A DNA stretch of 64,000 nucleotides from Octopus vulgaris (taxonomy: Eukaryota): contig OX597816.1 of assembly GCA_951406725.2 (NCBI GenBank), positions 96,596,001 to 96,660,000 on the forward strand, in the 5' to 3' direction. Under the pieces are notes generated by a model, which was given only the letters and a program-made list of their open reading frames with translations, searched no databases and was not told the origin of the DNA. The position numbers were made by a program, and so were the translations under genes. This document shows positions 1 to 64,000 of the stretch, one piece after another (within the stretch, counting starts at the first letter, position 1; every line of letters begins with the position of its first letter).

Positions 1-367
1 ATACCTACATTAGGAAGGAGCATGGTCTTATATTTCTTTTCTTGCATACATTTGCATCTCTTTTCAGCTTGACAAACTTCATTCGGTTTTTTGAATGATA
101 GTCAACTATTTTACACTAAATGAAAAACAAAAGAGTGTTTTTGGGAGAGAGCTGTTGTTCCCTATAACTTTGTGGAAAGGAGTTTACATCCTCTAAACCC
201 TTTGTGTTCTTACTGTATTCTATTGTGCTGTTGTGCTCGGAATGCATTTTCACCCAAAAGAGTAAACTGATGATTTATAATATCGACAGCTCTACGTCTT
301 CCTTTCTTCTTCGTAGTTTTTGTTGAAATCCTATAGAGGTACACAAATGTGGATTATATTGGCTTCT

Positions 368-542
368 AATTTTGGCACAAGGCCAGTAATTTCGGGGGAC
401 TTTAAATCGACTCCAGTGCTCAACTGGTACTTCTTTTATAGACTCCGAAAGGATGAAAGGCAGAGTCGACCTCATCGGAATTTGAACACAAATCCTAGTG
501 ATGAACGAAACACCGCTAAGCATTTTGTCTGGTGTGTTAATG
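368..542 (-). mobile_element. tRNA-derived SINE fragment (Meta-domain-like octopus SINE)
   Basis: Reverse complement of the core GACTTTGCCTTTCATCCTTTCGGGGTCGATAAA..AGTACCAG shared with the copies at 51914 and 60929. Confidence 0.8.
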
Positions 543-1120
543 AATGTGAATTACAAATGTAAATTATATTGGAATACACTTCATATATTTGAAACACTCT
601 AAATTACATTCCCAAAAAATAAACAAAAACATATATGATAAGGTTAGTTTTCAATAATAAACTACAAGCGTGCCTTATCTTTTCTTCCTCTCTTCTCCTG
701 TAGTAACCACAATGATTTCTGCTTCTCCGTCTAAACCAGCAAAACTAATGCATTCATGCCTAGAAATTATCCATGTTAAGCTCTAAATTAATCTGCTGAA
801 GTCATAAGCTATTAAAGAACGAACATTTAAGAAAAATAAAATAGTTTAAAACGGATATGATTACTTTCTGTTATATAGGAAACTTTTCAGTTGAATTATT
901 TAAATACCTATTTTCCATTAATGAAAGTTAGCATAGCTAGTTCTCCTACATTGACTTCTTAATGTTTCCAATCAGTTAATTCCAACAAATTGCGACGGAA
1001 GCTGTAATGAGAAATGTTAATTTGGTTTTACAGTGATTTACTGTCAAAAGGTCAATAGATGAACAATTACTGATCTTCGTGAAATATATAATTAGGCTCA
1101 TCGTTGAAATAAGTTTGCAG

Positions 1121-1963
1121 TAGAGTCTACATAACACTGGCATCCTACACTAACTTCTTGTTCTACTTTAAAGAGATATCAATATGTATCAGGAAATTGA
1201 TCTTTGTCCGAAAACAGAATCGATAATAATTAATCTAGGAACAAAGTTTACTGTTAACTGCTCAATTATACTGGTAAATTGTTGCGTTCGGTTGAATATC
1301 ATATCTTGGAATTTTCATTTTTGTTTAATTTATTAACTGAAATCCTTTATAACTATTGCAGCCGTGGCATAAAAAGTGGAGCAGAAATTAAACTAAGGTA
1401 ATTTAGTAGGTTTAAGCATGAGTAATGTAACAAACATTGACAGGCTTGATTTGCTGAATCGTTTGAACGTGGAAAATATACCTCGTAGTATTTGTTCAAA
1501 CTCTTTGTGTTTTATGTTCAAATACCACAGTGGTCTACTTTGTGCTTCATCTCTCAAGGGTCAATCAAATGAAGTATTAGTGAAGTACTGAAATCAATGT
1601 AATTCCCTGTGTGCCTAAATTAGAAATAACTATTTCCGTAAGCTCGAGGGAGAAAAATTCTGAACGTATTTTGGTCATCTTATTACCACAGCACAAAAGC
1701 GGTGAGCTGGCAAAATCGTCAGAACGTCGAAAATGTAGCTTTGTGATGTATATCCCAGCTCTTTTCATTATGATCTGAATTCCTGCTGATATCAACTTTG
1801 CTTACCATGCTTTCGGGGTCGATGAAATAAAGCGCCAGTCTAAAATTTGGGTTTGGTGATATCAACTTACCCGCTTAGAGTCTATATAACACTGGCATCC
1901 TACACTAACTTCTTGTTCTACTTTAAAGTAATATTAATATGTATGAGGAAATTGATCTTCGTC
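1121..1963 (+). repeat. ~88-bp direct repeat pair (1121-1208 and 1876-1963)
   Basis: tagagtcta(c/t)ataacactggcatcctacactaacttcttgttctactttaaag...aggaaattgatctt(t/c)gtc occurs twice. Confidence 0.9.
1697..1872 (+). mobile_element. degenerate SINE
   Basis: gcggtgagctggcaaaatcg head and catgctttcggggtcgatgaaataaag core. Confidence 0.7.
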
Positions 1964-2039
1964 TTGTGTTCAAATCAAAACCCTCATTACTACATCAATG
2001 ATGCTTATATTTTCACCGAAGTAATGATGGCAAGATTAG

Positions 2040-2281
2040 TACGCAAGTAGAAACTTTCTACAGAGTGCGCGGACAACAGGAGAAATATTCAAGAGAAGTC
2101 CCCTTAAGCAAGTGTTTTGGCTCATTAGTTCCCAGCACTTTGTGGAAGATGAGCCCACATAGATCATGATTCCTAGGTGTCCTCCAGCTATATTCAAAGT
2201 CCTGCCTTTAGCGGGCATTTAACCCAGAACTTTCGAATGGTCTTATATCCCTGAAGGGTGGTGTATACCACTCAGCCACTA
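2040..2281 (-). mobile_element. possible tRNA-headed SINE relic
   Basis: Minus strand has an A-box-like TGGCTGAGTGG and a B-box-like GGGTTAAATGCC; the extent is uncertain. Confidence 0.35.
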
Positions 2282-2479
2282 AGACCAGGAAAAGAACTTG
2301 CTATTCTCTGTTTAGCGGTTTGTAGTATTCTATTTCAGCTCCAGCTTTTCTCTGCTGTTTGTGTCAGGTGTTTAATCGTCATTTTTGTGGTCATTGATTC
2401 CGTGCCGGCAAACGACGGCTGTAACAAACTCTCGTGCACCAACTCGTACTGCCTGTGCCGGGCAACGGTACCCCGCTTT

Positions 2480-2985
2480 TGTCATCTCTTCTAATACTTC
2501 ATTCTTTCTGCCGGAGTTGTTCTACTTGGCTCTCCTAAGAGACCGTCAGCTCGACCAAAATTTTCTTTAGCTTCTGCTGTGACATCTAAGACTGTCCGTT
2601 GCCAGTATTCAGCACAGGCTATACTGATCTGACCATTCTGTCTTTGGGAGGTTCTAAAATCACTCGCCTCCTCTGCTTTGTAAAGTTGACATAAGTGGCA
2701 GCTTCAGTTTTGCCTGTTAGCATTATAGAGTTACATTAGATAGTCCAAGAAGTACACAAAGCTATTCCTGATGAATTTGTTAATCTTTACTCCCATAGTT
2801 CTATAGGCTCGCTGTAGTTTCATTTATAAGTAGTAGCTGCAACACTGGCATAACCATATGTTGCTCTTCCTCAGCATTTGACAACGGTCAATCTTCTTGA
2901 GGCATTCTTCTGTTGTTTGAGCGGACTTTTTCACCATTTCCCCCAGACTCTTCATGAGCTGATAATGTGCTGTACTTACTGAAGT
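2480..2985 (-). mobile_element. HERO-like (RLE non-LTR retrotransposon) relic, post-RT region
   Basis: Frameshifted translation CLKKIDRCQML..., SKINKFIR..LLGLSNVTLY..AKLKLPL, KDRMVRSV.PVLNTG resembles the HERO thumb/linker region. Confidence 0.45.
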
Positions 2986-3046
2986 AATGATCATGCAAGA
3001 GTCGAACAGACGATTGGCATCGTTGAGAGAATAACTTAGAATATGA

Positions 3047-3615
3047 GAACTAATGCACCAATCTTGGATAAATAATCAGTTTAAAGGATAAAAATCGGAC
3101 CAAATAAATTGAACGACGAATACAATTAAGCTGAGCAGCGTTTCGTAAATTGAATCACATCGTGAGCAATAACATGCCTATGTCACCACAGCATCGCCTG
3201 TTCTGGCATTGTTATTCTATATAACGCCGGCCAATAGATACGCTTGCGATGCTTCATCAACAAAGAAAAGGTGGAAGCTACAATGAAGGAGTTCTTCGCC
3301 TCGAAACACAAGAACGATTATCAGTGTGAAATTAAAGGCCAGTCCTTTAATTTCACTTTGATACCCGTTCTTGTGTTTCGAGAAGAAGAACTCCTTCACT
3401 GGAGTTTCTACCTTTTCTTTGTTGATGAAGCATCGCGATATATAGAAAAACAGTCTCAGAACAGGCGATGCTGTAGTGATATAGGCAATTTATTGCTCAT
3501 GATGTGATTCAATTTACCAACCGCTGCCCATTCTAATTGTATTCGTCGTTCAATTTCTGTGGTCTGATTTTTATCCATTAAACTGATTATTTATTCAAGA
3601 TTGGTGTGTTGGTTC
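3047..3615. repeat. long inverted repeat (arms ~270-290 bp, 5-nt spacer at 3339-3343)
   Basis: 3344-3615 is the reverse complement of 3047-3338, with scattered substitutions and one ~20-nt indel. Confidence 0.95.
3245..3338 (+). mobile_element. mariner transposase C-terminal fragment (inverted copy at 3344-3437)
   Basis: RCFINKEKVEATMKEFFASKHKNDYQCEIK matches the mariner F...EEV...V.EFF.SK...WY..GI motif. Confidence 0.7.
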
Positions 3616-4129
3616 ACTTGTTCAACTAATTCATCGTGTATTCGTACATTTCCAGCTATGTCCTCAACCAGTGTGTGCTGCCTACCAATACATATGCATC
3701 AGAAACATGGACTACAAACAAGAGTATTGAAAAAAAATTGCGATCAACACAAAGAGCCATGAAAGGGAGAATGCTAAAGATTAAGAAATGGACAAATGCA
3801 GAAACTGTAGGATAAAAGTGGCAAAAGGTTTAGCGGGTATTATCTGTAAAATAAATATTCTGAAATGGTCATTCGCGAGATATCTATTTAGAAGAAAGGA
3901 TAATAGATGGAATAGCATACAAAGTGGACACCACATCCAGAAAAAAAGAAGGATGGTGGGGACTATGCAGAAATTGGAATGAAGACTTTGTTAAATTCTT
4001 CGGCGTCCAAACATGGATGAGGAAAACATCAGGCCGTGGTTGGTGGAGAGATGCTGAGGCGCCTTCGTCCAACATGTGTATGTATGTATGTATGTATGTA
4101 TGTATGTATGTATGTATGTATGTATGTAT

Positions 4130-4262
4130 GCCGAGGTCAACTAAGCCATTGATTCTTCCGGAATCGATAAAATAAAGTATCAATCGAGTACTGAAGTTGA
4201 TGTGATGGATCATGCTCCCGACCTCCCCGCAAATTTCAGACCTTATATCAAATGTGGAAATA
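4130..4262 (+). mobile_element. 5'-truncated SINE
   Basis: gccgaggtcaac...gataaaataaagta...aaatttcagacctt. Confidence 0.65.
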
Positions 4263-4327
4263 AACATTACCACCAAAATAATTTTTTTAAATACTCCTAA
4301 AATTACAATTGCTCCATCTGCATTCCC

Positions 4328-4347
4328 TCTCCTCCTCCTCCTCCTCC

Positions 4348-4408
<61 letters not shown>

Positions 4409-4409
4409 T

Positions 4410-4466
<57 letters not shown>

Positions 4467-4486
4467 GTCGTCGTCGTCGTCGTCAG
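4328..4486. repeat. compound microsatellite (CTC)n(CAT)n(CGT)n
   Basis: Seen directly. Confidence 0.98.
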
Positions 4487-5856
4487 CATCACCATAATCA
4501 TGATCCTCATTGCCACCATCATCTTTATCGACTTTATCATCATCATCTTTATCATCGCCGAGGTAACCTGTGCTTGATCGCTCGATTTGTAAGAAATAAC
4601 AGACGGATCTTCAAATCGCACTCAACAAATTTAAGACAAGAAGAACATATTGAAGAATGCGATGACGGAATGACAATGGCTAAAAGACGTTTCGTCATAA
4701 ATTTGCTTGATCAAGACTTACCGGTGGTTAAACCAACCCCCATCATCATCATCATCATCATCATCATCATTATCATAATTATCATCATCATCATTGTCAT
4801 CATCATCCTCATTAACATAGTCATCATGAACACTACAACAATCACAATCATCACTGTCTTTATCATTTTCTAAAGTAAACACAAAAGAGGGATCTGATAG
4901 AACCGGTAAGAACTGAACGCGCAAAGCCTAAATAAGAAGAGAAGCAGTCAATACTAAAGGAAAGAGCTGAAGAAATCGAAAGATATTAAGAAACAAACAA
5001 ATAACAAATATTCTTCAGAATCAAGAACGAAACGTCATTAATATTGGTCTTTTTACTTTCTTGCGCCTTCGATTCGTATAATCATTTAAAATTTTCAATA
5101 AAGAAACAGTTCATATTTTGAACGTGATTTGTACAAGCCTTGAAGTAAGGATTTGCGTGATGAATGGATCCATAATGGTATCTTGCAAGTTCTTCTAATA
5201 AATAGAAAACTGAGAAATTTTGTAAATATAAAATATGGCTAATGTATATTTATCTTATACACTGTTGTTGCAATAATAATATATTATCTGGTTACAGTTT
5301 GACAATAGTTTACACCTAAAGCATTCATGAAAACACATCTCCTCGTACACGGATATAGATGATGTACATACACAACCAGAATGAACTGAATGTGCACGTG
5401 TGTATGCTTGTGTGTACTTATATATACTAGTGTGTGTGTGTGTGTGTGAGTGTATGTGTGTGTGTGCGTTGCGTGCATGGTGTGATGTACACCAGCTCAC
5501 ATTCTCATGAAACATATAATGAAATATAATGAAATCTGAAATGTTGGCACTTGATATAATATTTTTGTATTGTATTGAACAACAGCACATATGATTAAAT
5601 TATGTGCTATAATTATATTAAAGATTAATAAAATAATAACGCCACCTAAGGTCTTATTATTACAGGAAACGGAAGTAGATAAAAACCTCGTTATATGATG
5701 TTGAAGATACACCGATAATATAATTTGTTCATATCAAAAAGATTTAAAGAATATTTTAACACTCTAGAGTATATATCACCGCACGTACATACACACATAC
5801 ACGAAGACGTAACAACAGACACACACATACATGTATGTATTCATTTATAAATCATA

Positions 5857-5888
<32 letters not shown>

Positions 5889-6575
5889 CTGTGAACATAT
5901 GTGTATTGTATCGTATGAAAATTTTCTTTTCATCTGCTTCAGTAAAAAGGAACAGACAAATGATTTGTTTTCCACTTGCCCACAGCTGAAATCACATCAA
6001 ATAAATCTACAATCGACGAACAGTTTTTAGAAAAATTGATTTCTGTTAAGGAAGCATATCTATCGCAAACTTCAGTCACCATCTACTTCTAAACGCGGCA
6101 TCACCATAGAATTGAAATCTCAGACGATAAAATACATTTTGTATAAGTCTTATTTGTTATTTTTACCCTCAATGTTCATCCGGTGACAGCTTTCGTCCGT
6201 TAGAATCTTTTTTCCGTACTTTCATTGGTAAATTTCCTTTCGTCTCTGGATCATATTTCCTCTTGATCAAATGAAATAATTTCATTGTTCGCTAAGATGC
6301 GTTAAGAAGGAATTAGTTGGCAATCCGATACTGATGTTATTTTTCAATAAGCTATATCTCACAAACGTGAGATATCTCCCTCTTTTACATTGGTTGTAGT
6401 TTGCAGTTATCGATGTTTGTATTGATCAATATCCCAAAGAATGCCTTTTGTCGTTTAATGCAACATGTAGATCAAGATCTTGTTTAGAATAAGTACGATA
6501 GTTGTAAAATATTGATTTCTTAAGACTTGACAGAATGAGAATTGGGTGTATCTTTCTAAGTAAGAATATACATAT

Positions 6576-6576
<1 letters not shown>

Positions 6577-6608
<32 letters not shown>

Positions 6609-6617
6609 TGACTGACT

Positions 6618-6657
<40 letters not shown>

Positions 6658-6682
6658 AACAGACAGTCAGACAGAGAATGAG

Positions 6683-6766
<84 letters not shown>
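6577..6766. repeat. compound (GACA)n(GATA)n microsatellite
   Basis: Seen directly. Confidence 0.98.
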
Positions 6767-7902
6767 TTAAATGCATAACAACATATAATTATGAAATTGT
6801 TTATTAGGAAAAACTTTCAAAAGTTATGCAGTATGACTACCTACAACATAAATCCATTCAGTTCCCTAAAGCTAATATAGTAATATAAATTTAGTTTATG
6901 GTTTGGAAACAACATAAGATACCTATATATTTCTTTTTACATATTTCTGACATATCCTTAAAATGTCCTTACTGCCTGTAACATTCTGCTTCTCATTGAT
7001 ACTAGAATGTCTGATTTATATAAACACCAAAAGATTTAGTTTGAACCTCTGTGCGGAATAAAAATTAAATTTTTTCCTGTGGTAACTCTTAATTTTTCAC
7101 TCGAAATTATTTAAAAATTTTATGGCGTTCTCGTGGATAACTATTTTTCGATGCATCTTAAATTTTACGAGAACTATATGGTCCTGAGCTTAGCTCCAGA
7201 TCAAGAACATGTACATAAAATTGGGAAAATATGGTACCGGGTAAAAGAGATAATGTTAGTAGCTCGAAAAAGTTATTTTATTTAGTTCTAGACTGATAAA
7301 ATAACTTGTAGTTGAGAAGAGGTATTTCCTCTAGCAAAAGACTAGCAAAATTCAATGAGCATCAGTACCACTCAGTTACACAGTAGCTTTGGGTAGAAGG
7401 AGATCGAGACTAGTGAAGGATGGAGACACTTTTTGGGAATGGTGAAAAAGGAAAATGAAAGGAAAATGGGGAACCCAGACAAAAGGCAAGCAAGCGGCTG
7501 ATAGTCCCTCACGTTCAAATACACAATCTAATAGAATTTATGAAAACTATGGTAATCCGGAAGATGAGCCTTAGCCAACATGGTCTAATTCTGATGCTAA
7601 AATAATATGAATCAAATACTACACATATTTTAAAAATGACGTACTACGTATCCCTTAATCAGATGTAGATAAAATCTATTCAATCTGTTTACGATAACAT
7701 GGTGAGAAGTTACTTTCTAGAAGATGTGGAACCCTTCGAGACTGAAGTGAAGCTGAAACTGACCAAAATTAATTTTGAAACTCTCATTTCGTAGAAAGTG
7801 GTCTGAGCAGACGGTCAAAGGTGAAAGTCCTCATCATTAGATACAGGTGGAGTGTCGCGGTAAAGTGTACATATATATATAGTATATGTTTATATATATA
7901 TA

Positions 7903-8378
7903 GGACTGTCTCACCGACCTGGGCCACCGACCATCACTGTGGACGCCAGGTTCTGGCCAATTCCAAGCAGTCGATGTTTTTGCGGGGGCCTACCAGCGCG
8001 CTGTAGACCTGTTTAATTTTTCCCGGCGTCCCCGTCATCTGAACATCTTCCCAGCCGAACTCTCGGCCCTTCGATGTCTCCGACGCCGCACTGACATTAT
8101 CATAAAACCGGCGGACAATGGTGGCGCCGTGGTGGTGTGACGTGCAGACCTCTACAAGGCAGAAGCTCTCCACCAACTTCAAGATACCTCCTTCTACTGC
8201 TCTCTGCTCTCTGCCCTCTGACCCCACCGCCTCCAACCTCATTGTCCGCACCCCTCGCACCCCCACTATTTTACTTCCTCCCCAAAATCCCCAAACCTAT
8301 CAACCTTGGCCGCCCCATCATCTCCGCCTGCAACTGTCCCACCGAACTCATCTCCAGATATCTTGACCGTTTTCGAGA
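7903..8378 (+). mobile_element. Penelope-like element RT N-terminal fragment between (TA)n tracts
   Basis: ELSALRCLRRRTDIIIKPADNGGAVVV*RADLYKAEALHQLQDTSFY...YFLPKIPKP..GRPIISACNCPTELISRYLD carries the PLE IKPADKG, LPKIHK and GRPI motifs. Confidence 0.88.
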
Positions 8379-8396
8379 TTATATGTACATATATAT

Positions 8397-8435
<39 letters not shown>

Positions 8436-8499
8436 TATATATATATATATATATATATTCTTATTTGTTTCAGCATTTTATCTAAAATGTGCAAAAAAT

Positions 8500-8960
8500 C
8501 TGCTGCGAGGTCATCTCTGCATGACCTAAGCTGGGTGTTTACAAAGCGATCGCTATCAGAACCCACTTATACGGGTGTGAAGCGTTTACGTTTTATTGAA
8601 AAGAACTACAAATGTTGAAATGCTTTAATCAGCCAAAGCCGTGAGCCATCACCCTCATGCGTTGGTATGACTGGGCTACATATGCATAGCGAAACTTTCG
8701 ATCCAATCAGACTCAATAGCATTAATACTGAGTTCTATATCCTCAATTTAGGTGAGTTGAACGTATTTTAAATTGCCAGGTTTTATGTATAGAGAATTGC
8801 ATGAAGCAGGGGCTGCGAGAGTACGATACTGATATCAACTAAAACGAACATTCAGATTCAACGGTTGCTTCACCTTACCGCTCACTGAGAAAAGAAAAAT
8901 GTCCCATTTGACGTAAATTCTTTCGAAGAGGCTAAAAATAAAAACGTATCACTGGATTGT
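8500..8960 (+). mobile_element. degenerate RTE LINE fragment
   Basis: VYKAIAI..LYGCEAFTFY*KELQMLKCFNQ..RAITLMRWYD-like, frameshifted. Confidence 0.5.
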
Positions 8961-9265
8961 ATCAGTCCAAAGATGAGGAGTCTTTGACTCAGTTATGATA
9001 CAGTTCACGGGGTATATCCCCATTGTTAGCATTCTTTTAGGTGAAAGTCAGTTTTATTTCTAATAGGCTGATTAAAGCAAACATGAACTACAATACAACA
9101 TAGATTTATAATTAAGTAACGGAACTACGTCTCTTTTGAAAACGTAACTAAGAATTGTCCATTCTTAACTCTCTAAAAGTATAAAATAACTGCAGACATC
9201 TTGACCCTTTTCTTCCAACTACTTTCCTTGTTCCATGTCCTCAAACGTGGTTAAAGTAGAATATT

Positions 9266-9377
9266 ATTCTTTTCTACTCTATGCACAAGGCCCGAAATTT
9301 TACGGGGGAAGGGCAGTTGCAACTGGTACTTAATTTATCGACCCCGAAAGGATGAAAGGTAAAGTCGACCGCGGCGG
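9266..9377 (-). mobile_element. 5'-truncated SINE with 13-bp TSD AAAGTAGAATATT
   Basis: TSD at 9253-9265 and 9378-9390; Meta-like core present. Confidence 0.9.
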
Positions 9378-11546
9378 AAAGTAGAATATTCTTAATCTCA
9401 CAATGATTAAGGCAGTAAACAGTAACTACACAGACGATAGTGTTGGCTGTAGCAGCAACGCATGTGTTACGTAAAAACGGCGTTATAGGTGTAAAGTGAT
9501 TCGAAAATTCTTACTGCGAAGTCATTTATATCTGCATAGTATTTTTACTATTTCTTATTTTTACAATTTCTCGCTCCTCTCCCCGACAACTAAAATGCAC
9601 CAACTGTCGGCCAACACAGTAAACCAAATAACACGATGCAATTCATGCGGTTATAGTTATATTTTTGACATCGTTTTATAAGCCATATACCCAGAAAAGA
9701 ACTCTGCTTATAAATAAGGACTGGTTCGCTTCCATATGTACGAAGAACCTCGACCACTTCCAAAAGGACACCATCCATTTGACTGACAGCCTCGTACCGA
9801 ATTTCTGCCACAACTGATTCACAGATAGTTTCCACTCTTTGTGTTTTTATATATATATAGTAACTGTCACAGCTCCTTTGCTATTACCTCCACTTCCAGC
9901 ATCACCAACAGAACCATAGCAAAATAGATGATAACCTCATCTCTCCTTTTCTCTTACTATCCACACTGTACCTTCTCGCTTAATTGGAACTCAACATTTT
10001 TGCAGTAGTCTTCTTATGCCAGAACTACAACAGTTTCTATATAATATTTTCCCGTATCCCCTTGACAGTGAAGTATCTGTGATACCTGCTTTCCCAAGAT
10101 AACTCTTTACTCTATTGCATATAACTCATTACGCAAGTGTATATAATTAATTCCTCATGACAGTATATGTTTTTAATGAATCTCAAACATATGAAAGATT
10201 CAGTAATCTCAAGCTTTGAATTGCAAGCCACTTACACTTGAACAATGTATGTTTCAGGAAAGAGAGACGGGAGAGAGAAGGGGAAAAGTTATGTCGTTTG
10301 TGTTGTTGTTTAGTCTCACGTCAGCCTAGACGAAGTATACTAATAATCTAAAAGTAGAATGCCCCGCATCATGTAACATGTTTTTCTTTTTAAAGACAGC
10401 GGAACGTCATTTAATGGAGACTATGCAGTTATTCCCAATAAATTTTATGGCAACATATAGGCTCTCTCTGATATTAGAGAAATGAACTGGTTTTAAAAAG
10501 AACTTGGAATCTGTGAAATAGAACCAATACGCCGAAATCTTATTTCTTACTCTAGGAGAATTATAGAACTAAGAAGGCTATTCTGTTAACTGTTTTCATA
10601 AAAACTACAGTGTGCTATTGTTTAGCCCCAATGAATCCAAATCCCGAAGACTTTTGATCAAAGATTGTCTTTTAGGGATTTATATAGTTTTACTGGACTG
10701 TATTAAGTATTCGTTCTTTTCATTTAGAAAGAAATAGCTACTATTTTTAGTAGATCAAGCGTCTAAAAAGAAGCTCCCTGGTCGGTTCGTAATATTTCAT
10801 GTATCAGAATTACTTTAGCTTCTAAAACTTTGCTATTCATGGTTCGCAGGTCGACAAAAGCTGCACCACTCACATACTGGGGTAGATCAAATAGAAATAT
10901 ACTGCTTGTTAACAATTGTTCTTTAGTCCTGCAGGTACGGAACCGATTAATTCGTATACTATTTACCGGTCTTATTGAAAAGAATAATAACCACCAAATA
11001 TTATATCTAAAACAAAAGTGGAATCATGAAAATGAGAATGGGGAAAAAGTGTTTAAAGCGGAATTGAAAACTACCGATAAAATCCACGCTTTCATTGCTA
11101 AGAATATAGATGGGTATTTAATTGTGCAATAACTGTGGATTTCATTTAAATAATACTGAGATCTAGAGAAAATACATATTCTAAATTAAATAGTAATATA
11201 TTTGCCGTTAGGCTTAGCAGAAATTTTGCGTTGAGAGAATTGCTTTTGATAGTTTTGTAAACTTATTTTACTCGCAATATTCAGTGCAATTTCTTCAAAA
11301 AATAATTAATTCACGCACTAAAACACAAACATTGCTTTTTCACATTTTATCCTAAAGACAGATTCTTGACAATCAAACAACCTGTGTATCTATCCAGTTA
11401 TTTATGCGGTTGGATACACACATACATACCTATATATTCATGAAATACCAGCCTATCCACCTAGTGAGCTAAGAATACACACTTAAATCACTCTCTCTTT
11501 ACATAATTTGTATAAACACTTACATACATATACACACATACATACA

Positions 11547-11584
<38 letters not shown>

Positions 11585-12298
11585 ATTCAGTTGCACTGTA
11601 GTTTACAGTTTTTAAATAAGTTACCATAACTTTGATATCTTCTTATCTGCGTGTGTGTATGTGTGTGTGTCCGTGCATGAGTGTGCATATGTGGGAATAC
11701 ATATGTACGCGCATTTTCTCAGTGTATGTAGGTAGAGGGCGCACGTAACAAAATCTCCTGAAATATACAGATGTGCATTTATTTATACATTATAATGAAA
11801 AAAAAAATCAATGTACGACATATCGGGTAATTATATTATCATTTCTACAAACAAATAAATATATTTCTCCAAGGAAAGCGTACCAATCTAATTCACATCC
11901 AATCTCCATTCAGTTAAACTCATTCAAATATCTATAAAAGTATCCTGTGAAATATACTGTGGTGTATTTATGTGAAATCATTTGTAAAAGTCATATTTGA
12001 GCGTATCAATAATAAGATATATATATATATATAAGTTTTCAAGTCATTTCTAATATACAATTATGTTTTTCTTTAAATTCAGGTTCGTTGTTAATCACAG
12101 TATATTTCTGCGAGCAGCATCGTTCTTTCTAATTTCAGTTTGTCTTTTATTCTCTTCCTTTTTAGCCTTAGTCTCTCTGATGAGAGTGTCTATATACCAG
12201 CCTATCACTCTCGCCCCATGTCTCTCCACATTCGTACACATAAATAAACGTGTATTTCTATACACTATAATCATTCATCTATCAATCTATTTTCTCCA

Positions 12299-12345
<47 letters not shown>

Positions 12346-12347
<2 letters not shown>

Positions 12348-13550
12348 GACTGCGATGGGTACACGAATGGCCCCCTCCTTTGCCAACCTAGTCATAGGAT
12401 ATCTAGAGATCAGTCTGTATCGTAAGGTTCTAGAAAGATATGGCAGCCCTTTCTCCATCTACATAGAAAACAACTGGAAGAGATATCTAGATGACTGTTT
12501 CATTCTTTGGCATAAAAATATAGAAAAACTCATAGAATTCAGGAAATTTTAAACGGACTGGACGTAAACATCCAATTCACGATGGAATATAGCCAGCAAC
12601 AACTCCCCTTCCTCGATATCCTCATTAAGAAAGCTAATAATATAATAGAAACAGACATATATTATAAGCCTACAGACTCTAAGCAATATCTTCCATTCAA
12701 TTCATGCCACCCCAGACACACCAGGATGAATATCCCCTTCAATCTAGCAAAAAGGATATGCACTATAGTCTCTAACGCAAACACCAGAGACACACGACTA
12801 CAAGAACTAAAAGATACCCTTATCACCAGGAACTATCCACCTTCACTTATTGACAAGTGCATTCAACGTGCCCTTCAACTTAACATCAAGGAACTGAGAC
12901 ATCCTAAATCAAAGAAAACTTACAACCAAAAGCCTTACCATACATCTCCACACACAACCCTCTCAATAACGAAGCCTTCGGCACCATCCTCCACAACATA
13001 CCCCTCCTAAAAAAAGACCACAGAATGAACACAATCCTCCAAACACACACGATCATAAAAAGCAAGAGACAGCCTAAATCCATGAAAAGTCTCCTAACAA
13101 GCCCGAATTCACTCTTCAACACAGAAGCCGACAGTAAAAAAATGTGGAAGACCCAATTGCGGGATATGCGACTATCTAATTGAGGGATCAGAGTTCTCCT
13201 TCAAACAGGGACAACGGTTTACAGTGAAAAGCAACTTCACATGTGCTTCGGAGAACCTAATATACTCACTAACCTGCTCCGGGTGTCAACAGCAGTACAT
13301 AGGCCAAACAAAAAATAGTTTGCGTAAACGAATGGCCCTGCACAGATCCCAGATAAAAATTCCCCAAAACAGAAAAATAGCTTTTAGCCAACACATAGAT
13401 ACTTGCGCCAACAAAAAAACACCAAGCTTCAGGATTTTCCCCCTCTACCAATTTAGGGACGATACAACCTCGAGACAACGAATAAGTAAAGAAACTCTCT
13501 TTATTACAAAATACAGGCCACTTCTTAACGGGTCTACGACAAACAATTAA
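12346..13550 (+). pseudogene. Penelope RT/GIY-YIG endonuclease ORF remnant with frameshifts
   Basis: GTAMGTRMAPSFANL; WKRYLDDCF; LPFLDI..TDIYYKPTDSKQYLPFNSCHP; CGRPNCGIC; NFTCASENLIYSLTCSGCQQQYIGQTKNSLRKRMALHR. Confidence 0.92.
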
Positions 13551-13719
13551 TATACCTCAACTTTAGAATAAAAGAAATATACACACACAAATATTACATT
13601 CCAAAGAATCCATTACTAATCAGCCCCAATCACAGCTATACTCCATAACATGCCAACTTCAAGTCATACAACACCTCACTACTTTCACCCATTCATATTC
13701 TCCCTTCTCTGTTTTTATC

Positions 13720-13920
13720 TTCTCCTTCCTCTTCTTCTTCATCATCATCATTATCATCATCATCGTCGTCATCATCATCACCACCATCATCATCATCATC
13801 ATCTTCTCCTTCTCCTTCTTCTTCTTCTTCATCATCATCATCATCAACATCGTCATCTTCTTCTTCTTCTTCTTCTTCTTCTTCTTCTTCTTCTTCTCTT
13901 TCTTCTTCTTCTTCTTCTAC
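13720..13920. repeat. (CAT)n/(CTT)n microsatellites inside the PLE 3' region
   Basis: Seen directly. Confidence 0.95.
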
Positions 13921-14278
13921 TTCTCCACCTTCTACCCCTTAACTTTGTCACTAATGTTTTTTAGTATAACACCTACGCAAATTCCATAAACAAGCCTTTC
14001 AATAGAAATATTCTCCTGAATTAAACTGCGACTGCTAGCCGCCACTGACCATTCAAAATACGACCATCAGGGCACTCTCAGATTTTCCCACCCCCTTTTC
14101 TCATCAGCCTTCTTCTTCTACTACCCTACCAAGAACTCACAACGACCTCCAACACACAAGTGTAAACAAGGGAGTCAGAGAAAGGCAGAATGCCACTTAT
14201 ATCTGAACACTACTATAGAAATATTCCTTTAAAAAAACTTTTCTTCTAATTTTTCTAAATTTAATTATTTAATCGTTA

Positions 14279-14316
14279 CAGTTGAAAAGGTCTCAAAATG
14301 ACCGAAACCGGTACTG
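14279..14316 (+). ncRNA. minimal type I hammerhead ribozyme, U3:A8 core variant
   Basis: cag-TTGAAAA-ggtc-tcaaaat-gacc-GAAA-ccgg-TA-ctg: stems I and II, palindromic stem III ACCGGT, GUA cleavage triplet; located at the PLE 3' end. Confidence 0.72.
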
Positions 14317-14434
14317 AAATGTTCACTATAAAATTATTTTAGCATTTTCTATTTTTGACTTGTTTTTTCATATATAACAACTCGTGTGTTACTTTTCACC
14401 CTTATACATATATATATATATGTATATATATATA

Positions 14435-14793
14435 GGCGAAGGTATGGTTGTATAGCGCATTCATGACTAAGTGGTTAGAAGTTTGCTTACCAACCACATG
14501 GTTCAGGTTTCAATCCCTCTGCGTAGCACCTTCAGTCTTCTACTATAGCCTCAATCTGACCAGAGCCCTGTGAGTGGATTTGGTAGACGCAAACTGGAAG
14601 AAGCCCGTCATATATATATATATATATCACATCAATGTGTGTGTGCGCACCAGTATTTGTACTCCATTACTGTTTAACAACCGGTGTTTGTGTATTTACA
14701 TCTCCGTCATCTAACGGTTCGGCAAAGGGATCGATAGGATATGTACAAAGCTTGAAGGGAGCAAAAAGGTACTCAGGTCAATTTGTATGACTA
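14435..14793 (+). mobile_element. tRNA-derived SINE (second family, internal (TA)n)
   Basis: gtggttagaagtttgcttaccaaccacatggttcaggtttcaatccc head; gtgagtggatttggtagacg..gaagcccgtc body; related to the copies at 34590 and 59065. Confidence 0.85.
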
Positions 14794-15736
14794 CGTGTAT
14801 GTATATAGGTGTATGCGTGTGTACGTGTGTATTTGTGTGCATGTAGGTGTACGCATGTGACATACAGGCAACTCAACAGATAATGACAAAGGGAGAGAAA
14901 GAAATGAACAACTAAATTTAGCTAAACTTATGCATACAGAAATGTGAGTGTGTGCACACACGTACGTTTGTGTAGTATTTATAATCAATGGCTCACCATT
15001 TTGGTTCATTCATCGCCGTAAGATCTTTGGTATTGATTAGCCAATCATCGAAGTATACCACGCCCTTTATAAGTGGACAAATAAAATATCAAAACAACAA
15101 ATCTGAGAACTATCTAATCATATTCCTGGAAATCAATATTTTGTGCAAAAAAAAAAACAATACTTCGAAATGACATCAAAGGGACGCTACGAGACCAAAT
15201 TTCACCTAGTGACTCCTACAATGATGCAGTAAAACCCGTTTAATCACGTGGTGTTAGTAAACAGGAGCTCCTCCAAATATCTTCTGGAAGTTTACTCTAA
15301 ATAGTTTGCACCGTTAAACATAGACAAAAATTCTGTTACAATTTTCTCAAAATTTTCTTCGCTTAAGATCAACAATTAGACGCAAAACTTTAATAAGAAT
15401 ACAAAAGAACATAGCTCTAGCACTAACGCTTTCCTCTTGGTTTCGCTTACCAGAGTGCGACCATAGAAGCTGGTCTACCTAAAGACCATATGTATGGTAC
15501 ATATTTTATTAATATATATTTTCAATTGACTAAGTTACCTACTTTGATCAACTCTGTGTATTGTATATTTTTGTTTTTGTACATGCTGGTGTTGTTTCAC
15601 ACACCTGAACATGGAGGCATAGACAAACGGACACACACAAACACACAGATACACGCGCATATATACATACAAACACGGGGGTAGATAGACAGAGAGATAG
15701 ATATTGATTGTAATATTGACAAAGAGTCTAAATATT

Positions 15737-16089
15737 CTTTTCTACTCCTAGGCACAAAAGGATGAAAGGCAAAGTCGACATCGGTGGAATTTGAACTCAG
15801 AACGTAAAGACAGACGAAATGCCGCTAAGCATTTCTCCCAGCGTGCTAACGTTTCTTATTTCTTTATTGCCCACAAGAGGCTAAACATAGAGGGAACCAG
15901 CAAGGACAGACAAAAGGGTTCAGTCTATTACAACGACCCCACTGCGTAACTGGTACTTAATTTATCGACCTCGAAAGGATGAAAGGCAAAGTCGACCTCG
16001 GCAGAATTTGAACCCAGAATGTAACGGCAGACGAAATACCACAAAGCATTTCGCTCGGCGTGCTAACGTTTCTGCCAGCTCGCCGCCTT
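15737..16089 (-). mobile_element. dimeric SINE with ~16-bp TSD
   Basis: Two Meta-like cores; TSD caaagagtctaaatatt (15720-15736) and caaagtgtctaatatt (16090-16105). Confidence 0.9.
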
Positions 16090-16221
16090 CAAAGTGTCTA
16101 ATATTAAGAATGGGACTAGCGGTTTAAATTAAAACCACTACTTGATAGGATAATTAATTTTGCTCTCTCTGAAGAATGAATAGTAATGTCGACTTCAGAG
16201 GATAATTAATATTAATTTAAA

Positions 16222-16395
16222 ATTTTGGCACAAGGCCAGCAATTTCAGGAGCAGCTATTAGTCGATTATATCGGCCCCGAAAGTATTAAAAGAAAAGTCG
16301 ACGTCTATGCAATGGTAAATACACAGACGGTAAAGACGGACGAAATACCGCTAAGCATTATTCCTGGCGTGCTAATGATTCTGCAAGGTCGCCGT
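16222..16395 (-). mobile_element. older SINE copy
   Basis: ttggcacaaggccagcaatttc...gaaataccgctaagcat...gtcgcc. Confidence 0.75.
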
Positions 16396-16464
16396 CATAA
16401 AGATAATTACTATTCTAGGAAGTATCTAATATCTTTATAGATATTAAATGCTTCCTAGAATATT

Positions 16465-16599
16465 CTTTTCTACTCCAGGCACAAGGCCCGAAATTTTTAG
16501 GGAAGGGGCCAGTCGATTAGATCGACTTCAGTAGGCAACTGGTACTTAATTTATCGACCCCAAAAGGATGAAAGTCAAAGTTGACCTCGGCGGAATTTG
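16465..16599 (-). mobile_element. 5'-truncated SINE with 15-bp TSD
   Basis: gcttcctagaatatt (16450-16464) and gcttcgtagaatatt (16600-16614). Confidence 0.9.
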
Positions 16600-18414
16600 G
16601 CTTCGTAGAATATTAAATTGAATTGCATGTCTATAAGTATGGAAAGACAATAAGTATATCTAAATTAATATAAGTTTATATAATATATAAATTACCTAAA
16701 TGGAATCTTTATGGTTTTATTAAATTGGTGATTTTATTAAATTATGATTTCAAGTTCTTTTATGCAACACAAATTAAAACTATTCTCACCCACCTTATAC
16801 GGAAGTAATGTTAGTATAATTGACCAGAAAAATATATTCATTATTTCTATCTTACTGTTACATCCTGAAAGCCTGAATTTCGCAGGAGTGCTGATAAAAT
16901 CAAGCATCTGGATTTCACGAATGTTGCTTTACTCAGGATATAAACTGTTGAAAATATTCAGTGAATATTTGATACTATAACGTATATTATGCAAACAGAT
17001 ATATATTAGGCGTTAATATTACTAAAAAGCACATAAACAGCACGCATGAATTTGTATTCGTGATTACTTTTCTGTGACAAACACAGAATATTCTCTTCAG
17101 GAGAATGAATGGCAACTGCGATGGGAGGAATAATATTCACAGTAAATACTGACATCAAGAAATTAAATAAAGAGTTACTAGATGAGTAATATGGTTATTG
17201 TAGGAGATATAAAAGAAAAGGGTGCGAACAGAGAAAACGCGAAGCCAAGAGAAATAAGTATATTAGCTGGTAAAGAGAAATAAATCATGCGTGGAGATGG
17301 GGGAATAAGGATGAGGAAGTAAGGAAGGAAGGAAAAGAAGTGACGGGAAAAGGTATATATAAAGACAGTGTTAAGAAAGAGAAGATGAAAAGAAAAGAGG
17401 GAAAGAACAGATGAGAGGGACACTCAGTTAGTGCAAGATGTGTAACTTTCAGCTGGGAGGGTTACAAAGCTAAGAAATGATAAATGTTGTGTAGAGTGGA
17501 CAAATGAAGAAAATTCATAATACGGGAGAAAGGAATGGCCCACAAAAGAAACACCCTGCCATTCATTCTTCTCAAGAACATAATCTCTGATTGTCACATA
17601 AAAATCCATGTGTGATGTTCATACATTGCTTATACGATTTTGAGAAATATTGCCTCATAATATACACCTGATTTATAATATGCATTATAAGATCAAATAT
17701 TCAGTGAATATTTGAAACAGCTGTAAAGATATATTTACATAATTTACACATCATAGATACATGTAACACTTAAAAATGTATTCCTTTCACCTATTGATGC
17801 TTGTTTATCTTTGCACTTTATATGCGTGAGTGTGAAGATAGACAGATAAAGAGAAAAACAAGTAAACAGGTGGTGGTGGTGGTGGTGGTGGTAGAAATAG
17901 GGATGTGGTAGTGGTGGTGTTTGTACTTTGTAATTGTTTTTAATGATCTAGTTTTTTTTTCATTCGCAAAATATGCATTTTTTAAAAGGAAGTAAAAAAA
18001 ATTGAAAATCGGCTATAATAGTGTAGTCTTCCAGTCCCATTGCTTTGAAGGTATGATGTTGTAGAGAAAAAAAAATGGAGGAAAAAGTTACAGAGATTTA
18101 AAAATCGAAACACTGTGTATTTTTAGCCAATAGCGTTCGTTGTACCATGTGAAATTAATAGTTTAGCGTCTGACCTGTTCATTGTAGGTTTCTAAATAAA
18201 CAGAAATACCTAATAAAATCAACATGTATCATCTTACTGCTTCTTTTGTCTCTTCATTGATTGTATGTTTTTATTATTTTAAAATATTTATCATATTATT
18301 TGTCTGCATGCGTTTACTTCATGTGTATTTCAGTATTATGTATACCTGTCATGTATTTGTGTACATCATTAATATACAAGTGCATGTGTGTGTGAGAGAG
18401 TATGTGTGTATGTG

Positions 18415-18586
18415 TGCGTGTGTGTAAAGGAGGCGTCTGTCTCCAAAACTCCAAAGTTGAGTAACGTTTTCATACTTGGATTTGCAAACTATGATAAGAA
18501 TACCACTGGTCAATAAAGAAATCCAAGCATGAAACGTTACTCAACTTTGGAGTTTTGGAGACAGACGCCTCCTTTTCACACACGCA
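18415..18586. repeat. near-perfect inverted repeat (~68-bp arms, ~35-nt spacer)
   Basis: aaaggaggcgtctgtctccaaaactccaaagttgagtaacgttt and its exact reverse complement. Confidence 0.95.
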
Positions 18587-20763
18587 AGAAAAAGAATATC
18601 TTTATCTTATATGTTTTTGCATGCAGAATTCAAAACTAATGTCAAATTATCTGTATCACAGTTTCTCTGTTCCATGATATTCCTCTCATTTCCAGTTACG
18701 TGGGATAAATTTCAGTTAAGATATTGAAATGTGAAGCTAACAGTTTAAGAAATACTCCTAATTTAAATGTTTATGAATAGAATTAACCCAGTGAAATCAT
18801 AAATCCAGCTATCTGAGTTGATGCGTCCTTAAAGCTTGGCAATACTGAGTCGATGAGTCACCGACGCTTTGTCAGTACTATGCTTGAAGTGTAGGTGCGT
18901 GGTTCACATATTCCAATTCACCTTCATAATGCCAAGAAACTGTATAAACATCGCAAACAACCTTTGCTGTATATGAAAAATATGTAAAATATTAAGACAA
19001 TTCACGAAAAATATCTATAGTGAGATTCTAATTGATAAATATAAATTTTTATTAAAACAAAACACGCAGATGAAATAAATCTCATGATGTGAAGAATCAA
19101 CACAACATGCGGGTGAAGTGAAACACAACAGAAGGTGCGGTAGTCATGGTAACACGCCGTTAATGCTTCGCTGCCTGTTGATTGGCTAAAATAACCCAAA
19201 TTTCCCAACGTTAATTCCAAATAACATCACATTTTTTTTTAATTGACGAGATAAAGTAATTGGTTGATCGTAATTAAAATTCAGAGTTGCATCAATACAC
19301 CAAAAAAGTAATCTGAGCAAAATTAAAGGGGGTTCATTTTGCGAATGAAACAAACTAGATCCGGTTTTAATGAAGGTTGAATGCATTAAACATAATAAAG
19401 AAAAAAATATATCGCAAAATATAGTTAGCAACAGTAGGTAAAATAACTACTTTGCCTTGAGAAACTGTTTTTTTATGAGTTGTACAATGGAAATGGAATG
19501 AGTTGTAGAGCAACAATGGAAGACTCTCAAAGGTATATTGCATTTGTTTTAAAACCCATATTTTCTCCACTCTCGACAAGCAAATTAAGAAATTTCCTGA
19601 TTACATGAAAATGAAAAGTAAAATAGGTGGAATCACCCAACTCTGAAGCAATTATGTTATGAAAAACAAAGAGATGACATCTCAGACACTCTCAGCTTGG
19701 TTGAGAAGATTTATATTCAAGTAGCAAGGAATCGGTTATTAACAACAGAAGTGGAAATAGATGTTGATATTTTGTCTACTTGTTTGTTTTGTGTTTTTTT
19801 TTTATCTTTCTAATTCATGAAAAATATGCCTCGGGAATCAGGCAGAGCGATTCTGAAGATAGGCTGTGTTTATTGACACACTACTTATGTGAAGGAAGCA
19901 CATGCGTTTACGTACCATTTTGGATATACACTCCTACTTATGCACCATGAAATATATTCATATGTATGTGTGTGATTCGATATAAGCATATACACAAATG
20001 TAAACGCAGAAACATAAGCGTGCCAGCAAAAAATACGCAGTAATCAAAATTTTCATTAAGATATAAGTATTTCATTAAGTTCATATACGCAAATATATAA
20101 ATAAATATGCCTTAACACTACACATATGTTTATATATTCAATTAAATATGCATATCTACATATAATCATATATATATATATATAGAGAGAGAGAGAGGGG
20201 GGGCTATATTTATGCTTGTATCAATAAACCTTTACACATACATGTGTACGCGCACACAATGTGTGTATGAGATGCTTGTATGTATAAGTTTATATGCACA
20301 TGTATATTTGACACAAACAAACATACATATATACATCCATCCATACATACATACATGCATACATACATAGATACATACATACATACATGCATACATACAT
20401 ACATACATACATACATACATACATACATACATACATACATACATACACAGTCAGACAGATAAGTACACAGATACCTGAATGCATATTCCATTTCAAACTT
20501 CTTTATCAATATACACAGCGCCATGTTATATATACAACAACTTCTTGAAAGGTAATTATAGGTATTGGAATACAAAATCTTGAGCTCAAGATTGATCGGG
20601 CACCAGCGGGTATATGGATGCTTGTCATCACATAAGTTCGTGTGTACACGTGCAAATATGAATAGGGATATACATATATATGTGCTTAAGTGTGCAGGAA
20701 TATAAATATTCTAATATGCATAAGCATGCCGCATGTACATATATGTGTGTGTATGTGTATATG

Positions 20764-20813
<50 letters not shown>

Positions 20814-21220
20814 GACAGAGACAGACAGAAAGAGAGAAAGTAGGAGAGAGAGAGGGAGAGAGTGAAGAGAGAGATAACAAAATAGATAGACTGATAGATA
20901 AATCTGTGACTGATTGTTTTTATTGATAGTTTGATTATCGTTTTCATCCAGAAACAGGATGCAGGTAATAGACGACACATAGATTTTGTATGTATATCCT
21001 TGGTTCGAAGATGACGCTTCATAGATCGTAACGGTGAAGATGGATGTTTTCATCTTCGGTAAATTGAATTTATGTGTTCCCTAGATTTCTATTCCGTGCA
21101 TAGAATGGAGCATGCTGGTACCTCTGTTTATATCCAATTTGTAGGATTTTCTTCAATATATTAGTAACTATTTGCTTTTTATGTAAAAATACTCATAAGT
21201 CATTTTACAATTTATTTAAT

Positions 21221-21415
21221 GTGGCGTGTGGGCAAAATCGTTGGCACGCCGGACAAAGTAGTTAGCAGCATTTCATCTGTCTGTATGCTCTGTGTTCAAA
21301 GTCCGTCTAGGTAGGCCTTGCCTTGCATCCTTTCAGGATCAATGAACTGCGGTCGATATAATCGAATTCCTCTTCCCATAAGATGTCAGACCTTGTGCCT
21401 ATAGTAGGAAGAATA
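21221..21415 (+). mobile_element. degenerate SINE
   Basis: ggcaaaatcgttggcacgccgg head; ttgccttgcatcctttcagg core; cagaccttgtgcctatagtagg tail. Confidence 0.75.
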
Positions 21416-23249
21416 ACTTATTTAATAAAAAGATTATTGCGGAAAAAAGTGTATTGTGTGAGCTGTGCTCTATTATTTGAATGTACATAAAATATACTGT
21501 ATTAGTTTTGTTACCTAATCTGATAGTAACTGCTTTACGTATATACAATGTGGCTTCTGTTATTGCATTGAGAATTAATGTTACAGTGTACTGTGTTCGG
21601 TATTAATTCAAAGTATCTTGCGTTGGTGTAATCATTGTTCGTATGGAGATGTCTTTGAATTGAATAATGCTATAAGTTCTGGTATACTCGTTTATGTTTT
21701 CGCTTACGTTCTTTTGCATCATGCATAGAGTATCCATAAGTTTTGGTACGGGTTTACCCCCTACATCCGTCAACTTCCTTACTCATATGCCGAAAACGTG
21801 GTATTTTCATGTTTTTTTTTTTACTCTTTTGTAGTTTTTGAATGACACATTGGTCAGATATGGTCAATATGTCTACCACAGTACATATATCATCTTTGTC
21901 TTTCAACATAACTTGCAGGGTTCATTTGATCTCGTTCAATCTCTCTCCTCTCCATCTCTCGCTCTCTCTCTCTTTCTCTCTCTCTCTCCCTTTCTCTCTC
22001 CCTTTCAGTTTGGACAGACGTACTCCTAATTATCATAGCTAGGTTTTATCATATTTCACGCCTGCTTAAACCACTTGTCCACACTTTTCTTATGAATAGG
22101 TTGGTATATTGTCCAATGGGTATATCATCCTGTTTCGACATCTACGAGAATGTATCCTGTCTTTGCAAGAACTATGCGATCAATAATTTCTTCTGGTAAT
22201 ATTTTTAAGTGAGGTTGTTTAATTACTTTTGTAATGTTTTGTAGTTAGATATTGTTTCTTTCCAAAAAAGTCGGAACAACATCTTGTTTTTAATCGACAG
22301 CATTTCAGCCTTTGCTTCCTTTCTCACTGATGTACATCTCTGTCAATTATACGTTTTTTTTTCTTTTATATTATTTTGGGGTTCCATTTTCAGTTTTCTC
22401 TTTTGTATATTTTAACTGAAACTGTGGTTTATGATTAAGATGGCAAGCGTTTTTGTCCCTATTATCCTAGCAGCAACAAAACCTTCAACAGCTACACTGA
22501 CGAAAGCAACGTTACCATTACAAAGGCAAAGAATTCATCATTGGCCCTAGTCAATAAACGTACCGTTCAATCGAGAACGATGGTCAGTGAAAATGTCCAA
22601 GTGTTGTGATATCAAATCTGAGGAGCTATTACATCTCTACTTGAGAGGATGAACACTACCCCTACTCAAACGGTCTGCGATCGATATAATCGAATTCCTC
22701 TTCACATAAAATGTCAGACCTTGTTCCTATAGTAGGAAGAATTACTTATTTAATAAAAAAGATAATTGTGGAATCAGACAGAAAGTTTCTGTCTCACGTT
22801 TCATCACAAATTCATAAATTCCCGCAAGAGGTGTAGTTTGTAATCACATAGGTAACAAAGGGAGATAGGACAGAAGAGTTGGAGTCATATGTAACAGTGG
22901 TCAAGAACACCGGAACATTGGTTACAACCAGTGTTTCTTCTTTGTAATTTATCAAGATCTCACTCTTTTCATGGAATACCAGGTGCCTAGTGTCAGAATC
23001 GGCAATGCCTCCACAGCTGACTGGGATCAGACCAGAATTCTGAAAATAGAAGAGAAGAGAAAAAATATGACCTGAGTTCAATCACCAGCAGAACCGAAGG
23101 AGTACATCACAAATGTTCAAGGTTTTTTTTTTTATTACAATTGCTCTCAGAAGTGTGAGCAGATGCTGCCAGATGTTGAGCGTGGGAAACTTGAATTCTT
23201 CATTTGCTGTAAATTGACCACATTAGAATTTTTGTACATCATGTAGAGC

Positions 23250-24448
23250 GCTAAGAGGGGAGAGGTACCGCTTGTCAGGTGGTCCATTTGCCATCAGCAC
23301 TCGTTGCGTTGAGGACTGGGCATACCGTGGTTGAGGATGCGCAGGTATACACTGAGGCTGCGATATCTCCAGTGATACTTTAACGGTGGGCAAATGTGGT
23401 CGCCGTTTGTTGAACGCGCTTTTCTGCGCTTTTCGGCAGCTCGCTTTTCCGCAGCTACAGTTCTAGATCAGGCGTAGACCGAGGCAGAGGGCTTGGCACC
23501 TAAAGTGTCTCCAAGCTCTCACAGCCCTCGGCCAGTCATGCAATGCGGCTGGTAGAAGTTCCACTTTGGAGTTCTATACGGGATTAGTGGAAGGCAAGAG
23601 CGACGACGCACTCGGAGAGGTCTTGGGCGTCGAGAGGGATCAACTAGCTGGTCTCTTCCCGAGGACTTTAGGACCGGGAACTATGGATAACTTCAGAAAT
23701 CCCTGGCCTGGCAGTGTTATCGGGGTCGCTGCCGGCTTGAGCTCTTCGGGCATGGGTGTGCAGTCAGTCGGGCTTGACCGAGATGCACGCGGAAAGATAA
23801 AACCGTTCTGCATGCTCTCGTACAGTGTCCGCGCATTGCTGACTTGTGGATCTTTATCGAACAGTTATTGTCACGTGTAGGACGGATCCGGTTATCTTCA
23901 GAATCCATTGTGAAGATCGCCCCACCACTTTAATTTGGACGGGAAGGGAGGGCAAGTTTTCTCTGTCTGGTGGTTATGGCAAAAGAAGATGTGTGGTGAA
24001 CGCGATTGAAATGGTTGAAGACGAGTACCTTCCTCTTTGACCAAGGCCTCAATGGCGTTTTCAGGTTCTACCTGAAAAGGAAAATGAGGCTGGAGAGGGT
24101 AGCACTGTCACCCAGTAACTTCGTTGAAAGGTGGGTAAATGTGGCAAGAATAGCCTGCGTAAATGAGCCTACTTTAAGTCTGCGCTCGTAGGCCGGATGT
24201 AAGGGAGAAGGGAGAGTGCCTTTCTGAGGAGCCGATGGTGTTAAAGGGCCCAAAGTGCGTGAGGTCTTTTTGGTCACCTTACGGTGGAACTCTCCCGCCC
24301 CCCCCCCCCATTGGGGAAGCATATTGCTGATTTAATCTCTTTGCTAATATTTCTGTTTGTTTGCTGTTTACACGTTAAACTTCACTGTCCTTCGTCTGTG
24401 TAACGCCCTCTAAGTTTTGTATTCGACCCTGGTGGCCAATAAAGAAAG
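23250..24448 (+). mobile_element. Tx1/L1-clade LINE 3' fragment (ORF2 C-terminus with zf-RVT, 3'UTR, AATAAA)
   Basis: GEVPLVRWSIC...GLGIP; SLAWQCYRG..; PRCTRKDKTVLHALVQCPRIADLW; MAKEDVW*TR; AATAAA at ~24438 followed by (ATT)n. Confidence 0.88.
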
Positions 24449-24450
24449 TA

Positions 24451-24568
<118 letters not shown>

Positions 24569-24572
24569 ATCA

Positions 24573-25028
<456 letters not shown>

Positions 25029-27488
25029 CATTATTATGCTTTGAAACATAAAGAAAAAAATAACCAATCGCCTAAGAAATTAGAAAAAAACCTGGAGAGA
25101 AAGAAAATTTGAATTATTCCAACAAAAAACTGTTAAGAATAGGTAAAAATAACAAAATATAATTATGACAAACGAACAACAGTGTGAGAGAAAACAAAAA
25201 AGCAAATAAATAACATTTACATATTACGAAGTTATGCGGAAATTCTACAAAAGTTTCTTAATAAGAAAAGTATCTCAAAGAAAGAAAAATAAGCAAAAAC
25301 ATGAAATGCAAAACACAATTCCTAGTTTTTATATTTAATTTTTTAAAATTACATTTATATAGACAGAAAAAAAAAACACGTCTACTTCATTAAAAGAAAA
25401 TACCTGAAACTGGAAGTGTGATTTTTTTAGTTATAAATAGTAAATGAATCACGTTATTGTTCAATATTTCTGGGAGACATGATTTAAAATGTAACAGATG
25501 TCTTTGTATAGACATTGATTAATTTATCAGAAATTACAGTAAGAATATCTTGTTATATGTAGGTTTGTCAACAGGTGGGGTAAATGTAGACTGCCAAACT
25601 TAAAATCGTATACTTACCAACAACGAAGACTCTGTAAGAGAGCTTCTACGCAGTTGTTGTCGTGCAGAAAAAGTAGACAGATCTTAATCAAATTGCACTC
25701 AACAGTCTTTAATAAGGAAAGCAAATACTGGATAATGTACAAGCAGAAATAATGGTGGTCACGGTTGGAATACATTTGATCATAGGTCTGGTGGATGAAG
25801 ATAACCTGGAGAAAAATTACCTCACCAACGACATCTACTAATTTCTTTTCTCCATATTCTGACTTGAGATCCAACCGAAGAAGCTAATTTCATATCATCG
25901 GAGTCGACAATATTTCTCTCCCAGCAACCTTCGATTTGTACTTAATCAAACTAAATCAGTGCTTTATAATTTCGTAAAATACATTGGCAAGAACAAAGTA
26001 CAGACAGTATTTGACAGGCTAAGAACTAAAATCAATGAAACTTATTCTTGTTCATTACTGTACATATGATAAATTACATCTACCCCAATTTATAACAGTA
26101 TCCAGGTAAGAAGATGTTGCTTGGGTACTGTAATAACGGTCGTAAGAGTGATTTAGAAATATAACTTCTATTTCGATCTTTCGATGTAACCATTAGGAAA
26201 TGACTGAAAGGCTTTGTTATATATAGCCTAGTTAGCGCGAGCGACTTTGTCATTCATCCTTTCGGAGTCAACAAAATAAATAAGTACCAGTTGAGCACTG
26301 GTGTTGATGTAATCGAAATTTCAGACCTTGTGCTTATAGTAGAAAGGAGTATTATAAAAGACTATTCACTATGCAATAGCCTCCAATGCTCGTTTATGTA
26401 GCACAGTAGAACTTCATGAAGAATGTTATAATGCGGATTATAGTTTTTGCGTTTCTAAAGATCAGTAAACAAAGCATCATACTTCTATTCAATTTTGAAA
26501 TTGTAAATTCAATTAATTAGAATAAGCCTTATTATTGTAAGAGTAATATTGATTTTACTTTTACTTTATTTATTTTTATTATTTTTTTTTCCGTCAGGAG
26601 ACAATTTTTTTTTTCTTTTTACAAAGCCTCCGAAGCATGGGAGGAAAATATCTTCTATTCCGAGAGCTGCTCAGAATGCGAATGCTTGCAACACAGTGAA
26701 TTCCGTTGAAGACACCAAGTTTTTTAGGTATTGATGTTAAACAGGGCGGCAGATGAAGTCTACGACCCACGTAATAATAGCCAGAGCAAGTACCACAAGA
26801 CTACCATTGATTGTTTCAATTTATTGCCTGTGAAAAAACTAAAAATAAAATTAGCCTCGGCGGGCACTTAACATAAGATGCAAACCATCGGAACAAATAT
26901 CATCAGTCTTTCTATCCAACGCTCTCTAACAATTCTTCAATTTAATAAGAATGTTAAATGTCAATTAAAGGAAGTATTCGCTTCATAAATTGCTTCTCCT
27001 TGAATTAGATGTCAATTTTTAGTTTTTATATTTGTCAATTTTATGGTATTTTAAATATTTTAATGAAGTGATATTTTTAATGACTAATGTTTAAAGCAAA
27101 TATTTTCCTTCGGAATATGTAGCAAAAAAGGTAGAGTTGATGCCGGTTCTGAACAGGTAGATAAACGATAGCTTTCATTCATACAGCTATAGATGACTTG
27201 CTTCATTGAGAGATATAGTTCATATGAATTCATTTATTTCTTACTAGTTTGGTCGTTGGGACCCAGGCTACACGCAAACGTACATAGAGTCCCTAGTATG
27301 TATTATCTTCCCTTCTCAACTGGAATGGTCCCTATTACCACAAAACATATTTTTCTCCGTAAGTAGAGATAATTTTAAAAATTTTGTTTTGTAGGTATTT
27401 AATATAAGCTTCTTTGAGTTATTTCTCTCTTTGTTCATTTATGCTTCATACGTACACACATACATACATACATACATACATACATACA

Positions 27489-27538
<50 letters not shown>

Positions 27539-27912
27539 CAGAGAGAGAGAGAGAACGAACGAGACTACGTGTTGAATAGATTCGAGTTAATCCGAATAAA
27601 AACTATCCAAATAGACCAGTCAAACTGTGCCAGTATGATGAAACTTCAACAAATAATGGAAAGACTATGATAAGATATGATGAATACATATCTGTACTAA
27701 AACAAAAGCGGTTTTAACAGAACCTCCTAAAATTTGCAAATATTTTCACTCACACCTGGATATACATTTTTTTTACATATTTGTCTGTCGATAGAAAAAA
27801 AAAGTAGCCAATAATCTGACTCAAATTTCGACTCCTTTCAGAATCATTCAACGGGACCATGTACACTACTTTCTGATCACGCATATATGTAGATAATAAC
27901 TTGATAATCCCT

Positions 27913-28128
27913 CGACGGTGTGCTGAAGTTCCTGGCTTTGGGTAAAAGAAAATACAGGAGAATTAGTTAATCATAATTTTATTCAACATATTCCTCTCTC
28001 AGATTCACACATTTATTGCAGCGATCCTTCAGTTTTTCTAAGCCCTGTAAAAGAACTCGGAAGTTTGGGCCTCCAATCAGGCCTCTCTCGCGATACCCTC
28101 AAGGCCAGAAACTTTTTAGCACCCCTCG
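27913..28128. mobile_element. non-autonomous mariner (MITE)
   Basis: TIRs cgacggtgtgctgaagttcctggc and gccagaaactttttagcacccctcg+TA; interior resembles a transposase C-terminus on the minus strand (LEKLKDRCNKCVNLREEYVE). Confidence 0.8.
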
Positions 28129-28840
28129 TATGTTAGTATACCTTTTACTAATTACGCCTGTGGCTAGTTTGATAAAATATTAATTTCTGCATTGTATAGT
28201 TGAGATATACGATAGATGCATATCTCTTCAAAATAACTCTTGTGAAAAACAACATGTAGGAGTTATTTTTTCGGGTTTTTTTTATAGACTATGCATTTTG
28301 ATATTGGAAAAGATGTCGTCTAAGCTAAATTTGGAAATTTTAGTTACACATGGTTTTCTCTTGCGTTATCAGAACGAAGTGTTAATGGTCAGTGAGTATG
28401 ATTCAAAATGCAACCGAGACACGAGTTTGAATCCTTCACTCTTTTTATTTTTCAAATTTTACTTGCTTCAGTAATTAGACTGCGATCACGCTGGGACACT
28501 GTCTTGAAGAATTTTATTCGAATGAATAGACCCCAGTGCTTACTTTTTAAAAGCCTGATAATATTCTGTCGTCTCTTTCGCCGAACCACTAATTTACGAG
28601 AACGTAAACACACCAAACCCGCTTGTCAAGTGCTGTGTGTGGCGGTTTAATCCCAAAGAGAAACACACGCGCGCACACGTATGTAGTTATGAGGTACCGG
28701 CTGAGTTGCACTGAAATTGAATGAGAGGGGTAAGGTAGAAGTTAAGTGAAAGAATCTAAAGTGAGAAATTTCCTAACAGCGGGCGGAGCTTAGTGAAAGA
28801 TGAAAATATATATGGAAGCTGCATACATACATGCACACAC

Positions 28841-28871
<31 letters not shown>

Positions 28872-29582
28872 TATGCACACGCGCACACACACACACACAC
28901 AAACCAATATACATACACATATGTAACTTTTAAAAGGCTGAGTGAGGAAAAGAAAGGAACTTTGATGTGAGGATTACGTAACTTTATGTGGAGAGAGGGT
29001 TGGATAAGTTGACAACAGTTATTCCGATGCAGCGTTTCAGCAGTCCATCACAAAAAACACTCCTCCCACCCACCCACACATACATACATACATACATACA
29101 CATACAGATACACAGACACACAGACACATATTTGTCTAATATATAGTGAGAGTGAACGCGCGCGCGTGTGTGTGTGTGTGTATGTGTGTGTGTCTGTCTG
29201 TGTTGCATCTTATAACTGTATATCTACTCTCGGGTCTTTTCTGTTGCAGTCTCAGATTTTGAAATTTTACAATTACGTGAAAAGTTTCAAATTTTGTATA
29301 CGGATATAATTTTTCACACTGAATCCAAATTTGTTATTTATTTGCTCCAGAAAAATTATAGAAAAATAATGTTACAGAGGTTAAAGTATCATGTATGAGT
29401 GACAAACCGGAAGTACTCAATGGTTCAAAAATCACTGCTAAGATTTTCAAAACTAACTATAGATGTCTCTCTATATAAAACTAAACTAACTATAGATATC
29501 TCTATTTATATCTCAAAATGAGACAACAAAGTCCCTAATCTGAAATGCTCATTTTTTCCCTTTGTGTGTGTGTGTGTCTCTC

Positions 29583-29627
<45 letters not shown>

Positions 29628-29889
29628 GTTTCTATTTCTTCTTTCTTACTTTTCGATTTCTTCATTCTCACTTTTCATTCTTTCTCTTTACGACCTGCTA
29701 CATTTTATGGGATTTTAAACCGAACTAATTCTACCCTGAAGAATATATGAAATTACTGTTTTCATTTTAATGTTTTAACTGGAATCTCTTGCTAGTATGT
29801 AATGACATATAATTATTGTGGTACGGCATAGTAACATGTGTTTTTTCATGAAATCTGCGGTTAAAGGTTGTCATAAGTTATTTCTCGGA

Positions 29890-30350
29890 CCCCAACAGAC
29901 AAAATGGAAAAGGCGAGGGAGGATGGCGTGGGAGTTGTGCAGAAATAGTCACTCTGACTTACGGGGATCGCACTTGCGGAGAGCCATCACCGCTCCGATA
30001 GCGGTGAGCAGGGATGTGGTCTGGGGGTCAAGAACGCCGGAAGTCTCCATGCCAGAGTGTTGACCATTAATATGTTGGAGAGCTTGCTTTTCTCAGCCTG
30101 GCGAGCAGCGGAGCCTATGCTGATAGCTGACTTCACCAAGTTACTTGCAGGGGGTGTCACAGCATGTGGAATCCCATATGAGTATATCATAGAGTCCCAC
30201 TATTTACCGTCCCATCGGTCTAGCCCCGCTGGCTCGAGCTGGAAATGGAAACATCTAAGCCATACTTTATGATCATGATAATTCGTGGACACCGAAAGAA
30301 TGCCCATTGGATCTGCAGCGGCATTCATGAGGCTCAAAGATAAGGTTGCC
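29890..30350 (-). mobile_element. CRE-clade non-LTR retrotransposon restriction-like endonuclease remnant
   Basis: PHECRC..GVHELS; LIWDSTCCDT; SNLVKSAISIGSAARQAEKSK; METSGVLDP..LLTAIG..DPRKSE*LF fits the CRE/Cnl1 RLE pattern. Confidence 0.75.
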
Positions 30351-32171
30351 AAGGCTCCTTTTAAAAACACATTTAGCTCTTACTAAAATGTTCAAATGTC
30401 TGACTTAATTCTTTTAAAGTTTTGTCTACAAATAAACAATCCTTTGTTCATTTTAAGTTTATGATTGCGAACATGAAAAGATTCTTAATATTTTGCACCA
30501 GCTTGCTCATATCACAAACGGCTGGTGAGATTAAAACCGTTTTGCTAAACGCCGTTGACATCTTGGTTCAAGTAAGTGTATAAATCAGCAAACTTGTAAG
30601 AATAGAACTAAACCGTCATCCGCCTTCGATTGTTTTTCAAACTTTCAGTAACATGAAATGATTGAGTTCTATACTTGTATGAGTGTGGCATGTGTGTATA
30701 CATGTGTGTGAGAATATATTTGTGTGTGTATGTATGTATGTATGTATGTATGTATGTATGTATGTATGTATATGTATGCGTGTGCATGTATGTTTCTCAT
30801 CTATTTTTAATCATTTAAATTCTTCCTTTGAAGAAGGAGCTGGTTTCTAACAAAGATACAAAGCTCCATCTTTGGAATGTAGATAACGAAAAAAATGTCA
30901 CCTTATAAAGCTGAGAAAATTCTTGCATAGTTTTACTGTTCCACTTGCTGATTGAATTTCTAATGTACGAATTTATGTATGCATGTTTATATATATAATA
31001 TACAGAATATATGTCAAATATGCATTGTATTTATAATATATAATTATATAAACATGTATATTACATGCACGTAAACAGGTGCGACCATAAAGTCATACAT
31101 TACACTCGCGCGCGGTTTTATCTTGTTTTTTTTTTTAATTTACACATGCAAAACTATCACTTCGTCATTGCCGATTCACGTTTATAATAATTTTGTTTTT
31201 TATTTCATTTGTCTTGTTCGATAGTGATGAAGAAAACGATAAAACTTAAATGAGGATTATTATTATCATTATTATTATTTTATATTTTGTGAATGATTTT
31301 TGAGATTGAATAATAGATTATGAAATGTCAAGATTGTCAACTCCGAAAGAAAAAAAATAATGCATTAAAATAATACCAGAATGGGGTTAAGCAGAAACTG
31401 GGAAACATCTTAATATAAACGAAGTAAATATTAAAAGAACTGAAAGAACCCAAGAAAACGTTGAAGCTAATATGAACAGTGGATCTTTAAAAAACAATTG
31501 ATACTACACATAATACATAAGTAGGAAGATTGTTTAAACAATGTACAATGGAGAGAGCATAAAACCGAATACTATAACATTACCGTGTGTGTGTGTGTGT
31601 GTTTATTGAATGTGAAACTAAGTATAGGTAATATAAATGTAATACACATTATGAGACACTTATGTAATGTATATTGTGTTTGCGTGTTACATTAGATTTC
31701 TCCAATTCCGTTGCTCACCATCTAATAATTCCAAGCCCAGATCGCCCCCGAGGCTTCTGAATGGATTTGGAAACAAGGTAAGTTAATAGAAGCTTGTCTG
31801 AAAAACTGAACATGCAATTTAAAGGTCGATTTTGTCTCAACTGTATCATGCTGATTCTATTTCTAATCAGAGTGCATGTGTTTGAGCAATATTCAACCAC
31901 TTTGCATGCTAAAGCGAGGCAAAGACATTTTCTCCATAATATAACACACTGAATAAGTTGTTTACGAGTACGAAGGTGCCACTAGAATATTCGAACTGGT
32001 AATAACATCGCATTTAAGCACATCAGTGCTTAGCTCTCCCAACCCGCTAAATCAAGCGTAGCTCATCCCCTCGTTCGATATACTATGGGAGTCTCTATTG
32101 TATACATATGTAAGTGTGTACCTCTGTCCCTCTCTTTATATGTACGTATGTATGTATATTTAGCTACGGAT

Positions 32172-32211
<40 letters not shown>

Positions 32212-32217
32212 ACACAT

Positions 32218-32930
32218 TTTTCAAAGCAAGGACCCCATTAGGCATATGTCGATTATTCTCTTGGGGAATTTCTTGCCAAGTTCATGCAATAATCTCAAAA
32301 GATCTGGCTTTGAGGATGCTTTCTTGTTCTTTTTGCGAAGTGTCCTGTCCATTATGCCCTAAGTGTTCAATAGGGTTCATATGTGCTGACTGGCTTGGCC
32401 ATGGAAGCTTTTTAACGCATTCTCTTCCAACCAATATTGACAAGGAATCCTATCTTCCATAAACAATAGTCTTCTTCTCATCACGGGAGAAGATTGGAAG
32501 GAGTTCTTTCTGCAATATGGACACATTTATCTGAGTTTATGTTTCACTCACACTCCACCAGCTCTTATTGACCATTGCTCCAAATTGCTCCCCAGACGAT
32601 CACAGAATAGTCGCCGTGTTTCATTGTTGGTTGCAATCTTGATCACAGTCTTCAGGCCCACACTCGACCACTGTCAGAAAATACAGAAAATCTTAACTAT
32701 TAGAGAATGTGACAGTGTCCCAAAATACTAGTGGCCTCTTCACTATCTCACTGGCCCCATTTTTTCTCCGCTTAGTATCAACTGGTCGAAGAAGTGCCTT
32801 CCTCCTTGCTCTTCTTCCTTGGTAACCAAATTTGTTGAGAAACCCTACAGTTGTTCTGGGACTGACATGAACTTGTCATCAAAAGACCTTACAATAAGGA
32901 TTATCGTCCACGTTTTTCTTATGCGTTTGC
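32218..32930 (-). mobile_element. Tc1-like (DD34E) transposase relic
   Basis: GYQGRRARRKALL; FWDTVTFS; LQPTMKHGDYSVIVWGAI; LFMEDRIPC; PWPSQSAHMNPIEHL. Confidence 0.85.
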
Positions 32931-32934
32931 TAAG

Positions 32935-34065
32935 GTGAGCTCTCTGAAAATATATGCCAGGTATCGATCTTCTGGTCACCGCTTTGATATGCACCGATTT
33001 ACTGCCAATTCAAAAGTTTTCCAGCCTCTTATTTGTGACCCCATTTATGGATATGACTGTGACTTAGTCATTCATACAGCGGATAACATACAAACACTTA
33101 TGAATCGTATTTATGCATTTTGCAAGTCATTTGGACTCAGTATTAGCCTGGTCAAGACTGTTGTAATGTTCCAGCCTCACCGGGAAATTCATATGTGGAA
33201 CCAGCTATCTTGGTTGAAGGAACAATACTGAAAGTGGTAGACACGTTTTTCTACCTGGGCAGCACACTCAGCCGTTCTTGCTCCTTGGATAATGAAATAT
33301 CTTTCAGGCTGCAGAGAGCAACTGATTGTTTCCGGTCTCCCCAGTCTCGTGTCTGGTCCTAGCATGGTATTACAAAGCAAACAAATATCGCTATGCACCA
33401 TGCATGTGTACTGACATCGCTCCTTTACTAATGTGAGACATGCACCCTTTACCAACGTCATGTAAAGTTCCTTGAATGCTTTCATCAGAGACGTCTGATA
33501 CACATTCTAAATGTTGGCTGGACCTTGAAAACTACAGACACACAGGTCCTGAGGAAAGCTGATATCTTGAGTATTGAGGCGATGGTGCTCAGGCACCGGT
33601 TACGTTGGACTGGACACCTTATTAGAATGAAGAATAGCAGGATCCATAAATGGATGCGATGCTATATGGGGAACGTCTTAGTGGAAAGAGACCCCGACAC
33701 AAACCAAAGCTGCGATTTAAGGAGTGCGTCAAGTCCTCCTTAAGGGCCTGTGATATGCACGAGATCGACTAGGAGGGGAATGCCTGTCATCGCCACAGAT
33801 GTAGGAAGCACTTTAAGGGGTGTCGACACATTTGAAAGACCATATATTCCGCATTAAGAATTTAAGCATGCTAATCGAAAGCGCACTGCTAGTGTAGTGA
33901 ATGGGCTAAAGCTTGGTTTGCAATGTTTTCAGTAGTGTACGCTTGTGAGAGCAGGGCTCATAGCCACCAATGGAGTCGCAAATGCAACATATAAGTTAGT
34001 CCTAGAGTGCACAATGTTCCTAAAGGTCTACAATGGTCTTCTTCTGTCAGAAGTGGACGGCCATC
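32935..34065 (+). mobile_element. RTE (BovB-like) LINE RT/3' fragment
   Basis: YRSSGHRFDMHRF..YGYDCDLV (degraded YADD)..FGLSISLVKT; FFYLGSTLS..LDNEIS; RLRWTGHLIRM; GKRPRHKPKLRFKECVK. Confidence 0.92.
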
Positions 34066-34098
34066 ATGTGTGTGCGTATGTGTGTATGTATGTGTGTG

Positions 34099-34138
<40 letters not shown>

Positions 34139-34589
34139 AGCGTGCGTGCGTGTGTGTGTGTGTTATGAAGATTATCACCTCCGATCGAATTCTGGGTTTA
34201 TGGATACCGATATTTCGCCATGCGGCTTACCAACACCACGTACCTGAATCGAACCGGAGACGAATCGAATCGCCAGTCTATGACTATATATGATCGTAGG
34301 CAATTTGTCTCGCCCGTCTATGACTTAAAACCCAGCGTTATGAGGGAGTCGTCTACCACAGCAAACAGGCAAACAAACAAAATTCATATATTTAGTATGT
34401 GCAGTCGGTAATGTTTACAACATAAGCGCTACTTTTAATTCGTTATTGAATCTATAAGTATTTTTACATATGTAGATCGGTTTATGAAGGACGAATGGGA
34501 GAAATGTGCTCAACACGTTTTAGAAGATATGCATTTTTCTTTATTGATACAAAAACTCGAGTCACGAGAAAAAATATATAAATTCTTTT

Positions 34590-34906
34590 ATTCTTTAACT
34601 TGTTTCGGTCATTTGACAGTGGCCATTCCGAAGCACCGCCTTAAAGGGTTTTAGTCGAAGAAATTGACCTCGGGAATTATTCTTTTTAAGCCTACTATTT
34701 ATTCTATCGGTCATTTTTGCCGAACCGCCAAGTTAGGGGTACGTAAACACACCAACACCTTTTCAGTTTCCGTACACCAATCCACTCGCAAGGTTTTGGT
34801 CAGCCCGAGGCTATTGTAGAAGAGACACAGTACCACACAGTGGGACTGAACCCGGGACCTTGTGGTTGGGAAGTAAGTTTCTTACCACACAGCCACGCTT
34901 GGGCCT
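34590..34906 (-). mobile_element. tRNA-derived SINE (second family)
   Basis: Reverse complement of gtggctgtgtggtaagaaacttacttcccaaccacaaggtcccgggttcagtccc. Confidence 0.85.
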
Positions 34907-35724
34907 ATTAAATATGCGCGTGCGAGTGTGCGTGCGCATGTGTATGCATATGTCTGTATACATAAAGACATACACACACACATACATTCCTTCATAAACA
35001 CATACACTGTCACACACAAAAAAAAAGTTACAAAGGATGCTCTGAATGACTGTGATGAGAGAGAAAGTTACATCGATTCAAAGAGAAACAAAACCCAAGA
35101 CAATACAGTATATCATTGCAGTACTGAAATTCTATATTGTTCAAGTGCTCTTTATGCGTATTTGCTATAACCATGCATCTGCGTTCTTCTAAGTACAGTC
35201 TAAATACACCCAATATATGAACAGATATTAATGATTTGATGTGATTGTGTTAATATACGGTGATGAATGGCAAGTGATGCGAATTTAATGATGGAAAAGT
35301 GTAAAAGGAAAGAACGTATAAATGAATGCCATATTTGTGTGTTTTGTGTAGACAAGTAATTATGTCTCCATGTGTGTGTGTATATGTATGTTTGCGTATG
35401 CGTTTGTGTATACATTTATATGAGTGTGCGTGTATGCATATTCATGTTAGTATATGTGTGTATATCTATGTGTGTGTGTGTGTGTGTTTGTGAATATATT
35501 ACGTGTATGTACTTGGTTAATAATCATATATAAGTGTGTGTATATATATATATAGGTGTGTGTGTGTGTGTGTGTGCGTGTGTGTATGTATGTATGTATG
35601 TATTATGTGTATGTATGTATATGGATGGATGGCTATGTGCATATGTGTGTATGTATACACACACTCACTCACACACATATGTACCACACGAACTGAACGA
35701 GCATCAAAGGACAAATAACACATC

Positions 35725-36427
35725 ATCTTGAAACTTGCTGTTCTTTGCTGTCAAGGCATACAAGCGAACCATTTCTATATCGTATTGTTATTTGCAATGA
35801 AAATGGATTCTTGTCAACAATAGCAAGAGTTCTGCAATGGTGTTTGGATGGAGACGAAGTACCAAACCATAATCGAACAACGAATATTCACCAAAAATAG
35901 TTAATGTTGTCGGATTGGTGGTCCAGCGCTGTTGTCATCCAGTACAACTTCATGACATATGGTAAGTCAATTACAGCGGATGTATGCATCAACCAATTGG
36001 ATGAAATGATGAGTGAACTTTCAATTAAACAACAGATATTGGTCAATAAAGACAGGCTGGTTCTCTTGCAAGACAACGCTCGAACACATGCTTCACAAAG
36101 AACGCTACTAAAGTTACAGGAACTGAACTTGGGAGGAGACTGTCATCCACTGTATTCACCAGACCTCGCACTAGCTGACTGTCACGTTTTCCAGGTATTA
36201 GACAATTTTTTTGCAAGAAAAAATCTGAAGATGCAAAAACAGCCTTTCGTGATTTCCTCACCTCTTGTTCTACAGAATTATTCGCCGCCAGCATAAACTA
36301 CCTATAAAATGGCAAAATTGTGTTCATAAATTAGGTGCATACTTTGATTAACTGCATTGCTTTTTGTTGAGATAAACTAAAATAAACTTTAAGTTTAAAA
36401 TCGGACATTTTATTCTCGATGACCTTA
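35725..36427 (+). mobile_element. mariner transposase DD34D relic with 3' TIR
   Basis: NEKWIL; MLSDWWSS..ITAD; LLQDNARTH; HPLYSPDLALAD; WQNCVHKLGAYFD*; TIR-like cggacattttattctcgatgacctta. Confidence 0.9.
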
Positions 36428-36518
36428 TGCATATATATATATATATGTATGTATATGTATGTACGTACGTATGTATGTTATGTATATATATATATATATA
36501 TGTATGTACGTACGTATG

Positions 36519-36562
<44 letters not shown>

Positions 36563-36566
<4 letters not shown>

Positions 36567-36716
36567 TATTTTGGGATGGTCATTTTTTTCTTCTTTTGCC
36601 AAGTAAACACACGCACCATACACTCGTTTTTCACCTCAGATATATTATTCTTATTTTACAGTCCTTTGTCTGAAATATTTTGTCACACATCCCTGTGACC
36701 TCATGAGCGACTTTCC
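36563..36716 (-). mobile_element. putative Penelope-type terminal fragment abutting (TA)n, with degenerate hammerhead
   Basis: Minus strand gtcg-CTCATGA-g-gtcaca-gggatg-tgtgac-AAAA-tatt-TC-agac, then runs into (TA)n. Confidence 0.45.
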
Positions 36717-37432
36717 AAATGATGATCTTCTCGAAATATAACAATATCTGTTTGAACATAAGATTTCACATCAGGAATCTTGCAAAACAAACACATAAGC
36801 ATAAGAATGTAAACACATTTCTATTTAAGTATCTATGCATACACAGATGTGTGTGTGTGTGTGTGAATGTATGAGTGTGTGCGTGCACACGTATATATAT
36901 ATATATGAGAAAGGATGAGAGGAAGAAAGAAAGAAATCAAGTTTCACTTTCAAACACTATCTTTAAGATAGCGTGCTAGCGCTAGTATTATTTAAGTAGT
37001 GTTTTCGGGAACACTTTTTAATTTATTTAGTTATTAGGAATGCTAAAATTATAATTTTTCTTCAAATAAACGATCTATAATGTACACTTTGATTAGAGGC
37101 ATTCCAGTGAAAATATTATTCAGATGCCCCAAGCCATTATTTAATATCAAACTTCTACATGCGTTTTGATGATGTACGTATAAGTACATACAAGTATGTG
37201 TGTATGCGTGTGTGACTATGCGTATCAGCCTGTGTTTTCGCTGTAACATCAACGATAATATAGCTGCCAACACTGTAAATGGAAACTGATTTTGGTTCAC
37301 AAACTTCATTTATATACAAAACATTGGTTCCAATTTATTGCCTTGTTCTGATGTTGTTAATAACATTAATACTTAGTTTATTTTTAGAGGTAAGGCAGGA
37401 TTAAGATAAATTATTATGAGGTTTAATCAGCT

Positions 37433-37658
37433 TAGGCTCTTATCAACCTACCTGAGATCACCCCAAGTTCTATGGCACAAACTCATTATTTTAAAGTGAT
37501 CTAAATTAAACCTTTACATCAAAATTTCATGTTCATTTACGCTCCAAACACCAGCTTAATGATAGCTAAGTCATTTTACTAAATTCTACATTACATTCAA
37601 AATTAATTGAAACAAAAGCAGTTTAATTTAAAGGAAATATAGTATCAAAAGTCTTAAT
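37433..37658. mobile_element. possible piggyBac-type MITE relic
   Basis: Degenerate ends (ttaggctcttatcaacctacctgag...tagtatcaaaagtcttaa); recognised by resemblance only. Confidence 0.35.
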
Positions 37659-38896
37659 ACTATTCTTTTCAATATTTTTGACTTTGTTAGCTAAAAAAAA
37701 GAAAAAAATTACCGACTGACTCCACACCGGAAAATTTTTTAGGTTTTTAAAATTATAAATTTAAACAAAAGATATTAATAACTATTGTTTACCCTGTTTC
37801 ATCAACGTTACTAGTGTATAACATCTTTACGTATAACAATTTTGTTTTTTAAAAATGATCAAGCGCTAGTATAGATTTACTATAGCTTTCAATTATATTG
37901 GCTCACTGATTTACTTGCAGCGTATAAGAGTGAGAAACATTGATTTAATATCTGAAATTTTCCAAATATAGGAAGTGACTTTTGATAACCAGTAAAACAG
38001 TAAGTTCATATTTATCACTTGTTACTTTATTATTTAAATATCTATGAAATATATCGGAGTTTAGTGTTTTGATGGTAATATACGCCCTATATTTTAATCG
38101 AGGTTCGTGTCAATATGTATCCTCTCCCCAAATGTTTAAGTAACAGTTTTATTTTTAATGTTACGAGTAGCCAGGCAGATGTGGCAAACACATTTGTGTC
38201 AAGCCGACCAAGTGTCTTATTACGTACTCGCTTGTCAAGGAAGTCACCAGAGGTCGTTCGTGGTGTGGTGGAGCACGAAAGAAAAACAAATACCTAATAA
38301 TAAAACTAGAATCCGAAGAGGTCGCAACCTTTATGTTTTACTAAGATACTATAAAGCAGCTAAATATTCTAAATAATATATCCTGCTATCTTGAAAAGGA
38401 AGCTGTCAAAATAATGAAGTCCTCGTTAATATATCTCTGAAGACAAGATGAAATGTTCACATCTCGAATGTTTTCGACTAATTAATCTATTAGGGCTGCT
38501 TTGTCTTAAACAACAAGATCCACTGATGAGCCAACTAGGAGACCTCAGTGCAAAATAACAACCAGATATTCAAAAACACGGGATGACACGACCGAAATGT
38601 CTTCAATTACAGGTCTCCATCATGACAGGTTAAACTAGATTCCAAGGAAACTCTTTGCTGTGGTTTGTGTTGGCAAAACACAGTTTTCCGAAGAAGAGTC
38701 ATAACCGGAAAATCAGAACTCTCCTCTCCTCAAAATACATGACTATGTCTTTGTCAGATGCAAAGACTCTCTAGCTTTAACGAGGCTAACATTGGAAATG
38801 GATTAAAGGACTTCTGTTAGCAATTGAAACCTTGAAGAGTTCTTAACTTATGACAGAGAAGTGCTGATGTACACCTATACAAGTTTATAAACGATA

Positions 38897-39262
38897 CGAG
38901 ATCTAATCAATAAGTATCCAGACTATTGCCATAGTAACGAATCTAAAGTACGCAGAGTAAAGCCGCTGGTCATAGATTGACCTTGATCTCTGTTGTGCAT
39001 GTGCACTAAGTTTTAGCATTCTAGCTTACCTCCGCTGTGTACAGCAGTGCTTCGAAGTAACGTGTGTAACGTGTGATCGTTGCATTGACTATGACACAGA
39101 AAGTTGTCATGGCGATACCTGCTCAGAGGCCTACGCAAAGTTACAGAAAGTGTATGGAGAGAAGTGTATGAGCCGCACACAAGTGTACGAGTGGATCGGA
39201 CGTTTCCAAGATGGCCAAAAAATGTTGATAATGACGAACGTTGTGGGAGACCTGCAACCAGC
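38897..39262 (+). mobile_element. mariner 5' end (TIR + transposase HTH fragment)
   Basis: TA+cgagatctaatcaataagtatccagact TIR; GDTCSEAYAKLQKVYGEKCMSRTQVYEWIGRFQDG..DERCGRPATS. Confidence 0.88.
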
Positions 39263-39520
39263 AGTCTATGAACTATGCACTCTATGGTGACTCTCCCTCT
39301 CTCTTACAAATCTTAATTTTTATGTCCATGTAAGAGACAACAATGTTTTAGACTATTCTGTCTTCGTTATAAGACGAGGGAAGCTATAAAAGAAAATAAA
39401 ACGAAATACCATTTATATACTGAAGTTGAGCAATTTAATAAAATTCTCTTCAGCGTCGCAAAGATATTTTCCGAGAGTACTTTAAAATTTTATATATTAG
39501 AATATTCTAAACTTTTTGTT

Positions 39521-39551
<31 letters not shown>

Positions 39552-40445
39552 ACAATAATTGACCTTGCTATCATTCCCACTGTAAGTCAGATTCAAAGTA
39601 TACCAGGGACAGTTAACAATCAGACGTGCACAGGAGGATGTGGGTTGAAAATTTGAAAAGCAATGTGATATCTTCAAGTTATCGATATTTAACAGCTCTG
39701 CGTTTGATTTAAAGTTATAAATTACACCAACAGTGTACAGAACTTTCTAATTAGTTACTAAGTTTATCAACCCATAGACTGATTAACTTTTCAAACAGTA
39801 CATTTCCAACATTGTGTATAATAATTAAGGACAAACTTGGCAACATAATTAATTTGTTAGTCATTAATGTTATGCACTACTTTAAGATTGATTAATTAAA
39901 GAGACATACATTAATGGAATAAATAGAAGCTAATGTCTCAAAGCATAAAATTTAATACCGCAGGCAATGGAATAACATCATTCCAGTTTCATTAAACCAC
40001 GTAACGAGCATGAGACAAAAAGAAAATTGACGTCCAGCGAAGCATACAAACACACACAACTCGCAAACATATAAACATGTGCGCATGCAGTTATTGGTTT
40101 TCACATATGGAATATATGCAATATATGGAATACTTATATTCACCTTAATTCGAGCCGTGCGGATAATATAAGACTGACTTGATGCTTCAACTTAAACTTA
40201 AGTACCTAATTCAAATGAATCTTAATTACTTCTTAACTCGTCAACTATATATATATATATGAATGTATGTATGTATGTCTGTATGTATGTATGTGTGTGT
40301 GTATGTATGCATACATGCGTGTTACGTGATCACATGACCAACCGTCTCAATAAACTACTATTGTTACTGAAAAGTTGTTTTTTATATTCACTACAGGTTG
40401 CTCGAAGCTAACAATATTCCTACACCTCAATCCGTGGATCTTGCA

Positions 40446-40447
<2 letters not shown>

Positions 40448-40541
<94 letters not shown>

Positions 40542-40556
40542 GTGTGTGTGTGTGTG
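40448..40556. repeat. long (GT)n microsatellite
   Basis: Seen directly. Confidence 0.98.
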
Positions 40557-40824
40557 TTGTGTTAGTCGGCTAAACTCCAATTTAGCCGTATTTTCTCAAT
40601 TTAGCTTTGATTTTAGTATCCAAACAAATACTTTCATGGTTTCGTAAAACCATCACGATGAAGTTTTATACAAAAGTTATATCTAGATAAGTATCTGGAT
40701 ACATATTTACATTTCAACTATATCTATGAGAATACTTAAAGAAGTTTTATTTTTATAAGTATGTATTCCTACCAGTAGTGGTTATAACTTAATGGCATTG
40801 TTGAAAAAAAGGATTTATACGGTA

Positions 40825-41218
40825 CTAGCAGTATCACCCGGCGTTGCTCGGGTTTGTAAGGGAAATAACTATATAAGCATTTTTAGAGATGTAAAGTATA
40901 ATAGCCATCTCAATATGGCTAACCACAAAGGGGGTGTTACTGTAGCTTTTTACGTTCTGAGATTTAATAATACATTTTTGGAGAGTTACTTCCCTTATAT
41001 ATTAGCAAAAAAATCCATTAAAAAATGGGAAAAAATGATGGTAATTTTTTTTTTAATCATAGACTCATCGTAGACGCGCACTAATACCCAGAAGGGCTCG
41101 ATATGAATCACGACTATAAGATATCCGCTTTTGGTTACACTGCACCGCAAAATGTGGGAGTAGTTAGGAATCTAAATCTTAGGAGACAGACACACAACTT
41201 TAGTTTTATATATAAAGA
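40825..41218 (-). mobile_element. complete non-autonomous Helitron
   Basis: Minus strand starts A|TCTTTATATATAAAAC and ends CCCGAGCAACGCCGGG hairpin-tgatactg-CTAG|T; AT target, no TSD. Confidence 0.9.
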
Positions 41219-41282
41219 TTATACCATTTTTCTAATAAAAATATATTCAAATCGATCCAGATTCGAATTAATATTGATTCGA

Positions 41283-41485
41283 AATTTGACACAAGGCCAG
41301 CGGTTTTGGGGGAGTGATAAGTCGGTTATATCGACCCCAATGTTCATCTGGAGTTTATTTTATCATCTAAAAGTATGGAAAGTAAAGTCGACACCGGCGG
41401 CATTTGAAGTTTAGAACGAAAAGTCGGAAGAAACATCGTTAAGCGTTTTTCCCTGGCGCAGTGACGATTCAAATTAATATCGCCA
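41283..41485 (-). mobile_element. degenerate SINE
   Basis: ttgacacaaggccagc...aaagtcgacaccggcggcatttgaa. Confidence 0.7.
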
Positions 41486-42008
41486 TATCTACTCTGAACT
41501 AGTTTGAACATCTCAATACACTCATTTCTCTTTCTCCTCTTCAATTTCATTTGAGGTATAAAGTTTATAAAATAGAAAAATTAAAAGCATTTTATTGTTA
41601 CATGATACGAAATGGGTACTTAAATAGAACGTCCTAACCTAAAGAACCCGAATCTGCTACGGGTATATTAACATGCGTTTTGATAAAGAATTTCCAATGT
41701 GGTCAATATGTTTCGTCATCCTTCAGGCATTTGATTTCTGCTCTCACACTTCACACTTGCATCTATAAGTATTTGTCGTTCTGCTTTATCGTTATAGGAT
41801 GAACAGAGTGCATATTAAAGCATACATGCAAATACAGAACGTATTTTGTGAAAATCCGGGTAAGTTGGAGATTGCTTTATTGATATACATTTTCTGTCTG
41901 TAATTTTACCAACTAAAAACAATATGCAAATGTGTATACATGTATATGCATATACATACAAACATACACACACACATACACACAATCACACACACACATA
42001 CACACAAT

Positions 42009-42088
<80 letters not shown>

Positions 42089-42119
42089 AAGACAGAAAGA
42101 TAAATACATATGCATATAC

Positions 42120-42345
42120 GTTTTTTTTCCGTCCTTGTTTTCGTATACATTCGCTGCTTTCTTCCAAGGAATCTAATGCACTTAGCTTAGCTTTTCCTTG
42201 CGGCTGGCCAGATTGGAGCAATTTCGAGTACAACCAACCGAAAATGCAAAGATAATCTGGAACTCGACTGAGGAAAGAAAAACTCCGAGTGACCCGTCCT
42301 TGTTTTCTTTGTATCGTCTATCTGGATGTTTTGTTGTCTTTTTTG

Positions 42346-42346
<1 letters not shown>
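42120..42346 (+). mobile_element. unclassified repeat end abutting (TA)n (PLE terminus-like)
   Basis: Bounded by TA microsatellites; hammerhead-like partial core; shares layout with the 42456-42908 element. Confidence 0.4.
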
Positions 42347-42398
<52 letters not shown>

Positions 42399-42455
42399 TA
42401 TATACATATATGTACATGCATACATATCTATGTATATATATATATATGCATATAT

Positions 42456-42906
42456 GGGTACAGGACGCCGCGAAACGTAAACAACATGAAATACGAAGAC
42501 AAATTTATGTATGCGAACGACGAGAGAAACAAATGGAAAACAAGACAAGTATCATTAAAAAATCGACCCTTCATCAGTTGTCAGCTGTCCATCTACTCAA
42601 CATTTCGAGTAACTAACGACAATATGAGGCTTCGAAAAGGGAGTTGCTCCCTCGAACCGAAATAAAATTTAGGATTTGCTGAGGGTCAAAGTTGGTAACA
42701 AAAACATGACAGTGGAGACATAGAACAAACGAAACGAAAACAAAGATGGCGGGCCGTTGGGCCAGACAAGGTAAGGTAGCGAACGCTGGAGGAATATTGT
42801 CTTTGACAAGAGAAGAGATAGGAGAGGAGATAGATAAGAATGCGTCTGGTCTCTAAGACAGACTGAAAGAAAAGAAAGATGGACGATGGTCACGTGCGAG
42901 CAACGC

Positions 42907-42908
<2 letters not shown>
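42456..42908 (-). mobile_element. unclassified element between two (TA)n tracts (PLE terminus-like)
   Basis: (TA)n on both sides; minus strand CTGATGA motif followed by cttgttttc. Confidence 0.4.
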
Positions 42909-42945
<37 letters not shown>

Positions 42946-43524
42946 ATGGCTTGTTAGCAACTTTTCAACCGAAAGCCAAAAGTATATACATCACTAAAGC
43001 GACTGAAGGCGCTATATAGCACCAGTATTGCTAGAAATAAAAGTCAAAACAACTCATATCCACAATAAGCACTAATATACCAATATATGTCTTCAATTGC
43101 CCAGATTAGTATTACAAATACTGATACTAGTATTAGTATTGCACATCTCCCTTGCACATCCTAATACGTAGTGTTGGCGTTTATTCATCAGGACGGACAA
43201 GACGCTCACTGCAAGGACGAACAGCAGTACGAACAAAATATTGCCGATATTAACCTGTAATATTTAAGGACACCAAATTCTTTTCGCGGAGGGCCAAATA
43301 AGTGAGAACGACGAGCGCGGGCCACATAACTATTTTGTTTATTACAATACAGTGAATACACAAAGAATAAAGACAACCAACACTTATTTACCAAATAGTT
43401 ATCAACGGTGACGTTAACAATAACATAGTTATATCACACCCAGTGTGCACATATCCGAATCTCACAAACTAAGCAGCAAAAAAGGTTAATGAAGTTTATG
43501 AAACCGGTGTTTAGCTTTTAAGCT

Positions 43525-43770
43525 ATCATCAATATTTGCTTTGGAATTGTTGCATCCAACCAAGGAAAATTGCTTTCAAAAGTTCATCGGGCAACCTCGT
43601 TCGATGTGCTGACTTCACATACTTCATTTTTGAAAATGTTTGCTCACAGATTTAAGTTGTTCCAAACACTGATGCCATACCAGAGGCAAATGCAGGTACT
43701 TACACAAAAAATACAGAGCAGTGGTGGGCCAGATGAACTGACCTTACGAGCCGTAGTTTGGTGACCCCTG
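43525..43770 (-). mobile_element. internally deleted hAT (Charlie/SPIN-like) element
   Basis: ASVFGTT*ICEQTFSKMKYVKSAHRTRLPDELLKAI (hAT dimerization domain); TIR caggggtcaccaaactacggc next to a ctctagat target-like 8-mer. Confidence 0.82.
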
Positions 43771-44295
43771 CTCTAGATAGACTAATTCTATTTGAAATTA
43801 TAATAGTTGCTTCAGCTCTTAGCGAAAGTAATTAGAATATGTTGTAATCATTCTTTTAATGGCATGGGAGGGAGGAGACTCCCTCTATAAGGGAGACTAT
43901 AAGCTGTGTAGGAAAGAGGAACAAAGGTAGAAAAAAAAGAGATTAAGGCAGTGAGAAGGAGGGGGATTTCTATGACATAGGGGAAGATGAACAGACTTAG
44001 AATAGATGAAACAGAGAGAATGGGAGAAGATAAATATAAGGAAGTAAGTAAGTAAGTAAGTAAGGAAGGAAGGAAGGAAGGAAGGAAGAAGGAAGGAAGA
44101 AAGGAAGAAGGAAGGAAGGAAGGAAAATCGACTCCAGTGCAGGACAAGTATTTTTAGAACTATACTTAACAACCAAAAGATGATGAAAATTGATTTAGAA
44201 TGAATATGAACTCAACGAAATGAGCCAGAACAAATATTCTGTCAAATCACTGCCGGTCCTTCATTATGTATATGTAATACACCTCTCGCGGTGCG

Positions 44296-44560
44296 GGGGC
44301 GCGTGGTCCAGTGAATAGAGTGTTGGACTCAGGATCGTACGATCGTAGTTTCGATATTCATATCCGGCAACATATATTTGTGAGCTAAATCTTGCAATTT
44401 ACATTGCCCCTGTCCACTCAGCTGAAAATGAGAGTCAACAAACCTGAAGGACTACTCGTATGATGGACTGCCGTCACTTTTAGAGATGGACTATTGAACT
44501 CTCAATTCCTTATACACCGCAGAAAACGGCATACAGACTGCTCTGACGAACAGTAGGCTC
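44296..44560 (+). mobile_element. tRNA-derived CORE/V-type SINE relic
   Basis: ggggcgcgtggtccagtg A-box, gtttcgat B-box, acattgcccctgtccactcagctg body shared with the 51354 copy. Confidence 0.6.
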
Positions 44561-45562
44561 GTGGTGGTGGAGGCTTTTTTTTTGCTGGGGGCGGGGGCTA
44601 CAGGTTGGCCTACTCTATTAGCAGTAGCATAACTCTACTGTCAACTTCGATTGAGTAAACCTTTGATCAAAGACATTCTATCCATGAACATTCTATCTTT
44701 ATTTCAGTCATTGTGAATTTACTTTCTTTCTAAGGTGGATGTAATGTGAGGGGAAATTGGGTGTTATTTCTTTCAAGTTCAACTCCCACATGGAGGAAGT
44801 ACTAGCAGCATTTCTTGTTGTTGTTTCTCAACTTCAGGTCAGTCTTCATGGAGTAGACTTACGATCAAATAAATGCATTTCATCTGTGACCATCCCGTTT
44901 ATCTCTCCCTGTGTAGGGCGGACCTAGGAAACTGTCCTTTTCTAAAACAATAATTTCGATTTGAGGGAGATTTGGTTGCTTTTTCGAGCTAACTGGACAA
45001 TGCCGTAAAGACTCCTGCAATGAGCAGCAGCAGCAGCAGCAGTAGTGGTAGTGGTGGTGGTGGTGGTGGTAGTAGTAGTAGTGGTAGTAGTGGTAGTAGT
45101 AGTAGTAGTAGTGGTAGTGGTAGTGGTAGTAGTAGTAGTAGTAGTAGTAAATGGTGCTGTTTCGATTATGGTGTGTCCATTATTATTGGTATTTGTGATT
45201 GACGAGGTAATTGTTGTGATATCAGTGTCCTCACTGGTGTGTTGCTGCTGCTGCTGCTGTTGTTGTTGTTGTTATTGTTGATGTTCTTGCTTTGTTGTTT
45301 ATAAACTTTTGCTTATACATTCAATCTTTATACAGCTACACACTTTACACACAAAATTTATTGTCTATGGATTTATTAACCGTTTCTCTCATTGATAACG
45401 TCACTACCATCATCATCATCACTACTACGATTCAATGCGAAAGTCTTTACACAGTCCGCTCAACCTGCTAGAAGTAGCAGCCAAACCTCTCCCAAAGGAT
45501 ATCATGCCATTTAAAAGAAAAACTGCACATTAAAGTGTCATTCTGGATATAAAACTGGAATA

Positions 45563-45811
45563 CTTTTGGGGGTAAGTCTTATAGATCAGGGTTGATGTAG
45601 GACTAAACAGCAACAGCAATAGCAGCAGCAACCATTTTAACCACTACTGCTCCTAATGCCATCATTGCTACAACCACCATCATCATTACAACTAATACCA
45701 TCCCCACCGTCATCGGCATCATGACATTATTTTTACCATCATGGTCGTCGTCGTCGTTGTCATCATCGTCATTATCATTTTCACTTTTCATCTACATCAC
45801 TAACATCATCA
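45563..45811 (+). repeat. donor copy of a ~250-bp dispersed duplication
   Basis: Nearly identical to 49741-49992. Confidence 0.92.
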
Positions 45812-48800
45812 CCATCGCTATTTCCATAACCAAAGTCCCCTAGCAGCAGCAAGCAAGCAACATTTTTGTGGTTGTCGTTGTCTTCATAATGCGACGAGGA
45901 AAGAGCTACACTTGAGAAGTATTTAACTGCTATTCTTTCAGGTCCAGAGACAACAAAGAGGCTTCCTTGTTACAGTTCACTCTAGGCAGCATCCAAGTGA
46001 GCTATAATGAATGTTTCATCAGCATGAGGCCCTAAATTGAATCAAACAATAGATAAAGCGTTGGGTGGGACAAAGCGGAAATAATTTAGACCTATGATCA
46101 AAGGCATTCTAGCTATAACCATCCGAGCACTGATCTGATACATTATATCTAGGACTACACAAATCCGAAGTGATCTTTATTTCTTTAAGATAGTAGAGTG
46201 CTATTCGGAGGAGATTTGGCTACCATTTTTAACAGAGATGCTTCTTTGTTCTGAACTGCTCATAGTTAAATTACTAAATACCTTGTATGTTAATAGTGTT
46301 TTCTTTCAACGTTGTACTGTACTACACTATTAATTTCCTAATAAATTATTGATCTCATTATCAATCACCAATGCCTGATTGATGCAAATCAAGTTATCTA
46401 ATTTACTCAAACTCTTCAATACATAGTCAAAACGTTCAACAATCAGTTTACCATCAATTTCTCCGTGGACGTATAAAGAAAATCCTCACTAATGACGAGA
46501 CCTCAACACAGCACTCATTCTATCCACGAAGTTATTTTCTTTCATATTAGGTGATTACACCAGGCTATACATACAATATTCACGTAACAACTATACATAC
46601 ATTAATGTAGTACAGCTTATGATTGTGTTATGAATAGTTTTGATTTTATAGATTTGCTTATGTGATAACAGTAGTAATAACATCACCATCAACATTATCA
46701 TCACAAAAACGTACGCAGCATTAGATAGCAAACCTCCAAAAAGCTATCACCTTCCGACGGTGATCATTATATCCATTTTCACTGAAGTCACTGCAGAGAG
46801 AGGAACTGCTTAGAGACGTCGTTTGCGACAGAACTAAGCAGTAACTCAACCTCTTTGAAGCATCAGCGAAATGCTTGAACTCTCACTCTACCTTCTTGCA
46901 AAAATGAGAGAGCACACGTTGGATAATGTGATATAGTAGCGTAGTGGGGTGAGGTGGTCTGCTCTGCGCGAGGCTTTTATGGATTCTACACATTTGGGTC
47001 GGCTATAGTGGCCTATAGAGGTTTGTGAGGCCACAACGCAGTGAGACAAACTCAAGGGCTGCCCCGGGCAGCATACACTCTACCTACATGATTGATGTGA
47101 TACATGATATCTGTACAAAAGAGTTATTTCTGTAGTTGTTCTGTCTGATGTTATTGTTGTTGCTGATCATATTGCTGCTGTTCTTGTTTTAATTGTCATT
47201 GTCTTTTAGCCCAAGGTATTGAAACCATCAAGGAGCTATTTAAACCTATTTTAAATGGTTCTTAACATTCTTCAATACATACTATATACTTTTGATTCTT
47301 TTGAAGTCTTTCATTCTTTATTTCATTTCTTTCTTTTTATTTATATTTTCTGATAGCGTTTCATGTATGATTCTGTTTTATTAATTATAATTTGACACTT
47401 AATAATTATCTTGTGATATCATTTAACGGATTTCTATGTATATTTATTACCTTTGTGTTAATAAATGCCTTCTGGCATTTGGACTTTTCGCTTTGAATTC
47501 CTCATTTCACCATCACCAACACGATTTACTATTATTCTCAGTCTGCTAATTTTACCATTTTCTACAATAATTTCGACAGTTTTCTTCTGCCAACAATTTT
47601 ATGCCACTCCCTCTACATTTAATAATTTCTCTTCTTGTCTGTTGCTGGGTGTTAAGAGTAATCTAAACTTTACGTGATGATATGAATTGACTGAAGATGA
47701 TCACTTGTCTTTGAGTCTTATTTATATATATTACGTTGCATATGATGGACAATAGCAACGTTCATTACAAATTTTCAATGGATTAATCATTGGTCCTTAA
47801 AATTTCTCACGGCAAAAACCAGAAGGGTGCGTCTATGTAAACCGACGTGAAATAAATAATGTTGTTCACATAGTTTCCTGTCATATATCATCAAAAGATA
47901 CCCACCCTTTCTCTCTCTATCTCTCTCTCACTCTCTCACACACTCACACACACATACACAACGTGTGTGCGAGCGGAATTAAAACCACGCACACATAAGT
48001 TCTGGAAAGTAGGTGTAAGCCTGCGTTAACGAAGTGTCATTCACTCAAGCTGCTTAACAGTAATTAAAAGTTCAATTTGAAATATAATGGAAACCATCAA
48101 TTTCACATACCCGCCAAACATGTTTTGTTGCTGCATTCACTCGTAATGCCTATTGCTTAGAGTGCTGCATTTACGATAGCTAGATTGTGGTTTCGGTTTT
48201 CCAGACCGTTAGTGCGTTTAGTTTTTTGAGTAAAATACTTCATTATACGTTGCTGTAGTTCATTCAACCGCAAATTGGTAATCTTGCGACGGACTGGCGT
48301 TCAGTCCAGAAAGAATGTTGGCTTGCACGGCTTGCCTGCGGCATAGTATCATTCGAAGGCAAGAACAAAGCAAGGAAGCGCATTGTGGCCAGCTGTATAT
48401 AAAAAAGTAATATGTGTGCATGTATGTATGTATGTATGTATGTATGTATGTATGTGACTGAGTTGCAAGCAGATTTACTTCTGCCTTTATAGCACATAAA
48501 GAAAACGTTGTTGTAGGAATGTACGCAGCACGTGTACTACAGCAGTACAATGCGCAGCTTAAATACTGAGATTGAAAGGCAGGAGTGAATTATGCCTACT
48601 AATCTACAGAAAAATAAAATACTTGGCTTTTTATGCATATTAATCGGAGTAACCTTCATAATTTTATTGAATTATGTGCATATTTTGCCATGAGAGGAAA
48701 ATGTTGCTATCGAACTATTTTATTCAAGATAGGCACTACCTACCTTGCCTACCTAGGCGGCACGTCCCTCATGTATTGTTAGTTTATCATATTTCAGAAA

Positions 48801-49744
48801 AAGAAGCACACTGAATGTATACTTGATACCATCAATTGATGTATTCTAAGCCCCTTTCGCATTTTCTCTCTGTTTCTTTCTCCATACCACACTTTATCCT
48901 AATTACCATGTCTCCCATTGAACCTATATATCTATAAACACTGTCCTATACTACTCTCTTAGCCAGATTCTTCTGCTGAGGATAACAAGATTTCATTTCA
49001 CGAATCTATACAAAATTTGTGTTATTATAGTAACCTACTGTATCATGGCTTTTATTACATAATGAACATGGGTGTAACATCAATCATGGTTTATCCAAAA
49101 CAACTGAAAAGATAGCCTATTACATCATGATTATTTTTAATTCTTAAAGTGCGAGAAAAGGCTTCATGTACCAAATGAGTAAATCCAAAAACGTCTTTTC
49201 TTTTGTTAAGGATAATTTTATATCTGTTTTCAATTTAAACAAATACAAAAGCTATAAAATATTTAACTCTCTTAGATTATAAAAAGATAAAAGGAAATCA
49301 TTTGAATATAAATTCATTTGAGATTTCCGCATTCTTGTTGTCAAATGAATGTACAAATTTTAAAAAAACCGTTCCCCCTTTCCATCCACAATTGGTTGAA
49401 GCAACAATTTCTTCTCTGCCAGCTAGAACCTCACCATCATCATCTCTATCTATCTCATCTGGTGCTAAAGGAAAGTTAGAAAAAACTTCATTGCAATACA
49501 AAATATGCCATTTGCGACTCGATTTATCCCATCAATAAGGGCCGCTTATGCCTAGGCGCATTTGACGGAATAGACGCTTGGATGTTAAGCAATTATGACA
49601 GTAGCCATTAAAATTTTGAAATATCACTTGATGATGTCAGCTGTCCTGAAATAAAATATCTATTGGAGATGCTCGCCGTTTAAGGGTAAAATATCAAATA
49701 TTCTCTCCTTGTGGAATTCTCCATCTTTATATCTCTATATCTTT

Positions 49745-49991
49745 TGGTCGTAAGTCTTATAGATCAGGGTTGATGTAGGACTAAACAGCAACAGCAATAG
49801 CAGCAACAGCCATTTTAACCGCTACTGCTCCTAACGCCATCACGGCTACAGCCAGTAACATCATTACAACTAAAACCATCCTCACCGCCATCGGCATCAT
49901 GACATCATTTTTATCATCATGGTCGTCATCGTTGTCATCATCGTCATTATCATTTTCACTTTTCATCTGCATCTGCATCACTAACATCATC
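49745..49991 (+). repeat. inserted copy of 45563-45811 flanked by 14-bp direct repeat ATCTCTATATCTTT
   Basis: Direct repeat at 49731-49744 and 49992-50005. Confidence 0.88.
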
Positions 49992-50418
49992 ATCTCTATA
50001 TCTTTCTTTCCATCATAAATCCCTTAAACACTGTCACGTGCTTGCATTTCTCTCTGTTGCCTTTCCAAGTGCGTCACCTTACTATTTCGTTTTTGTTTGT
50101 TTTTCCAGCTTCTTACCATGGATACATATATATATATATATACATCTCTCTGGACTGTTCCCTATGACTGTATTTTTATTTAATTATATTTCTTTTTTTC
50201 TTTAGTGGTAAGGGGATAATTTTCCGCCAATAGCTTTTACCTTTTTCAGTTTTAAGATAATGCAATAAAACTTGTTCCTCCTGCATTGTCTTTACACAAC
50301 AGACACACACACACACATATACGTAGTGCATGTATCTGTGTGTATGTACGTACGTACGTATGTATGTATGTATGTATGTATGTATGTATGTATGTATGTA
50401 TGTATGTATGTATGTATG

Positions 50419-50451
<33 letters not shown>

Positions 50452-51000
50452 TCAGGCAAGAGAAAAGTCACTTGACCAAGATTATGCAATTCCCGTCTTT
50501 ATAATTTCACACACAAAATATTAGTCAACTCGGACTATGATTGAATTTGCTTTCCCAAAGGTGCCACTGAATGGAATCGAACCGGAAACCATGTGGTATA
50601 AAGTATATTCACTGAGCTTCACATATACGTGTAATCCTATTCTAATCCTTCATAATATATACGCGTAATCCTAGTCTAAGTATGTAATCTTATTCTAATC
50701 CTCAGTAATAGCTTAACCTCTCACTATTCACGTTTAAGTATTTGTTATCTAGCTTGTTCGGTGTTAAGCTGCAATTGCGTTCTTAAAGATTGCAGAGACT
50801 TAGAATAAGAAAATAAAAGACAAGAGAAAGAGAGGTGTGAGGGAAAGAAGGGTGTTAATATACCCATGTTGATAAGGTAGCTTAAGCAAAGGTGAAATGA
50901 AGAACAAGATTCTGAACCATTTGCTGGTCAGTGAAAAGAATCTTAATATTTGTGCATCATGGTTGTGTGTGTGCGCGCGCGCCCGTGTATGTGTCTACAC

Positions 51001-51219
51001 CAGTGCTTTTCAAACTTTTTACTGAAGCGGAACCCCAAGGAAACATTCCACTGGCTCGAGGAACCCCTGTGCAATAATTTAATTGTCTTATGCACACATA
51101 TCTGCACAGTAGAATTAAAAATTACTGTCGATTTTAGCATTTTTGTTACTTCTTGCGGAACCCCTGAACTGTACTGTCGGAACACTAAGGTTCCGCCGAA
51201 CCCTGGTTGAAAACCACTG
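51001..51219. mobile_element. hAT-Charlie MITE with perfect 8-bp TSD GTCTACAC
   Basis: TIRs cagtgcttttcaa and ttgaaaaccactg; TSD at 50993-51000 and 51220-51227. Confidence 0.95.
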
Positions 51220-51353
51220 GTCTACACCAACACACGCATTTGATTGACTTTTCTCAAGAATTTCCATGTTCGATCTAACAACGTGTTGCCTTCTCCATGT
51301 GTCTTTTACTATAGACTCAGGTTTAACATATTTTGAGAGCGAAGCAAGTATCA

Positions 51354-51490
51354 AGGCGCATGGCCAGTTGGTTGTGGTGTTGCACACACGATCACGAGAT
51401 TGTTGTTTCGATTCCCAAGACTGGAGGTATGTTGTGATCTTGAGCAAAACACTTAATTTCACATTGCTGTAGTCCACTCAGCTGTAAATT
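51354..51490 (+). mobile_element. tRNA-derived CORE/V-type SINE relic
   Basis: ggcgcatggccagttggtt...gtttcgattccc...cttgagcaaaacact...gtccactcagctg. Confidence 0.65.
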
Positions 51491-51913
51491 GGCAACTGCG
51501 AGGTATTGGCATGCCATTCAAGGAGTAATGTTGCTCTGTGCACCTAATCAATGGATTAGCATCACTCGAAAGATACAATTATGCGACAATGCAAGGGAAT
51601 GCATGGAGACCAGCCGTGTTTAACAACAACCAATAGTCTGCTCATATACAATGATATAGACAAATGCACTTATCAAATGTCATACAGCATGAATTTTAGA
51701 TTTATTAAAATTATCTCCGCCTTTAGGAAATGTGTCATAATTATCAAATGACAATTACGACAAACTCCAGATTAGAAAGGGAGATAATTTCAAGAATCAA
51801 TAATTTCTCCAGAATTGTTTGGCCTGCTATTATAAAACAGGACGTATGAGCGTGCGTGTGTGCGTGCGTGCTATACTTACGATAGGCTTCTGTGTAATGC
51901 CGGTAATAAATTT

Positions 51914-52149
51914 AAGGCGGCAAGCTGGCAGAGTAGTTAGCACGCCAGGCGAAATGCGTAGCCGTATTTCGTCTGCCGCTACGTTCAGAGATCAAATTCT
52001 GCCGAGGTCGACTTTGCCTTTCATCCTTTCGGGGTTGATTAAATAAGTACCAGTTACGCACTGGGGTCAATATAATCGACTTAATCCGTTTGTCTGTCCT
52101 TATTTGTCCTCTCTGTGTTTAGCCCCTTGTGGGTACTAAAGAAATAGGT
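51914..52149 (+). mobile_element. full-length monomeric SINE with 12-bp TSD GGTAATAAATTT
   Basis: TSD at 51902-51913 and 52147-52158. Confidence 0.93.
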
Positions 52150-52703
52150 AATAAATTTCACTACAAATCGAGTTACAGTACCACATTGTGCTATTGAACC
52201 CGTTATCATATGGTCAAATATCGAAATTCTTAACTACATAGTAACGTGTGATTACTTGTGTGTATAAATTAAATCCTAGCAATAAAAAAAACATAGCTAA
52301 TCAATTATTTTTGATGTCTGTTATCCATTTAATGTCTGTTATCCATTTAAAACATTAACTTTTATTGTGGCTATATTTTACCGGTGGCAATATAAATTTA
52401 GATTGTGAATCCCCAAAGAAATCACTTTTAACTGCACTAAATTAGCTAAGGATTAAGGTATGTTCTTTTTTTAAATTATCGCTTTCACCGTGTTTACGAA
52501 ATCAGTGACAGTATCAAAGCTTGGTTCAAAGGTTTCGTTTCGCCATGGGAAAATCTTACCGTTAAAATTGTCGAAAGCCATCACCGAATATCGTATCTCT
52601 TATTGATTTTATCACACAGTAATCAAGAAATCTTGAAATGTTATTTTAGTTCATTTTAATGCGTACGCACATACATACATACGTACACATATACATATGC
52701 ATG

Positions 52704-52743
<40 letters not shown>

Positions 52744-52762
52744 TATATGTATATATATAGAG

Positions 52763-52826
<64 letters not shown>

Positions 52827-53076
52827 TTTTTAAACAGAATAACACGAGAGAAATAAATCAGGGTATATACGTTAAAAAACATGCATATTCGACGTGTCTT
52901 TTCCCTACTTATATATATTACGGCTCTGAAATTTAATCTTTCTGTTTCCATGAAGAAATATTCGCATTTTATCCCCACCATATTTATTGTCGTCACTAAT
53001 ACTTTATATACAAATACAAACGCACATGTATGTGTGAATGTATGTACGTACGTATATATGTATTTATGTATACACA

Positions 53077-53226
53077 TGTATGTATGTATGTATGTATGTA
53101 TGTATGTATGTATGTATGTATGTATGTATGTATGTATGTATGTATGTATGTATGTATGTATGTATGTATGTATGTATGTATGTATGTATGTATGTATGTA
53201 TGTATGTATGTACGTATGTATGTATG
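53077..53226. repeat. (TATG)n microsatellite
   Basis: Seen directly; many similar tracts elsewhere in the window. Confidence 0.98.
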
Positions 53227-53764
53227 AATACACATGCAATGTTGTTATTATTAAAATTCTCCATTTGAAATTTATATCTTCGAAAAGTCAGTGCACAGTC
53301 TTAACTGCAAAATACAGAACATAATTTAATCATACATTGTTTCATATATTTTTTTTTTTCATTACTACTAAAATATTGAGGTTTTATAAATCAGATTGTT
53401 TTTCATAACAATGTTTAAATATTCCAACTTTCATAACAATTTAGAGTCCGATTCATAGAACAAAATATGTTTGAAATATCAAGAAATTTGAATATGAAAC
53501 AACAGAAGAATTATTTTCATCCTCCCCAGTACTGGAACAATACATAAACTTTATGAACATATGATCTCTAAATGAGGTATTTTAATAACGAGAGCCTTCC
53601 TATATAAGCTGTCCAATTATTTTCTGGAAGATACACTTGTCTCTCGATAATGTCAGCAATTCTGGTACAGCTTTCTAAGTAAACATGATTTGATATCGTT
53701 ATTCAAACTTTACAGGGTTTAATATTTTCTCCATATATATATATATATACATATACATACATAC

Positions 53765-53828
<64 letters not shown>

Positions 53829-54559
53829 CACACACACACACATATATATCGATATAGATTTAATATATGCCGATTTAATATATACTGTCGACATATATTG
53901 TGTAAAATATTATTGTCTCCCGGTATTGGTACCGATACTGTTACAGCACTTTATATGAACGTCTCTTGATATCAATATTTACACATTTAGAAAGGCGGAG
54001 GTACGGCAGATCAGTTAAAGCACCGGAGAATGCTTTCTAGTATTTCTTGTGGTTCTTTATGATCCTCTTTTCGAGATCGATAAAATATAGTACTAGCTAA
54101 CTATTAGAGTTGATGTTATCCACTGGTGCCCTCTTTCAAATTGCTGACCTTGTGCTCAGCAATTTGATTTTCAAAGGCAGGCAGAATCGTGACAGCGTCG
54201 AAAAATTGCTTTCGAGAATTTCATTCGGTTCTTTGCTATATGGATTCAACTCTCACCGAAGTCAACTTTGCTTTTCACTCTTCTTTCGGGGATCGATAGC
54301 AAAAATAAAGTTCTAGTCAACTATTGGAAGTCGATGTTACCGATTTGTCTTCTCTTAAAACTTGCGGGTCTTGTGTCTCAATCAGAAACCAATATATACA
54401 TATTACTACATACTGTCTGTATATATTCAGCTTTATATATATAAACATATATATTATCCACATATTCCGTGTGAAATATAATTAGCACTCGATACTGTTA
54501 CCGGAATTGGTACAGCATTACATGATCTGATATCAATATATACGAATTTAAACGTGAAA

Positions 54560-54990
54560 AGGATGGTAATGTGCCATTTTCCGTGCTATTTGAATGTTTT
54601 GAGATAGGATTTTCAAACGAGAAATGTTAATGATCTGTTTAAATCTCAGCAGCTCTTGCCCAATTTTCATGATCCAGACTCGTTTCAGGGGCACGACACA
54701 ATTGCATGACATGTTTATTCGCATACCATGAAGCCTGTCAAAGAAAGATGCTTTTGAAAGATGACGCAAACTAGAACCACAACAGGTACTAGTATATTCT
54801 GCGTCTTTGGTCAACCCTACTATGTGGGTCTCCCGCTCCAAGTCCTGCAATGTATCCCTTCTCTTAGCCATGCAATTTGCGCTCCTTACAATGTGAGTCC
54901 TCTTTTCCTAGCTCAATATGGTGCACCCTCTTTAAAAACTTTTTTCTGCAAATTCTTCCAGTCACCACCTTCTTAATACAAACAGTTGAA
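54560..54990 (-). mobile_element. L2/CR1-group LINE C-terminal relic
   Basis: KRTHI..., SSLRHLSKASFF..., KRVW...LLRFK resembles a LINE ORF2 end; very degenerate. Confidence 0.4.
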
Positions 54991-55529
54991 AAACTATAAT
55001 TACATTGCGCCTAAGAAATCTTTAGTATTATCATTATGCACATCACCAAGTATATCTGTAACGCGGAAAAAAATTGAAATGTTTCATGCTGAATTATGTG
55101 ACAGAACAAAGTACCACCTAATCATCTCGTTTTCCCCACTCCCATCAGCTCTGTCATAATAACTAGGACAACATTATATTGTATCAAGCAAGAATCAAAA
55201 TCCCACACCTAGAGTTAACTTCTGCCACGTAGGAAAAACCAAGCGCTGATCTTCATTGAAAACATGCTATACTTCATGACTGGTAAATATCGTATATGTG
55301 AGTGCATGTGCGTATATATACGTATGTATGTATATTCTTCCATCAGTTTCAGTTGTTGGACTGTGGCCATGCTTGGGCACCACTTTTAAGATTTTTTGTG
55401 GTATGTCTTTTTCACTTTTGTCGAATTTTTATATCAGCAAGTTGATCAACAATTAAGTTAGCAGCAGCTGATCTTTTCTGAATGTAACCTTATGTAGTTG
55501 GCTTCTGGTATTTTAGTTCGGAGTTTGTC

Positions 55530-56690
55530 CAACTTTTCTTTCATTGCTATTGTAGACAGCCTTTTTATATTTCTGATTTCTTTAAGTAGGCTGTTGAACT
55601 CTTCAGGGCCTCTGTATATGAAACTGTTTCATTAAAGTGTTCTTGTACTCAACTGGAAACGTGATAAAAATGGAAGCCGACAGCATCTGCCAGTTTGCTG
55701 GCATTAAACTTTTCACATATGTCTAAATCGAGGACATGGCTCTCCAAAATTTTCCATATATAAATAACAATGGATCTTTCTGTGTAGTCGAAGAGAAAAG
55801 AGATGTAGAGCTTTTAGACTTTTGTACAGTAATTAAGGCCTTTCACGAAAGATATTTTATAAGTGGACGTTCTCTGTAATCCCAGAATTTCTTGTATAGT
55901 ACCGGGTGTATTAAGGAACCAAAACTATGAACATTAACCTATTTCTTTAGTACCCACAAGGGGCTAAACACAGAGAGGACAAACAAGGACAGACAAACGG
56001 ATTTAGTCGATTATATCGACCCCAGTACATAACTGGTACTTATTTAATCAACCCCGAAAGTATGAAAGGCAAAGTCGACCTCGGCGACTAACGTTTCTGC
56101 CAGCTCGCCGCCTTTTAACTATGAACATTAACCTAATCTACTAAACAGTTTCCATAATGTCGACATAATCATAAGTTCTCTTGTGACGAAGGTAAGAAGG
56201 ATCCATTCATTAAGATGTCAGTATTCAGAGGTCAGTTCGGTAATGTGTCTAACAAAGATGCATCATTTGGCGTAATTATTCCTAAGATCTGTATTGGATC
56301 AGAACTTTGAATCGCTCTATTCTGTGGTGTCAAAAATTTTCTATTTTACCTATCATCTCTGAAATTTTGATGCAATAAATTTCAAATTATTTTCATTTGC
56401 CCATCAATAGATCTTGTGTAGTTCATTATGAAGTGTGTCGGCTTCCCCTGCAGTATTGATTCTCACTGATACTTTTGCGTCATCGGTATATCTCATTCGA
56501 CTGGATGAGAGTAGTGTGGTTTAATACCTGTCAGCGTGATAATGAATAACAGTGGCCTAAGACTATATACATGACTTACAAGAAAGTTGACCGCAAACAG
56601 TGACAAAGAAATTTCTATGCAATAAGTTAAAGAGTCATAAATCGAGTCTTCTAGTTGCACCAAGATTTCTAAATCAGATGATTTCATGAT
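55530..56690 (-). mobile_element. CR1-group LINE RT/3' relic, interrupted by a SINE
   Basis: LRPLLFII; RYTDDAKVS (YADD-like); WANENNLKF; LKALHLFSL; IYIWKILE; NSFIYRGPEEFNSL. Confidence 0.75.
55942..56116 (-). mobile_element. SINE (internally deleted) with perfect 19-bp TSD
   Basis: aactatgaacattaaccta at 55923-55941 and 56117-56135. Confidence 0.93.
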
Positions 56691-56863
56691 CGGTCTGGTC
56701 TTGTTGAATGTTTTAGCAAGTTCAAAGTGTGTGTGTATGTGCGTGAGTGAGTGTGTGTGTGCGCGCATGTATATGTATGTGTGTGTGTATATATACTTGG
56801 GTGTCTTCTACTTCACTCTCGGGATGAACGAATTTTTGGCGGAAACTATGCAGAAGCCCGTCA

Positions 56864-56897
<34 letters not shown>

Positions 56898-59064
56898 CGC
56901 ATACATAAGCACATATATGCATAAGCATATATGTTCATACATATGTACACATATACATATATATAAATATGTGTATGGAAATATATGTGTGTGTGAATAT
57001 GAATGCGCATATGTGTGTGTGGCTGTGCGTGTGCATATGTTTGTATGTGTATGTATATATATATATATATATATATACATATATGTATGTATGTATACAC
57101 ACACAGATACGTACATATAGAATATACATACACACTACCGTGCACGCATTCATGTATGTTTGTATGTATGTATGTATGTATGCATGTATGTATGTATGTA
57201 TGAGTGTCTGTTTCTACATATACAATCATAATTTACTCACATGTACATGAAACATACATACACCCGATACAAAAGGAAACATTGTCTGTTACTTTATTCG
57301 TTTGTAAATTACATCCTGGCTAATACAATTAATATAGTAAGTCGTGTTTGCCATTTCTTGAATGGTCTGTATGTACACAGATATGTATCCAACAGTTTTC
57401 TCCAACGTTTACATAGTAAATATACAATAACTCATAAATACTGGGACCTAGAGGATGCTGTTGTGGACGCAGGACACATACACCTGACACACACACACAC
57501 ACACACACACATACACACGTACAGAATACTAGACGACTAATCACCATACAGCCCCACCACAAAGTCTCACCCACACATCGCGTAACTTGTCACACACCAC
57601 AGGACACGAAACAAAAAAAAAGATTCTTCGATAAACATTCCACACATCACTAAATACAATTGCTTGCTGCTGCAACAACTAGTAGTGGTGGTGGTGGTAG
57701 TGGTGGTGGTGGTGGTAGTGGTGGTGGTGGTGGTGGTGGTAGTGGTGGTAGTGGTGTACTGTTGCTGGTGATGACGATGATGATGAAGACAACGACGACT
57801 GTGCTGTTATTGCTTTGAAAATGACGTTAATGTGTATTCAATAAAATGTTTTTTTCTTCTCTGATTTTTGATTTTCCGTTTCGCTTCACTAGAGTTAATT
57901 AATTGACCATTCAGTTGCAAAATAATCATTTGGAGACCCAGAAGACAGTGGAGGAGAGTTAGGTAGCGTTGAAAGATTAAGAGTTTGGAAGTATCGGGTG
58001 TAAAATGCAGATATTTATTAGCTGTGACAGTTCATATAAATGAGTGTGTGTATGTATTTATGTGTACATTATGTATAAATATATACATGTGTGTGTATGT
58101 ATTTATGTATTACACTATCTATCTACCTATATGTGTGTGTATGTGTGCGCGCGGGTATATTCGATAGATATTTAATAAGCTTCATTGCTCCACATGACTT
58201 AAAGTTTCGTAGGCGCTAAGACTCATCTATTTTATCAGATCATTCAGATGTGCTCACGAAACTTTAAGCAATGTCGAGTTGAGTCAACTGGGAATTCCAA
58301 CCACGTTTCGTGGTACGCTACCATAGCTCCTTTATAGGATCCAGTGGCTAAAGACATCATCAGGAGAAACCATGTCCGGTTTCGGCCCCTACTCCTCTAC
58401 CGTTTTTGACGTGGCGCCTTCCCCACTGTCGAAGGTGTCTTCAGCTCTCGTGTTGAGTGCGTTTTTTTCTTTCTCCTTTTTCTCTTGTTCTTTGGTTTCT
58501 TCGATGCACCGTCATCAATTGTCAGCGGACGAATGACCATCCTGTCAAATTTCCTTTCAAATACTCGCCGGTAGGTTCCAGCAGCCAGCACTAGCTATGT
58601 CACGTAACACCGTCTAAGCTTCAACTGACCAATGGAGGGGAAGAGCGCGTAGTTTTAGCCCGCGCCCTCTCTAAACCTGCCTTCCAACAGTGTCGTGTTA
58701 GTTTCAGTTCCAGCAGCCAGAGCCGACCAGACCAGCTGTTTGGTGGTACAAGCCTTCGGACCAGAAGGAGGGCGCGCTATGAACGAGATCGTTAAATAAA
58801 TGCATGTAATTCCAACCAAATGTCTTGAGTCTTACTTTCTTTCGTTTGTTAAACCATTCAGTTGAAATAATAATTTGGATGACCCAGAAAGACAGTGGAG
58901 GAGAGTTAGGTAAGCGTTGCAAAGATTAAGAGTTTGGCAATATCGGATATTTAAAATAAATGCACATACATTTTCTCCGGACACGAATTCGTATTTCCAA
59001 TAGGCCCGACATTTATAATGAATTCATTTATATATTCTTCCACTTCAGACATTTCACTCTGGCC

Positions 59065-59420
59065 ATGCTGGAGCGCCACCTTTAGTCGAACAAATCAACC
59101 CCAGAACTTATTCTTTGTAAGCCTAGTAGTTATTCTATCGGTCTCTTTTGCTGAACCGCAAGATTACGTGGACGTAAACACACCAACATCGGTTGTCAAG
59201 TGATGATGGGGGGGGGGCGGATAAACACAGACACACAACTACATATATATATATATACGATGGGCTTCTTTCAATTTCCGCCTACCACATCCACTCACAA
59301 AGCTTTGGTCTGTCCGAAGCTACAGAAGAAGACACTTGCCCAACGTGCCACGCTGTGGGCTGAACCCGGAACCATGTGGTTGGGAAGCAAGCTCCTTACC
59401 ACACAGCCACTCCTGCGCCT
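59065..59420 (-). mobile_element. tRNA-derived SINE (second family), near full length
   Basis: Reverse complement of ggcgcaggagtggctgtgtggtaaggagcttgcttcccaaccacatggttccgggttcagccc. Confidence 0.9.
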
Positions 59421-60032
59421 ATGTCATTATCGCTAACAGTATGATTAAACTTAAAACCTACTAGTACGATATGAAATTATAATAGATTCAATATATTACC
59501 ATTGTCATCAATTGTCAGCGGACAAAGAAATGTAACATCCTGTCAAATGTTTTCGCTGATGGTTTAGGTGATGACGCAGGAAGTATGAGATATCCTCTTC
59601 ACTTTGTCACTCTTGTCCCAGTAGCACATCTAGAAGAATGATATCGACAAGGTGAGAGTGCTCTTTTAGCTCCTGATTGGTGCTTTATCAATCGCCCACG
59701 TAAGGATGAAAAATGAAAATGAAAATGAAAATTGTCTTTGGTGAGATTTAAACTCATTGTACAGAGAGCTAGTACAAATATCACAACGTATACTATCCGA
59801 CGTTCTTATGAATCTTACGGATTGACTACCGTATATAATGTAAGAGTATATATCAAATAATACAAACGAAATTACTGCAAAGGATCACACACACACACAC
59901 AGCTGAGCAGCCCATTGTTGCTGGACAATTTTCATAATAGAATGATTTTATTTCAACTCATTTTTTTTCTATGTCTTCCCCCCGACCAATAGGCTCTTGA
60001 TCAGGACGGATTTCTGCATCATTTGAGGCAAT

Positions 60033-60280
60033 TTACATTGTTTCGATATACGAAGTTCTTTCTGTTTTACCATTTGATGCGTAGCTGTAAATGTTTTTGT
60101 TACTTCCTACTTTCGAACATCCAACGTAAAGCTGACCATGGGTGGACCAGAGCTCCACACAAGGTAACAGGCAATCAAAAATATTTACGCTTACGATTTG
60201 TCGATAGTCATGGCAAAACTAAGAGTCACTGGATATTGAAGTCGACAGAATTGAAATGAGACATTGTATCCTGAGTCCAT
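60033..60280 (-). mobile_element. Helitron Pif1-like helicase C-terminal relic
   Basis: FQFCRLQYPVTLSFAMTIDKS* and HGQLYVGCSKVGSNKNIYSYASNGKT match the FPVRLAFAMTINKSQGQ and HGQLYVACSRV motifs. Confidence 0.85.
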
Positions 60281-60479
60281 GTTACGGAGGCGCTTGTGCG
60301 CTTATCATCAGATTGATGCATCCTACGCGCGGGTGTCTCCTGAGACCGTGAACAGAGGCTCGTGTTTGCATATCATCAATTCTGTTGTATCTGTTCCAGT
60401 GTCTCCTGAGTCTGCTGCTGCTGATGATTTGTGAGTGTTTTCCGACTGTGCCGCTCTAATGAAATTCCTTGAACACATG

Positions 60480-60591
<112 letters not shown>

Positions 60592-60928
60592 CACACATAC
60601 AATCATATGCATACTCAACGTGAGGTATACATATACAGAAAAAGAGTGAGAAAGTATGGTAGAGAGGGGGAAGTTTACAATGAGAAAAGCGTAAGACAGA
60701 GAGAGACACGGATAGACAGATACAGAGAGGTACATAGACAGGCACGCTCGTCTCCTGTAGTTGACTAGCATTACATGTCGTATCGAAAGAGGGAGGGAGA
60801 GATGGGTAAGGGAGAGAAAGAGAGAAACAGAGAGATAGAGAGAGAGAGATCAGAATGCGTGAGAGAGATACATTTACAGAGAGAGAGAAAGTGAGCGAGA
60901 GTGTTGTGAATATAGAGAGATGGGGAAC

Positions 60929-61323
60929 GGCGGCGAGCTGGCAGAATCGTTAGCACGCCGGGCGAAATGCGTAGCCGTATTTCGTCTGCCGTTACGTACT
61001 GAGTTCAAATTCCACCGAGGTCGACTTTGCCTTTCATCCTTTCGAGGTCGATAAATTAAGTACCAGTTACGCACTGGGGTCGATATAATCGACTTAATCC
61101 GTGTGTCTGTCCTTGTTTGTCCCCTCTGTGTTTAGCCCCTTGTGGGTAGTAAAGAAATAGGTATTTCGTCTGCCGTTACGTTCTGAGTTCAAATTCCGCC
61201 GGGGTCGACTTTGCCTTTCATCCTTTAGGGGTCGATAAATTAAGTACCAGTTGCGTACTGGGGTTGATCTAATCGACTAGCTGCTTGCCCCAAAATTTCA
61301 GACCTTGTGCCTAGAGTAGAGAA
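60929..61323 (+). mobile_element. young dimeric SINE with ~21-bp TSD
   Basis: gaatatagagagatggggaac (60908-60928) and gaatatatagagatggggaac (61324-61344). Confidence 0.93.
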
Positions 61324-61914
61324 GAATATATAGAGATGGGGAACGCGTAAAAGACAGAGACAGACAGATAGACAGACTAAGAGATAGCGACGACTCACAG
61401 ACACACACACCTAGAAATGTACACACACTCAGATAATCGTGAGTTTAAAACGGAGGCTTCAAAAGACATTCAATTTTGAAAGTTGACTTATTTCTCGTCG
61501 CAAGTTATATTTTTTGATTACTAATAAGCAAGCTCTTTCTCCTTGGGATGCAGATTTCGAAAATCAAATCCGTTTTCTTTTTCTCTAGGACGCACCGCTC
61601 CGGAGCCTTTCGGTGATACATACATATGCATACACACATACGCCCTCATTTTATTGTAGATTACGTAGTGTGAAGACACCTAGCTTAGAGGTTAGGGTAT
61701 TCAATTTAAATCATAGCTTCATTAGTTCAATTCCTGGACCGGACTACGCCTTGTGTCATTGAGCAAGTCGCCTCATTTCACATTGTTTCAATTTACTAAG
61801 CTTAAAATGTGTAGCAGACAAGTGTTGGTGCCACCCTCCCTCCAGCTGCCGCACCCTGAATGTAGCGCTGGATCAAAGTTTGGAATGTACGAGAAGGTTT
61901 CTATGCATGCTCGT

Positions 61915-62440
61915 GACTATGCATGCAGAGCGACGAAACCGCTCTGCACGAACTCATTTGGTGTCTAGGCATTGCTGACCTGTGGGTTTTCGTCGCACAG
62001 CTACTGTCGCATGTGGGACGGATCCATCCGTCGGCCAAGTCCATAGTGAGGATTGCCTCACCGATTTCCTTAAATCGGGCAAGTAAGGTTGTTTTCTTTT
62101 TCCTGGTGGTGGTGGTAGCGAAAGAGATTGTCTGGTGAATAAGGCTGAAAGGCAATAAGTCACAGACCTTCCTCTCTGACAGAGCCCTCATCGATTTTTT
62201 CAAGTTTTACATGAAAAGGAAAGCGATGTTAGAGAAGGAGGTGCTGTCCTCAAGTGAATTTACTGAAGAGTAGGTGAAAGTTGCGAAAATGGCAAAAGTA
62301 CAGACCTATGAATCGGAGAACAGGAATTGGAGAGGGCACCTGCCTTGGTGTTCAGGGAGATCTTTGATTGTCGGGTTCCTCGATTATCCCTAGAGGTCCT
62401 TCTGCGTCAGGAAGACTACATCACTATCATCCTCCCCACT
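61915..62440 (+). mobile_element. Tx1/L1 LINE ORF2 C-terminal fragment, homologous to 23780-24190
   Basis: CMQSDETALHELIWCLGIADLWVFVAQLLSHVGRI..AKEIVW*IRLKG..FYMKRK. Confidence 0.85.
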
Positions 62441-62483
62441 TTTATTTTTATTTGTTTTTACAATTCTAAACAATATATGCTTC

Positions 62484-62536
<53 letters not shown>

Positions 62537-62594
62537 ATTCTTATTGCATACAATGCATACTTTCTATATATACAGACATATATTTATGTATGTG

Positions 62595-62651
<57 letters not shown>

Positions 62652-62653
<2 letters not shown>

Positions 62654-62876
62654 AGATGTACCTGCATAGCAAGTGATTTGATCTGAGATCGTGTGCTGAA
62701 ACGAAAACAATTGCAGCGTGGAAGGTGTTTGTAAGCCATTTAAGAAACACACAAAAGCCGTTCGATTCACTTCAACATTTAAGTTTAATTTGTCAAAATA
62801 TTTTCGTCGCTAAAATCCGCGACCTGTTCACTGACAAAAATCCGTGCTGCATCTGAGAAAGTAACAGTTAGTTCGT
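62652..62876 (-). mobile_element. short element between (TA)n tracts carrying a hammerhead (PLE terminal repeat-like)
   Basis: (TA)n on both sides and a hammerhead fold. Confidence 0.6.
62789..62838 (-). ncRNA. minimal type I hammerhead ribozyme, G3:C8 core variant
   Basis: Minus strand tttgtca-GTGAACA-g-gtcgc-ggatttta-gcgac-GAAA-atat-TT-tgacaaa: 7-bp stem I, 5-bp stem II, palindromic AATATT stem III. Confidence 0.68.
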
Positions 62877-62972
62877 TATATATATGTACGTATCTATGTG
62901 TGTGTGTATGTATGTATGCACGCATGTATGTATGCATGCATGTATGTATGTACGTACGTACGCCTGTGTGTA

Positions 62973-64000
62973 CGAGGGGCGTTCAATAAGTAATGCCCCT
63001 GACCCACTTCCCATAGCAGTAGAGCAACGAAACTTGGCACAGTTATTAGTCTTTTTCTACATAGGAACCACTCAGAGTTACGCATTTCTCCCATTGTTTG
63101 ATGCAGCTCTGGAGACCGTTTTTGTAGAAGACCCCAGCTTGGTCCTCCAACCTGAACGTGACTTCAGAAATCAAGGCTGCATCATCTGGGAAACGCTTTC
63201 CTTTCAAAAACAACTTCATGACTGGGAAGAGGGGAAAATCAGAGGGTGCAAGGTCAGGAAAGTAGGAGGATGGGGGATGAGTTCATAGCCATACGGCTGT
63301 GCTTCTGATCTGGCGACAAGCGAGTTGTGGACCGGAGCGTTGTCCTGCAGGAGGAGGATGCCTTTGCTGATCTTGCCCCGCCTCTTGATTTTGATAACTT
63401 CTCTTAATTTCCTCAAAAGTGAAGCATAATAGGCTCCTGTAATTGTGGTACCCTTTGCCAGGAAATCTGTCATCACTACTCCGTCCTGGTCCCAGAAGAC
63501 TGTGAGCATCACCTTGCCAGCGGAGGGCTGCACCCTTGCCTTCTTTGGAGGGTGAGTCACGGTGCTTCCACTGCATTGACTGGGCTTTGGTCTCTGGATC
63601 ATCGTGATGGACCCAGGTTTCATCCTGTGTAATCAGTCTTTTGAAAAATTTTGACTCATCTTCTTGGCACATCTCCAAATTCATCCTCGAGCACTCGACG
63701 CGTTCTTGCTTCTGGAAAGGCGTGAGCAACCTGGGAATCCATCTGGCAGACACCTTTTGCATATGCAAATGATCATGAATGATAGTTTCCACAGACCCGG
63801 TACTAATCTTGACCTCATGGGCTATTTGGCGAATAATTATGCGTCGATCTTCCAAAATAGCAGCCTCAACTTGACGGACAGATGCCTCATCAATGGCAGA
63901 AGCGGGGCGACCAGATCTGGGAGCTGTTTCCACAGAGTTCCGACCATGTTTGAATTCCTGATACCAGCGTTTTACAAGGTCATATGATGGGGCATCATCA
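62973..64000 (-). mobile_element. relatively young mariner (DD34D) element, running off the window end
   Basis: TA+cgaggggcgttcaataagtaatgccc TIR; transposase motifs. Confidence 0.95.
63046..64000 (-). pseudogene. mariner transposase with frameshifts
   Basis: RSGRP; KVSARWIPRLL; ITQDETW; SAGKVMLTVFWD; LLQDNAPVH; PDLAPSDF; QWEKCVTLSGSYVEKD*. Confidence 0.93.

Follow-up and report, generated by a model that had tools for sequence, protein, structure and literature searches.

Near one end of the 64,000-nucleotide stretch of Octopus vulgaris DNA that we analysed (hereafter the window), the minus strand carries what looks like a hammerhead ribozyme in which the two partners of the core pair 3:8 have changed places. 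The locus raises the question of whether this is a hammerhead at all, which element it belongs to, and whether G3:C8 in place of C3:G8 reflects selection for an active fold or accident. Upon re-reading, every part of the motif reported by the first-pass annotation was found on the minus strand at 62838-62789, with stems I and II making up the predicted fold. We classify it as a type I minimal hammerhead motif with a G3:C8 core (62789-62838), based on the letters, the fold, a descriptor, and a covariance model. The 50 bases lie on the sense strand of a retroelement, the same strand as the reverse transcriptase/endonuclease (RT/EN) ORF in three other copies (L035, L171, and L325).

In the predicted fold, the 5' strand of stem I (62832-62838) forms 7 bp with its 3' strand (62789-62795), a pairing also marked by compensatory differences between families. 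The core box N3-A9 (62825-62831; letters and copy counts) reads G3-U4-G5-A6-A7-C8-A9, with G3 at 62831 and C8 at 62826, and is followed by an extra nucleotide, 9a, which is a G (62824) and precedes stem II. Stem II with its loop (62806-62823) comprises 5 bp, with 62823-62819 pairing to 62810-62806 and G10.1-C11.1 present. The GAAA at 62805-62802 and the 6-nt palindrome AAUAUU at 62802-62797, which would form stem III, together span 62797-62805, and hammerhead numbering places the predicted cleavage site between 62796 and 62795, after U17 (62796). U4, G5, A6, A9, GAAA, U16.1, H17, and G10.1-C11.1 of the type I core are all in place, while the literal CUGANGA box (C3, G8) is absent, with G3 and C8 instead. 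Thus, we file the motif as a variant and not as a plain minimal hammerhead of Penelope-like elements (PLEs). The Watson–Crick pair possible at 3:8 is G3:C8. The extra nucleotide and the palindromic stem III are present as had been described; however, they are standard features of PLE minimal hammerheads and common to the C3:G8 relatives, in whose alignments the extra nucleotide also appears. Among 68 anchor-picked copies, subfamilies differ from one another in loop II and at positions away from the core.

A descriptor that allows any Watson–Crick 3:8 pair matched solely 62789-62838 in the 64-kb window; on 60 dinucleotide shuffles, it gave a mean of 0.03 matches and none with G3:C8. A covariance model built from 24 C3:G8 relatives only matched 62786-62841 in register (20.5 bits, rough E 0.0035). 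The window also holds a decayed hammerhead of a related C3:G8 family at 36662-36717 on the minus strand (43 bits with the C3:G8-relative model) and a weak second candidate at 55565-55616 (E 0.3). Rfam returned no hammerhead family match on 62000-63500 at E up to 10, and none on four canonical-core loci either. Because Rfam also misses canonical-core relatives, its miss here is not caused by the swap.

Stems I and II form the predicted fold with a z score of -2.34, and 4 of 200 shuffles were as stable; the pair probabilities of stem II were 0.99-1.0 in all contexts up to 225 nt. The probability of stem III pairing in the monomer was 0.0 and its self-duplex reached -0.2 kcal/mol, so that this stem is predicted to pair solely between two copies. 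In the predicted lowest-energy dimer, stem III stays unpaired, and for the ground state the prediction gives a G3-U17 pair a probability of 0.56-0.67.

The motif belongs to the terminal repeat (pLTR) of a Penelope-like retrotransposon. The suggested link to PLEs was borne out, as an RT/GIY-YIG ORF and pLTRs were found around the motif. The first-pass annotation had placed it in a separate (TA)n-embedded element of about 225 bp from an unrecognised family. The motif does mark a PLE lineage, but the separate element did not stand up: the window copy continues into the ORF, and its homology to the full copy reaches 62969 and then resumes past a mariner insertion. The (TA)n tract adjoins the 3' side only, and the simple repeat on the other side is the element's own 3' UTR. 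Within the window, the PLE copy is represented by its 3' end, that is, the pLTR and the end of the 3' UTR (62652-62969, minus strand; 91% identity over 337 bp to L325). This part includes the first 29 codons of the PLE frame, which are repeated in the pLTR (62652-62739, minus strand, with the first in-frame ATG at 62739); the insertion has its end here, with a "tail" from 62652 to about 62707. It abuts a (TA)n target tract recognised by reading the sequence (62595-62651). The mariner transposon inside the PLE 3' UTR (62971-64000, minus strand; Mos1 HTH_48, E 1e-10) is frameshifted, extends to about window-equivalent 64270, and is separate from the ribozyme element; beyond the window, the PLE copy resumes with 3' UTR, a broken RT/EN frame (L171 3395-5285), and an inverted arm. 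A similar mariner end lies in the 3' UTR of another copy (L012), and an MITE-like insert of about 300 bp with inverted ends (L171:6206-6501) splits the inverted arm within the second hammerhead region. In a genome search, the 225 bp matched many places at 98 to 99% identity.

A full pLTR-ORF-pLTR unit is found in L325, where motifs at 1242 and 5503, 4261 bp apart, flank the ORF. The predicted cut site lies 56 nt upstream of the first ATG, which opens the L325 frame (window-equivalent 62739), and the second motif of the unit lies about 1.1 kb past the stop codon. Upstream of the motif, copies carry a simple-repeat-rich 3' UTR preceded by an RT/GIY-YIG-like ORF. The frame in L326 contains RT motifs with YVDD and C-terminal GIY-YIG-like motifs, and between RT and EN, at residue 486, a C-x3-C-x2-C linker whose cysteines are invariant in 55 homologs. 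The RT/EN protein itself gave no match in Pfam and PDB sequence searches; it has 214 homologs, one of which (P0087) carries PF01541, and GIY-YIG and RVT_1 occur in 10 to 26% of the members of its Atlas neighbours (0.95-0.96). EN-bearing (EN+) PLEs are described as having a pLTR-ORF-pLTR plan, a tail, an inverted arm, and (TA)n targets, with a CX2-5CxxC linker in Neptune/Nematis (PMC8557442). Of these traits, pLTRs, a tail, and an inverted 5'-truncated arm are present here, and the linker points to an element of the Neptune/Nematis type. The host is an autonomous PLE lineage of the ordinary kind and not a new kind of system.

Next, we compared the core across copies. In the genome, exact 18-mers with G3/C8 number 6616, those with a base other than G at position 3 number 236, and those with G3 but a base other than C at position 8 number 400. 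Among anchor-picked copies that cover the motif and were chosen regardless of the core, 66 of 68 carry G3 and 67 of 68 carry C8, and no variant at 62825-62831 reached at least 3% in contigs of four further runs (organisms coded C, D, E, and B). Family-wide conservation of G3:C8 was thereby upheld. In this young family, however, flanking sites are as conserved as the core, so that copy counts alone show descent and not selection. Among the exceptions, 232 copies carry G3/G8 (for example, L065, L071, and L075-L100) as compared to 168 with G3/A8 or G3/U8, an unexplained excess for which mutation bias or selection for uncut RNA come into question. We rejected G3/G8 as an evolutionary intermediate, since the eight such copies in the tree described below are scattered among young subfamilies and are not basal. 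Likewise, eight exact C3/G8 18-mers considered as revertants of the young family proved to be members of older families. The mirror change, C3/C8, is much scarcer than G3/G8: about 6 of the first 100 of the 236 non-G3 18-mers carry it, and about 10 of these 100 carry U3/G8.

Related families with the same layout gave 1895 canonical-core matches versus 20 in the control. With positions 3 and 8 left free, a hand count of the first 100 of 1108 matches yielded 85 with C3:G8 and none with G3:C8; the remaining 15 were U3/G8 (6), C3/A8 (3), A3/G8 (2), G3/G8 (2), A3/C8 (1), and G3/U8 (1). Several of the C3:G8 relatives sit downstream of homologous ORF remnants (35 to 67% identical by segment). The flank of the young family is 0.61-0.66 identical to that of family C, scoring 77.5 versus a shuffle maximum of 61.5, while against family A it scored 39.0, not above shuffles (mean 37.6). 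Homologous families carry C3:G8 and the swapped lineage carries G3:C8, which agrees with the earlier reading of the double change as compensatory. Older G3:C8 families, of which 21 copies were classed (flank identity 0.80 to the young family) and which were picked up by patterns that demand the core, differ at N7 (C), in loop II, and in stem III, yet keep G3:C8. Decayed members with N7 = C and a 4- to 6-nt stem III region were seen at L274, L290, L291, L296, L299-L301, L307-L310, and L315. More distantly, among metagenome relatives with 31 to 41% protein identity, 3 of 10 loci have the motif after the ORF; all three (L136/L137 and L140), two of which are near-duplicates, are C3:G8. The C3:G8 state of these distant relatives indicates that G3:C8 is derived.

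We then built a tree of 104 rows from the sequence downstream of GAAA only, leaving out positions 3 and 8. It separates 65 G3-type from 39 C3-type rows (96/96, branch 0.27), with a bootstrap that is not fully settled; the split used is G+H versus A/B/C, where the automatic H label includes young copies. The two states thus fall apart even in a tree blind to both core positions, and we conclude that there was a single compensatory swap, retained through a long radiation. The stems are also kept across copies, and compensatory stem changes occur between families, in line with the conservation proposed for them: in stems I-III, 9 of 13 pairs change on both sides (32 rows; 2 of 500 shuffles), in an alignment in which the stem I columns of older G3:C8 rows are misaligned (63% paired). 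Core patterns served to select its rows, which in itself produces the 16:16 covariation at 3:8, so that this count is not independent evidence. In phage contigs, none of 120 G3:C8-core matches folds as a hammerhead according to the descriptor versus 57 of 125 canonical ones (scope, 3 and 1 of 64 parts and N7 = U only), so G3:C8 looks rare there.

Position 17 differs between the families. Of the young-family copies, 125 of 130 have U here, as do most of the older G3:C8 copies; C stands in 25 of 26 copies of family C and in 11 of 14 of family A. In family B, C3:G8 goes together with U17 in all three copies, so the swap is not required for U17. We also considered U17 as a pre-existing permissive step; this was not borne out, as family B groups with A and not with the G3 families in the tree. 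In PMC3884650, a G at position 17 is proposed to trap C3, and lower activity with C17 than with G17 is stated for a variant with G3-C8, with the data unshown in that source. U17 may make the swap tolerable, as far as one event allows.

Taken together, we consider it probable that the motif is a pLTR hammerhead that underwent one lineage-wide change from C3:G8 to G3:C8, with likely weak self-cleavage that depends on a second copy or on protein and processes a tandem transcript. In the published work, nucleotides 3 and 8 are paired in the active conformation (PMC3884650), the 2'-OH of nucleotide 8 takes part in catalysis (PMC6155905 and PMC8495972), and PLE minimal hammerheads cleave poorly in vitro (PMC4209133), while in one PLE hammerhead C3G/G8C partly rescues cleavage, with protein required (PMC11167929). 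With the swap, an isosteric Watson–Crick pair at 3:8 would persist and hold the 2'-OH of nucleotide 8 in place. To form the palindromic stem III, the two pLTR copies in a tandem transcript would pair with each other, or the RT/EN protein would help, and a cut after U17 would serve to trim the unit RNA or to set it free. U17 may avoid a G3-C17 trap, a mirror of the known C3-G17 trap, although only one event bears on this. Most genomic copies would go back to RNA that had not been cut, with copying that began at two points within the ORF and reached back to about 62854. Against this explanation stand the rarity of copy ends at the cut site (1 of 100), the predicted G3-U17 wobble, the barely stable stem III, and the unexplained 232 G3/G8 copies.

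Most copies are short, and their ends bear on competing accounts. We sampled the first 100 of 10742 downstream-anchor matches; inverted partners and seven look-alike junctions make some of these copies non-independent. Their 3' ends fall at 62652-3 in 49 copies and at 62703-10 in 41. The modal 5' end, a putative RNA 5' end, lies at 62851-62858 on the minus strand (47 copies), where loose contig ends of sequencing runs also occur, at 62854 and 62851. It is sharp, about 23 nt upstream of G3, and may be the transcription start of a pLTR promoter. Of the 100, 67 retain the whole 5' half, and only 3 reach 62876. A unit of about 150 to 200 nt could thus be an independent family, retrozyme-like or SINE-like, mobilised in trans and perhaps via circular RNA, which would suit the common 5' end, the 10742 anchor matches versus 363 first-look candidates for the RT segment genome-wide, and seven copies that share one junction at 62828. 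We regard this as very improbable: the unit coincides with the pLTR found in full elements and takes in the start of the ORF, the window copy itself runs on into the ORF, and two alternative 3' ends with head-to-head inverted pairs are the insertion signature of PLEs (PMC8557442 and PMC11167929). Furthermore, two internal reverse-transcription start points near the ORF start are described in another PLE (PMC11167929), and by analogy the short copies would fit as products of an autonomous element. The seven dispersed copies (L161, L164, L203, L204, L208, L209, and L212) have their common inverted junction beside a similar 3' flank, which suggests a fold-back unit amplified within another repeat. 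A non-LTR retrozyme, which consists of non-coding head-to-tail repeats, was rejected because the window copy is part of an ORF-bearing element.

The other two alternatives accept the fold and question its chemistry. The fold could be kept for a non-catalytic job, as a protein-binding site or as a translation or promoter element, with 3:8 mattering for shape. The motif sits downstream of the modal 5' end and upstream of the first ATG, and copy ends are not enriched at the cut site, the single copy starting at 62795 being the only cleavage footprint among the 100 DNA copies. Work on another PLE (PMC11167929) found that hammerhead mutants left insertion unimpaired, making the ribozyme dispensable in one reconstituted in vitro system, and saw no RNA ends at the position of the cut. 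We nevertheless hold this reading to be unlikely, given that U4, G5, A6, A9, G12, A13, A14, A15.1, U16.1, and H17 in the anchor-picked sample match the external core and that 3:8 is a pair of the active conformation (PMC3884650). Alternatively, the ribozyme could be a dead or crippled relic whose two transversions arose by chance and spread along with a successful master element that no longer depends on it; the single event in the tree, the 232 G3/G8 copies, and the same dispensability in vitro (PMC11167929) agree with this. Yet the sole two core changes hit both partners of one pair, while the flanks are only 0.61-0.66 identical to family C, and G3:C8 outlasted later changes at N7, in loop II, and in stem III, which makes a relic quite unlikely. 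A bolder extension of the preferred pLTR-hammerhead explanation is that this is the first natural, fully functional G3:C8 hammerhead, in which U17 and a long stem I compensate, a two-transversion valley was crossed, and a hidden inverted-core class runs across PLEs; we put it forward tentatively, as a doubtful possibility.

A fixed compensatory double transversion at the active-state pair provides comparative evidence for selection on the active fold in PLEs. The G3:C8/U17, C3:G8/C17, and C3:G8/U17 families in one genome form a natural test set for core epistasis, and entire high-copy families escape motif searches that insist on CUGANGA. The extra nucleotide, the palindromic stem III, G10.1-C11.1, natural U3:A8, and engineered G3:C8 are already published. 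A natural, family-wide G3:C8 appears to be new: we found none in the literature reached, whose coverage is incomplete, including that of PLE hammerhead variants, so priority is uncertain. In supplement file 2 of PMC4209133, none of nine GUGA matches is a G3:C8 core, and the main text of PMC13282606 leaves ribozymes unmentioned.

Compared with known systems, the closest likeness is to the minimal type I hammerheads that Cervera and De la Pena described from PLEs in 2014 (PMC4209133). Both occur in the two pLTRs of an RT/GIY-YIG element with many solo copies and have the extra nucleotide between 9 and 10.1, G10.1-C11.1, and a palindromic stem III. In contrast, the pair is G3:C8 here and C3:G8 there, the extra nucleotide is G here and H in their consensus (supplement file 2), and a 7-bp stem I with a 5-bp stem II stands against a short stem I and a long stem II. 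The element as a whole resembles the Neptune/Nematis-type EN+ PLEs of PMC8557442 in its order of RT, CX2-5CxxC linker, and GIY-YIG-like domain, and it likewise has pLTRs, a tail, an inverted arm truncated at the 5' end, and targets of (TA)n; unlike those elements as described, its protein is unrecognised by Pfam. A natural compensatory change at 3:8 has precedents in U3:A8 hammerheads (PMC3088659), including a Schistosoma PLE variant (PMC4209133); however, U3:A8 takes two transitions and keeps pyrimidine-3/purine-8, while G3:C8 takes two transversions and puts a pyrimidine at 8. The same core pair was engineered as C3G/G8C, with partial rescue of cleavage, in Anolis Poseidon (PMC11167929) and elsewhere (PMC8495972 and PMC3884650). 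Unlike in those constructs, the swap in octopus is the wild-type state in a lineage that numbers thousands of copies, where it is accompanied by U17.
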